Source of the DNA: Octopus sinensis
Taxonomy: Eukaryota
Length of the DNA: 64,000 nt
Reading direction: 5' to 3'
Assembly: GCF_006345805.1 (NCBI RefSeq)
Contig: NC_043012.1
Span: 5,580,001-5,644,000 of the forward strand
This document shows, piece after piece, positions 1 through 64,000 of the stretch; the stretch's first letter is position 1; each line of letters begins with the position of its first letter. A model generated the notes under the pieces. The model had not been told where the DNA came from and did no database searches. It was given only the letters and a program-made list of their open reading frames with translations. Position numbers and translations under genes: made by a program.

Positions 1-2
1 TT

Positions 3-1019
3 ATCATAGTCCTCCAGGCAATAACGGAGGAATTCAAGACAGGATGCCCTTGGGAGCTCCTCTATGCTGATAACCTTGCTCTAATTGCTGAGTCGCTATC
101 AGAACTGGAGGAGAAGTTTCAGGTGTGGAAACAAGGATTAGAATCGAAGGGCCTCAGAGTCAATCTAGCTAAAACCAAAGTCGTAATCAGTAGGAAGGTA
201 GACAAATCACAAACACCTTCAGGTAGATGGCCCTGCTCGATCTGTAGAAAAGGTGTAGGTAGAAACTCTATAAGATGCACCAAGTGTAAGCTATGGACAC
301 ATAAGAGATGCAGCAATGTCAAAGGAAGGCTAACTAGGAAGATGGTTTTTGTATGTGGCAGATGCTCAGGAACAATAAACACTGAAAATGCTCTGAGACC
401 AACTTCCGTCACTTTCCAGGGAGAAAAACTAGAAATAGTTGATAGTTTCCGTTACTTAGGTGACCAAGTCAGCAGCGGGGGCGGGTGTGCTGAAAGTGTA
501 ACTGCTAGAGTAAGAATAGCTTGGGCAAAGTTCAGAGAGCTCTTACCTCTGCTGGTGACAAAAGGCCTCTCGCACAGAGTGAAAGGCAGACTGTATGATG
601 CGTGTGTACGAACAGCCATGCTACATGGCAGTGAAACATGGGCCGTGACTGCTGAGGATATGCGTAAGCTCGCTAGAAATGAAGCCAGTATGCTCCGATG
701 GATGTGTAATGTCGGTACTCATACTTGGCAGAGTGTAAGTACCTTGAGAGAAAAGCTGGACCTAAGAAGCATCAGTTGTGGTGTGCAAGAGAGACGTTTG
801 TGCTGGTATGGTCATGTGGCGAGAATGGATGAAGATAGTTGTGTGAAAAAGTGCCACACCCTAGCGGTTGAGGGAACCTGTGGAAGAGGCAGACCCAGGA
901 AAACCTGGGACGAGGTGGTGAAGCACGACCTTCGAACTTTAGGTCTCACTGAGGAAATGACTAGAGACCGAGACCTCTGGAAGTGTGCTGTGCGCGAGAA
1001 GACCCAGCAGGACAAGTGA
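3..1019 (+). mobile_element. RTE-clade LINE ORF, C-terminal part (RT palm, PHD-type finger, RT thumb/C-terminal domain); truncated by window edge; intronic and antisense to CHD1
   Basis: Frame is open from nt 3 (IIVLQAITEEFKTGCPWELLYADNLALIAES...) into ORF 123-1019. RTE hallmarks: GLRVNLAKTKV, FRYLG, RVKGRLYDACVRTAMLHGSETW, RLCWYGHVARM, GRGRPRKTW. Confidence 0.95.
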
Positions 1020-1615
1020 GTCCACAACCCGTGGCCTTCTACATGGGATGGAGCCAGCCTACGTATGCATACCTTCCCTTCTTGGGACACAAAACTCTAC
1101 TTGTGAAGACGTGTTGAGGCAAGTGAGGATCAGAATCGAAATCAATCAATGGAAATTGCGGATGTGCTACCAGTGCCGGTGGCATGTCGAAACTCTGCTT
1201 GTGAAGACCCATTGAGGCAAGTGAGGATCAGAATCGAAATCGATCAATGGAAATTGCAGATGTGTTACCAGTGCCGGTGGCATGTAAGAGAACTTTCCGT
1301 TTCGCGACCGTTGCCAGCACCGCCCCGTTTCGTGTCCGTTGCCAGCCTCGCCTGGCCCTCGTGCCGGTGGCACATAAAAAGCACCATCCGTTCGTGGCCG
1401 TTTGCCAGCTCTGTCTGGCACCAGTGCGGGTGGCACGTAAAAAGCACCCACTACACTCACGGAGTGGTTGGCGTTAGGAAGGGCATCCAGCCGTAGAAAC
1501 ACTGCCAGATTTGACTGGGCCTGATGAAGCCTTCTGGCTTCACAGACCCCAGTAGAACCGTCCAACCCATGCTAGCATGGAAAACGGACGCTAAATGATG
1601 ATGATGATGATGATA
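1020..1615 (+). mobile_element. RTE LINE 3' UTR with ~98-bp tandem duplication, iterated GTGCCGGTGGCA hairpin units and (GAT)n tail
   Basis: 1093-1190 repeats at 1191-1288; ends catgctagcatggaaaacggacgctaaatgatgatgatgatgatgat, a tail shared by many short elements in the window. Confidence 0.9.
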
Positions 1616-1959
1616 TATATATATATACATACACATATATACATGCACAAACACACACATACATACATACACACATATATAAACATAGATAAATATACAT
1701 ACACAAATACATTTATACACACACACCTAAACCCGTATGTGTGTGTGCATATGTTAATATAAAGGTGAATGCATTAAAAAGCATTGAAAATATTTCTTGA
1801 TTCTAATATAAGACTGAGAGAACCACATAAAAACTGAGTTCTTACAAGCATCCAGCCACAACTACCAGTTTCTGGTACTTATATACAATAAAAGACCAAC
1901 CTTTCAACAGATTCCCAACAAATTTGAGTTTTAGAGAAATAGTCCTAAAATACATTATT

Positions 1960-2180
1960 CACATTTGACGGATATTCCTCCACATCTTGTTTGTCGTTAA
2001 CACGTTTCGGTTGATGTACCCTCCAGCCTTCATCGGCTGTCTTGGGGAAATTTCAAACCTGGGTTCTCATTCCTAAGGTATTTTTTGATATTATTATTAT
2101 TATTATTCAGATCACTGCCAGGAAATGAACTTGGAATCTTGAGGTTAGTAGCCTGCGCCCTTAACCACTATGCCATAGTC
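1960..2180 (-). mobile_element. Penelope-like-derived repeat with degenerate minimal hammerhead motif, adjoining a tRNA-like SINE head
   Basis: Minus strand 1998-2043 reads aagacagCCGATGAaggctg...caaccGAAACGTgtt; (TTA)n spacer; tRNA-like segment at 2110-2175. Confidence 0.5.
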
Positions 2181-4056
2181 CTAAAATGTTTCTCCGAATA
2201 AAGCTGTAGCTTCATTAAAATGTGATTATTTGGTTAATGGATGATGTTATTCATAAATTGACAAATGTTTAAAAGACCATAACTACAAATGGTTTTAAAC
2301 TCTGAAAGAATATGAGGTTAATGGATAATTTTAGAGGAAGTTTATACAGAAAACGGAAAGCACTCAATGAGCATTGCAGGCAGCAGTTACTTTATAAGTA
2401 AATCTCAAATAAATAGAAGATATTTAAATTTAAGGTTTTTGAAAAGGAACTTGTAAAAACTGAAAAAGTAACATTCAAAACACGACTGTTATGAGCTAAG
2501 AAATATTTTGAAAGGTTAACTAACAATTAAAAATAGTTTTGATATATTAATCACTACTAAATAACTATTTATATTTGCAAACTGTTTCAACATGGAAAAC
2601 TGAGGTTAAATAGAAACAATGTAACTATAACGATATACTTTCGATGTAGTAGGGTTAAATACAGAGAGGAAATAATTTATTTGATAGTTGATAGTTCAGG
2701 TAATCAGTGGTTTTGAACCATTTGTAGCTCAATGCCCCTTTCACTAAACAGCAAATGCCCACTTGTTTAGGTTTTGTAATAAATAAATAAATAAATGAAT
2801 AAGATGATTTGTTGCTTGTGACAGAAATTGTATTAGCTCAAAATAGCATTCTGTATATCTTACTTAATGTGGCTAATTGCAGTATTCTTTTAGAGAAAGC
2901 ATCTCATAAAGACATAAAGTGCTAAAAAGCACAAGAGTACATCAGAAGCAGATGAAAAGTGTCCAGCAATGGCAGCGGAATTGCAAATAGCAGGTATCCA
3001 CTAGCAACCACATGCTTGGAGAATTTTAGCCAAAATGGCAAAAGATTATCTTAAACAAATAGAAGCACATTTTCTGCTATTGTTTATCACCCATCCAATC
3101 CACCATGGGCCTCAAACTATTTGCATTGAGTAGTACTCTTTGTGTTAAATTTTTATGGAAATTACTAAAGATGGCATATATATTTATATTATTGGTATGT
3201 GTAAATAAAAGAACAAGTTTATAACAAAGAACATCGTTATAATTGAAATAAAATACTATTAGCTGCATAACTGGTGTTGACATCTGAAACACATCATATC
3301 AATATTTGGGTATTGTTAAGATAAAGGAAAAAAATATAAAATAATTTAAAATATTCAACAAATTATTATATTCCAAATACGATTTTTGATATTAGAAAAA
3401 TAATTAAAATGGCTGCCTTGTGCAGACTTTGGTAATCCAAAAACTAAAAAAAAAATTTTAAAAACAGGTTTGATATTGACAGTCTCAAAGGTTCCACTTC
3501 TGCATTTTTGTAATCTGCTGCTAAACTAACACTTGCACTATTATGATGAACCTTGTCTCAGACAGAAGAATGAAACCATAACAACAGCAACTTGCTTCCA
3601 AAGGCAGAAGTATTTTGCTTAATCACCAGCAACACAATGTCCTAATTCCTATATTCTAATCCCTACAAAGACTTGTTTTTTTTAAAACGTGTTGAAAATT
3701 TAAAGTATTACACCAGGTTTAAATATTTTATTTCCAAATTTAAAAAAAAAAAAGGAAATAAGAAATCATGGCCCTGCTCACTGATCTAAACACTTTGCAC
3801 TCCACTTAACATCCTGTTTGACGTTTTCCACCTTTTGTGAGGTCACAATGTCTCCAAGGGACTGCTACTGCCTGGGTTAAGAACCACTGAGCTAAACTAT
3901 ACAACTGAGGTGAGAAACATGGGGAGTGGGTAACCAATGCAGTGTATTGACTACAGCAACTAATAGCCTAACAACATCAGAGGCAAATGCAGAAAAATAA
4001 ATAAATAAATAAACGAATGAATGAACACGAGAAGTATTGAAAGACAACACACTTAC

Positions 4057-4199
4057 CTCCCTTGCGGCCTACACGTTGTTGTATCACTTTCTCAATTGTT
4101 TCGTGGTTGTCATCTTCCTCGTCGGCAGCCAGGGCTGCGGCAGTGACTTCTAAAAGATCGTCTGAATCAGTCTGGTTCTCAGATTCTTCTTCTTTGTAG
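4057..4199 (-). CDS. CHD1: CHD1 coding exon 7 in window (143 nt, phase 2 to 1): (S)YKEEESENQTDSDDLLEVTAAALAADEEDDNHETIEKVIQQRVGRKG, entry to chromodomain 1
   Basis: Acceptor cgtttag|, donor |gtaagt. Matches the CHD1/2 motif SYKEDEEMKTDSDDLLEV...ETIERFMDCRIGRKG (human CHD1 as recalled). Confidence 0.95.
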
Positions 4200-5254
4200 C
4201 TAAACGAAGCCATGGTAGCCATTATAGACTAACAAATGCGTTATTTCAATGAAGCGATCAATTTAAGTAAACGTACAAGCTCAGCTCTAAACAGTCTCCC
4301 CAAGTCAACAACATCCACTGTTGTTTCTCTTCACTGAGTCGTTCTTTCAGCTGAGCAACAAGGGATTACTTTAAGTCAAGTTTAAAAAGCTATGTTTACT
4401 AACAACTCTCAATTCAATGTAATGAGCAGCAATTACTGGTTCATAGTTTTACTTCACAGACAACTTCTTTATCTCCAGTTTCTGAAGTATTACAGAGGAT
4501 GTGAAACAAATCTGGATGAGATACCAATACATCACAGGCAGTCATTCTTGTAAAACAAATCCCATTCAGCACAACAAACCAATAAATCACAAAACAGTCC
4601 TCAAGTGGTCGCGCTTGATTTGCTAAAAATAGCAGCCAAATCTAACTAATTGCAGTGATGGGAAAGGCTCAGAATGCCTTTGACCAGGTCTGAACTGGAG
4701 TTAAACAACAACGACACCAACAACTTGTTACAGCAATATGATCCTGCAACACTTAAGTGAACTCTAGGATGTGACAGCTAGGCAAAGAGGGGGCTGTACC
4801 AGGGCCTGGTTGGTACCCATTTACAGTTGAGTTGATTGGAGTGATGTGAACTGAAATTACTTTCTCAAAGGCACATTACACTATCTGATGCAGGAATTGA
4901 ACCCACAACCGTATGTTTATGAGCTGAACACCCTAACCATTGGGCCATGTACCTTCACTATTTTTAAGAAAGATACTTGATATTACTGATCTGGAGAAGC
5001 ATTGTACATAATTCAGTTTTTATGTGGCACCAGCACTTCTAACCAGCCATCTCTAACACCCTCACAGTATAATTTCAGAGATTTAATTCACTAACATAGC
5101 AGGAGGTAAGTGCAATAGCCATTGAGTTCCCAGTACTTCAGCCATAAAAAACTACCCCTCGACAAAGCCAGGAGACACATGATCAGGAAAGTACTGTGGT
5201 TACAACAATATATAAGAGGAAGACAAAAATTAAAGGGGTAATTGTAAATATTAC

Positions 5255-5401
5255 CTGACTTTCTTCCTAATGTTTCTTCTAGAATGGCGTTGTTCTGCTT
5301 CATCATCACTATCTGAATCTGAAGAGTAGCTTTTCTTTTTCCGAGATCTTTTGGCAGCAACTTTTCTTTTATTTGTGCTTCGGCTTGAGCGACTACTTTT
5401 T
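5255..5401 (-). CDS. CHD1: CHD1 coding exon 6 (147 nt, phase 2 to 2): KSSRSSRSTNKRKVAAKRSRKKKSYSSDSDSDDEAEQRHSRRNIRKKV(S)
   Basis: Acceptor tttttgcaatcag|, donor |gtaata; phases match both neighbours; basic/acidic segment preceding SYKE as in CHD1/2. Confidence 0.92.
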
Positions 5402-5518
5402 CTGATTGCAAAAAGATGAAATTGTCAGAGAAATTAAAGAAGCAAAATTCGCATATTTCCTTTTCCCTTTTAAAATAATTTTGTTCCTTCCACTATCCCA
5501 TATATATATATATATAAA

Positions 5519-5582
<64 letters not shown>

Positions 5583-5636
5583 TACATACAAACACACACA
5601 AACTTATATTTTTTTTAAATTATGTATGTGTGTATG

Positions 5637-5668
<32 letters not shown>

Positions 5669-5673
5669 ATCGT

Positions 5674-5830
5674 CATCATTTCATATCCATCTTCCACGCT
5701 GGCATGGGTTGGATGGTCAACCACGAGCCAGCATGGAAGATGGATATGAAATGATGGGTACCAACCAGGCACTGGTACAGACATCTCTTGAGCTGTCCAA
5801 CTCATGCCAACATGGAAGATACACATTAAA
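5674..5830. repeat. Head-to-head RTE-tail fragments forming an 83-nt near-perfect hairpin plus a third tail
   Basis: 5674-5703 is the reverse complement of 5727-5756 (29/30 matches). Confidence 0.85.
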
Positions 5831-6431
5831 TCATCATCATGAGGATAATGTGTGTGTGTGTTAGTGAGACAAATAGAGAGAGAGAGAGAGATAAAATAGG
5901 GTCATTACTTTAAAGTGCATTCAAGATTAACAATGGAAAATTTACACTGGCAGTGTGACTGTACACAGAGAGTAGATAGATGAGACTTGAAATCCTTATC
6001 AACTTCATGTATTAACATTCAGATGACTAAAGCCTCTTTAATCATACCTTATGATTAAAATAACACAAGACATTTTTTAAAAAACATGAGACATTCTTTC
6101 ATGCAATATTTATCACTGCTTTTTTTTTTCCCGAGATTTTTAAACTAAAAAAATCAGAGATGTACGTTGCATGTACAAAGCTGTTTAATTGATTTACATC
6201 TGCTTTTTAATGCTAACATGGATTAGACAAATACATACATTATGGTGAAGATAAAGTTTTACAGTTGGCAATCCTTCCTGCAGCTAACCATTGACTGCTT
6301 TCCGAACAGAGGAACTCTTACTCCAAGTCCTCAAAATTGCAAAGCCAGTAACACCACCACCAATTGTAGCTCAGTGATTTTTTTGGAGCTATGCAAATGT
6401 AACCACACGCACACACACATAAATATTTACA

Positions 6432-6580
6432 TAGAGAGGAAGGGGTGCTGAAAAGTTTCTGGCTTTAAGGATATTGCAAAAGGCTTGGCTGGAGGCCTAA
6501 CCTTCTAAGTTCTTTTACACGGCTTAGAAAAACCAAAGGACCACTGGAATAAGTGTGTGAATCTGGGAGAGGAATATGTT
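6432..6580 (+). mobile_element. Mariner-like MITE remnant
   Basis: TIR-like ggggtgctgaaaagtttctgg plus transposase C-terminal-like HWNKCVNLGEEYV segment. Confidence 0.5.
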
Positions 6581-7019
6581 TTCTAGTTTCTATCTATCAA
6601 ATCTACTCACAAGCTTTTGGTCAGCACAGGCCTCGGGTCTGAACCCACAGTGTGACACCCTGGGTACATGCTATACATGTGTGTGCGTGTTCATAACATG
6701 TTCATATATATACACACACACATATATGCACATGTACACACGTGCAACCCAAAACAAAATGGTTCTGAATCTAACTTCTCAATTACACAGCTATGACTGT
6801 TTCCTAGTTGGAATGGCATAACTGGATGTCACCAATATATTTTGCACAAGATATCTGATCCCAATACTCCAGTTCATGCAAATGGTAAAAATGAGTAATC
6901 CTGCAATGGACTGATGTCCCATCCAGGAAACAATATACATCCCAGAGAAACCGAGAAAACTTCCCCTATGCTCTTTATGAAGTAATATGGACTAACCATT
7001 ACAATATAAGTGTAAGCAT

Positions 7020-8440
7020 CTTCATCATCATCATCATTTAACGTCTGTTGTCCATGCTGGCATAGATCAGATGTTTTGACCGGGGCTGGCAAGCTGGAAA
7101 GCTGCACTAGACTCCACTCAGATTTGGCATGGTTTCTACAGCTGGGTGTCTTTCCTAATGCCAACCACTCTGAGAGTGTAATGGGTGCTTTTACGTGCCA
7201 CCAACACAGGATAATGCCATAGGTCCAACACTAGAAAGGTGCTTCTCATAAGCCACCAACATTGGCCACTTTGCCTCTATGAAACCCCAACGCTTGAAAG
7301 GTGCTTTTTACGTGCTACCAGCACAGGTGCCAATTACTTGGCTTGACAGGTCTTCTGAAGCACAGCATATTGCCAAAGGTCTCAGTTACTAGTCATCGCC
7401 TCTGCGAGGCCCAAAGTTCAAAAATCATGCTTCACCAACTCATCCCATGTCTTCCTGGGTCTACCTCTACTAGTTTCCCTCCACAATTAGAGATCAGCAC
7501 TTCTTTACACAGCTGTCCCCATCCATACACATCACATGACCATACCAGCGCAGTCGTCTCTTTTGCAAACCACATCTGGTGCATCTTATGCCCAACATTT
7601 CTCTCAAGATACTTACACTCTGTTGTACATGCATACTAACATTGCACATCCATCGAAGCATACTGGCTTCATTTCTTTCAAGCCTATGCATGTCCTCAGC
7701 TGTCACAGCCCATGCTTCATTGCTGTGTAACATAGCTGTTTGCACACAGACATAATACAATCTGCATTTCACTCTGAGGGAGAGGCCCTTTGTTGCCAGA
7801 AGAAGAAAGAGTTCTCTGAACTTCACCCAGCCTATTCTTGTACTCACAGCTATGCTCTCAGAGCATCCACCTCCGTTACTAACTTCATCACCTAGGTAAC
7901 GGAAGCTGTCTACTACCTCTAGCTTTCCCCACTGGCAGTTGATGGAATCTATTTTCTGTACATTTTTGGCATTTATTCTACCTGTGCATCTTCCACACAC
8001 AAAAGCTACATAATTATTGCAGCTTTTTTTTCAACAAAAACAATAACATCTTTAAATGATTATTCCAGAGCATATTCACCATCTACTTCAATTACTGCTT
8101 CCCATTTGCTTGGCAGACGGTCAGACCATCATTTAAAGATGTTTTTGTTCAATATTGTTATTGATTTTTGTTGAATAAAATTTGTTGAAAAAAAGCCGCA
8201 ATAATTATGCACCAACCCAATATTTTCCTCTGATGTTGCAGCACCTTCAATGTGTCCATAGCTTATACCAGGTACATCTTATGGAGTTTCTACCTATGTC
8301 TTTTCTACAGATCGAGCAGGGTCATCTACCTGAAGGGATTTATGACTTGTTTGCCTTCTTACTTACTAAGACTTTGATTTTTGCTAAGTTAACTCTAAGG
8401 CCCTTTGATCCTAGACCTTGCTTCCATACCTGAAACTTCT
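7020..8440 (-). mobile_element. Degraded, 5'-truncated RTE LINE copy, interrupted by a mariner MITE at ~8003-8221
   Basis: ORF 7494-8000 (CGRC...FRYLG...RLRWYGHV) and 8225-8440 align to the 1-1019 copy; RTE tail at 7020-7210. Confidence 0.9.
8003..8221. mobile_element. Mariner MITE (same family as 19018-19266), one end deleted, nested in RTE
   Basis: Ends ...ataattatgcaccaacccaa|ta; internal DRLPSKWEAVIEVDG transposase remnant on the minus strand. Confidence 0.85.
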
Positions 8441-8498
8441 TCTCTAGTAATTGTAATATACAATCAAATACAGTAAGAAAGTTTTATTTAATAAACAA

Positions 8499-8661
8499 TG
8501 CAGGAGTGGCTGTGTGGTAAGTAGCTTGCTTACCAACCACCTGGTTCCGGGTTCAGTCCCACTGTGTGGCATCTTGGGCAAGTGTCTTCTGCTGTAGCCC
8601 CGGGCCGACCAATGCCTTGTGAGTGGATTTGGTAGACGGAAACTGAAAGAAGCCTGTCGTA

Positions 8662-8712
<51 letters not shown>

Positions 8713-8925
8713 CTGTTTGTGTGTCTGTGTTTGTCCCCCTAGCATTGCTTGACAACCGATGCTGGTGTGTTTACGTCCCCGTCACTTAGCGGTTCGGCAA
8801 AAGAGACCAATAGAATAAGTACTGGGCTTACAAAGAATATGTCCCGGGGTCGATTTGCTCGACTAAAGGCGGTGCTCCAGCATGGCCGCAGTCAAATGAC
8901 TGAAACAAGTAAAAGAATAAAGAAA
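8499..8925 (+). mobile_element. tRNA-head SINE family B, full length. Other copies: 11536-11790 +, 14764-15090 +, 26037-26660 -, 28487-28866 -, 32805-33146 -, 46893-47299 +, 47393-47590 -, 57440-57745 +, 58515-58940 +
   Basis: Head caggagtggctgtgtggtaag...ggttccgggttcagtcc (A/B-box-like), internal (TA)n(TG)n, tail ggtgctccagcatggccgcagtcaaatgactgaaacaagtaaaaga; recurs about 10 times or more. Confidence 0.9.
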
Positions 8926-9204
8926 ATGCTCTAATCTAATAGAATGTCTTTTTGGAATTTCTGTATAAGCAGTAAAACATTTTCACATCTGTAGGGGATT
9001 AATTTTCAATTCCAAACAAAAAAACTACATAGTTATTACTGATACATATTTCAGGAACATTTGTCCCTGTTATAAATAAGGGAACGCAACTGGGCCTTTT
9101 TTTTTAAACCCAGTTGGCTTTGAGTAGTTAATAGACATCTTTTTTATATCTGCATGCATCAATATGTATATGTATATAACCCTATACATACATAAACACA
9201 CACA

Positions 9205-9242
<38 letters not shown>

Positions 9243-9410
9243 ATAATACACATACATACATGTGTGTGTGTGTGTACATATACATAAATGCATTTATGTC
9301 CAGATCAATGTTAATTTATTTCCTTGTACAAATGTTTAATTGATTATTCCTTTTTAAAGCTGAGTAACCCAAGACACTGTTGTTTAGTCCAAGTCGGCAA
9401 CATCAAGCAG

Positions 9411-9730
9411 ACTTATAATAATAATAGTAATAATAATAATAATAATGAAATTATTGTATACAGTGCTCAGGTGCACCACAACTTGTCAGAAAGTGCGTAT
9501 AAAGTATATGCAGTAATGTAGAAATGTCTGGAAAGCGAACAGTATATGAGTCAGATACATGCTTGTGTGTGTATGGAGGAGAGAAAATCAGGTGTAGTGT
9601 TGGTGAATCTCAGGAAGCATGGAAGTTTTGAAGGATGCAGTGCTCCGACAACTAACAACCGATGCCGGCAGTTTGTTCCATACTTCAGCAACTCTCAGCA
9701 TGAAAAAATGTTTCCTGAAGTCATGCGAGC
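9411..9730 (-). mobile_element. CR1-clade LINE 3' end with (TTA)n-type tail
   Basis: Minus strand encodes HDFRKHFFMLRVAEVWNKLPASVVSCRSTASFKTSML, the CR1 ORF2 C-terminal FF-x-RV-xxx-WN-x-LP motif. Confidence 0.8.
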
Positions 9731-11446
9731 TGTGCTAAGGTATTCCAGCTATGACTATCCTTTGAATTTTGTTGGTGTTTTTTTTTAATATCTAAAGCTA
9801 GTCTTGAATGTCTCTTGAATATGTTAATCCTTTAGAATTCGGATTACTCTATCAAATGTTAATTCTTATTTACTTTGTTTTGAATTAACCAAGCAGCTTT
9901 TAGATTTTAATGATATGATCACTTACTTTTAGAATGACATTGTAAAGCAGGTGCCAGACAATTTGAACATAAAACAGGTGGAATATTTGAGCCAGACATG
10001 ACCAGTTTAAATGCGACAGGGTTAAAATGAGATTAGAGGGAGGTTGGCTGCTATTTCTAGCAGGTCGAGTGACCACATAGAGGTACCCTTCTTAGTTAGC
10101 AACACCCATTCGCTGAGTAATGTTTTTAAACAAGTGAAGGATCAAATTGATATAACTAATGGTGTTTCTGAATGTGTTGTGCTGGTGGGGGAGGAAGACC
10201 TTGACCTGTACCGTCAGCTTGATGAAAGAAAATTTCAACAAAACTTAACCTTATCAAATTACATCCTGTAAAAAGTGTCCCAATATAGTCACACACACAC
10301 ATTTATACAAATAGATCATTACCACCATCATCAATTTTAGATCCCCTTTCCATTCTGGCATGTATTCAATGGGATTCCACAATGCAAGCCATTTCTTATT
10401 GGGAAACACTGCACTCAAAGACTGGTGCTCAAATGTATCATTACACTTTGATTTCTATCACTGATGCCCTTCCGATTGCCAACCACTTCACCGAGGGTAT
10501 TTGGGGTGTTCTTTTTAACTCATGGCACCAGCTTTGAGAGAGGTTGAAAAGTCTTTGGCTTCACAACCCTTTCTCTGCACATTTTCCATCCACTTTACAG
10601 TGCATCTGGGTGTATTTTTCATGACACCAACACAGGGAAGGTTGTCAAATCTCCAGTGAAGTTGTGACAAAAAATAAACCCTTTACTCACTGTAAACGGA
10701 ATGACAATATCATGCAATTGATTAGACTATTGGATGTTGTTGTACATCACTGGTCACAATGTGCTTTTCATCATTTTAGCTTTCATATGATGCCACCCCT
10801 CTGGCTAGGTGAGCAGGCCAACATTCCCCCAGCATAGAGGGCTATTCTATTGCAAGGTTACCCATTTACAGCTAAGTGAACTGGAGCAATGTGAAATGAA
10901 GTGTTTTGCTTAGGAACACAAGGTACAACCGGTTTGGGAATCGAAACCACGTTTTTAAGGTTGTGAGTGCAGCACGTCTAACCATAATGCCACATGCCTT
11001 CACACACATACAGATACACACACACACACACAGCTCTATTATTCCAACCCGATAATGCAAAACCTGATGGTCAAGTCAACACATAAGTATCAATATTTTT
11101 GTCTAAATTTGTATACAGAGTTCTATCATTTGTATATGATTTGTTTTCTATAAATTCATCATAACCTCCAAATACTACATAGACACACAGACATAGCTTC
11201 TACACACAATGATCACATGCGTATCATGCTGTTAAAGTAATGAATCCTCATAAGCAGATATACACGGACAAATACTAATTCAAAACGAAAAATGCACAAC
11301 AATTACTAGTGGCACATATTTCACTCTGTTACAAATGCAAGAGGATAGTTGGGCATTTTGCTTTGTTTGCGAACTGAGGTGACCTTTTGTTGTAGCTTAT
11401 GTATTTCTTTTACAAATCTACATACCCCCATTCTTGAGCATGTATG

Positions 11447-11537
<91 letters not shown>

Positions 11538-12290
11538 TTGGGCAAGTCTCTTCTACTATAGCCTCAGGTCAACCAAAGCCTTGTGAGTAGATTTGGTTGA
11601 CGGAAACTGAAAGAAGCTCATCGCTTGATAACCGATGCTGGTGTATCTATGTCCCTGTAACTTAGTTCGGCAAAAGAGACCGATAGAATAAGTACTAAGC
11701 TTACAAAGAATAAGTCTGGGATCACTTTGTTTGACTAAAAGGTGGTGCTCCAGCATGGCCACAGTCAAATGACTGAAACAAGTATAAGAAATATAAGGAC
11801 ATATATATACATATATACACATAAACGAAGAGAGACAAAGAGAAGTGGATAGTCGTGGATAACTAGACTTATTAATTACATAAATATATCAATGCTCAGG
11901 CCACTACATGTTTAATATTTTGATCCTCTGATAATTTTGTAATTTCTACTTAATTTTAAATCAATGCATGTCAAGGAGGTACTGTTTAGTCCCAGATTAA
12001 AGGTTTTCCAGTCATGACCCCATTTATTTGTGTACATCTAATACTACAGTGCCAAATATATCCTTCTCTTTTTTTAAGACAGTATAGGTGGTAACTTGCA
12101 GGGGGATTTGGCTGCTATCTCTAGCAGGTCAAGTGATTACAGAGAGGTTTTCTCAATAATACATAATAGTTATTTTACTGGGTGGTATTTCTTTTCCATA
12201 TTTTTGTTTTGCTTGTTATTTTATTTATCATGAGTTGGATTCAACTGATGGAACAAACTGATACAATTGAAGATATTTCTGAATGATTAA

Positions 12291-12458
12291 GGGCGAAAAT
12301 AACCTAACTCCAACATGCTTGATGTGCTGAGACCTTAAAAAAAACTACCAAAATTCACTAGCCCGCTTTCAGCCATGTGTATAGTTAGTCTGGAGTTTTT
12401 GGTGGTTTTTTGAAGGTCTCGATACTTAAAGCATGTTGGAGTTAGGTCGTTTTCACAC
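12291..12458. mobile_element. Foldback MITE, possibly Kolobok-like (TTAA|GGG left end), ~65-bp imperfect TIRs
   Basis: acctaactccaacatgctt...gagacctt pairs with aaggtctc...aagcatgttggagttaggt; ~25-30 nt loop. Confidence 0.55.
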
Positions 12459-12464
12459 TTGTTC

Positions 12465-12625
12465 GTCATCATCATTTAGCATCCGTTTTCCATGCTAGCA
12501 TGGGTTGGACGGTTCAACTGGGGTCTGTGAAGCCGGAAGGCTGCATCAGGCCCAGTCAGATCTGGCAGTGTTTCTACGGCTGGATGCCCTTCCTAACGCC
12601 AACCACTCCGTGAGTGTAGTGGGTC
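12465..12625 (-). mobile_element. Short element sharing the RTE 3' tail. Others: 16585-16910 -, 17675-17840 +, 21608-21808 +, 23363-23500 +, 39970-40088 -, 40240-40365 -, 61808-62035 +, 63455-63525 +
   Basis: High identity to 1440-1610 including the (GAT)n tail. Confidence 0.9.
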
Positions 12626-12864
12626 CTTAATATAATTATATACATATATATATATTATCAATTTAATGTATAAATTACCTATAAATTTTTGTTGCATGCT
12701 GATTACCTGATAAAAATCATTAACATGATTAATCATGTTAATGATTTTTATCCTTATATTTCATTTCTGAACGAGTTACAATATAACAATTACATAGATA
12801 CACACACTGATACAAGAACAAATACATAATTTTCTGTTAAAACAATGAACAAACACACACATAT

Positions 12865-13205
12865 AAAGACCCCCTTTGGTCATGAATGACCATGGATTTG
12901 CAGCTAGAAAGTTCCCATCTGAAACACAAGTCCAAGTAACATTATTTTTTATGGAAGACCAGCAGTTGCCCATGCATACCAGCCTCTCCTCTCCATGCAA
13001 TTGATGTTATCCAAGGAAAAGGCAAAGGCCGATAAAGTTTGGCACCAGTAACATCGCAACTCATTTCTACAGATGAGTGGACTGGAGCAACGTGAAATAA
13101 AATGTCTTGCTCAAGAACACAACACACAGCCCAGTCCAGGAATTGAACTCACTACCTCATGATTGTGAGCCCAATGCTGTAACCACTGAGCCATGTGCCT
13201 TCACA
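12865..13205 (-). mobile_element. tRNA-head SINE family C. Others: 4800-4940 -, 10850-11000 -, 15160-15290 -, 24105-24430 +, 62900-63035 -
   Basis: Head ggcacatggctcagtggttacagcattgggctcacaatcatgaggtagtgagttcaattcc; shared body gagtggactggagcaacgtgaaat. Confidence 0.8.
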
Positions 13206-13337
13206 CATACAAACATATACATACACAGCCACAAGTACAATTGGAGAAAAGTAATATGGATGTGCAGTATAGACTTCCGGTGGAGGGGTAGACACAGATG
13301 GATCGCAATTTTATAGAGATATATGATTTGTGCTTAC

Positions 13338-13493
13338 TTGCTTTGTGAACGACGAGCGGGTGGTTTGAAATCATCACTATAGCTGCTATCATCATCATCG
13401 CTATCTTTTTCTTTCTTATTTTTTTTACGAATGTCATCATCATCGTCATCATCATCATCATCGTCATCATCACTACCTTGCCAATCTTCAGAC
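13338..13493 (-). CDS. CHD1: CHD1 coding exon 5 (156 nt, phase 2 to 2): (E)SEDWQGSDDDDDDDDDDDDIRKKNKKEKDSDDDDSSYSDDFKPPARRSQS(K)
   Basis: Acceptor gttgtttctcag|, donor |gtaagc; EDWQ motif corresponds to CHD1 DEDWQMSG. Confidence 0.92.
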
Positions 13494-14567
13494 CTGAGAA
13501 ACAACAGACAGCAATGTCTTTAAATGCAACATTACTGTCAGTGAACTGTGTACATGTGTGTGAAGAAATTCGATGGAGAAATGATGCTTGCAAAGGCCAA
13601 ACAGGAGTAAACTGGAAACAACTAAAACACTGATACTTATGCATCTAGGTACATGATGTGCAAACTCTTCCCCGAGCAACTGCTACGCTTCCAAGTCATA
13701 CGTGTCATGGGATTGAACACATAACATTTGAAAAAAAAGGTTTAACATTATTTAAGTCTCAATCTTATGCATTTTCCTCTGTTGGGACAACAGGAATTCT
13801 ACAGCCTGAAAGCAATCAATAACCTGATCGAATATTGAAACATGAAAAAAGAAATGAAAAATATACAAGACACAAGGATAACAAACAAGTCTAAAACCAC
13901 CATACACCTAGATATGTCAGATAACCTTTTTTTCCCACCTAGATGCTATATAAAGAACCTTAAACTTTGTTTTGTTATAAATATATGAAATATAATCAAA
14001 TATTGTGAAATACAATGAATATATGAAATAGAATCAAATATTCCTTTTCCGCTTTCATTCCATCACACATAGGGAAGGACAGATCTGTTTAAGAAAGGCA
14101 TCATAGGCTAAGCAATGAATTGATAAAACTTTTAAATCAAATCGTTCAATTATCATAGTGATAATTACCAAATGATATATTGCCTCCAAAACCTGGCAAA
14201 CAATTAAACTGAGAAATTCACTCTTTGCTATTTATGGTTAGGATAGAAAGAATACTGAACAAGAAGCTTTCTCCGAATACATTATAACCTATAGCTGTTG
14301 CACTAACCACTGACATCAGGTAAAAACCAATTCAAGCCAAAGTACAAACCTCTACATGGTTGTTTAACATACTAGAAATAGCAGCCAAATCTCCCTCAAA
14401 TCATACCCTACAATCTTCAAAAAAGAAATTATGCATTGGACGATATAATTCAAGATATACTAGATCTGAAAAAAAGGAACAGAACGATCACAGCTGGAAT
14501 GTCTTTCATTCTGGGTTTGTCCTGGGGGCTAAGCAACAATATGAAAATGATATGAGCAGATCCTTAC

Positions 14568-14632
14568 TCTTTGCGCCGTGAACGTTTTTTCCTCCGCTTG
14601 TTATCGCTGCTTCCTTCATCACTGTCAGTGTT
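14568..14632 (-). CDS. CHD1: CHD1 coding exon 4 (65 nt, phase 0 to 2): NTDSDEGSSDNKRRKKRSRRK(E)
   Basis: Acceptor ttttctgttatag|, donor |gtaagg; phases match. Confidence 0.9.
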
Positions 14633-15524
14633 CTATAACAGAAAAGCAAAACTGTTAAGGAATGTACACAAGTTTAAACCAAAAGTAAAGACAGTTTCTG
14701 GTGAGTTTTCGACTTGCTTTCGCTGCCATCCCTAAGTCTCACTAACAGTAAGACCGTAAGTAGGCACAGGCGCAGCTGTGTGGTAAGAAGCTTGCTTCCC
14801 AACCATGTGGTTCCAGGTTCAGTCCCACTGCATGGCACTTTGGGTAAGTGTCTCCTACTATAACCTCGGGCCAACTGCAACTTTGTGAGGGTATTTGACA
14901 GACAGAAACTGAAAGAAGCTTGTCATACATATGTGTGTCTGTGTTTGTCCTCCACTACCACTTCACAACCAGTGTTGGTGTGTTTATGTCCCTGTAGCCT
15001 AGCAGTTTGGCAAAAGGGAGTGGTAAAAAAAAAAGTACTGAGGTCAATTCTTCAAGTGCCCCAGCATGGCCTCATTCTAATGACAGAAACAACTTGTTAC
15101 CCAGTTTCCGTGGCTTATAAGTCATCACACAACCACAACATTCCCCACTGATCAGAAGGTTACTAATTTGCAGTTGAGTGGCCTGGAGCAATATAAAATG
15201 AAGTGTTTTGCTCAAGAACACAACATACCTCCCAATCCAGGAATCAAAACCATGATCTTGTAATCATGAGCACAACCACTACGCCACACGCCCTCAGCAC
15301 TAACAATAATGCCAATAAATAAATAAAACAATCTGAAAGTTGCAATAAGAAAAGATTAGATGTTATAATTACTGACATCACTGGTATAGAGGGGGTAGAT
15401 ATGTAAGTAGGTGGGCATTAGAACTGGGATGGGCTGAATGTATGTTGAAAATGCACCCAACAATCCCTGGCCTCGTGACACATCTTCAGAAGTTTGCAGA
15501 CAACACCACAGATGACAATGATTC

Positions 15525-15745
15525 TTATTTCTTTACTGCCCACAAGGGGCTAAACATAGAGTGGACAAACAAGGACAGACAAAGGGATTAAGTTGATTAC
15601 ATCGACCCCAGTGTGTAACTTGTGCTTAATTTATCGATCCCGAAAGGATGAAAGGCAAAGTCGACCTTGGCGGAATTTGAACTCAGAATGCAACGGCAGA
15701 TGAAATACCGCTAAGCATCTCGCCCGGTGTGCCAGCTTGCCACAG
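15525..15745 (-). mobile_element. SINE family A. Others: 20690-20790 -, 26131-26356 - (nested in a family B copy), 28167-28385 +, 30587-30810 +, 50458-50660 +, 63078-63307 +
   Basis: Shared gagctggcagaaacgttagcacgccgggcgaaatgc...gttcaaattccgccgaggtcgactttgcctttcatcc...tagtaaagaaata. Confidence 0.9.
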
Positions 15746-16260
15746 ATGACAATGATTCTGTTGCAGACACTGGGACAGAGCAGCAAATGGTAGCAGGAGG
15801 CAGGGGGGATTGTTGAAGACAAAATCGTCAAACAGTGAAAATTCCAAAAAGGCCTAACAACAAGAATATGCATAGAGACATATATACTCAGACATATGTA
15901 TAGAACTATATATGCATAGTAGTTAAGATGTTACACTCGCAATTGCTCGATCGTGGGTTCAATCTCTAGACATGGCAACATATTGTGTTTGCAAGCAAAA
16001 CGTCTTAATTTCACATCGCTCAAGTTCACTCAACTGCTAATTGGATAACCCTGCAACAGAATAGTCTTCCAGCCAGGGAGAATATTGACCTGCTTGCCTA
16101 TCAAGTGGGGTAGCATCCTTTGAAGGCTAAAACAATGCGAAGCACATTGTGACCAGCGATACATAGCAACATCCAATAGACTAGTCATTACCATGATTTT
16201 ATATATATATATATATATATAATCGTATATTAGACCTTGACAAACAATGAAATCACTCAC

Positions 16261-16344
16261 CCGCGTCTGTGTATATCTTGTAGGTTCTTTGCGTGCTCTG
16301 CCTGATCTTCTAATACCATATAAATCAGGAGTTTTTTCCCACAG
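16261..16344 (-). CDS. CHD1: CHD1 coding exon 3 (84 nt, phase 0 to 0): LWEKTPDLYGIRRSGRARKEPTRYTQTR
   Basis: Acceptor atgtttag|, donor |gtgagt; W-x-x-x-P-x-LYGIRRS-x-R is the conserved N-terminal island of CHD1/2 orthologs. Confidence 0.92.
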
Positions 16345-17080
16345 CTAAACATTGTGTAGAAAAATAAAAAGTAAACTAAATTAATTTCCAGCTTGCAAAT
16401 GCAAGAAATGATGAAAAAAATATATACAAAGAAGAATCTTTATATTTCATAACTGAGAGGATAATTCTGTCTTGAAACAGTACGGATTCCAATAGGTCCA
16501 AAGTATGGATGATAATACCTACATGTGAGTGTGTGTGTGTATACATACATATATATATATATAAATAATATTAGGGTAATAATCATCATCATCATCATCA
16601 TTTAACGTCCGCTTTCCATACTAGCATGGGTTGGACGGGTCAACTGGGGTCTGGGAAGCTGAAAGGCTTCGTCAGGCCCAGTCAGATCTGGCAGTGTTTC
16701 TACAGCTGGATGCCCTTCCTAACGCCAACCACTCCGCGTGTGTAGTGGGTGTTTTTTACGTGCCACCTGCACAGGTGCCAGACAGAGCTGGCAAACGGCC
16801 ACGAACGGATGGTGCTTTTACGTGTCACCGGCACGGGGCCAGGCGATGCTGGCAACGGACACGAACGGATGGTGCTTTTACGTGCCACCGACACGGGGCC
16901 AGACAGAACTGGCAAGAATTATCGAAATTATTATTACTAGTGGCCTAGCACAAAAAGAACAGTCAAAATACTATATGTTATTCACATAATGTACACGATA
17001 TTTTTGTATATACATATATATATATACACATACACTCACACACATTTATACGTGTGTGTGTGTGTATGTATGTATGTATG

Positions 17081-17137
<57 letters not shown>

Positions 17138-17154
17138 ATATATATATATATATA

Positions 17155-17343
17155 TCGGCATTCGCCAAGATAGATCGCTAGCCACTGAACCATTTTTATT
17201 CTCTCTCCCAGTTTATTTCTGTGCTCCTTTTTGTCGAAGAGAGACGGCTCGAAACGTAAAAGATTTTCTCACTTCCCGAGCATTAAACTAATACATCTAT
17301 TTGCTGTTTACACACCCACCTTTGTTCTTTTGTAAATTCTCAC

Positions 17344-17345
<2 letters not shown>
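17155..17345 (+). mobile_element. Penelope-like-derived repeat with hammerhead-like core
   Basis: cttttt g TCGAAGA G agacggct C GAAAC GT A AAAG at ~17228-17265, between (TA)n tracts. Confidence 0.4.
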
Positions 17346-17374
<29 letters not shown>

Positions 17375-17999
17375 GTATGTATATATAAATACACACACAC
17401 ACACACACATATACATATATACACACACTTAGCATAGCATATATATACTACAGTTGCCACTTGAAATCAAGGCAACTTGGTAGCCTGGCACATGCTTTCA
17501 CTAATTGTTTTAGGATGCCAGATAGCTTTGAGCAAACAAAGACACCCTCCCATCCCAGTAAAACATCCAGGATGTGACAGTTGGAAGAACAAGGAGCTAG
17601 ACCAGCACTGAGCTAGTACTCATTTCAACCGAGGGGACTGGAGCAATGCAAAATCAAATAATAAAGCTTCTTAAAGCACCCACTACACTCATGGAGTGGT
17701 TGGCGTTAGGAAGGGCATCCAGCCGTAGAAACATTGCCAGATCAGACTGGGCCTGGTGCAGCCTTCTGGCTTCCCAGACCCCAGTTGCACCGTCCAACCC
17801 ATGCTAGCATGGAAAGCGGATGCTAAACGATGATGATGATTACAACACAAAATTCAGTCTCTGCAATGTGACTCAAATTAAATGAGAGTGAAAAGAAAAG
17901 TTAACTATATCAACTTCCACACTCACATTGTTATAATAAATAAATTACATTCCATGTTCCTCTTTCAATGGTTTTCTCTTTTGTAATATTTTACATCAT

Positions 18000-18350
18000 G
18001 GAGGTGCAATGGCCCAGTGGTTAGGGCAGCGGACTCGCGGTCATATGGTCACTGTTTTGATTCCCAGACTAGGTGTTGTGTACATTTATTGAGTAAAAAC
18101 ACGTAAAGCACCACGAGGCTCCAGCAGGGGATGGGGGTGGACCCTGCTGTACGCTTTCACCACAACTTTCTTCCTGTTTCTGTTGTACCTGTATTTCAAA
18201 GGGCTAGCTTTGACACACTCTGTGTCACGCTGAATCTCCCCGAGAACTACGTTAAGGGTCCACGTGTCAGCCACTTGCACATTGATTTCACAAGCGGGCT
18301 GTTCCGTTGGTTGGATCAACTGGAACCCATGTCATCATAACCAACAGAGT
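18000..18350 (+). mobile_element. tRNA-derived SINE (further family)
   Basis: A-box tggcccagtggttagggc and B-box-like gttttgattccc followed by a unique body. Confidence 0.6.
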
Positions 18351-18961
18351 GCCACGATTTTACATCAATTCCCTTTTATTTATTCACATTTATTTTTCTT
18401 GTAACAACCAAGGATTGATAAATATAAAAATTTAGACATTTTTACGTTATTTTTTCCTTCGAGGAAATTAATTAATTGACTAGTTACCCGAAGAACAAAA
18501 TCATGTTTCTTCAACATATGCTCCTAGAATAACACTAAACCAATGGAAGGAATATTCTTACTCTCATGCACACATATACATACAGAAAGACGGAGAGGCA
18601 GACAGATATAGCTATTATATGCTATTGACACTTAAAAACCCATTATTCCAAGAAATTCAGGGTAAGAATTTGTGAAATATCAGCTTGTAGTAAAATATAA
18701 TACATAACTCCATTTTTAGTAGAGAGTACTCTTTTATCTTTACCTACCTCATCACCTAAGTTTGCATACACACACACACACACACATCTAAAGAGAGAGA
18801 GAGATCTATACAATACACACATTTGTGTGCACAAATAGGAGAAAATATATTCAATACATATGGCAGTTTATTCATTTGAAATTGATCGTTCATTCCACCA
18901 TTATTCTGAATTTCTTGCTCATACATGTTCATTTCCTCAATGTCTTTACTTTATCTATCTA

Positions 18962-19001
<40 letters not shown>

Positions 19002-19017
19002 CACACATATTTATATA

Positions 19018-19266
19018 TTGGGTTGGTACACAATTATTGCGGTTTTTTTTCAATAAATTTTATTCAACAAAAACAATAACATTTAACAAAGACATCTTTA
19101 AATGATTATTCCGGAGCACATTCACCATCTACCTCAATTACTGCTTCCCATTTGCTTGGCAGACGGTCAGAATAATCATTTAAAGATATTTTTGTTAAAT
19201 ATTGTTATTGTTTTTGTTTAATAGAATTCGTTGAAAAAAAGCCACAATAATTATGCACCAACCCAA
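19018..19266. mobile_element. Complete mariner MITE (249 bp), Hsmar1/cecropia-like TIRs, TA TSD
   Basis: ta|ttgggttggtacacaattattgcgg ... ccacaataattatgcaccaacccaa|ta; internal transposase C-terminal remnant. Confidence 0.9.
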
Positions 19267-19483
19267 TATATATGTATAAAAGCAGCCATGCTGGAGCATC
19301 ACATATATATACATATATATGCTGGAGCACCACACACACACACACATATATATGGAGAGAGAGAGAGAGAGAAGAAGAGACAGACAAAGAGAATGAAGTA
19401 CACTTTCATATGTCCAGTCATACAATCAGCTTTCTTTGTGTGTTTTGAACTCAAAATGAAAACAAAAATAGTCAAAAACTCAC

Positions 19484-20210
19484 ATCTTTTAATTCTTTCT
19501 TGGAACTGCGTTTCGTCCGGGCAGGTTGCTGTGGAGAACCGCTGGTATCATGAGAGTAGGAATCAGAATTTGAACTGTTGTCATCGCTGTTGTCCTCCTC
19601 GCTGCTGTTGTCCTTGCTCCGATCGTCACTCTCATCACCACTGTTGTCTTTCTCATCGGAATCAGCTTCTGCTTTGTTATCCTCCTCCTCCTCCTCCTCG
19701 CCTTCTTCATCTTCATCATTGCCATCATTATCAACATCTACTTTCTCATCTTCCTCATCATCATTGTTATCATCATCATCATCACCACCACCACCACCAT
19801 CATCATTGTCATCATCTTCATCATCATCGTCGTCATCTTCTTCCATTTGCTCTACTCCAGTAGCAGCTGCGGTAGCAGATGTTTCTTCTTCCTCATCATT
19901 TTCATCATGTTTCTCATCATCATCGTCGTCATTATTATCATTATCATCATCCTCATCCTCATCCTCATCATTGTTATTACTCTTGTTATCATTGTCATCA
20001 TCATCATCATCACCATTGTCGTCATCATCATCTCCATCATCAGCATTGCCATCGTCATCAGACTTGGCAGATTTCTCAGAATCAGAACGTGCCGTGCCAG
20101 TTGAGGCATCATGGTTTTTGGTTTCATTTTCTGAGTTTTTGCTGCCTGCTGAACTGGAATCAGAGTCAGAGCTGCTGCCAGAGTTAGATTCTGATTCAGA
20201 ATCAGAGCCA
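19484..20210 (-). CDS. CHD1: CHD1 coding exon 2 (727 nt, phase 2 to 0): Ser-rich then poly-Asp/Glu tract ending ...PARTKRSSKKELKD
   Basis: Acceptor tatctctccatag|, donor |gtgagt; 242 codons open in frame with both flanking exons. Confidence 0.92.
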
Positions 20211-21896
20211 CTATGGAGAGATATAAAAGACAGAATTCAGAAACAGATACAGATAAAGTACACACCTAACAGGCACACCCAAACAATACCCCTTTGTCCA
20301 TGTATGTAAGTGATCTTGAGCTAGTTTAAGTGTCTGTATACTAATCTATACAAAATATGGTTCCAGGTGAATTCATCTACAACAATGTGTGGTTGTAGGT
20401 GTGCGTGTGTTGTTGTATATGTGTGTATTGTTGTATACGTGTGTATGTGTGTTGTTGTATATGTGCGTATGTGTGTGTGGTTGTATGTATATGCATGTGA
20501 TTGTATGAGGGTGTATGTGTATGTATGTGTGTGGTTGTAGATGAATTGTATCCATAGGTAAATTGCTGTAGATGGATTGTTGAAGACAAATTCGCTGGAT
20601 ACCATAAAATACATCATTCTACATAATGATATTACTAACGTTCATTTCATTAACCAGGAGAATCAAATAGTAAACCAATCCATTTTAGAATTTTAACCTT
20701 GGTGGAATTTAAACTCTGACTGTAAAGACAGACGAAATACTGCTAAGCATTTTGCCCGACATGCTAACATTTCTACCACTTTGCCACCTTATAATAATTA
20801 TAGATTGGCAATTCAATGAGGAGAGATATAGAATAGCACAAATATCAGTTTATTGTGTTGTAACCCCAGCAGTGCACTATTGAAAAAGGAGCAGGTCATT
20901 AATTAGCAATAGAATTTACAGAGGAAAGGAAGATCCTTAAATTTTTTTTCATAAATATGGATCATCATTATCATTGGCAAGGGGCCTGGCATCGACCACG
21001 TTCAGAATACATATAAATTTTTTTTAAATACCCTCCTCTCAACATTTCCCAATATAATTCAATTGCTAATTAATGAGGCGCTCTCTTTTTGACAGTTGTT
21101 AACATAATAAACTAACGTCTGTGATGCTCTATAACTATTCTGAGAAGAGAGACACAATACATTGATATGATGAACAGTCAGCCTACAGTTACTGTGCTGT
21201 ATCTCTTGAAGTAACACTTGTTGCTTTCCCAGTTTAAAACTCTAAACAGGTATTCTGGAAATAGGTTAAACTCAGAACAATAAGCAGCAAGAGAACAGCA
21301 TTTTATTAGCTTGTGATGCTAAACTTATCAGGCTGAAGCCAGTTTTTGCCTTTTGTCCTTTGGCATCATTACAGCTTTCCAACAGGACAATCACGGTTTA
21401 CAAGAAAGTAGTGTATGTGTAAGGTAATTTCTTTTCCAAATGCATTTTTTTGCAGATATGCAAATCTTTTACCTATATATACACACACACACACCAGAGT
21501 AAGCACCAAAACTATCCAACAAACAGGAACATGAACCTCTGAATAACAGATTTTTGTGATGCTTTTGCAGCTTTAATAATGAAGTACACACACACATATG
21601 TATATGCCAGGCCCATCTGACTGGCTCCTGTGCCAGTGGCATGTAAAAAGCACCCACTACACTCTCAAAGTGGTTGGCGTGAGGAAGGGCAGCTGTAGAA
21701 ACCTTGCCAGATCAGACTAGAGCCTGGTGCAGCCGCTGGCTCTCCAGACCTCAGTCAAACCGTCCAACCCTTGCCAGCATGGAAAACAAACGTTAAACGA
21801 TGATGATATATATTATATATGCATGTATGTATATAGGTATGTTGGTGCAAACAGGGAAAATAGAACTCAAAATATGAGTATATATGCATATTTTTA

Positions 21897-22030
21897 TTAA
21901 TATTTAGAAGTAACAGAGTGATTCAAAGTCCAAGAGTTTCATGCGTTGGCACTTATTAACTAGTTTGGTAAGGGCCAATGCATAAAACTCTTGGACCTTG
22001 AGCCACTCTGTTGCTTCTGCTAAATATTAA
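21897..22030. repeat. ~134-nt foldback (about 60-bp imperfect stem) in a repeat family also at 46495-46890
   Basis: aacagagtgattcaaagtccaagagttt...ttggc pairs with gccaa...aaactcttggaccttgagccactctgtt. Confidence 0.85.
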
Positions 22031-22032
22031 CA

Positions 22033-22075
<43 letters not shown>

Positions 22076-22374
22076 CATGGAAAATGGGTTTCTGCAGTCC
22101 CCTTTTTATAAGGCTTTTGTCAATACAAGGCCATAAAGTATAAAACATTTGCCCCATGCATTGCTCAGTGATTAGAACCAAGGACCACTCGGTTGCAAAG
22201 CAAACTTCTTAACTACACAATTATATCAAAGACAGTAACTGTGGTTTTGAAAGGCCTTTCAAATTATTAACAACAGAACTTTACATTCAGAATAAATGCT
22301 GCCATCAGCTGAAGATGTTAAAAATGGGGGGGAAAAAAAGAGAGAGAGAGAGAAAGAAGTGGACTAAATCTTAC

Positions 22375-22556
22375 CTGGAATTTCCAGAGCCTGAATCCGA
22401 AGCACTGCTTTCTTCTTCTTCTGACTTATTGGAGCCCATTTCTACTTTAATGTTGTTGTGCTGGGGTGGAATGTACTGCTGGTAACCAGCATCTCTTTCA
22501 TAGTCAGAGGCTGGAAGTGCTGAAGTAGTTATTAAGCCTGATTTGAAGGAGTTCAT
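22375..22556 (-). CDS. CHD1: CHD1 first coding exon (exon 22375-22578; CDS from ATG 22556, alternative ATG 22439): MNSFKSGLITTSALPASDYERDAGYQQYIPPQHNNIKVEMGSNKSEEEESSASDSGSGNS(S)
   Basis: Acceptor ttttcttattgcttcag| at 22579, donor |gtaaga; an in-frame TAA six codons upstream of the ATG bounds the N-terminus; MGSNKSEEEESS resembles the vertebrate start MNGHSDEES. Confidence 0.85.
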
Positions 22557-22626
22557 ATGTCCATCAATTGATTAGTTTCTGAAGCAATAAGAAAAGGAAA
22601 AGTGTTTTAAGCTTAATAGTGTATAT

Positions 22627-22644
<18 letters not shown>

Positions 22645-22659
<15 letters not shown>

Positions 22660-22950
22660 CCAACCCTAGGGTTGCTGGTGCCCTAGGCAAGCTGAACATC
22701 GGCGTCCTTACAAGTATAATTTTTTTAAACTTTCATAAGGAGAAAAACTGAAAATATAGACTAAAAAGCACATGGTGTCCTGGGCGACTGCTGAAGTTGC
22801 CAGTACCACAAGCCAGCCTGTGTATAGGTATATATATATATATATTTATATATACATATATATACATACACACACACGTTATAATTTAGAACAAACAGTA
22901 AAAGGTTGTCATTGTATACATATGTGTGTGTGTGAGGGAGTGCAAATATC

Positions 22951-22997
<47 letters not shown>

Positions 22998-23289
22998 CCA
23001 ACCCTAGGGTTGCTGGTGCCCTAGGCAAGCTGAACATCGGCGTCCTTACAAGTATAATTTTTTTAAACTTTCATAAGGAGAAAAACTGAAAATATAGACT
23101 AAAAAGCACATGGTGTCCTGGGCGACTGCTGAAGTTGCCAGTACCACAAGCCAGCCCTGTGTATAGGTATATATATATATATATTTATATATACATATAT
23201 ATACATACACACACACGTTATAATTTAGAACAAACAGTAAAAGGTTGTCATTGTATACATATGTGTGTGTGTGAGGGAGTGCAAATATC

Positions 23290-23323
<34 letters not shown>

Positions 23324-23325
23324 CG
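22645..23325. repeat. Near-identical tandem duplication, unit ~338 bp, containing a hAT-MITE remnant and microsatellites
   Basis: caaccctagggttg at 22661 and 22999; units differ mainly by a 1-nt indel and microsatellite length. Confidence 0.95.
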
Positions 23326-23829
23326 CACACACACTTACATGTATAAATAACTAAATATATATGGCGTTAGGAAGGGCATCCAGCTGTCGAAACTCTGCCA
23401 GACCATATTTGAGCCTGGTGCAGCCTCTGGCTCTCCAGACCTCGGTCAAACCATCCAACCCATGCCGGCATGGAAAACAGACGTTAATCGATGATGATGA
23501 TGTTACATGTTCGCATGTAAGCAACTATGTGTATATGAGGATGAGGTTGCATACATACATACACGTTTGTATGTGTGTGTATGTACATATACATGTTTGA
23601 ATGAGTATGTGTGTAGATGTTGTGAATGCAGGAGTACTACAATGACAACCTTTCACTGTTTCTTCTGAATTATAACATATAAAATAATCCTCTATTTCTC
23701 CTATATCGAAGTCTCATTCTTTCATTGTCAAAAATATTATGTGATCTGATGCTGAGCAAAATCATTCCTAGAATGTAAAAGAATGCCTGGAGATGCTGCT
23801 TCAAAGATGTAAAATCCTGCAAGCATTTT

Positions 23830-23940
23830 AAACATAGAATAACTCTGGAAAATGGTATCTTTTGGAAAGACGATTGTGTTGTTCTGAAAGAAATATCCAA
23901 GAAGCAAATCATTACAAATGTTCATGACAAGATCCATTAG
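23830..23940 (+). mobile_element. Degenerate Ty3/Gypsy pol fragment (region just before the integrase zinc finger)
   Basis: KHRITLENGIFWKDDCVVLKEISKKQIITNVHDKIH* resembles the L-x-x-ENGIL-x-x-x-DRVVIP...QIL-x-x-LH gypsy motif. Confidence 0.5.
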
Positions 23941-24472
23941 GACAGAGGCCACTGGACCATGAATCATTTCATACCAGGCCACACAGAAAGAATAAATTTT
24001 TTAATTTTGAGGTGTGTAATTGTAGAAATAAAGTATGTAATATACAATGTCACAATTACATTTGTATTATATATACAATAATTAAATTACATAAATAATA
24101 CAAAGGCGCATGGCTCAGTGGTTAGAGTGTCAGGCTACACTCATGAGGTAGTGAGTTCAATTCCTAGACTGGAGTGTGTGTTGTGTTCTTGAGTAAGACA
24201 CTTTACTTTATGTTACTCAGTTCACTCAGCTGTAGAAATGAGTTGCAATGTCACCGGTACCAAACTATATCAGCCTTTGCCTTGGATAACATTGTTGGCA
24301 TGACGAGAGGCTGGTATGCATGGATGACTGCTGGTCTTCTATAAAAGACAACCATGCCTGGATTTGTGCCTTGGAGTGAAACATTCTAGTTGCAATCCCA
24401 TAGTCGTTCATGACTGAAAGGGATCTTTACATTTTTTAAAAATTAAAATTTATATTACGTACTTTGTATATA

Positions 24473-24869
24473 TCTTTATATATAAAAGTCAAGTTGTGTG
24501 TCTGTCTACTCCGATTTAGATTCCTAACTACTCCCACATTTTGTGGTGCAGTTTAACCAAAAGCGGGTATCTTATAGTCGTGATTCATATCGAGCCCTTC
24601 TGGGTATTAGCGCGCGTCTACGATGAGTCTACGATTTTAAAAAAAATTTACCATCATTTTTTTCCATTTTAATGCATTTTTTCGCTATTAAAAAAAGGGA
24701 AGTAACTCTCTAAAAATGTCTACGGTGAGTCAACGATAAAAAAAAATTTACCATCATTTTTTTTTCCATTTTAATGCATTTTTTTGCTATTTTTAGGCTA
24801 TAACTCTCTAAAAATGCTTATATAGTTATTTCCCTTACAAACCCGAGCAATGCCGGGCGATACTGCTAG
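24473..24869 (+). mobile_element. Non-autonomous Helitron (397 bp), copy 1
   Basis: 5' a|TC, 3' hairpin cccgagcaatgccggg then CTAG|t, no TSD, internal ~85-bp duplication. Confidence 0.9.
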
Positions 24870-24913
24870 TCTTTATATATAAAAGAGAAGTTGTGTGTCT
24901 GCGATACTGCTAG
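24870..24913 (+). mobile_element. 44-bp mini-Helitron fused head-to-tail to copy 1
   Basis: 31 nt of the 5' end joined directly to the last 13 nt (gcgatactgctag). Confidence 0.8.
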
Positions 24914-26448
24914 TAAAATATATATATTTTTTTCATTTTGTATGCATCTAATCCCCTAGTCCATGGAAAAAGTGACTTGCATGAAACCTGTCTGTGGTGC
25001 AAAAATCTGGGGACCACTGTGTTATGGCATTACTACTTACTACACACAATCCTATGAAACCTAGAGACCTCACTATTTACATAAATTTCAAAGAATAAAC
25101 TCACACATGTTCTAAATGCACAGAAATAATAAATCTTCAAAAAAACTGGCTTCTTTCCTGGTCTAAAGAGTTGTCATCTTATTCAATTGCAGCTGTTTTT
25201 CTATGCTGGTATGAGAGTGTTAAAGGGTTTACTAATTTGACCTTTAACACTTCATCAAATGCTGACCTTTTAGAATACCATTCATTGAATCATACATCAA
25301 GGTTTGTACCTGTTTTTATAAAGACAATATTTGTAATGAAACTTGAGATTTGTAGATTTTGTACTTGCAAATTTGGATATTTTCACAAAAACTTTTACAC
25401 CACGGCATATCTCTTGGCAACCATAATCCACTTGTCTGTGAAATGAGAATTGCATGAATTTTCTGCTCAATTGAATGCAGCAGAAAGATTAATATGTAAT
25501 GCATAAAAAGAAAAGGTTGCAACACTATGGCTCTAGCAAAATGTAACCACTTGACCTTTCAGTCGGTAATCCTAGCACCTAAGAAGTTACGGCCACAGAT
25601 TCTCTTTGAAACAAATTACAAATGTTTACACAGACATTACTCATTGATACAATAACTATTTTGTTTTAGTTAGTATTTCCTGATACTATAGGTGCAGGTA
25701 TGACTAGGTAGTTAAGAAGTTCATTTCCCAACCACATGGTTTAACATTCAGTCCCAATGAGTGACACATTGAACAGGTATCATCTACCATTGCCCTGGGC
25801 CAACTAAAGCCTTGTGAAGGTACAGACACACACACATATATCAACATCATCATCACAATATTTTAATCTCCATCTTCCACGTTGTCATGGGCTGGATAGC
25901 TTGACAGGACCCAACATGTCCAAGTCCATCCAATTAGCCTTATTTGATTCTGGTTTCACAATTGATTTAGTGATAAATCAGACTAACTGATTTTAGTTAT
26001 TTTACAAAATGTACAAAGTTTATAAAATATTCTATTTTTACTTGTTTTAGTCATTTCACTGTGGCCATGCTAGAGCACCGCCTTTAGTCAAACAAATCGC
26101 CCCCAGGACTTATTCCTTGTAAACCTAATATTTGTTCTTATTTCTTTACTGCCCACAAGGGGCTAAACACAGAGAGGACAAACGGATTAAGTCGATTACA
26201 GTGACCCCAGTGCGTAACTGGTATTTATTTAATCGACCCCAAAAGGATGAAAGGAAAAGTCGACCTCGGCGGAATTTGAACACAGAACGTAGCGGCAGAC
26301 GAAATACCGCTAAGCATTTCACCTGGTGTGCTAACGTTTCTGCCAGCTTGCCACCTTTATTTATTCTATTGGTCTCTTTTGCCGAACCACTAAGTTACAG
26401 GGACATAAACACACCAGCATCGGTTGTCAAGTGATGTTGGAGGCACAA

Positions 26449-26485
<37 letters not shown>

Positions 26486-27755
26486 CATATATACGACGGG
26501 CTTCTTTCAGTTTCCATCCACCAAATCCACCCACAAGGCTTTGGTTGACCTGAGGCTATAGTAGAAGACACTTGTCCAAGGTGCCACGCAGTGGGACAAC
26601 CCGGAACCATGTGGTTGGTAAGCAAGCTACTTACCACACAGCCACTCCTGCACCTATGCATAAACAAAAGACTTTTGGTACGCTAATGTTGCATATGAGA
26701 CCTCTTCCAGGTTATTGAGAGAATTCCAGTATGCAATGAAAAGAAGAATATTACATATAACTCATTTTTGATACCTTAATTATCTCAATATGCTGGAACG
26801 ACTAGTTAGCCCATTTTGATACTAAGACAATGATTTGCAAAGGGAGCCTGCCAATAAGTATCTACCCACAAATTTACAAGCTAGAAAGGGAATGAACCTC
26901 TGTTAGATTTAGCAACCAAACCATTCTCAAATCTCATCTCACTTTCTTCACAAGGAAGGACATATGGATGATGTAGTCAAAGACACACTAAGTATGAATG
27001 AAAGATTGTACGATTCCAGCTGGGATACCTTTGATAATTAGTCTGCTCACTCAAGGACAAACTGGAGCTAAACACCTTACAAATATCTTTGTAGCACATT
27101 ATTTAATATTCTACTTAACCTTGTGTCCAAACCCACTGAGATAAATAAAACAAGTAACTAGTCACACAAAACATAATGCTTGTAAGTCTAAGACAATGAA
27201 GCATTGACACATAAGCAGGAATTCAATTATTGACACTGTGAGCATAAGCACAAATGTGCTTGCTCGCTTAACAGCTGCGGTTTTAGCAGCAGGAAGTATA
27301 TATATACACATCTATATAAACATTTTCTCAAACTGCAAAGAAATGCTGGCCTCGAATTGGACAAATGTTTCTCTTCTCTTAAAAAATGCCCTCGGTATTC
27401 CAAATGTAAGCTTCATAGTTCAACTAACTGTAAGGGGTTTCCAAGTTGTATAATCATTATACTATTTTAGGCTATTTTTTCATTTCTAAATTATATATAT
27501 ATTAACCCTTTTGATATCAAACCACCCACACTACCCTTGGTCCTGTGATACACATTTCTTGCTACAAAGTGATCGAAATTAAAAACTTCCATCAAAATTT
27601 CATGTTGATTTATGTTCCAAACAATAGCTTCTATTTTTCAAAATTCATTGAAACTAAGTGCATTTTACAAATATCATAATGAATATAGCTGTTAGAGAAA
27701 ATTATCAAGATGTAACGGAAAAAGAGACAAAAGTGAAAATTTCTTTGACAATATA

Positions 27756-28152
27756 TCTTTATATATAAAAGTCAAGTTGTGTGTCTGTCTCCTACGATTT
27801 AGATTCCTAACTACTCCCACATTTTGCGGTGCAGTGTAACCAAAAGCGGGTATCTTATGGTCGTGATTCATATTGAGCCCTTCTGGGTGTTAGCGCGCAT
27901 CTACGATGAGTCTACGATTTTTAAAATAATTTACCATCGTTTTTCCATTTTAATGCATTTTTTCGTTATTATATAAGGGAAGTAACTCTCTAAAAATGTC
28001 TACGGTGAGTCAACGATTTAAAAAAAAATTTACCATCATTTTTTTTCCATTTTTAATGCATTTTTTTTGCTATTTTTTGGCTATAACTCTCTAAAAATGC
28101 TTATATAGTTATTTCCCTTACAAACCCGAGCAACGCCAGGCGATACTGCTAG
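27756..28152 (+). mobile_element. Non-autonomous Helitron (397 bp), copy 2
   Basis: Same termini and internal structure as 24473-24869. Confidence 0.9.
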
Positions 28153-29039
28153 TTTATATATATAAAGGTGGCAAGCTGGCATAAACATTAACATGCCGGG
28201 CGAAATGCTTAGCAGTATTTCGTCTGTCTTTACGTTCTGAGTTCAAATTCCGCTGAGGTCAACTTTGCCTTTCATCCTTTCGGGGTCATAAATTAAGTAC
28301 CAGTTGCATATTGGGGTCAATCTAATCGACTGGCCCTCTCCCCCAAAATTTCAGGCCCTGTGGCTAGAGTAGAAAGGAATATGTTTGTGTTATATAAGAG
28401 AAAAGATCCAACTGCAAACCGGATTAGATCAAACCAGAAGACAATGAACATTAACACAAGTTGGTGGTTACTATTTTCTTGCTTTACTCTTTTACTTGTT
28501 TCAGTCATTTGACTGCGGCCATGCTGGAGCACCGCCTTTAGTCGAGCAAATCGACCCCGGGACTTCTTTGTAAGCCCAGTACTTATTCTATTGATCTTTT
28601 TTGCCGAACCACTAAGTGACGGGGATGTAAACACACCAGCATCGGTTGTCAAGCAATGCTAGGGGGACAAACACAGACACACACACACATATATACATAT
28701 ATACGACAGGCTTCTTTCAGTTTCCGTCTACCAAATCCACTCACAAGGCATTGGTCAGCCTGAGGCTATAGCAGAAGACACTCGCCCAAGATGCCACACA
28801 GTGGGACTGAACCCGGAACCATGTGGTTGGTTAGCAAGCTACTTACCACACAGCCACTCCTGCACCTGATATTTTTTTTTATCAATCTAGAATCTTCTTG
28901 TTAAACAAGATCTGCAAGAGCAGTCAGTGAGTAAAAAAAAAAAATTGTTTCAATGCAGATAATTCAATGTACCCAGAGCCATTTACATAGCAACTTGAGA
29001 ATTTAGTCTTCTGTATGCAGTTCTATGTCTAAGTCATAT

Positions 29040-29295
29040 ATCATCAGCAGCAGCATTTTAACATCTATTTTTCTAAGGTTGAACAGAATTCGCTGAGGCA
29101 GATTTCCTACAGCTGGATGCCCTTCCCCTTGTCAACCCTCACCTGTTTCCAAGTAAGGTAATATTTCCCCCATGACCAGACATGTTTTCACAGAAGATTG
29201 GAAACGAATGACACTGTTTGCAAAACAATGACATTTATTTACAACTATTAAATGAAGTCCAGGCAAGGAGACAGTAACATACACACACACACATA
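29040..29295 (-). mobile_element. Diverged short interspersed repeat with RTE-like end (also 29940-30160 -, 33350-33575 +)
   Basis: Shared cacctgtttccaag-aaggtaatatttccccatg-ccagacatg core. Confidence 0.6.
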
Positions 29296-29345
29296 CAATG
29301 ATACAAAATGGTAACAGCAGAGATTTGAATTCAATCCCAACAGAG

Positions 29346-29461
29346 TGGGATTGAACCTGGAACCATGTGGTTGGAAAACAAACTTCTTACCAAGCAGCCT
29401 TGCCTGCAGACAAACACTCCCAAAAGCTAGACCTCATGAAAAGGGATAATGCAAAAGAATT
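29346..29461 (+). repeat. 116-bp perfect direct repeat of 31762-31877
   Basis: Identical sequence spanning a SINE head plus ~55 bp of non-SINE flank. Confidence 0.95.
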
Positions 29462-32400
29462 ACAGTTGTCATATTTGATAGCATAAAATGCACAGGCATA
29501 TTAGACACACCCCAATTTCAACAATATTATTCAAGGAAAGGTTTTAGTGCATCTTATAGGACATCAAGTACAGTATTTTCTTAGCTTTAAATAAAACTAA
29601 TTAGGTGAAGTAAACTTATCCACCATTTTATCAGCAAGATTTAAGGTGTGTCCAAGACCTGCAACAGAACTTTGTAATGTGCATCCAAAATTGAGTGGAA
29701 TGGTACATCAACTTCAGAATGATTTTTAAGCAAATTTACTGATCACCTTAATCATCTGTTTATTGGATTTACTACATAGCACTGGATCTGTATAACATCG
29801 TTATCTCTGCTCATTTACCTTTTGTGAACTTTAATTGCTGCAAACTCTTTTGACCCATCCAGCTAACCTTTCTTCTAACTAATATGCCTTTTGTTTTTGC
29901 ATTTCACTATACACCCATTATTTTTTATACATTTTATCACCATCACTGTTTTAACATCCACATTTTCATGTTTGCATGGGTCAGATGGAATTTACTGAGA
30001 AAGATGCTCATCCTGTCCCCAAGCTTCACCTGTTTCCAAGCAAGGTAATATTTCCCCATGGCTAGACAAGTGTCCACAAATATTGGAAATGAATTTCATT
30101 GCTTGTATGACGGTGACATTTACAACTGTCACGCTATGCCAAGGAGACACAAACACACACACACGGGCTTCTTTCAGTCTCCATCTGCTAAATCCATTAA
30201 CAAGGCTTTGGTCAGTTCAAGGCTACAGTAGAAGAAACCTGCCCAAGGTGCCACAAGTGGGAGTGAAACTGGACCCATGTGGTTGGGAAGCAAACGTTTT
30301 ACCTACACCACCACAGCAGGTGTTGGAAGAAGATATGGTAATCAGAACAGATCAGGAAAAGATGAAGCTCACAGATGAGACACTTAGAAAGATGGTGAAT
30401 ATATATACAAGCATATAGAAGCTAAACATATTCTGATCAGCCTCAGCTTTTGAGAGTCTAAGAAACAGACATAATGCAGTGCTAAGGTATAAACCACTTA
30501 TGGTACTTTCTGAACAGCACGCTTAATGAAAAATTACCTTCAGTTTTCTTAGTAGTGACCTACCTGAAGATGGGACAGGTTTTATGTGGCGGCGAGCTGG
30601 CAGAAACGTTAGCACGTCGGGTGAAATGCTTAGCGGCATTTCGTCTGCCACTACGTTCTGAGTTCAAATTCCGCCGAGGTCAACTTTGCCTTTCATCCTT
30701 TTGGGGTCGATTAAATAAGTACCAGTTACGCACTGGGGTCAATATAATCGACTTAATCCGTTTGTCTGTCCTTTCTCTGTTTAGCCCCTTGCGGGTAGTA
30801 AAGAAATAGGTTTTATGTGGCCTGCTTCCCGAAAAGGTTGTTCATGCCTGGAATATACAATCTGTCTCTCCACAATTGGTTATCCATTACCACTATCAAT
30901 TATACTATACATATTCTTGCAACAAGGACTATTTCTTCCTACTCCTCAGTTGTATTCTTTTACTGCAAACAAAATGCCTTGCAGTATTTGTCCTAAATTC
31001 AAATCACATCCAAGATTAACTGTGCCTTTCACCATTTCATGTTAGACCTAGTACCACTCGAGTCTAGGGTCAACTGACAATCTGTGCCAACATACCATGG
31101 GCTAGTGGGACAGTAAAGCACAAAATCCCACTCAACAGTAGGGCTCTGACAAGTGCACACCGACTGAAGAAGTGTGATGTCAGCTTTTATCTTTTACTTA
31201 TTACAGTCATTGTACTACAGCCTTACTGAGGACACCACCTTGAAAGGTATGTTTTTATTTAGTCAAATGAATCAACCCCAGTATTTATTCTATCAAACTC
31301 TTAGCCAAACAGCTAAGTTACAGGGGATGTAAACAAACCAATGGTAGTGTAGGACAAACTACACACACACACACTATACATACATACACCAGAGTAAGCA
31401 CATAAATGCAAAACAAGGTGGAAAAAATAGTGCTCAAATACCAGAGGTAGGGTAATGTTTTATTATAAAGCAGGAAAAATGACAAAAACTGTTACTCAGA
31501 CAATTTTGTTTAGAATATATATATGCCATTAGGATGGGCATCCAGCCATAGAAACCAAGCCAAAGAGAACATTAGAGTTTGACATTGCCCAGCCACTTAG
31601 CAGTTTCTTGTCAAACTGTCCAATCAATGTCAACATGAAAAAGACATGAATGATGAAAGAGAGAGAGAGTCTTCTTTCAGTTTCCATCTACCCAGTCCAC
31701 ACACAAGGCTTTGGCCTGCCTGGGGCTATAGTGGAAGACACTCGTCCAAGGTGATACACAATGGGATTGAACCTGGAACCATGTGGTTGGAAAACAAACT
31801 TCTTACCAAGCAGCCTTGCCTGCAGACAAACACTCCCAAAAGCTAGACCTCATGAAAAGGGATAATGCAAAAGAATTTGTGCATTCATAATGAAATTCAT
31901 ACTCTACAATCATCTGAATTCTGTCAGCAGTCTATAAAACAATTAACTAAAACTATTTTGAATATTTATAGTAATTTACTATTACTGTTGAGAGCATACC
32001 CACCCACCCCCCGATAATTCCAAGTAAAGTTAAACTCTAGAATTCAAAAACAATGGCCTATTTAAAGTGCTTTTAGATCACATAGAACATTCTGTGTTTA
32101 AGGTAGAATCAATGAATTGGTATGTCACTAAACACCAGCCACATTTTAAGTGTTTTAAAATGTTAAATCTGGTGATGATACTATTATAGATCATTTGGCA
32201 ACAGTATAACCAGTAAATCAACTTTTCCAAGGTGATATGACTAGCTGCAAGACACGATCATGTGAGAGAAGTTAAAAATAATCACGTTGCTCTGAAAATT
32301 GACTTTGGACTAATGTTTTCTGAGTACTTCAAAGGACCCTTGAGACTATCAATTAAAACTTATAGAATAATTAGAACTTGACCAGTAGCCACAACTCTAC

Positions 32401-34722
32401 TCTGCTTCTACTACATGACTGGCAGTTCCGTGTAATCTTTGAACACGACACCCACGTATCCTATTTTGAAACGTTGCTTGGTCACGTACATTTTTTCCTT
32501 GTACTGGTATCAGTCATTGGACTGCAGCCTTGCTGGAGCTTCACTTTCTCATATCAATCACCCCCATTTCACTTTAGCACTTACTTTATTGATCTCTGTT
32601 TATGCAACAGCTAAGCTTCAGAGCAAAAGAACACAACATAACACAAGTTCTTCGATTGGTGCAAAGATAAGCACTGGCATGCATAACTACAGGGTTCTAT
32701 TATCCACCTGAAAATGAAGAAGACCCTTGCACAAGGAATTGTGTGTTGGGATTGATTCAGAACTAAGTGTTCGGATAGACATGTTCTTAACCTCACAGCT
32801 AGACTCTTTTGTTTCAGTCACTTGACTGCAGCACTGCCTTTAGTCGAGGAAATCGACCCTAGAACTTATTCTATCGGTCTCTTTTTGCCAAACCAGCAAA
32901 CACACCAGCATCGGTTGTCAAGCAATGTTTTTTTTTTTTGGGGGGGGGGGGTGAAACAAACGCACGCACATATATACATACGACAGGCTTCTTTCAGTTT
33001 CCATCCACCAAATCCACTCACAAGGTTTTAGTCGACCCGAGGCTGTTGTAGAAGACACGTGTCCAAGGTGCCACGCAGTGGGACTGAACCTGGAACCATG
33101 TGGTTGGTAAGCAAGCTGCTTACCACACAGCCACTCCTGCACCTATGCTTGAACATTGTTAAAAACTGGTTGAATGGTTTACATTTGAGATATGGCTGTG
33201 GTTGAGAAGCTTGCATCCTAAATTTATGGTCTCAGGTTCAGTCCCCCTCCACAGCACCATGGGCAAATGTTTTCTGCTCTGGCTCCAATACAACCAAAGC
33301 TTTGTGAGTAGATTTCATAGAGGGAAACTAAAAGGAACCCGTCCTGTGTGTGTGTGTGTGTCTCCTTGTCTTGACATATGATAGTTGTAACTGAATGGCA
33401 TCTATTTCCAATATTCCGTGGAAACATGTCTAGCAATGGGGGAAATATCACCCTGTTTGGAAAAAGGGAAGAGTTGGTGACAACATGGGCATCCAGCCAT
33501 ATAAACTCTGCTTCAAGAAAATCCGTATGACCCACGCAAGTGTGCAAAAAGAAGACGTTAAACGTCGATGACATGTACCTTTAAGAAAGGTAACATCAGT
33601 AACAATTCCAAATACACAGAAAGTTATAACCGGTTTCTGATTTATCAAATATTAAAAAAAAATGGCTCCGTGACAGAAATTGCATGTGTCATACGTTGTA
33701 GACGTATGGACACATGCTTAACGACGAAAAGGTTGACGAATCTAAGGCAAACAAGAAATGCAACTAATTACATTATTTGAAGACAACTTCTAATGGATTA
33801 AGTAGTACAGTACAACTTGCTACTTTCTGTATCTGTACAAATACCCAGTATTTGTGTCCTTATCTATTAAGACAGGCCAATAGATTACATCGTGTCTTGC
33901 AAGGTTTTTCCGTCATCCAAATTTAGGTCCCATTGAAAACAAACCTGACTACCAAATTACAGGCTCTCTACATGTTGAGAATTTTATTTCTTTCCATACA
34001 AATGAGGTGATTTCAAAAGTCAAATCACGTTTTAGCACACATTATGTAAAATCGGTTAAACCTATTTAAGCATTTCCTGGTTAAGAAGACACATTTGACG
34101 AAGCTCACTCCTTCAAATAAATCGGCAACGTTTCCTGGTTTGACGTAAAAATCAATGTGACCTAGCAGTCACAGAAAACATCTGGACTTCCTTCCATTGC
34201 ATAAACTATTTGTTTTTGTTGCTTTTTAACTCTATGATTCAGTGTTATTTTATTCCATGACTCAAACCGGAAGTTGGAGGTCGTTATCATCATCGCGAAA
34301 ACCTGAATTACTACAGACCGTACATGTTCACATCATTATGGAAGTACTATTTCCAGAGTTGATAAATGTGTTGTACAAAACAATTCCGAAAGACACCCAT
34401 CTTCAATATATCAGCTATTGTAAACATTAAAATTTGGTACTTTTGTACAAATGCAAGATTTGTCATTAAGTATCCAAGCTATACACGTTTCATAAGACTT
34501 CCGTTAATTACACAATTATAGCCAGTAGTTCACTTTAGAGTTGCTATTACAATTGGGCTTGTTTATTATTATTACTTATGCAAATAAAGGAGTGTTCATT
34601 CTGTATCTTTTTGCATGCTATGTGCATTTCCGTACTAAAAGCACAGAAAGCTTTAGCTTGTCTTATCTTCTGAAACACATATGGCCGATCCTCGAGTTTC
34701 ACTGTCAACAAACAGCTTTTAC

Positions 34723-34975
34723 GTGTTAAGGCAGACAGTTTATTTTCATTGTAAAACATTTTTTGTGTTTCTTTTCGTAATGTCCGTCTCGTGGACATTT
34801 TTTCATAAATATAATTTTTAAAACGTTTTGGTCCCGGAAATTCGCTCTGCGATGCCGCCGCCACCACCACCACCACTGTGAAATAACTTTGGACGAAGGT
34901 AAAGAATACGCACACGCGGTGTTTAGGGTTAGGGTTACGCCGAAAACGGGTGGTGTGCGTATTCTTTACTTCCGC
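34723..34975 (-). promoter_or_regulatory. Candidate proximal promoter / first exon of CHD1 (P2): ETS motif GCGGAAGT, 17-bp inverted repeat, donor at 34722
   Basis: CpG-rich, repeat-free; (GGT)nGGCGGCGGC 5'UTR-like tract; uATG at 34798; donor cac|gtaaaa. Confidence 0.55.
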
Positions 34976-37931
34976 CCGCTAATCCAATTAAGATACGTAG
35001 CAGCATGATTAAATGTTGCAAGTTCTTTCTGAAGTCGAACATAATTGTTGTATCACTCTTGAAGCTGTAATTGCTCTTTTACTTTATATGAGTAACTAAA
35101 AGCATACAGATAGATTAAGCGTTTGCATTGCCTAGGCCATAAAAGTATTTAAAACATTACGTCAGTGATGTGATTAATAATTTTATAGAAATCACACGTA
35201 CAGTCTTTGATCGTGTCTGGTAAAAATATCAATAGATTACAGAACTGGTAAAATGAAATTGTGCTTCTAGTATTTGATCTTCAAGGTTCGCGTATAAAAC
35301 TACTTTCGTTTTGACACCATCCTGATATTTCCCCGAATTTCAACTTTAAGAAAAAATTGTCTCGGAACATAGTGTATACATAAATTTTCCTTCTCACAAA
35401 AAAAAAAAGATGAAACCATTTCAAATTTCCCTAAAGTGAAATAGTTACAATACCCGACATTTTCTTTATTGCATGCACACTACTCGGGTCCTAGACAAAA
35501 GTGCTTTTATTATTTTTTTTTTTTTTGCATACATGAAAACTGGCAACACATGTCACCTTGTATTGCATCTATACCATCAAATCTTTTAAGTGGTTTACCT
35601 AAAAATAGATCGAAATTATTTCACTATTTTCTTAAAATTTCGTTTCCACTTATATCTTACAAATATGAAAACGCCCAAGACTATTCAAAATGAAAGTAAA
35701 TTCAATAAAATATTAGCTATTTACGTTTTAAACTTCATGTAAAATATAGCAAAGTTATTCAGCAAAAACATTTAGCTAAAGTCATTTTCGTTTTGTGCCT
35801 TATAAAGCTAAAGCAATTCCTGTTTATTTCAATAGCCAATATTTGTTGTTAAACAGATTTAACAATCAGCTAAAATTCCAGGAGGATTTTTTTTAAAAAC
35901 CAATTATAAATATTTAAAAATTCGTGCATTTCAGTATTTAATGAATATAAATTTAGCTACTTATTTTGTATATTTAAAAGAAGAGAAAATTAAAAATAAA
36001 TTGTAATAATTTATGATTGCATTCGGCGGAATAATTACCAAACCAGATGCATATGTACGGCAATGTTTTCATCAACAAAACCACGTGGATAAAATAACCG
36101 GGAAATACAAAATACCTTAAAATATAAACAAGGCACTTGAAACTACATTACTAAATAAAAGACGAACACCATACGTCTTCATAAACTTTGGGTGACTCGA
36201 AAGTAGGTATAAAATATTTTATAAAAAGATAATAGTTTAAATTAGAAAAACATACTTTATAATTTAAAAATTTAAACTTAATTAATCATTTGAAATACAA
36301 GTCACTGTCGAACATTCGACAAAAAAAAAATTTAATTAAAATTATATAAGGCTAAGTTAAATTTCCCAACGAAATATTAAATTACAAAAAGGTTTCATTC
36401 GGGTGTGAAGTTTTAAATTAAAAACTTTCCGAAAACATTAAATTTAAAATTAGTAAAAATGTCCCACGTGTGAAAGACATGTAAACCCAAGGTCGAATGA
36501 AAGTCATCTGACGAGCTCAGCGCTCGGTAAATAATTAGGCAAGCGACACCCGTGATAATATACGAGCTTAATTAATTGTAATGAAGCTACCCAGCCTAAT
36601 TAAAATGGATAAATACAATATATATATATATAAGGGGCTCTCTAAAGTGGCACCAACCTACATGCTAAAACGAAGTGAATGATAGAAATGAAGTTGAGGT
36701 GGAGCTAGATTTAAAAGAAAAAAAAACCAATGGCGTGTTTTTTCATCTTTAAATCCCTATTTCAAATAAGGGGTCTTTCCCACCCACCTGTAAAGGCCGA
36801 GAAAAAATAATAATAAACATTGAACAGAGGGAAATAAAGATCTTGAGAAGATGCACGTGTAAGAGAGAGAGAGAGAGCAGGTAACCAGAAAAGCTGGACT
36901 GGTCGAAGCGACATTTTCAAGGAGCAGCAATTAAATAAAAAAGGGTGAAAACAGGAAGCGGTGTTCATTAATACATTTAAAATACATGAATGAAACTCCC
37001 CAAGAATGGAAGGTGACCGGTGTGGCCGGGGGTTGTGCGAAGAAAAGCTGTAGTAAGTAGTAGCTGTAGTAGTAGTAGTAACGACTGTAAATGCAATAAC
37101 GGTAGTAGTAGTGGTGGTGGTAGTACAAATTTTTGAAAAATGGGTGAAGTCCATAACTAAAAAAAACAAAACAAACCTTTTCTGTGACCTTTTGATTAAT
37201 TTTTTTTCCCAATATTTCTCTCGTTCGGTGTCGTTGAGTTCACTATAATCGCATCATCATCATTATTATTATTATTATGGTGATGATGACATTATTACAT
37301 GGAAAAGTGTGACGACTGCAGTAGTGAAAGGCATCATGGCCGACAACTACCGACCGGAACAATGGCACACATAGCAGCAAACACTTTTTTCTTCTTTCCC
37401 CCCACAAACGATCCTCAAAATACGCAAAAAGTGGATGAGCAAATTATTTCTAAGATTATTTTCTTCTTCAATTGGAATGTCAAAAACAGAAAAATTAATT
37501 GTAATTAATCCAAGCTTTTTAAAAATAAATAAATAAATCATGAGTTATCAATAGATTTTCCATGGGAGGGGGGGTAGAAGTATGAGTGAGGCGTCATACG
37601 CATTGGCTTGACTGAAGGAGGAGGAGGCCAACTCTCACTGCTGCTAGCTTGAGAGGGAGGAAGAAGCATGAGAGTAACGCAACGATTACCTCTCCCTTCC
37701 TACGCACGGTTTACTGCAACTACTACCACTACCACGTCGTACAGCCACTCAACAAGCTTTTACATGGAGTAATAGGAAGATAGAGAGAGGGTGGAAAAGA
37801 GGAAGAGAGAGGGTAAGATAGAAAAAGAAAGATGGGCTCTGAATTTCAATGTTATAATACAATAGCCATTTTTTTCTCTACTTTTCACTGCACAATGGCG
37901 AATAAAATGTTAAGATTTTCACAATTTTTAC

Positions 37932-38110
37932 CTGGAATGGGTCTAAAAGTTAGTCGATCAGCTAGATAGAGATGCTGCAAGTAATGTTGGTTAAGATTTT
38001 CGGCTCAAGCTGGCGTATTTCTTTAGCAGCAAGTGTCGGTCGTAAGGCAGCGTCGTGTCGATGCAAGCTGAAATATGGCGGCCATCTTTAGAATGTATGT
38101 ATGTGTATGC
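37932..38110 (-). promoter_or_regulatory. Candidate distal promoter / first exon (P1) with double YY1-type site at 38071-38089
   Basis: aaatatggcggccatcttt contains AANATGGC on both strands; strong donor ccag|gtaaaa at 37931; CpG-rich. Confidence 0.5.
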
Positions 38111-38199
38111 AATGAGTGTGTGTATACGTATTAGTGTGTGTTTCAGTCGTCTTGTCTTTCAGGCGAGCAGTCCGACGATAATAGCCAAGGAATTGTGGG

Positions 38200-39544
38200 A
38201 TAGAAGCTAGTATATTTGAACAGGGGAGCCCTCTGCCTAGCTATGACTGTGACGTGGTATTTGCTTTCAGTCATATACAATAGTAATAATAATACAAGCA
38301 TGCACACACGTAGTGTATAGTGAAGAATTCACTACTTGGCCGTCTAGCACAGACTATGACAATAATTGCTGCTTGCCATCAATAGTGGAGCAAGAAGCAA
38401 CTCTTGTACATTCTCCATTAGACACAAGCAAAATCCAACTTGTTGATTGATGCCAGAGAGCCAAGCAGAAGCATTTATCCAACATATTTTAAATGTACTT
38501 TTGGTCAGTTGAGGTTGTGCAACCAAGAGAGTAGATGTAGATCAATGGCAAAACAAATAGGATAAGACCCAATTTAATAAATCCTTAAAGTTATGTTCTG
38601 AGTGTATATTGCTTGAAGGAGACAAACTCATTCAAGAAGAATCATGAAATGGTCCCCAATGAATAAATATGGAATCATGAACATTTGAAGTCTGAAAATA
38701 CCAAAAGTGCCATGACAATGGAATCAGAAAACCCATTTTGGACCCAAGGCACTGCAACCCAAGTACAACCAGAGGGTGACTAGATAATTGCTAGTTTACC
38801 CTAAAGGTATGGACCCGGAAGTGAACATATGAATGATAGGTTTTAAACCATCTCCCCTATAAACTGACATGAATATAGTTTTAAACCATGTCCAGAATTC
38901 CATAAGAATGTATGCATACATAGACAAATGTCTGTAAAGAACAGAAGACGAGTTTCTTGTAAAAAAAACAACTAGGAATGTATTGAAGGGAAGTATTCGT
39001 ATAATCAACAATTACTATGTATGTAGTGTAAACACACAAGTCATCACAATTACTTGCTACCCTGAATGTGGGGGTAAAACTGGAATTTATTTAGAAGCCC
39101 AGATCAGATAATTTCTACACTTCCTTATATTTCAGGAAAAGGGGAAAAAATTGAACACAAAATTGTAAATTCTGAAATACAAAAGCATGTAACACAATAA
39201 TAAAATGTAAAAAGAAACTAAAAGACAATATTCTTCAATTAAAATGTTTTTATTTATATAAAAAATAATAAACAAAACAAGTAACCACGTGGGTTAATAG
39301 AATATCAACAACATATGCAACAAATGGTAACAATGCAATACATCACATAACATTATCTCACATTGAAGACATGTAAATATATGCATATATTATATATACA
39401 TGTATTATATATGTATAGATGGATATATATGCATATACATACACTAAAGTGTGTATATATGCGTATATACACAATGTAAGTATATATATATATATATATA
39501 CATATACACACACTGAAGTGTGTATATATGCGTATATACACAAG

Positions 39545-39582
<38 letters not shown>

Positions 39583-40128
39583 CGTGTTTCTTCACAGCAG
39601 AAACAATTCCCTATACAAACGCAATTGGCACAAGCTATATACATACAATAGCTAATTCAATGCAGAAAATAAGTGTATATACACTCTACATTACAAATAC
39701 AAATGTCACAAGAAACCGATGCATATAACAAGGGTATATATACAGTGTATAAAATTCTACAAAATCAACTCAAATACAGAAAATTGTAAATCGATCAAAC
39801 CCTATTAACGATGAATAGAAGCAATGTTTTAGTTCAATACAAGCACTACAGTTCCTAAAATGTGGCCAATATATAGATATGGCCATTGATAACATTTTTT
39901 TCGAGAAAATATTTTTTTTCGAAAAGAATTTTATCCTCACACCTGATATAGATATATTTATACATATATATCATCATCATCATTTAACGTCCGTTTTCCA
40001 TGCTAGCATGGGTTGGACGGTTCAACTGGGGTCTGAGAAGCCAGAAGGCTGCACCAGGCCCAGTCTGATCTGGCAGTGTTTCTACGGCTGGATGCCCTTC
40101 CTAACGCCACATATATATATATATATAT

Positions 40129-40175
<47 letters not shown>

Positions 40176-40515
40176 TACAGTCGCATATATAAAATTATAA
40201 TTACATCGGTATCTCACAACTCACAGCCACTAGCTTTCATCATCATCATCATCGTTTACCGTTCGCCTTCCATGCTGGCATGGGTTGGACGGTTTTGAAA
40301 TATGCTGGCCAGGCAGGAGCCTGCACCAGACTTGTTTTGGCATCGTTTTCTACGACTGGATGCTTACAAGTATACACACACAAATATATATTAACAATTT
40401 TTCCACGTTTTCTGGAAAGCTTGGAAATGATCACTTAACACATATCTAACCAGATATATATATTTATATATATATACATATATGGGTAAAACCAGTGTGT
40501 ATGTATGTGTATATA

Positions 40516-40575
<60 letters not shown>

Positions 40576-40819
40576 TATACATACACACACACACTGGTTT
40601 TACCCTTATTTTCTAATCTTATTCTGTCAGCATTTACCTCAATATCACTATTTCTTTTCAGTTTATAGTTTTAAATTACAAACTTTTGAAGCGCAACAAA
40701 GGCACACACATGTATATACACATATAGAGACACGCACATATATACAGGTACATTAGCATTCACAAGCGAACACATCCAGATGCACACATATCACACTATA
40801 TCCACAAATACATCAATAT

Positions 40820-40856
<37 letters not shown>

Positions 40857-42763
40857 CTTGAATTTACGAGCACACCCAACTCCACACTAACACAATCGTT
40901 TCGAACCCGGATTCACTGGGGCAGTTTCTGATGCGCCAAGCGAATTAAGAACACCATTTCCCCATGGACAGGACGCCAGTCCTTCACTCCAGCTCCAAGT
41001 TAACCTGACAGATACTCTTTCTGAAGTGACCAAGACAGGATCCACAAGAAATAAAGAGTTTTGATCAAGGACAACGCTTTGCTCAGGAATCGAACGCCCG
41101 ATTCTACGATCGCGATTTCAAAACTACGACCATTCATTGAAATATTACAAACAGATACTTATATATACCTAATTACCAACACATTCATATATAACAGTAG
41201 ACTAATACAATAATTAACGAGTTAATACCAATTAGATATAAACACACATATTTAACCAAATAAACATACGTACACATATATATACACACCGATATACAGA
41301 AATATGCATTTAAAGGTACAAAATGAACATACGCTTATATGTACATATTACACACACTCACATGCGCAATTCTTAAATTAAAACGTCTATTTACAATCAG
41401 AGAAAATACTGTATTGTTATATAATTTCATGAGAACTATCAATAACCAAACATTTACTAATAACGCATGTAAAATGTGATGCTGTGATGTTCATGCCTTC
41501 CCCACCAGCAGGATAAGGAATTCATTAATAGATTTAGAACTAATTTTGGACCTTTTTCGCTTTAAATAATATAGTAATGATATATACGAAATGTATGGCT
41601 TACTGATTTAATTTTTTTATATATAATTATATATCTCTGAAATCGATAAAAAAATGTATATTTTTTGTACGAAAAATTACATTTTTTCTCTATCGAAAAA
41701 TTGCAAAAATTAGAGAAACGCTAAAAACTTTTAAAAAGCCTCTAAAAAAATTAATTAGCAAAATGCTATATAATTAAGTATATACTATTTATGGATAATA
41801 AAGCAGTGATTAAAATTAGAAATCTTACGACGGAAGAAGTCAATGACAAATGAAGGTCATAGCGCCATATTTGTGATGTCTTCCTCCTTTCTGACGATGC
41901 TGAGCTTGATCACTGCAAATCTTCGTCTCTCTCAATGTTATACAATAAATATAAGTACGGACGAATAAATCCAACTAATTTTCTATCTGAAAACATAAAT
42001 TATTAATCTTTAGACCGAAAATACCAAGAGTTTAAAAAAAAAAAAAGGCGACGAGGAATTTCGACTTTTCTAAAAATATGCAAATTATGATAAATTTCTG
42101 GAAATAAGTTTTCGTAAAGCTATTATAAATGTCGATGGTTTTATAAAACAAGACCCACATTAAATGATCAGGTCTCATCGGACGTTTAAATCAGATGTGT
42201 ACGATTGTATATATGTATGTGCATACATGCATATATAGATGCGTGTGTGTGAGAGAGAAAAAAGTAAAGAATACAATATGAAATAATGAAGATTATCGCC
42301 ATTTTCTTTGCTCTTTCTTCATCAGAGTCGCCCCTAGTTTATTGTTGAAATGAGTTTGAGATGTGAGCTAAGTGTTTATAATACATAGATAAATCTAGGA
42401 GTGGTAAGAATTAAACATTGTGAACCTTTACGAGTGGATCTGTACAGATATACATACGTAATGTACCCAAATTTCTTGACTGTGTCCTGTATGCAATTCC
42501 ATTCGTTTCTTTCTTCATTTTAAAATTTAAAACCAGACGAAAGTTCCACGCGTTTGCCTTCATACAACAAGTGATCGCGGATGTGTGTAAAATTCAACCG
42601 ACAGCCACTTGTTCGTATAACAACTGCAATGGATAATAAAAAGAAGAGGCGATATGTTTGTTCTTGGTTTTCTTCTGCCTCTTACCGCACTGTCCGTCGA
42701 AGAAAGCTGGTAAAGCGAGCAGCAGTTAATCGAATACATGTCCTCACAGCTCCGAGTTGCCGC
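38200..42763 (-). ncRNA. Predicted spliced lncRNA in tandem upstream of CHD1 (exons 42686-42763, 41829-41986, terminal exon from 39171); 5' end possibly near 43.0 kb
   Basis: Acceptors tctcattcttttcag|, ttatgttttcag|, gcttttgtatttcag|; donors |gtaaga twice; exon 41829-41986 has stops in all three frames. Confidence 0.45.
40860..41130 (-). mobile_element. tRNA-derived SINE
   Basis: B-box-like gggcgttcgattcctgagcaaagcgttgtcc on the minus strand. Confidence 0.6.
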
Positions 42764-44579
42764 CTGAAAAGAATGAGATAGTTGCAAGTCTTGGATAGAA
42801 AACCAACAACGGGAGATAACTCTCTCACTCACGAACAATTGTTTTACAGCTTTAGTTTTTATTTTTCTATCAATAAATGTTCTATCAATACTTCAGAATT
42901 ATATTTTAATGAAATTTATAGAAATTCCTTCAGTTTGATTTTAAAATATTTGAATTTTTTCAAATTCGACAACATTTTACCTCAAGCTATATGACGTCAT
43001 GTTGTTGATGTGCCCTGTAACATGCATAATTCAATGGTCACAAGTTTTGAAGTAAAATCACAAAATAGTCAATTTTTTTCATAAAACTTTGTATATGGTT
43101 ATAATGTTTGTAACTTATCATTGTAATTTTTATAGAAAATTATTAATTTTTGTTTCTATAACTGTCTGAATAAGTGATATTTCTGCAGGACTGGTAACAT
43201 GAATACAAAGAAATTAACATGGAGGAAGGTTTGATAAAATTGAAGTTTTCATTTATTTATTTGTTTTTATACATTGTACACAATAATAATGAATATACAG
43301 CAATAAAACCTTTAAAAATTTCAAATGATTTACCAAAATTAATTCCATCTATGCTGAACTCGTTTCAAAAACGTATATCTTCAAATATTTGGAAATATAA
43401 GAGTATATGCAGAAACGGGGTTTATTATGATGTTAAGACTGATTTATGAAAGTACTGAAGTTAAAAGCATCAAAAATTATTTATTTTTCTCATTTGTGTC
43501 TAATTTAATGTTATTTTAATGCGAGAAAATAACGAAGAATAAAGATGCGTGTGTGCAGATGTGTGAGTGCGTGTTCGTGAGACAGTCATCTACAATCGAA
43601 TACTTTATGTTATTAAAATCCCTTAAATATTAATACCAAGAAGCAACCCCACTAAAATCTAATGAATAAATATGTATGAAACTTAATCATCAGTGTTTGT
43701 AAACGAATAGTCTTAAAATACTAGAAATAATATGAACTTGCATCAATGCAAATGGCTACCGATTGAAAGCCGACGCGAAAACCTGACATATTTTGTCATT
43801 TTCCTGCAATTCTCAGGAACATTAGATCACAAACACTTTTAAATCATGCGAAATGGTCACCTCTAAAATTAATAAACCGAATATACTATTAACTTCTTGC
43901 AGACGAAAGTGTGTTTGATTGAATTATCCCTAAATACACAAAATGTTATAAGCTGATATTATTATTTCATCAATATTTCTTGATAAAAACTTCTACGACT
44001 ACAAACAATTCGATTTTTTTTTTTAAATCTAAGCAAAGTATAAATTACTAACGAAAGGAGATTATAATTAAAAAATCACATCTTATAATAAATACATTGT
44101 ATCGTAAATGAAAGTAAAGGAAATGCTTCATGGTGTCTCGTTTAGCTTCAGTTTGAAAGCTGCCAATTCGATAATATATCATTTATATATTGACCTTACG
44201 GCTATTTATGATTATATATCTATATATTATTTAACATTAGTGATATACTTCATCTGATTAGAAGAATAAACATTGAGAAAACTCAACTCAAGCTAGTAAC
44301 AACGAATAAGTCGGACATTTTATTAGGTTTGGTGTCTAAAATTGTGATCAACACAAACTTTCATTCCAGCGATGTTGCACAGGGTTTCATGGTCTTATTC
44401 ATTTATTGATACAATCCTTATAAACTTCTAAATGTTGGAATGTTTCATAACACTTAAATATTCCTACACATTGTATTGCTATGAAAAAAAAAATAATTAG
44501 ATCAAGTACATGTTTATGTGTATAATAGCTGAGAGAAGTTAACTGCGTATATATATTTTCAGTGTTCATGGCTGTATAT

Positions 44580-46335
<1,756 letters not shown>

Positions 46336-46494
46336 CGCGTGTGCGCACATTCATATACTTATATAGACACAAAAACAAGCGTGTGACTATAAGCGCCATC
46401 CATACATCCATCCATCCGTCAACCCACCCATCCATCCCTGCAGCTTCCTGCCGCTTAAAGATATAAAAATACCTACACACATAGGTAGGTTGAT

Positions 46495-46890
46495 GCAAAC
46501 AGGAAGAATAGAACTCGAACTATGGGTATATGAATGCTTTACCTATAATTTAACAAAAGCAACAGAGTGACTCAAGGTCCGAAACACTCGAACCTTGAGT
46601 CACTCTGCCACATCTGCTAATGATATAGGTTTTGGGGATCTGATGATGCACCATAAAGCTAAACCCTTTATGAACGGGAAACCTAAGGTAATCCCATAAA
46701 CCGGCCTTCCTCATTTTTATCATATACTGCTCTACATCTTAGAGTGAGCTTCTTTCGGATTTGTTTCTTCAAACGATATATATACACAGGCACGCACACA
46801 CAGGTATGGTGATGTAATCAGAGGAAATAGAATTTAAAATATAAGTACCAACACACGAAACTCTCGGACCTTGAGTCACTCTGTTGCTTC
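46495..46890. repeat. Palindromic repeat family copy; 15-bp perfect stem at 46563-46607 and a third arm at ~46857-46887
   Basis: cagagtgactcaagg...ccttgagtcactctg; homologous to 21838-22035. Confidence 0.8.
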
Positions 46891-47044
46891 GTGGTAAGTA
46901 GCTCGCTTACCAACCACATGGTTCCGGGTTCAGTCCCACTGCGTGGCATCTTGGGCAATTGTCTTCTGCTATAGCCCCGGGCCAACCAATGCCTTGTGGG
47001 TGGATTTGGTACACGGAAACTGAAAGAAGCCTGTCGTATATATG

Positions 47045-47101
<57 letters not shown>

Positions 47102-47298
47102 TGTGTCTGTGTTTGTCCCCCTAGCATTGCTTGACAACCGATGCTGGTGTGTTTACGTCCCCGTCACTTAGCGGTTCGGCAAAAGAAACAAATAGAATAA
47201 GTACTGGGTTTACAAAGAATAAGTCCTGGGGTCAATTTGCTCGACAAAAGGCGGTGCTCCAGTATGGCGAAGTCAAATGACTGAAACAAGTAAAAGAG

Positions 47299-47333
<35 letters not shown>

Positions 47334-47738
47334 AAGTCTAGTACTTATTCTATCGGTCTCAGTTGCCAAACCGCTAAGTTACGGGAGCATTTTTTTACTT
47401 GTTTTAGTCATTTGACTGCGGCCATGCAGGTGCACCGCCTTTAGTCGAACATACCGACCCCATGACTTATTCTTTGTAAGCCTGGTACTTATTGTATTGT
47501 TGTCTTTTTCCGAACCGTTACGTGACGGGGACGCAAACACACCAACATCGGTAGTCAAGCGATGTTAGGGGAACAAACACAGACAAACAAACATATACAT
47601 ACATACATAAACTAAGTATCAGTTGCGTAGTGGGGTCTATCTAATGGACTATCCCCCTCCCCAAAAATTTCGGGCTTAGTGCCTAGAGTAGAAAAGAATA
47701 TACACATTCATATAAATATACATCTATATGAAATTATA

Positions 47739-48062
47739 TACGGTCCTTTTTTGGTTATCACACCCCCATTAAAAAATTAGGTTATCTCCCCTGATTAAAA
47801 AATTGCTTATAACTCAATAAAACAAAAAAAAAGGAAAAATTAATAAACATGAAAAGCGAAAAGATTAAACATTTTTATAAGAAATCATACCAGCCTATTG
47901 AAGAGGCCAAACGTCAACAATGTGTTGAAGTAGTGAACCAAAAGGATCTAATCCTTTTAATTCAATCTCTTGTCGCCATATAGACTCAATATTTTAGTGG
48001 GGAGATAACCCAATTTTAATGGCAATTTTTTAATGGGGGTGAGATAACCAAAAAGTACCTTA
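47739..48062. mobile_element. Tc1/mariner MITE with ~40-bp TIRs and TA TSD
   Basis: ta|tacggtccttttttggttatcacacccccattaaaaaatt ... aattttttaatgggggtgagataaccaaaaagtacctta|ta. Confidence 0.85.
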
Positions 48063-48540
48063 TAAACACATGCATGCCGGTACACAGTTTCACGACCTAC
48101 TGTGAGTTCCAGATCCAACATTGGCAAGGTTCCAGGTGTGGTAACACAAATGGGTTATTTTTCTTTACAGCTGTTTCAAACGTGTTTTTTTATAGATGAA
48201 TAAACTGATTACATCGCGAAAAACCGGGGTTTTTTTCGGGTGAATTAAAAACTTAAAATTTAAAACTTAATATTTGATTCGGAAAATACCAAGACGTTAA
48301 TTGTGTGTTTGACCATCTCATTTTGGCAACAAGTGAGAGAGTGAAGCCATACCGAATTATAGCCAGATATCAAATGGAAATCTTGAAAGGAAGCGTGAAA
48401 GAAAAAAAAATGTCAAAGGATAAAGCTTAAGAGGGGAACAGAGATAAAGAATAGGGGGTAAAGAAGTGTGTGTGTTTATGTACATCATACATACATACAT
48501 ACATACATACATACATACATACATACATACATACATACAT

Positions 48541-48715
48541 AGCAGGGTTGGCTAAAAAGTTCATAGGCTGACCAAGATATTCTCATGGAATGTGACCAGA
48601 TGAGGTATTATTTTTCAGCTAAGCTCCCACCCCTACTGTTCACACACTTCTTCCATCGGTGATGCCGTGCTTGACTCCCATTGGTGAAGGAACGATCAAC
48701 ATCAGTGGTGTGGGT
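48541..48715 (-). mobile_element. Mariner transposase 3'-end fragment with TIR
   Basis: Minus strand ...FTNGSQA-HRWKKCVN... resembles the mariner C-terminus; TIR-like ggttggctaaaaagttcataggctg. Confidence 0.65.
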
Positions 48716-51474
48716 AGGGGAGCCTGGTATGCATGGGCGACTGCTGGTCTTCCATAAACAACTTTGCCCGGACTTGTGCCTCGGAGGGTAACTTTCTAGG
48801 TGCAATCCCATGGTCACTCATGACCAAAGAAGTTCTCCTCCGATCTTATATTTGCTTATAGTTACTCGTAAGGCTTATCTGAAGACATTTAAAACCCTAC
48901 AGAAAACATGTTTAATATATGTGAAGGCTCGGTACATATTTCCAAAAGAGATTTAAAGGTCAATTTGTTTATTAAAGTGTCATTTTGGGCGAAAATTTGC
49001 CTATTTTTCAGCGATAATGCTTTCCTTTTATAGCTAAAGTTCGTTGACTATGATTCTCAGCATGACATTGCTGGAACGACAAACTAGACTTATAATTGTT
49101 ATATAACTGTATGCAGCCCTTCTGAAGGGGTTTGATTACTGAGAAACAGACTCACAGCTTTGGCAACTTTTCTTACCACAAAATCATTGATCGTTGTTTC
49201 ACTTCTTGGCTTTTTTTCTAATTCTGCTAGAGGCCTCAAATCCAAAGACGGAAACTATAAGAGGTCGCTTGTTTTACCTGGTAGTAACAGAACCGAATCT
49301 CCTTTGAATCATAGACTATTGTTTTGTGGTGAATCTTGCAGGCATGAAACGGAATTCGATCCACCATAGCCAAATTTAAATTAACACTTCAACAGAAATT
49401 TTCTCACGGTGGAGCAATCGTTTTTCTGTGACAGCAGTTTTACATTTGCCAGATTGCCTTAGCTAGGCCGAAATAATGTCTTCATCACTTGACCTTTCTA
49501 ACCTCTTCTATTTCACCAAAAGCTAGAATTAAGATAACAAGACAACCAACTAAATCTATTGTTCTCAACGATATGTCTATCCTTCTGGATAGTTATAAAA
49601 GCAAGAACCCCAAGCAAAAATCAGTCACTTGGTGACAACTGGGTTAGTCGGCTCATGACAACTCAATCCGTTAGTTAATGAATGACAAACTCGAATCATA
49701 GACAGCTACCATCAGCTAGGGAGCAGAACGCTAGAATCCTGATCCAAAGCAAGGCAGCTACTAAAGACAATGGTCAAATGGAGAAATGAAATTTACTGTC
49801 AGCAGCTGAGACCCAACTTCCCACACCCTCTAACTTTATCTACTCTGCACATTACCATATCTCTCCCTATGGTTTACTACTACAATTCGAACACACAGGC
49901 CGAAATTTACTTTTTTACTTCGCACGCTCTAGGCAAGGTATATTAGATATAACGGGTAAAAATAAATATTTCCTTCAGACTTCGTGCATTAATCATCTTT
50001 CACCTTTACATAATGGCAATCAACGAAGAACCAATCCTTACAAACTGATTACGACTCCGACATTTCATATTATTGTTTACTAATTAATTCCATCTGTTAC
50101 AGTTTTATACAGGAGATCAGCAGACAGAATGGCCTAAATATACAATGTCTAAAAAATAAGAAAATATAAACGTAGTTGAAATGCCGCTGATCATACGTCA
50201 GTTCTTTTGGAGTGAAACAACAACCAGTTCTGATAGAATTCGATTGATTCTAATTGATTACTGATTCTAGGTGATTATTAATGAAAGTCCAAATGCCAAC
50301 CCAGGGAAAAGAGCTGTTATCGTAAGTGTAGGAAAAAGACCAGGATTATTGATTTACATAAAACCTGATAGAGGTAAAGCTTAGAACGCGGGTATTCTTT
50401 CCAACGTCCCAGGACGTTTTGTAAGAACTTGCTCATGTTTTATTTTACTTGGTCATAAGGCGGTGAGCTCGTAAAATCGTCAGCGGATCAACAAAATATA
50501 TAGCAGCATTTCTTCCATTTCTTTACGTTCTGCGTTCAAATTCCGCCGAGGTTGACTTTGCTGCCATTCATCCTTTCGGAATCGCTAAAATAAGTAAATA
50601 CCAGTTGAACACTGGCGTCGATGTAATCAACCTAGTCCCTTTCTTGAAATAACTAGCATTGTGCCAAAGTTTGAATCCGTTTTATTTGAGCATAGTTCGT
50701 GTCTTTGCCTCACTAGTCGTTGCCCCACCACACTCCGGTTTGATTGACGTTGCTGAATATGTTTTGATCAAACAGACTCTCTTAGGCATTAGTTGATTTC
50801 AAAACCACTTTCCCTTATATCCTTCAATATCTCCAATTCCTCTCAACTTCACTTTTCTTTCTGTTATACACCTCTAAATCTCTTCACTTGTCCAATGTTT
50901 TTCGTTTCTTTTCTCTTTTTCTTTTTTCTTTTTCACAACAGACTTTGTTTTCCATTGATTTCATCAGCAAATTCCGCTTTTGCCTCCGATGAACGTACAA
51001 ATAATAGTTTCGAAAATTTACATCATCAGTGCTCATCCATGATAATACCCCGAGACAAAATTTTCACTTGGCAGTTTTGAAGTCCTACAATATTTCAACT
51101 TCAAACTTGATTCTAGGCTTGCCTGTCGCTAATAAGGTGCACTGGGGCGGCACTGCGCCCTCAATATTCAATGGTGCACGCTCAACTTTACTCCACTTTA
51201 GCATTATTACAATTTAGTACCAACTCAGAATATTCTGAAGCACCCCTAAGCACCAAAGTCTGGCGACGGGCCTGATTTTAGAGACATTTTGCTTCACCAA
51301 TGATTTCTGAATGCAGCATAAAAATGGCTGACGCTAAAATGTAACTGGATTTTTCTTTTTTTAGCTTATCAAATAAACAATTTTAGATGAATATAAAGGA
51401 AGAAGTATTGGTTTTAGGTACTTGATATCACGCTCAAATACGAATGATTTTTTTTCTTTTGGTTATATATTTAT

Positions 51475-52056
51475 AAACTAGAAAAGCACTCGGAGAGCGC
51501 AGACCTCCGCCAAACTGCTCATTTCCATCCATATACAGGCATGCTGAAAATCGCCAATTTCCCAAACCAACTCCGCAAAAACATAACCTCCTTGGCGGGG
51601 GTACAAAAAAAAATAACACAGCCATATGATTTTTTTTTTAAAAACCCTTTAAAAACAGGAATCATCTCAATAGTCAAAGCTTGTCATGTCATCCTCCGCA
51701 GACTTCTGCCAAGCAGTTCATTTTAAGATAGATACGCGAGTAAAATTACTAATAGAGAAACGAAAATAAACTTTGGAAACAGCTACGCCACCATACGTTA
51801 CGTGGAAACGATGAACGTGTTTTCAAGGGAGATAATCAAAGAACGTAACGTAAATATAACAAAGGAAAAATCCTTCAAGAATCCATAAAAATACCCTAAT
51901 CACTACCAAAATTTTATCATCTGTTACTTGTGTCATTACCAACTTTTCCTACAAGTTTCATCAAATACCGTTCACAACTTTTTGAGTTATTTTGCACACA
52001 GACGGACAAGCCAACGTCGATAAAAACATAACCTCCTTCCTTGACGGGGGTAATTA
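51475..52056 (-). mobile_element. Helentron-type non-autonomous element (HINE-like), with an internal second 5' end at ~51600
   Basis: Minus strand starts ttacccccgtcaagg..ggaggttatgtttt and ends cttggcggaggtctgcgctctccgagtgcttttctagttt (subterminal IRs plus 3' hairpin). Confidence 0.7.
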
Positions 52057-52499
52057 TTAAAATCCAGATATTGAAAGAAAATTATTATTTTTTTTAATCT
52101 ATTGGCAACATTTTTTTCATTACAACACGTCACTGAATTGTGAAATTAATCCGATGGACATAAGAGACTTGGTTGTACAGTCGATATAATGAATTATTGG
52201 GTGAACATCTTGAAGAAAGAAATTCCTTGGAGTTAAGATTTTGACTACTAATGATCGCCACGGCTGTTACAAGAGTTTTTGGTTTTCCCGCGTTCAGCCA
52301 TTCCTTCAAAGATGTGTGGTGTCGTGTGTGTGTGTGTGTGTGAAAACGAAGTCCCTTGGTGCGCGACAAAATTACTGTATTGGTCACGGTTCTTCGTAGT
52401 ATAAAAGATGTGTAGCGTATACTCTAGTGGAATCCCTCTTTCTTTTATTATATATACGTACATACGAAAGTAGCAGATAACAGCTAACCGTTCGACGCT

Positions 52500-53010
52500 A
52501 TCTGGACCCCGTTGTGTCCACCACTCTGATTGGTTGGTATTGGCACAATTTGTCTCTTAATCTATCGCGCCAATATGCAACCTAACCAATCGAAGTCCCT
52601 AAATAAGATCACGTGAGACAGTCTGTTCTAAACTCCAATTTGAGTCTACCGTTACCTATAAAAACTCAACTTCTCCTTGTCTCAAAGTCTTTGGTTCCAG
52701 ACCTTCTAAGGTCTAAACACTGACCACACGACACAGCCAGTTCCAGCGACGACGCCAGACAACACCCGTCCAACAGCATTACAGTGACCTCGATCTTCGT
52801 CGCCACCTTCATGTCTTTCACCAACGTCGTCAACAACATCTCTACGTACACAGAACCAGCCACACTGCACAGGTTCTAATATAGCGCTGTTCGTGAGCTA
52901 CCTCACCATGGTTAACAGCAAACATACAACCCACACAGATTGCATGTAAAAATATCAATAAATCTTTCATAAACCTTCTACTCAGTTGTGCCTCTCTTTT
53001 CCAACTGGCA
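52500..53010 (+). mobile_element. Solo-LTR-like cassette (5 CCAAT boxes, E-box, TATA at 52657, AATAAA at 52957)
   Basis: U3-R-U5-like motif order; TG...CA ends and TSD not resolved. Confidence 0.4.
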
Positions 53011-53634
53011 CATAATATGCATTATTTCAGCCTTCTGATATGCGCCAATATTAGATGATCAACACCACGCACCACTATCTATAGATGGAAATAGCAACTA
53101 TACCGAGAAATAATGTTTGTCGCCATTTTACTACTATTTTTAACCCCAAGAGGACGCCTCCTCTAGTTGGTTATTGATACAATCTGCACCCGATATACAT
53201 TGCAAGCAGAGGAGCGAATATCTACCATCTTCTAGCAACTTGACAGGACCACCAGACCAGGATGGTTTCGATCTCTTTTTGCCTATCCTCAGTGGTGGAC
53301 GCCCGTCCACTAGAGGTAGCAGTAGTTCACTCCAGTTTACAAAATACAAAAAAATGAGTGACAATCAATCACTTATACTTTCACTTCAGCTTGACATCAA
53401 CACACAAGAGTTACATGCTAAGAAGATACAAGTGAAATAATTTTAGTGTAAAGAGGAAGACGGTTTCCAAGCAGGGAAGAAATCAACCAAATACTACTCG
53501 GGATTCTAAAAGCTACAACTTTACAATGACTGGGCCTTCACTAGCTATTACCTGCGCTTACACAATATGAAAATTGTGGCAGGAAACTCTTGGCAGGGCA
53601 ATACTCAAGAGATGTAGATAAAGTCTGCTACAGG

Positions 53635-54077
53635 CAGCGCCGGATTAACCATTAAGCAAAATAATCACGTGCTTAGGGCATCAAGGGAAGCAGGGGGCAC
53701 CACAGAAATGGAAAATGGTTTACTGCACAAAAGAAATCCCTTTAAACTTGCTAAAATAATATTCGGGATGCCTTTATCTCTACTAAGTATAGATGCAGAT
53801 GTGTTACCTAAGATTAATTTTGAGGATCTGATCAAAGATTTTGCAATTCAAAAAAGTAGGAGGAAACTTTTTCAAATATAAATAAAGTGGAAGGAGACAA
53901 AAATAAACATTATTTTCCATCTTACTGTTTTGTTGCGTTTTGAAAAATATTTATTTGAAAAAAATTATTTTATGGTTTGTTATTGTTTATATTTTGAATT
54001 ACATAATCTTGGTGGGGGGTAGGGGCACAAAAATCATTTAAGTGCTTAGGACCGCGATGGGTCTTAATCCGGCCCCA
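53635..54077. mobile_element. hAT MITE (443 bp) with 8-bp TSD GCTACAGG
   Basis: gctacagg|cagcgccggattaa ... ttaatccggcccca|gctacagg. Confidence 0.85.
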
Positions 54078-56466
54078 GCTACAGGTACTAGTTCTCAACA
54101 AGGAATTACAGAATAACATTCGAATGAATAGTCCTTGTTTTCTCTTCGTCCTCACACCTCGAACTCGGGCAGATTCTTAGTCAACCCTATTTGTGATGCT
54201 CAGGTGCTGGCTAAAATCGTGGGGTTGTCCAAGGAAAAGGTTAGGTATAATTTGGAAATTAAAGTAAATTGTAATTTTTTTTTTATGTAGGAGAGAATGT
54301 GATGTGGTCTTAATAATTTTCAGAGAGATTTGGCTGCCACATTTAATCACAGAAGATGTGTAGCTATTGTAAGTTAGAGTAAAGTGGAAATTGAAAAAAA
54401 AAGAAAGCAAGTTTATTGGCTGTTAAACGAAAACCGAATCAGGCACGAAACTGTACAAGCACCTAAGTTCTTAAGCATTTCAAATTTGCTGTTGTGGTGT
54501 TTAGAATATTCTCCACGCCTGCTTCATACTTTTTTCTTTAAATGACAACCCAATCTCTGCTAGATTTCACCCTACTGTCTTTTAAAAAAAAGTAGGAATG
54601 ATGCACTTGGTAAGATAGTCCACGATGTGTCTTTAACCATAGGTTAGCTTAATGCGGGCTGACCTAGAGCTAAATATCAGAAATAACGGTTTGTTAATAA
54701 TGAGTTTCTTTCGCTAAGAGAAGAGTTTAATTTACTGATTCGTTTCTGGTATATGACTCATACATAAACGGTGTATCGACTCCGAAAAGCAGAAAAGATG
54801 AAGGTGAACTTGGTAGGATATAAATTTGCTATGCACAAGGACAGAATTACATATCGTAGGACGTTCAGTCCGAGGTTCACTCGTATCTCTCTCATCATCA
54901 TCCTTTAAAAAATATTACAGCAGTTAACATTGTCATGCGCATAAATCTGCTACAGATACTGGTACTCAACAAAGAATTACAAGATTGTGTACAACATTCA
55001 AAAGAATTTTTTAAAATTTCGTCTTCCTCGAAATATTGCACCTAGAATTCAAGCAAATTCTTTATCTATCCTATTTGTGGTGCTCGGGTGCTGGCCAAAA
55101 TCTGGAATTTTCCCTGTAAATGATCAGTTTCGTTATGTAATTAGCATGTGAAGAGTCTCACGCTCCACTGATCTAATTATGTGAGTTGAGTAATAGAACA
55201 AATTAGAAACTTGTTTAAACCTACAAATTAGTTGGGATTTTCTCTTCACTTTCTATTTTCTCACGTTTGGCAATTGATTTATTTTGAAGATCAACTACTT
55301 ACGTATGGCCCTAGAGCCAATAAGGAATTTTATGACACCAGTTCAACTAAGAACACTGACTAATTAGCGCATCATTGCTCCAATTACTTCTTCAGTCTCT
55401 ATCCGTTAGTAACTGTATGCCAATGAATCAATTGAGTTCTAGCATTTCATTTCATCTTCAAGTCGTCTCCCACTTCTCAACGTTGAGAGTTTGGTGACAC
55501 CTCGAAAAGTATAAGAGAAGATTCCACCTTATTACAATTTCGCTTTTCGCCAAACAATTTCGGTTTTCATACATTCTCTTTAAAAAAAAAGATAAAGAAA
55601 AAGGGTTATCTTTACATGTATCGGCACTAGCTCACACAAGAAGGATTCTTCGTCCGAAGCTACGATGAGCGTTCATTTGTTCGATCAGTTTGAATTCCTA
55701 ATTCAGAAAAAATAACGTATCACAAGTCAAGTGTTCCACAGACACGTGTGTCCATAACGTACTCACCAGGCTGAATCAATGTGGTGTAATGTGATAAAGC
55801 TAGGCCTTTGAATTACGGATACGATCTAAAGAGAAAGGAGGAATCAAAAGACCCCTAACCAATACTGGATTGGGGGATTTTTTGCTTTGTCTTTTTGTCA
55901 ACCTGGAAAGGATGGAATACAAAATCGACCTCAGGGAGATTTGAACGCAAAGCCGATACGAATAACGCTTTGCGGTCCTACCAGTTAGCCATCTTAACTA
56001 CACGCAAGCAATGAGTCAATGAAGTGCCTCCACGTCAGGTACTCGGGCTATATGCTGTCTTTTATGACACTTATGGTTAGCATACAGTTTACTGTCATAA
56101 AACAGTGAAAATAAATTGTCCTAAAGAATGGAAAGTAATGGCAGCGATAGAAAGAAAATAAATAACTCTACTCTCGATCGTACACGCGAAGCACTTTGGT
56201 CCGTTATAACCCATCAGATAGTGTCAGAAACACGTTTGATGCTCAATGGATAGGGTTCGTATGTGGGTCTCGACAACTTCTGTACTCATAAAGTTGTCAA
56301 CCATTCCCTTATCCATACACAGATTATAGAAGGACGATGGGTGCTCGCGGAGAATAAAGGCGATACAGATTTTTTGTTTTTTAGGACAACTCACTTTCAC
56401 TTTTTCACGATGGTAACGTGTTTACCCGAAAAACTACCTTGGATGTTTTAAGTAGTGCGGGCCACC

Positions 56467-57236
56467 GGATCTTTTCCTTTTGAACGGCACATGTCAACAC
56501 AATTTCTAGTTAACTAAACACTTTAAAACTTCGTATACTGGTAGAATGTGTCAAAATAAAACATTTTTTTTCTCTTGGCTTTCTTGAGAAAATTGTAATT
56601 TGTTTGTTTAACGTAGTTTAATTTTTGGAATTTTAACCAATCCTATGCCCTCTATTGAGCTAAAATCATTTGCTGTGTCTAAAACTGAGACAACATCCTG
56701 TCACTAACCCTAACCCTAAATTTTTTTTTTCTTAATTGTTACGCGTGTGTCTAAAATTATTCGTTTTGTTTTTGTTTTGAGTTTTTGCTTTCGTTTTAGC
56801 CTTTCGTTATGTATACGTACGGAAAGCGTGTGTATAAAATTATAGAATTATTTTGTTTGTTAATTGTTAAAATTATTTTCCATTGCTTTCGTTTTTTTTT
56901 TCTTGTTATCCTTAAATTAATTTAACAATTAAGAAAAAAAAAACGAAAGGCTAAAATTTAGGTTTAGGGTTAGGGTGAGGGTGAGGGTTAGAGTTAGGGT
57001 TAGTGATAGGATGTCTCAGTTTTAGACGCAGTAAATGATTTTAGCTCAATTAGAGGCAATTGATTGGTTAAAATTCGAAAAATTAAACTACGTTAAACAA
57101 ACGAATTACAATTTTATCAAGAAAGCCAAGAGAAAAAAATGTTTTATTTTGACACATTCTACCAGTATACGAAGTTTTAAAGTGTTTAGTTAACTAGAAA
57201 TTGTGTTGACATGTGCCGTTCAAAAGGAAAAGATCC
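56467..57236. mobile_element. Foldback MULE/Mutator-like (or Merlin-like) MITE, 770 bp, ~250-bp TIRs, 9-bp TSD CGGGCCACC, inward-facing telomeric repeats
   Basis: TSD at 56458-56466 and 57237-57245; ends GGATCTTTTCC...GGAAAAGATCC; (CCCTAA)n at ~56705-56720, (TTAGGG)-type at 56958-57003. Confidence 0.9.
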
Positions 57237-58646
57237 CGGGCCACCTTATGATGGGCCATGTTTTATGTGGTCTGCTTCTCGAAAAAGGTTACTCGTGCCT
57301 GGTGTACACTGTACTATGCGCGATAGGGATGGAGATCAAAATAACTAAGGGAAGGGTTCCACCTACAAAATACAAATACACTAGGGCTTCACATTTGTAA
57401 TGTAGTGAGACTGAAAAGAAAACAAAACTCTAAATATTGCTTCCTAACCACATGGTTCGGTTCGGTCCCATTATGTGACACCTTGGACATCTTCTACAAT
57501 AACCCTGGACTGACCAAAAACTTGTTAGTGAATTGGTAGACGGAAACTGAAAGAAGCCCACGTGCGTGTGTATGTGTTTGACCCACTACCACCACCACCT
57601 AGCGTTTTGGCCAAAGTGACCGATGAAATAAGTACCGGGCTTAAAAACAAAATAAGTCCTGGAGTCGATTTCGTTGACTAATACCTTACAAGGCGATGCC
57701 CCAGCATGGCCGCAGTCAAATGACAAACAGATGAAAGACGAAAGATGAAATTCTCCAAGTATTCAGTATACACTATCTCCCTCTAGCGATATTTAAAACT
57801 TTAGAAGACAAACAAGGGAAGTAACTAGATTGAAATTTTGAGGCTATAGACAACGTAGAATGGTGCATATAAGGCATGAGCCATCTTTTTGGAGAAGCGG
57901 GCTGCATGAGCCAAGGCTCATCATTTAGCGGGCCACACTAGTAAAACAACTCAAAGTCCTTCAGGTTGCTAGTTGCCCATGACTGGAGTAGACTGGTATT
58001 TATTGTCTGCTGGCGAATACACACAGTAGACATGTTAGTCTTCAGACAAAGCTACAGTTGTGTGTGTCCTCAGTCCCAGCCGACTTGATTTCCTCATAAG
58101 TTTTTGAAAAATGTATATTTTAAAATAAAATTTACAACAAATACTCTTCAGATGGTATAGATTACAACAATATCGGAATTGGATGTGAAAAAACCCCCCA
58201 AGGAAATGTGGATATTTCAAACACCTTATCAAAATGTATGAGGAGACAAAATTGACATGTGTGAATTATCCGTCTACATTCCACTCCTAATCATTTTCCC
58301 CATCAAATTCCGACATAACTGTTAATCGATATGATCTGAAGCACATTTGTGGAAAATGTTATTAAAATATATCCAGTTTTCAGAAATGAAACAGATGGAA
58401 GTGTGTGATTTATCCGAAACTCCTGAACACCTTTCCGGAAACGTTTTTCACAACAAATTCTTATAACTCTAAAATATATCTCTGGAAAATTTCGTTAAAA
58501 TGTATGTATTTTCCACGGTAAGAAGTTTGCTTCACAACCAGATAGCTCCGGGTCACTTTGAACAGGTGTTCTCTACATCAGCCACGGATCGATCAAAGCC
58601 TTGTGAGTGGATCTGATGGACGGAAACTGAAAGAAACCCGTCGAAC

Positions 58647-58684
<38 letters not shown>

Positions 58685-60339
58685 ATTCCGTTAGACGCCT
58701 GTGAACCTACATGAAGCCAAATCAAGCTTTTAAATAATGTGTGTGCGTGTGTGGTGTGTGTTCGTACGTATGTGGGTGGGTGGGTGGGTGTGTTTACGCT
58801 TGCGTAACTGAGTGGTTCGTCAAAAGTAACCGATAGAATAAGTACTAGTCTTTAAAACCTAAGGTACTAAGGTCGATTCCTTGGGCTTAAAAATTCTTCA
58901 ACAAAGCCGCATCTAATGACTGAAACGAGTAAAAGATAATGTTATGAAGAAGCAAAGTCGGTGGTTCGGGGCACACAGAAATAGAAGGAAATGTGGCGAC
59001 GTTGATTAAATTAGCTAAAGGAACTTCATACGATGTTTGTTAAATATTCCTATCTTAGTGAAGGTCCGGTTTAAGACGAGTTTCACTTGATAAGGACCGC
59101 TGATTGAAAAAGGTCGTTTGTGCCTTCTCTATATAGTCTCTTAATTGGCCAGAAATAACAAATTTCCTTCGAAATTTTTGTCCCCCCACAATCTTAAATA
59201 GTTATACATTTGACGGCGTACTCTCGGCTGGAATGCCTTCGGTCCTAGATTTGTACCCCAACTTCCCACTATTTTAAAAATATTTAAATCATCCTAATTC
59301 ATATATACCCTATTTTTTTCAGTGGTTTAAAATTTTAAAATAGAGTAAGTGCTTTGGCCTTTATTATTTATTATCTTGCAATTGTGGTTATTTTTTTTTT
59401 TTCTTGACCGTGTTATTGTTTTGTCCAAGGCTATTTCGCTAGTTCTGATCAAGCAAGCACCTACGATCATAAGACATCCAAGCCAGACAATCCCTACATC
59501 TAGGATCTAGAAGCCCTACATCCAATATCCTTTTTCTTAAGTTAGTAAGATATAGGTCAAGGTTCGGCTGGTATTTCTAAGGTCCTGCGGTCAAGTACAG
59601 AATCAGTCATGGGCAGAGTGAGGCCAAGCAGGATTTTCTGAACGACATACCAATGAAAAATTACCATGAATTATTCTTAAGTAAAGCGGCCGCCTGCTGA
59701 ATCATGGTTCATACAGCTCCCTTCCTGAAAATAGTTGTCTATTCCTGGAGCTTTTGTTGGTGGATGTGAAGACTTAAATTGTGAAAAACGAAACAAAGTG
59801 CTAACACCAAACAACTTGAAGATTCTTGACGGCGACATTTTCAATTATTTCAGAACATTATTATCTTATACAATACTTTTCAGACTATCCGTCTCGTGTA
59901 CTATTGTATTTTCTATCTACACAATTATCCTCATAGAGTTGGGGTCAACTCTGAAGTTATGTAGTGAAAGACATCTTGCCTAAGATTAGAGCAAGGGAAT
60001 TCCTCCCGGAACTACGTTATCGAGAAGCAAACTTCGTAATCATTTGGCCCAAGACTGTATCCCTATCATTAGTAATAGTTCACCAAATTTGTCTTTAATG
60101 ATGTGTTTGGCGATTTCTGGTGTTGAGAAATTATGAAGTGTGATATTAGAGAATATAATCTTAGATGTATTATGTTTGGAAGAAAAGAAGAAAAAAAAAA
60201 AAACGAATGGTTGTTGCTGGAACCATTCTGTGCCTTTGATTGAAGATCTGCTGGATTAGGGTTGATCCGAGATTAAACAACGACGAGTTTTATACAACGA
60301 AAGATATGCGTCTGGAAACGGATTAGCTGAATAATGATA

Positions 60340-60340
60340 C

Positions 60341-60395
<55 letters not shown>

Positions 60396-60482
60396 GTGAT
60401 GGTGATGATGATGGTGATGGTGGTGGTGGTGTTGATGGTGATGATGATGTGGTGGTGGTGGTGGTGGTGGTGATGATGGTGG
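60340..60482. repeat. (GAT)n/(GGT)n compound microsatellite
   Basis: Directly visible. Confidence 0.95.
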
Positions 60483-60490
60483 AGGGATCT

Positions 60491-60733
60491 TGTTAAATTT
60501 CTTCCAAGCACTTGGAATATTTCAATTTTTCACCAGATCTTTTTTTTTTTCATTAGTTTTACTGCTGATGACGAATCGCGTCTATTATTTTTTAAAACAA
60601 GAAGTTACATCTTCATTATCATTAAGATTACGAGAGAGTAGAGAATTTGAAAAGAAAAAAAAGTAAATAAACGAAGGGAAAAAAAACCTGGTGAAAATTT
60701 GAAAGATTTGAAGTCGTCAGAAGAAATTTAACA
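60491..60733. repeat. 46-bp imperfect inverted repeat (38/46), 151-nt spacer
   Basis: 60491-60536 versus reverse complement of 60688-60733, no indels. Confidence 0.8.
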
Positions 60734-61050
60734 TGATGGCAACGATGGTAGAGTCAATGATGATAATGATAATGAAGATGATGAAGAAGAAGATGATGAT
60801 GACGACGGCGATGATGTTGGGGGTGGGGTGGGGGTGGAAGCATCATCGTGAAAGAAACTCACAAAGAAGCCGAAATAGTGTTTAGTCAACAACGGAGTAA
60901 GGGAGATAACCGAGTGTGTCAACGAAAACAAATGCGAGCTTTTGCCTTCTATAGAAACCGTTATTAGAACCATCTGCGCATTATGGGCCGACAGAATCGA
61001 TATTGGAGCCGCCGTCAAGAATATTTTGGGTCTTTAGTTTCTCTGAAATA

Positions 61051-61286
61051 TGTATGAATAGGGGTTCGTGTGTTGTTTTTATCGAATGGAGCTATGATCA
61101 AAGGTGTTCTAGCTTTGGACATTCCATTTTTCTTTCGGGTACATTAGGGCCCACATCAGCCCCTTTAGGTGGGGGATGGTAATTTGAGAGAGATTGGGTT
61201 AGTGCGCGCGAGGTTGTGTTTGAAAATGGAATGGCCAAAGCTAGAACACCTTCGATAAAAACAACACACGAACTCCTATTCATACA
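61051..61286. mobile_element. MITE-like foldback, ~65-bp near-perfect TIRs (15-nt insertion in left arm)
   Basis: tgtatgaatagg-gttcgtgtgttgtttttatcga...aggtgttctagctttgg-cattccatttt mirrored at 61223-61286. Confidence 0.7.
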
Positions 61287-62049
61287 AATGACTGAAACAA
61301 GTAAAAGAGTAACAGATTATTAGTATTGTTATGCCTGAGTGAAGACTGTATCTGTGTATGTCATCATCATCATCATAATTATCATCAGCATCATCGTCAT
61401 TTTACATCCACAATGACATGGTTTGGACGTCATCATGGTCTGAGTTACCTCCCATGAAGAGCTACAATTTCTAATGCGTAGGTGCTCGTATGTGTCATCT
61501 GGCTTGGTTTCTATAGCTTGATGCCCTTTCTAACACCAACCACGTTACTGAATGTTCTGGGTGTATTTTCTTGTGGCACCAACACTAGAGAGGCTGAATG
61601 GCCCTTGGACCTCATAAGTCTATGCATTCTCTGCCAATTTAACAAACCACATCACCATGTTAAATGGTTCTGAAAGGTCTTGTACACAGTAAATGTAAAT
61701 TTGGAAAAGGGACAGTGATTACAGAAAGGCTAGAAATGGTTATTACGGAATTGGGGGTCAAGGAAGCGAATGTAGGTATACAGAGAGTACTTAATAAATA
61801 TATGGGTCCGACCGATCGTGGCCGTTGCCAGCCTCGTCTGGCACCTGTGCCAGTGGCACGTAAAAAGCACCCACTACACTCACGGAGTGGTTGGCGTTAG
61901 GAATGGCATCCAGCTGTAGAAATACTGCCAGATCAGACTGGAGCCTGGTGCAGCCACCTGGCTTCCCAGAACATAGTCGAACTGTCCAACCCATGCTAGC
62001 ACGGAAAATGGACGTTAAACGATGATGATGATGTTGCCATGAATGAATG

Positions 62050-62335
62050 GGTCTTCTGCAGCACTGCATATCATCAATCAGTACAGTTCTTAGTCATTTC
62101 CTCTGAGAGATGCAGAATCTTGAAGCCATCTCATTCCACCTTTGCCCCCCCCACTTCTTCTTTCATAGGTTCCTCTAGCTTGGAGTTCTTGGCACATTTT
62201 TGTGCAGCACTCTCTCTTGATGCACATCTTTTGCTCATATCAGTACAGCCTTCTCTTGTGTGCACAACACCTGATGTCTCTTATAACCAGTTCTCCTCTC
62301 GGTTAATTTGGACTCTAGCATTCATGCACATGAAC
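62050..62335 (-). mobile_element. Old degraded RTE LINE C-terminal fragment
   Basis: ctctcagaggaaatgactaag...gtgctgcagaagaccca aligns to LINE 944-1007. Confidence 0.65.
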
Positions 62336-63575
62336 AACATGTGTGTGTGTGTGTAATTAAAGCAACAGAAGCAATATTAATACTAAAAGGTGAAGTTTAT
62401 CACCACTTAAAAGTGAATGTTGTGTTAGAACCCACAATACTGCATTATATACCATGAGAGAACCTCTCATATGGTTTTGTGGTGCATATGAGCACTCTTG
62501 TTTACACTGCTAAGGGGAGACAATCACTGCCATCCCCACTGCCAGGACTACCAGATCTTGTAGTTTTGGCCTTCCTTGGCCTTGTCAATAGTAGATATCT
62601 GACTGCTGGAAATAGCAGTAACCGTCCTGCTAGCAATAGACATAGAATCACAGAACCCAATCAGGCATTGGTGCCACTAAGTGGTGATCAGTTTTACCTT
62701 TTGCTATTAAAACTGCTTATGCCATTTTAATTAATTAGTTGTTGATAAACCCACTGACTTTTAGTGATGTCAGTAAGTGATTGGGATCTGTCTTTCCATG
62801 TATATCACAAGCAGGATCATTAATGCTATTTCTAGTTACGGTGCCATCCCCACTGGCTATGTTGGCCAACATCCACTTTGAATAGAAGACCAGTTCATCG
62901 CAGAGTTACTCATTTACAACCGTGTCGAGTGGAGCAACATAAAATGGAGATTTTGGCATTGCTGGTCTGGGAATCGAAACCACAATCTTGTTATCATGAG
63001 GACAACATCTTAACCACTAGGCCATGTGCCTACACACATGCACGTATATGTGTGCATGTATATCTATACTTATGAAATGCAGCGAGCTGGCAGAAACGTT
63101 AGCACGCCGGGCGAAATGCGTAGCCGTATTTCGTCTGCCGTTACGTTCTGGGTTCAAATTTCGCCGAGGTCGACTTTGCCTTTCATCCTTTCGGGGTCGA
63201 TAAATTAAGTACCAGTTACGCACTGGGGTCGATATAATCGACTTAATCCGTTTGTCTGTCCTTGTTTGTTCCCTCTGTGTTTAGCCCCTTGTGGGTAGTA
63301 AAGAAATATATATATCTATACTTATGAGTGTGTTTCTATATATATATGTATGTATTTGTGTGGGTGTGTATATATATTAATGTTGGTGTGCCCCCCTCCC
63401 ACATACACACCGACTAGCTCCTGTGCTGGTGACACAAAAAATGAACCATCTGAATGTGGTCGATGCCAGTGCTACCCGCCAGGCCCCTGTGCCGGTGGCA
63501 CGTAAAAAGCACCTACGACGATGATAATGATATATATATATATATATATGTATATCATATACCACCTACACTTAT

Positions 63576-63615
<40 letters not shown>

Positions 63616-64000
63616 ATATATGAGTGTGTGTGTCACATAACAATACTTTGTATACGCAAGAGTGGGTGTACATGTGTGTGTGTGCGTGTCAGTCACCTGA
63701 AATATCTATCCAAACGATCTTTTGTTAAGACAGGATGCCAAAAGGAGTGAAACTGCTTCTCTGACAACTTGACAAAATCTACTTCAACAGAATCCTGTAT
63801 AGGAGGAAAGTGAAGAATGGGAGAGAGTGTGAGAGAAAAATAGGTGTTGTTCCAGACATTTCCTCAGAAAATTGTTAGTTGTGTCTACATATTCAAGTGC
63901 AGACACTCGGGCAGATAAACACGTATCCTCATGCGCACACACACAGAGGTTTATATAGAAATATATATACACATGGACGGAATGATAGACACACACACAC

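Follow-up and report, generated by a model that had tools for sequence, protein, structure and literature searches.

The interval considered here, within a window of 64 kb of octopus DNA that was analysed as a whole, is the 5′ flank of a CHD1-type gene, and most likely contains a second, distal promoter-like block at approximately 41.8-43.0 kb on the strand of CHD1. Such a block would drive non-coding transcription of the minus strand across a repeat-filled stretch and into a CpG-depleted block by the CHD1 promoter; we infer the transcription, the strand and the end point of this unit alike. A non-coding minus-strand unit at approximately 42-43 kb, be it an independent long non-coding RNA (lncRNA) or a set of distal leader exons of CHD1, has slightly less than an even chance of being real. 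The CpG pocket, a T>A skew, GC-rich blocks and a cluster of YY1 motifs keep it plausible, but these hints cannot separate the lncRNA from leader exons. In vertebrates, the lncRNA CHASERR represses the neighbouring CHD2 gene in cis, and the sequence-only reading of this DNA had placed a mollusc counterpart in the interval. As the splice-like signals and AUGG words are at chance level, a CHASERR-like regulatory RNA upstream of octopus CHD1 is possible and should be put no higher than that.

The downstream minus-strand gene is of CHD1 type, as had been proposed: an open segment at 5254-5424 together with the exon at 4057..4228 aligns with residues 76-158 of duck CHD1 (44%, 91 aa, E 8e-13). This exon (donor score 11.7; upstream boundary approximate) directly precedes chromodomain 1, and an acidic and Ser-rich N-terminal coding exon, also on the minus strand, occupies 19484..20210, with the open frame SGSDSESES...SKKELKD between acceptor ctctccatag/T and donor GAT/GTGAGT. 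The putative non-coding exon 1 and core promoter of CHD1, with a predicted transcription start site (TSS) at about 38.1 kb, are located at 37932..38105 on the minus strand, where donor CAG/GTAAAA (last exon base 37932, score 6.5), the YY1 palindrome AAGATGGCCGCCATATT at 38072-38090 and a surrounding CpG cluster at 38001-38341 are found. An acceptor-like site inside this exon, CATATTTCAG/C, scores 5.5 with 38067 as its first exon base, and upstream exons may splice in through it.

All coordinates previously given for the upstream interval were exact on re-inspection. The strength attributed to the splice signals, which were scored with a consensus splice-site matrix and ranked by percentile, was found to apply to a single exon of the model. 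The block at 42686..42763 on the minus strand (78 nt, non-coding, GC/CpG-rich) is the best exon-like block, with acceptor TTTTCAG/G scoring 11.6 (99.93rd percentile, i.e. in the top 0.1%) and donor CG/GTAAGA scoring 8.6 (99.25th percentile, in the top 1%); its GC content is 0.54 versus 0.32 in the flanks, it includes 7 CpG, and a search of the protein collection returned no match to it. Putative exon 3, at 41829..41986 on the same strand, is ordinary in its signals (acceptor TTTTCAG/A, 5.9, 93.7th percentile; donor TC/GTAAGA, 3.7, 87.9th percentile), about 400 candidate exons per strand scoring equally or better within the 64 kb. It also contrasts in composition with its flanks (GC 0.37 versus 0.24; 6 CpG; GC 0.44 in its 3′ half), and could equally be a first exon beginning near 41.9 kb. 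That it is closed in all three frames is uninformative, as 84% of 158-nt windows are. The remaining sites are the acceptor of the putative last exon, TATTTCAG/A at 39171 (score 8.2), and the donor GAG/GTAAAA near 43 kb (last exon base 42981; score 5.5, 95th percentile).

Among the acceptor-donor combinations listed for the 64 kb, 13 on the minus strand and 10 on the plus strand have both sites at 8 or above, some of them using one common donor; such comparable pairs, common on both strands including a plus strand with no known gene, count against the distal unit. Further strong minus-strand pairs (49177-49277, 55767-55902 and 63697-63794) carry no coding signal, and none of the equally strong upstream candidates in the window exhibits the GC contrast seen in the two blocks of the interval. 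The spliced model is non-coding, with a longest ATG open reading frame of 50 aa. No protein or Pfam signal was found across 38-64 kb, no coding exon was detected within 43-64 kb, and no Rfam family or tRNA was found in the upstream region. Neither the candidate exons nor the terminal block yielded an open segment with a match in a protein collection including Octopus vulgaris and O. bimaculoides, a negative that is uninformative because the coding exons of CHD1 itself also lack a cephalopod match there.

Further promoter-like features, all circumstantial, accompany the donor-bearing GC/CpG-rich blocks. The YY1-core motif AANATGGCG has four matches in the window versus 1.3 expected, a count reached in 2 of 100 shuffles, and three of the four fall within 38.07-42.31 kb. 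Two of them are minus-oriented and inside the candidate unit, namely AAAATGGCG at 42297..42305, between two putative exons, and AATATGGCG at 41863-41871, in putative exon 3 and 34 nt upstream of its donor. The CRE/ATF site described earlier as TGACGTCA at 42992-42999 is a perfect palindrome, ATGACGTCAT (42991..43000), and the sole copy in the window; it is not enriched, 86 of 100 shuffles containing a match with at most one mismatch. Located 11 nt upstream of the proposed exon-1 donor, it cannot serve at once as a promoter element further upstream and as the neighbour of a donor within exon 1. In minus sense, a 366-nt CpG-free stretch of 24% GC (42995-43361) lies upstream of the CRE, unlike a typical housekeeping promoter, which counts against the distal block; over 42.8-43.4 kb as a whole, GC is 0.24-0.26 with 2-4 CpG per 400 nt.

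The interval had been called largely repeat-free, a description that fails at 39.37-41.1 kb, and simple-sequence masking alone covers 12.8% of the interval. The stretch at 39377..40856, within the putative last intron, is filled with TA/TG microsatellites (39377-39579, 40108-40169, 40454-40583 and 40829-40856) and two SINE copies (39953-40109 and 40237-40363), which have at least seven relatives elsewhere in the window; sub-threshold Rfam matches in this stretch are microsatellite artefacts. In minus sense, T exceeds A: the skew is 0.19-0.25 over 38.5-40.0 kb and 0.11-0.19 over 41-42 kb, compared with 0.034 for the body of CHD1 and about 0 past 42 kb. The values of the upstream unit amount to only 1.5-2 SD of 500-nt windows.

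The unique, CpG-depleted and (in minus sense) T-rich block at 38331..39330, the region of the proposed last exon, has no similar copy elsewhere in the window, and no ATG open reading frame of more than 43 aa is found in 39171-38200. The seven minus-strand ATGG words reported there are present within the range given (at 38903, 38889, 38851, 38736, 38713, 38418 and 38379), and the accompanying caveat was well placed, five copies being counted on the opposite strand; there is no enrichment (5.2-5.3 expected, P = 0.28), and 11-15% of the 972-nt windows within the same 64 kb hold at least seven. Moreover, the two AUGGUUUAAA copies derive from one local 16-nt duplication (15/16 identical, spacing 38 nt), so that two of the ATGG words are not independent. 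The AATAAA hexamer is likewise present (39091-39086) but at chance level, about one per kb per strand; located 80 nt past the 39171 acceptor and upstream of all seven AUGG words, it would, if used, leave all of them outside the RNA. An alternative minus-strand poly(A) hexamer, ATTAAA at 38578-38573, combined with a stronger acceptor at 38931 (score 10.2), would define a 377-nt last exon with five ATGG, three of them within its first 85 nt. In AT-rich sequence of this kind, chance yields AUGG words, closed frames, an AATAAA and splice sites such as those of exon 41829-41986.

The block at 38.33-39.33 kb, which adjoins the putative CHD1 promoter, holds 5 CpG in 1 kb (observed/expected, o/e, 0.18; 0.94 and 1.22 on either side), the lowest of any 1-kb window upstream of 34 kb (Poisson P ~1e-6 against an o/e of 0.9); the o/e is 0.42 over the CHD1 body, and about 1 near the CHD1 promoter and at 40.8-43 kb. 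In Octopus bimaculoides, methylation is found in the bodies and the 3′ ends/transcription termination sites of constitutively expressed genes and not in intergenic DNA or transposable elements (PMC9476566). By this pattern, the pocket looks like a methylated 3′ end, belonging to a transcription unit with its first 3-4 kb unmethylated. Both the pocket and the YY1 cluster were observed post hoc. A second patch poor in CpG, at 61.4-63 kb, is not associated with any obvious gene.

Taken together, the strand shared with CHD1, the GC/CpG contrast of the exons, the scores of 42686-42763, the YY1/CRE motifs, the CpG profile, the skew and the non-coding model count for a distal unit, which may take either of two forms. 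A short tandem lncRNA ending at AATAAA 39091 or ATTAAA 38578, 0.45-1.0 kb before the CHD1 start, is rather doubtful as a specific form; if it exists, ordinary promoter occlusion or read-through, interference with the proximal promoter and occasional fusion transcripts would be expected. Tandem transcriptional interference as in yeast SRG1-SER3 and close tandem human genes (PMC8972054) offers a likeness, in that read-through could occlude the CHD1 promoter, conditional on an upstream unit predicted to end at this distance from the TSS. The second form, in which the upstream RNAs would be joined to CHD1 by splicing and supply it with alternative 5′ leader exons, is unlikely when taken singly; besides 38067, the downstream exons of CHD1 offer candidate acceptors for it. 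It would match alternative distal promoters in having a GC/CpG-richer block with a strong donor 4.6 kb upstream on the same strand, YY1-core motifs at both sites and the acceptor-like 38067 inside ‘exon 1’, but it would leave the strong acceptors and poly(A) hexamers of 38.3-39.2 kb unused.

The most serious competitor, which we regard as distinctly possible though below an even chance, is that nothing gene-like is present, the interval being untranscribed or noisily transcribed intergenic or regulatory DNA, the model having been built from chance words and the CpG-poor block being a relic (for instance, of a former insertion or of local methylation). The chance-level ATGG, frame and AATAAA counts, the abundance of exon-3-quality candidates, the strong combinations on the gene-less plus strand, the similar CpG-poor patch at 61.4-63 kb and the lack of Rfam, tRNA, protein or Pfam signal over the regions searched all fit it. 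Nonetheless, it leaves unexplained why the CpG pocket lies exactly against the promoter, as well as the GC/CpG contrast of the exon blocks, the clustering of YY1 motifs and a T>A skew that is sustained in minus sense. An improbable further alternative is either a distal CHD1 enhancer bound by YY1 and CREB/ATF and giving an unstable enhancer RNA, as the clustered YY1-core motifs and the CRE might suggest, or the terminal exons of a same-strand gene starting beyond 64 kb. The very strong 42763 acceptor implies an upstream exon, none stands out nearby, and strong exon-like pairs exist further upstream on the minus strand, but these have neither GC contrast nor coding signal in a region with no detected coding exon.

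The weakest reading, very improbable, is the one originally put forward, i.e. an independent multi-exon lncRNA with AUGG-controlled termination that stops shortly before the CHD1 TSS and represses CHD1 in cis as a true counterpart of the CHASERR-CHD2 pair; CHASERR-family membership is supported by nothing tested here. Invertebrates have one CHD1/2-subfamily gene, so that the homology idea is coherent. The predicted geometry would also fit: CHASERR (LINC01578/1810026B05Rik) shares its strand with the CHD1/2-subfamily gene directly downstream, <2 kb from the TSS of that gene (PMC7798263, PMC6841665), and the octopus candidate would lie likewise next to a remodeller gene of this subfamily, with putative ends near 39065 or 38555. 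The octopus model is, moreover, multi-exon and non-coding, its terminal exon follows a long pyrimidine tract, and the 38931-38578 version would concentrate five ATGG in its last exon. In contrast, CHASERR has five exons and a very G/C-rich first exon (PMC7798263, bioRxiv 10.1101/2025.05.28.656657), whereas the octopus candidate is a sequence-only model of four exons whose putative first exon, in the region of 42.8-43.4 kb, is AT-rich, although the G/C criterion may not transfer to an octopus genome that is AT-rich overall; its neighbour is a single CHD1-type gene and CHASERR's is CHD2. AAGAUG/AARAUGR/RRAUGG motifs are over-represented at the start of the CHASERR last exon, with AAGAUG/AARAUGR (RRAUGG) at 2.1 versus 0.45 expected in vertebrates (PMC7798263, bioRxiv 10.1101/2025.05.28.656657). 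In the octopus block, there is no AAGATG, one AARATGR (38739) and two RRATGG among the seven ATGG, and none of the end-point models shows enrichment (P 0.08-1). Finally, the invertebrate positional homologues mentioned in the sequence-only reading find no backing, CHASERR being described for vertebrates only in PMC6841665, PMC7798263 and bioRxiv 10.1101/2025.05.28.656657 and a full-text literature search having found no report of an invertebrate homologue.

The present sequence leads as far as a plausible non-coding unit or distal promoter upstream of CHD1 and no further; such features are ordinary in animal genes. It is highly unlikely that CHD1 dosage in the octopus is tuned in cis by an independent, spliced and polyadenylated lncRNA ending 0.45-1.0 kb before the start site of the gene. 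If this were true, a CHASERR-type tandem RNA/remodeller circuit would exist outside vertebrates, and would either predate the vertebrate CHD1/CHD2 duplication or have a convergent origin. CHASERR is among the few lncRNAs whose knockout is lethal and which are tied to a human Mendelian disorder; a demonstrated mollusc counterpart would show that control of remodeller dosage through a tandem RNA upstream is either ancient or recurrent, and would add a second, independent system for work on its mechanism.

Upstream of the minus-strand CHD1-type gene of the window, the candidate unit (putative minus-strand exons 42686-42763 and 41829-41986, the latter being 'exon 3', with a donor at about 42980 for exon 1 and a terminal acceptor at 39171) is best accounted for, with confidence that stays a little below even, by non-coding minus-strand transcription that would start in a distal promoter-like block (about 41.8-43.0 kb). 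This account is placed first because of a CpG block, a T>A skew, the GC contrast of the exons and the YY1 motifs, the corresponding CpG, skew, exon-GC and YY1 observations being all post hoc. The non-coding RNA arising from the distal block could have either of two fates. It might end at hexamers within the CpG-poor block that abuts the CHD1 promoter, yielding a short tandem lncRNA, which is possible, if rather unlikely; or it might splice into CHD1, for instance at the acceptor-like site 38067 or at the next CHD1 exon, so that the upstream exons would be alternative leader exons of that gene, a proposal that we regard as slightly less probable still. Alternative first exons are, a priori, a much commoner arrangement than a tandem lncRNA.

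The CHD1-type gene itself is recognized from the open segments 5254-5424 and 4057-4228, which together match duck CHD1 residues 76-158, i.e. the stretch immediately preceding chromodomain 1 (44% over 91 aa), and from a long open frame at 19484-20210 (minus strand) corresponding to the acidic, Ser-rich N-terminal exon. The latter is of extreme low complexity, with long Asp/Glu/Ser/Asn runs, and, on either strand, several frames of the surrounding stretch (19472-20309) contain long ORFs. A candidate start codon lies at 29183 (MSGHGGNITLLGN), within 29143-29215 (minus strand), and is followed by the strongest donor of the window (score 12.9); the phase of this segment matches acceptor 20210 of the acidic exon, leading to MSGH...GN/SGSDSES, which resembles vertebrate MNGHSDEES. 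The assignment is only tentative because the surroundings are partly repeat-derived (SINE 29340-29461). The window as a whole is AT-rich and packed with TA/TG microsatellites and SINE copies, and LINE reverse-transcriptase/PHD-finger ORF fragments (123-1019, plus strand; 7494-8000, minus strand) lie within the CHD1 introns. Across half of its length the first of these shares 91% identity with a protein of Octopus vulgaris, and it is 79% identical to one of O. bimaculoides, which puts the window within the genus Octopus. It is reasonable to place a candidate CHD1 promoter near 38.1 kb, given a YY1-type palindrome (AAGATGGCCGCCATATT), a CpG cluster at 38001-38341 and a donor (CAG/GTAAAA) at 37932, and the CHD1 TSS is inferred to be at that position.

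The CpG o/e ratio is 0.42 in the CHD1 body (1-34 kb) and 0.96 over the promoter together with the first 4 kb (34-38.33 kb), as would be expected for a gene-body-methylated, constitutively expressed invertebrate gene. Immediately upstream, the block 38331-39330 contains 5 CpG in 1 kb (o/e 0.18, P ~1e-6 versus its neighbours), including a 475-nt CpG-free gap (38341-38816), with CpG-normal DNA on both sides; it is the lowest-CpG 1-kb window of all DNA upstream of 34 kb and is T-rich on the minus strand. Farther upstream, at 40.8-43 kb, the ratio rises to 1.22. In O. bimaculoides, methylation is found on the bodies and 3' ends of constitutive genes, with intergenic DNA and transposons largely unmethylated, and in one gene class the first third is unmethylated while methylation increases toward the TTS (PMC9476566). 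By analogy with this pattern, the CpG-poor block resembles a methylated 3' portion of a minus-strand unit whose start would lie 3-4 kb upstream. An origin of the block from a transposon was considered and rejected, as it has no other copies within the window and neither terminal inverted nor long direct repeats; the idea that 40.8-43 kb forms a 'CpG island' was also abandoned, this region being not clearly distinct from a generally unmethylated-looking domain at 34-47 kb. A second CpG-poor patch is present at 61.4-63 kb (o/e 0.18-0.33 amid CpG-normal DNA), where it overlaps a SINE (61892-62032).

With simple repeats masked, the minus-strand T>A skew is 0.19-0.25 at 38.5-40.0 kb and 0.11-0.19 at 41-42 kb, whereas the CHD1 body shows 0.034 and DNA past 42 kb has a value near 0; in the two skewed stretches the excess corresponds to 1.5-2 SD of 500-nt windows. 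The strand asymmetry of PAS hexamers at 39.2-43.0 kb (5 minus, 14 plus) was dismissed as independent evidence since the skew alone predicts it. Both putative exons stand out in composition, GC being 0.54 against 0.32 in the flanks for 42686-42763 (7 CpG) and 0.37 against 0.24 for 41829-41986 (6 CpG), a contrast that is absent from other equally strong splice pairs farther upstream. The YY1 core AANATGGCG occurs four times in the window (38072-38080, plus strand; 41863-41871, 42297-42305 and 53121-53129, minus strand) where 1.3 are expected, a count reached in 2 of 100 shuffles. A 4.3-kb span at and upstream of the CHD1 start (38.07-42.31 kb) contains three of the four, including two in minus orientation inside the candidate unit; the copy at the inferred CHD1 TSS belongs to a palindrome, so that either strand can be read as a YY1 site. 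The motif at 41863-41871 precedes the 41829 donor by 34 nt, a layout that mirrors the proximal CHD1 promoter, so that 'exon 3' may in fact be a first exon.

Close behind transcription from the distal block comes the null explanation, to which we give a substantial share of our belief, that the gene model has been assembled from chance signals. Indeed, the coordinates of the sequence-only reading are exact on re-examination of the sequence, but their significance is overstated. When every GT and AG on both strands of the whole window was scored with a generic metazoan matrix, the splice signals described as strong proved excellent for exon 42686-42763 (acceptor 42763 and donor 42686 at the 99.93rd and 99.25th percentiles), but ordinary for exon 41829-41986 (93.7th and 87.9th percentiles, with about 400 equal-or-better candidate exons per strand). 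Among the acceptor-donor combinations listed, both sites score 8 or more in 13 minus-strand cases and in 10 cases on the plus strand, which is without a known gene. Exon 41829-41986 is closed in all three frames, as claimed, but so are 84% of the 158-nt windows here. Similarly, an AATAAA is present in the putative last exon (the block downstream of acceptor 39171), at 39091, but this hexamer turns up at a rate of about one per kb on each strand anyway; furthermore, it is only 80 nt past the acceptor, so that its use for polyadenylation would leave the seven AUGG words (38376-38903) all outside the RNA. The palindromic CRE/ATF site at 42991-43000, 11 nt before the donor suggested for exon 1, would be part of that exon and not of a promoter. 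Nor is the interval largely repeat-free, 39.37-41.1 kb consisting of microsatellites and SINEs; a GC/CpG-rich segment at 40880-41130 (minus strand), inside the putative intron and with one copy in the window, resembles by eye a tRNA-derived SINE. The supposed AUGG enrichment disappears against first-order Markov simulations matched to the dinucleotide content of the sequence (7 ATGG observed, 5.2-5.3 expected, P = 0.28), and at least seven ATGG are found in 11%-15% of all 972-nt windows across the 64 kb. Two of the seven fall in one 16-nt local direct duplication (38840-38855/38878-38893, 15/16 identical, 38 nt spacing, minus sense GGAGATGGTTTAAAAC/GGACATGGTTTAAAAC), which is the reason for the two AUGGUUUAAA words that had been singled out.

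That the region is instead a distal enhancer, or carries the terminal exons of a gene beginning beyond the window, is improbable, and against the latter, searches of 43-64 kb revealed no coding signal: an upstream coding gene with the candidate exons as its 3' exons was rejected for want of a convincing ORF and with Pfam matches in 0 of 10 segments. Further minus-strand exon-like pairs do occur upstream (55767-55902, 63697-63794 and 49177-49277, with splice scores reaching 12.5 and 11.4), with no GC contrast to their flanks and no Pfam match or convincing homologue. The pair 63697-63794 has one open frame with a protein-like peptide (DSVEVDFVKLSEKQFHSFWHPVLTKDRLDRYF), and the protein-like 56-aa open segment 63696-63863 gave no more than weak matches spread over multiple stretches outside its exon-like portion. 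In the protein collection, the acidic CHD1 exon retrieved nothing because low-complexity words flooded the candidates, a query combining CHD1 exons with every open segment from the candidate exons brought up nothing beyond weak matches to bird CHD1, and exact look-up of the 71-aa 'last exon' ORF, the 124-aa acidic ORF and the 225-aa RT ORF found no record. As this collection, which has octopus entries, returned nothing for CHD1's own exons, its silence on the small ORFs of the candidate is weightless. The O. vulgaris locus L001 is an unrelated LINE copy next to a nuclear-receptor gene. Rfam gave no match at the gathering threshold over the whole window and, with E up to 1, only microsatellite artefacts (e.g. 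mir-297, mir-466) at 37.8-43.3 kb; a tRNA search found none.

CHASERR, the vertebrate tandem lncRNA upstream of CHD2 to which the candidate had been likened, is defined by its location within 2 kb of the CHD2 TSS and by five exons, the last one carrying AAGAUG/AARAUGR motifs (later written RRAUGG; 2.1 versus 0.45 expected) clustered at its start, and the homologues described are vertebrate only (PMC6841665; PMC7798263; bioRxiv 10.1101/2025.05.28.656657). A full-text literature search for CHASERR with 'invertebrate' found no invertebrate counterpart reported. The geometry of the candidate would fit that of CHASERR if the RNA exists, and the spliced model is non-coding (longest ATG ORF 50 aa, no homologues found). 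However, the model has four exons instead of five, and whereas the first exon of CHASERR is very G/C-rich, that of the candidate, with its promoter, is 24-26% GC with a 366-nt CpG-free gap. The motif signature is likewise missing (AAGATG 0; AARATGR 1, the window background being 0.77 per kb; RRATGG 2 of the 7 ATGG), and none of AAGATG, AARATGR and RRATGG is enriched under any of four end-point models. One defining feature is thus shared (non-coding) and three are lacking (exon number, G/C-rich first exon, motifs). A genuine CHASERR-type circuit, which would be a small subset of the tandem-lncRNA case, is very improbable. The sole testable component of the CHASERR reading, the motif signature, fails. 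The pay-off of a CHASERR counterpart would be notable, if true; the present feature, if real, would amount to a non-coding upstream unit or a distal promoter of an ordinary kind.
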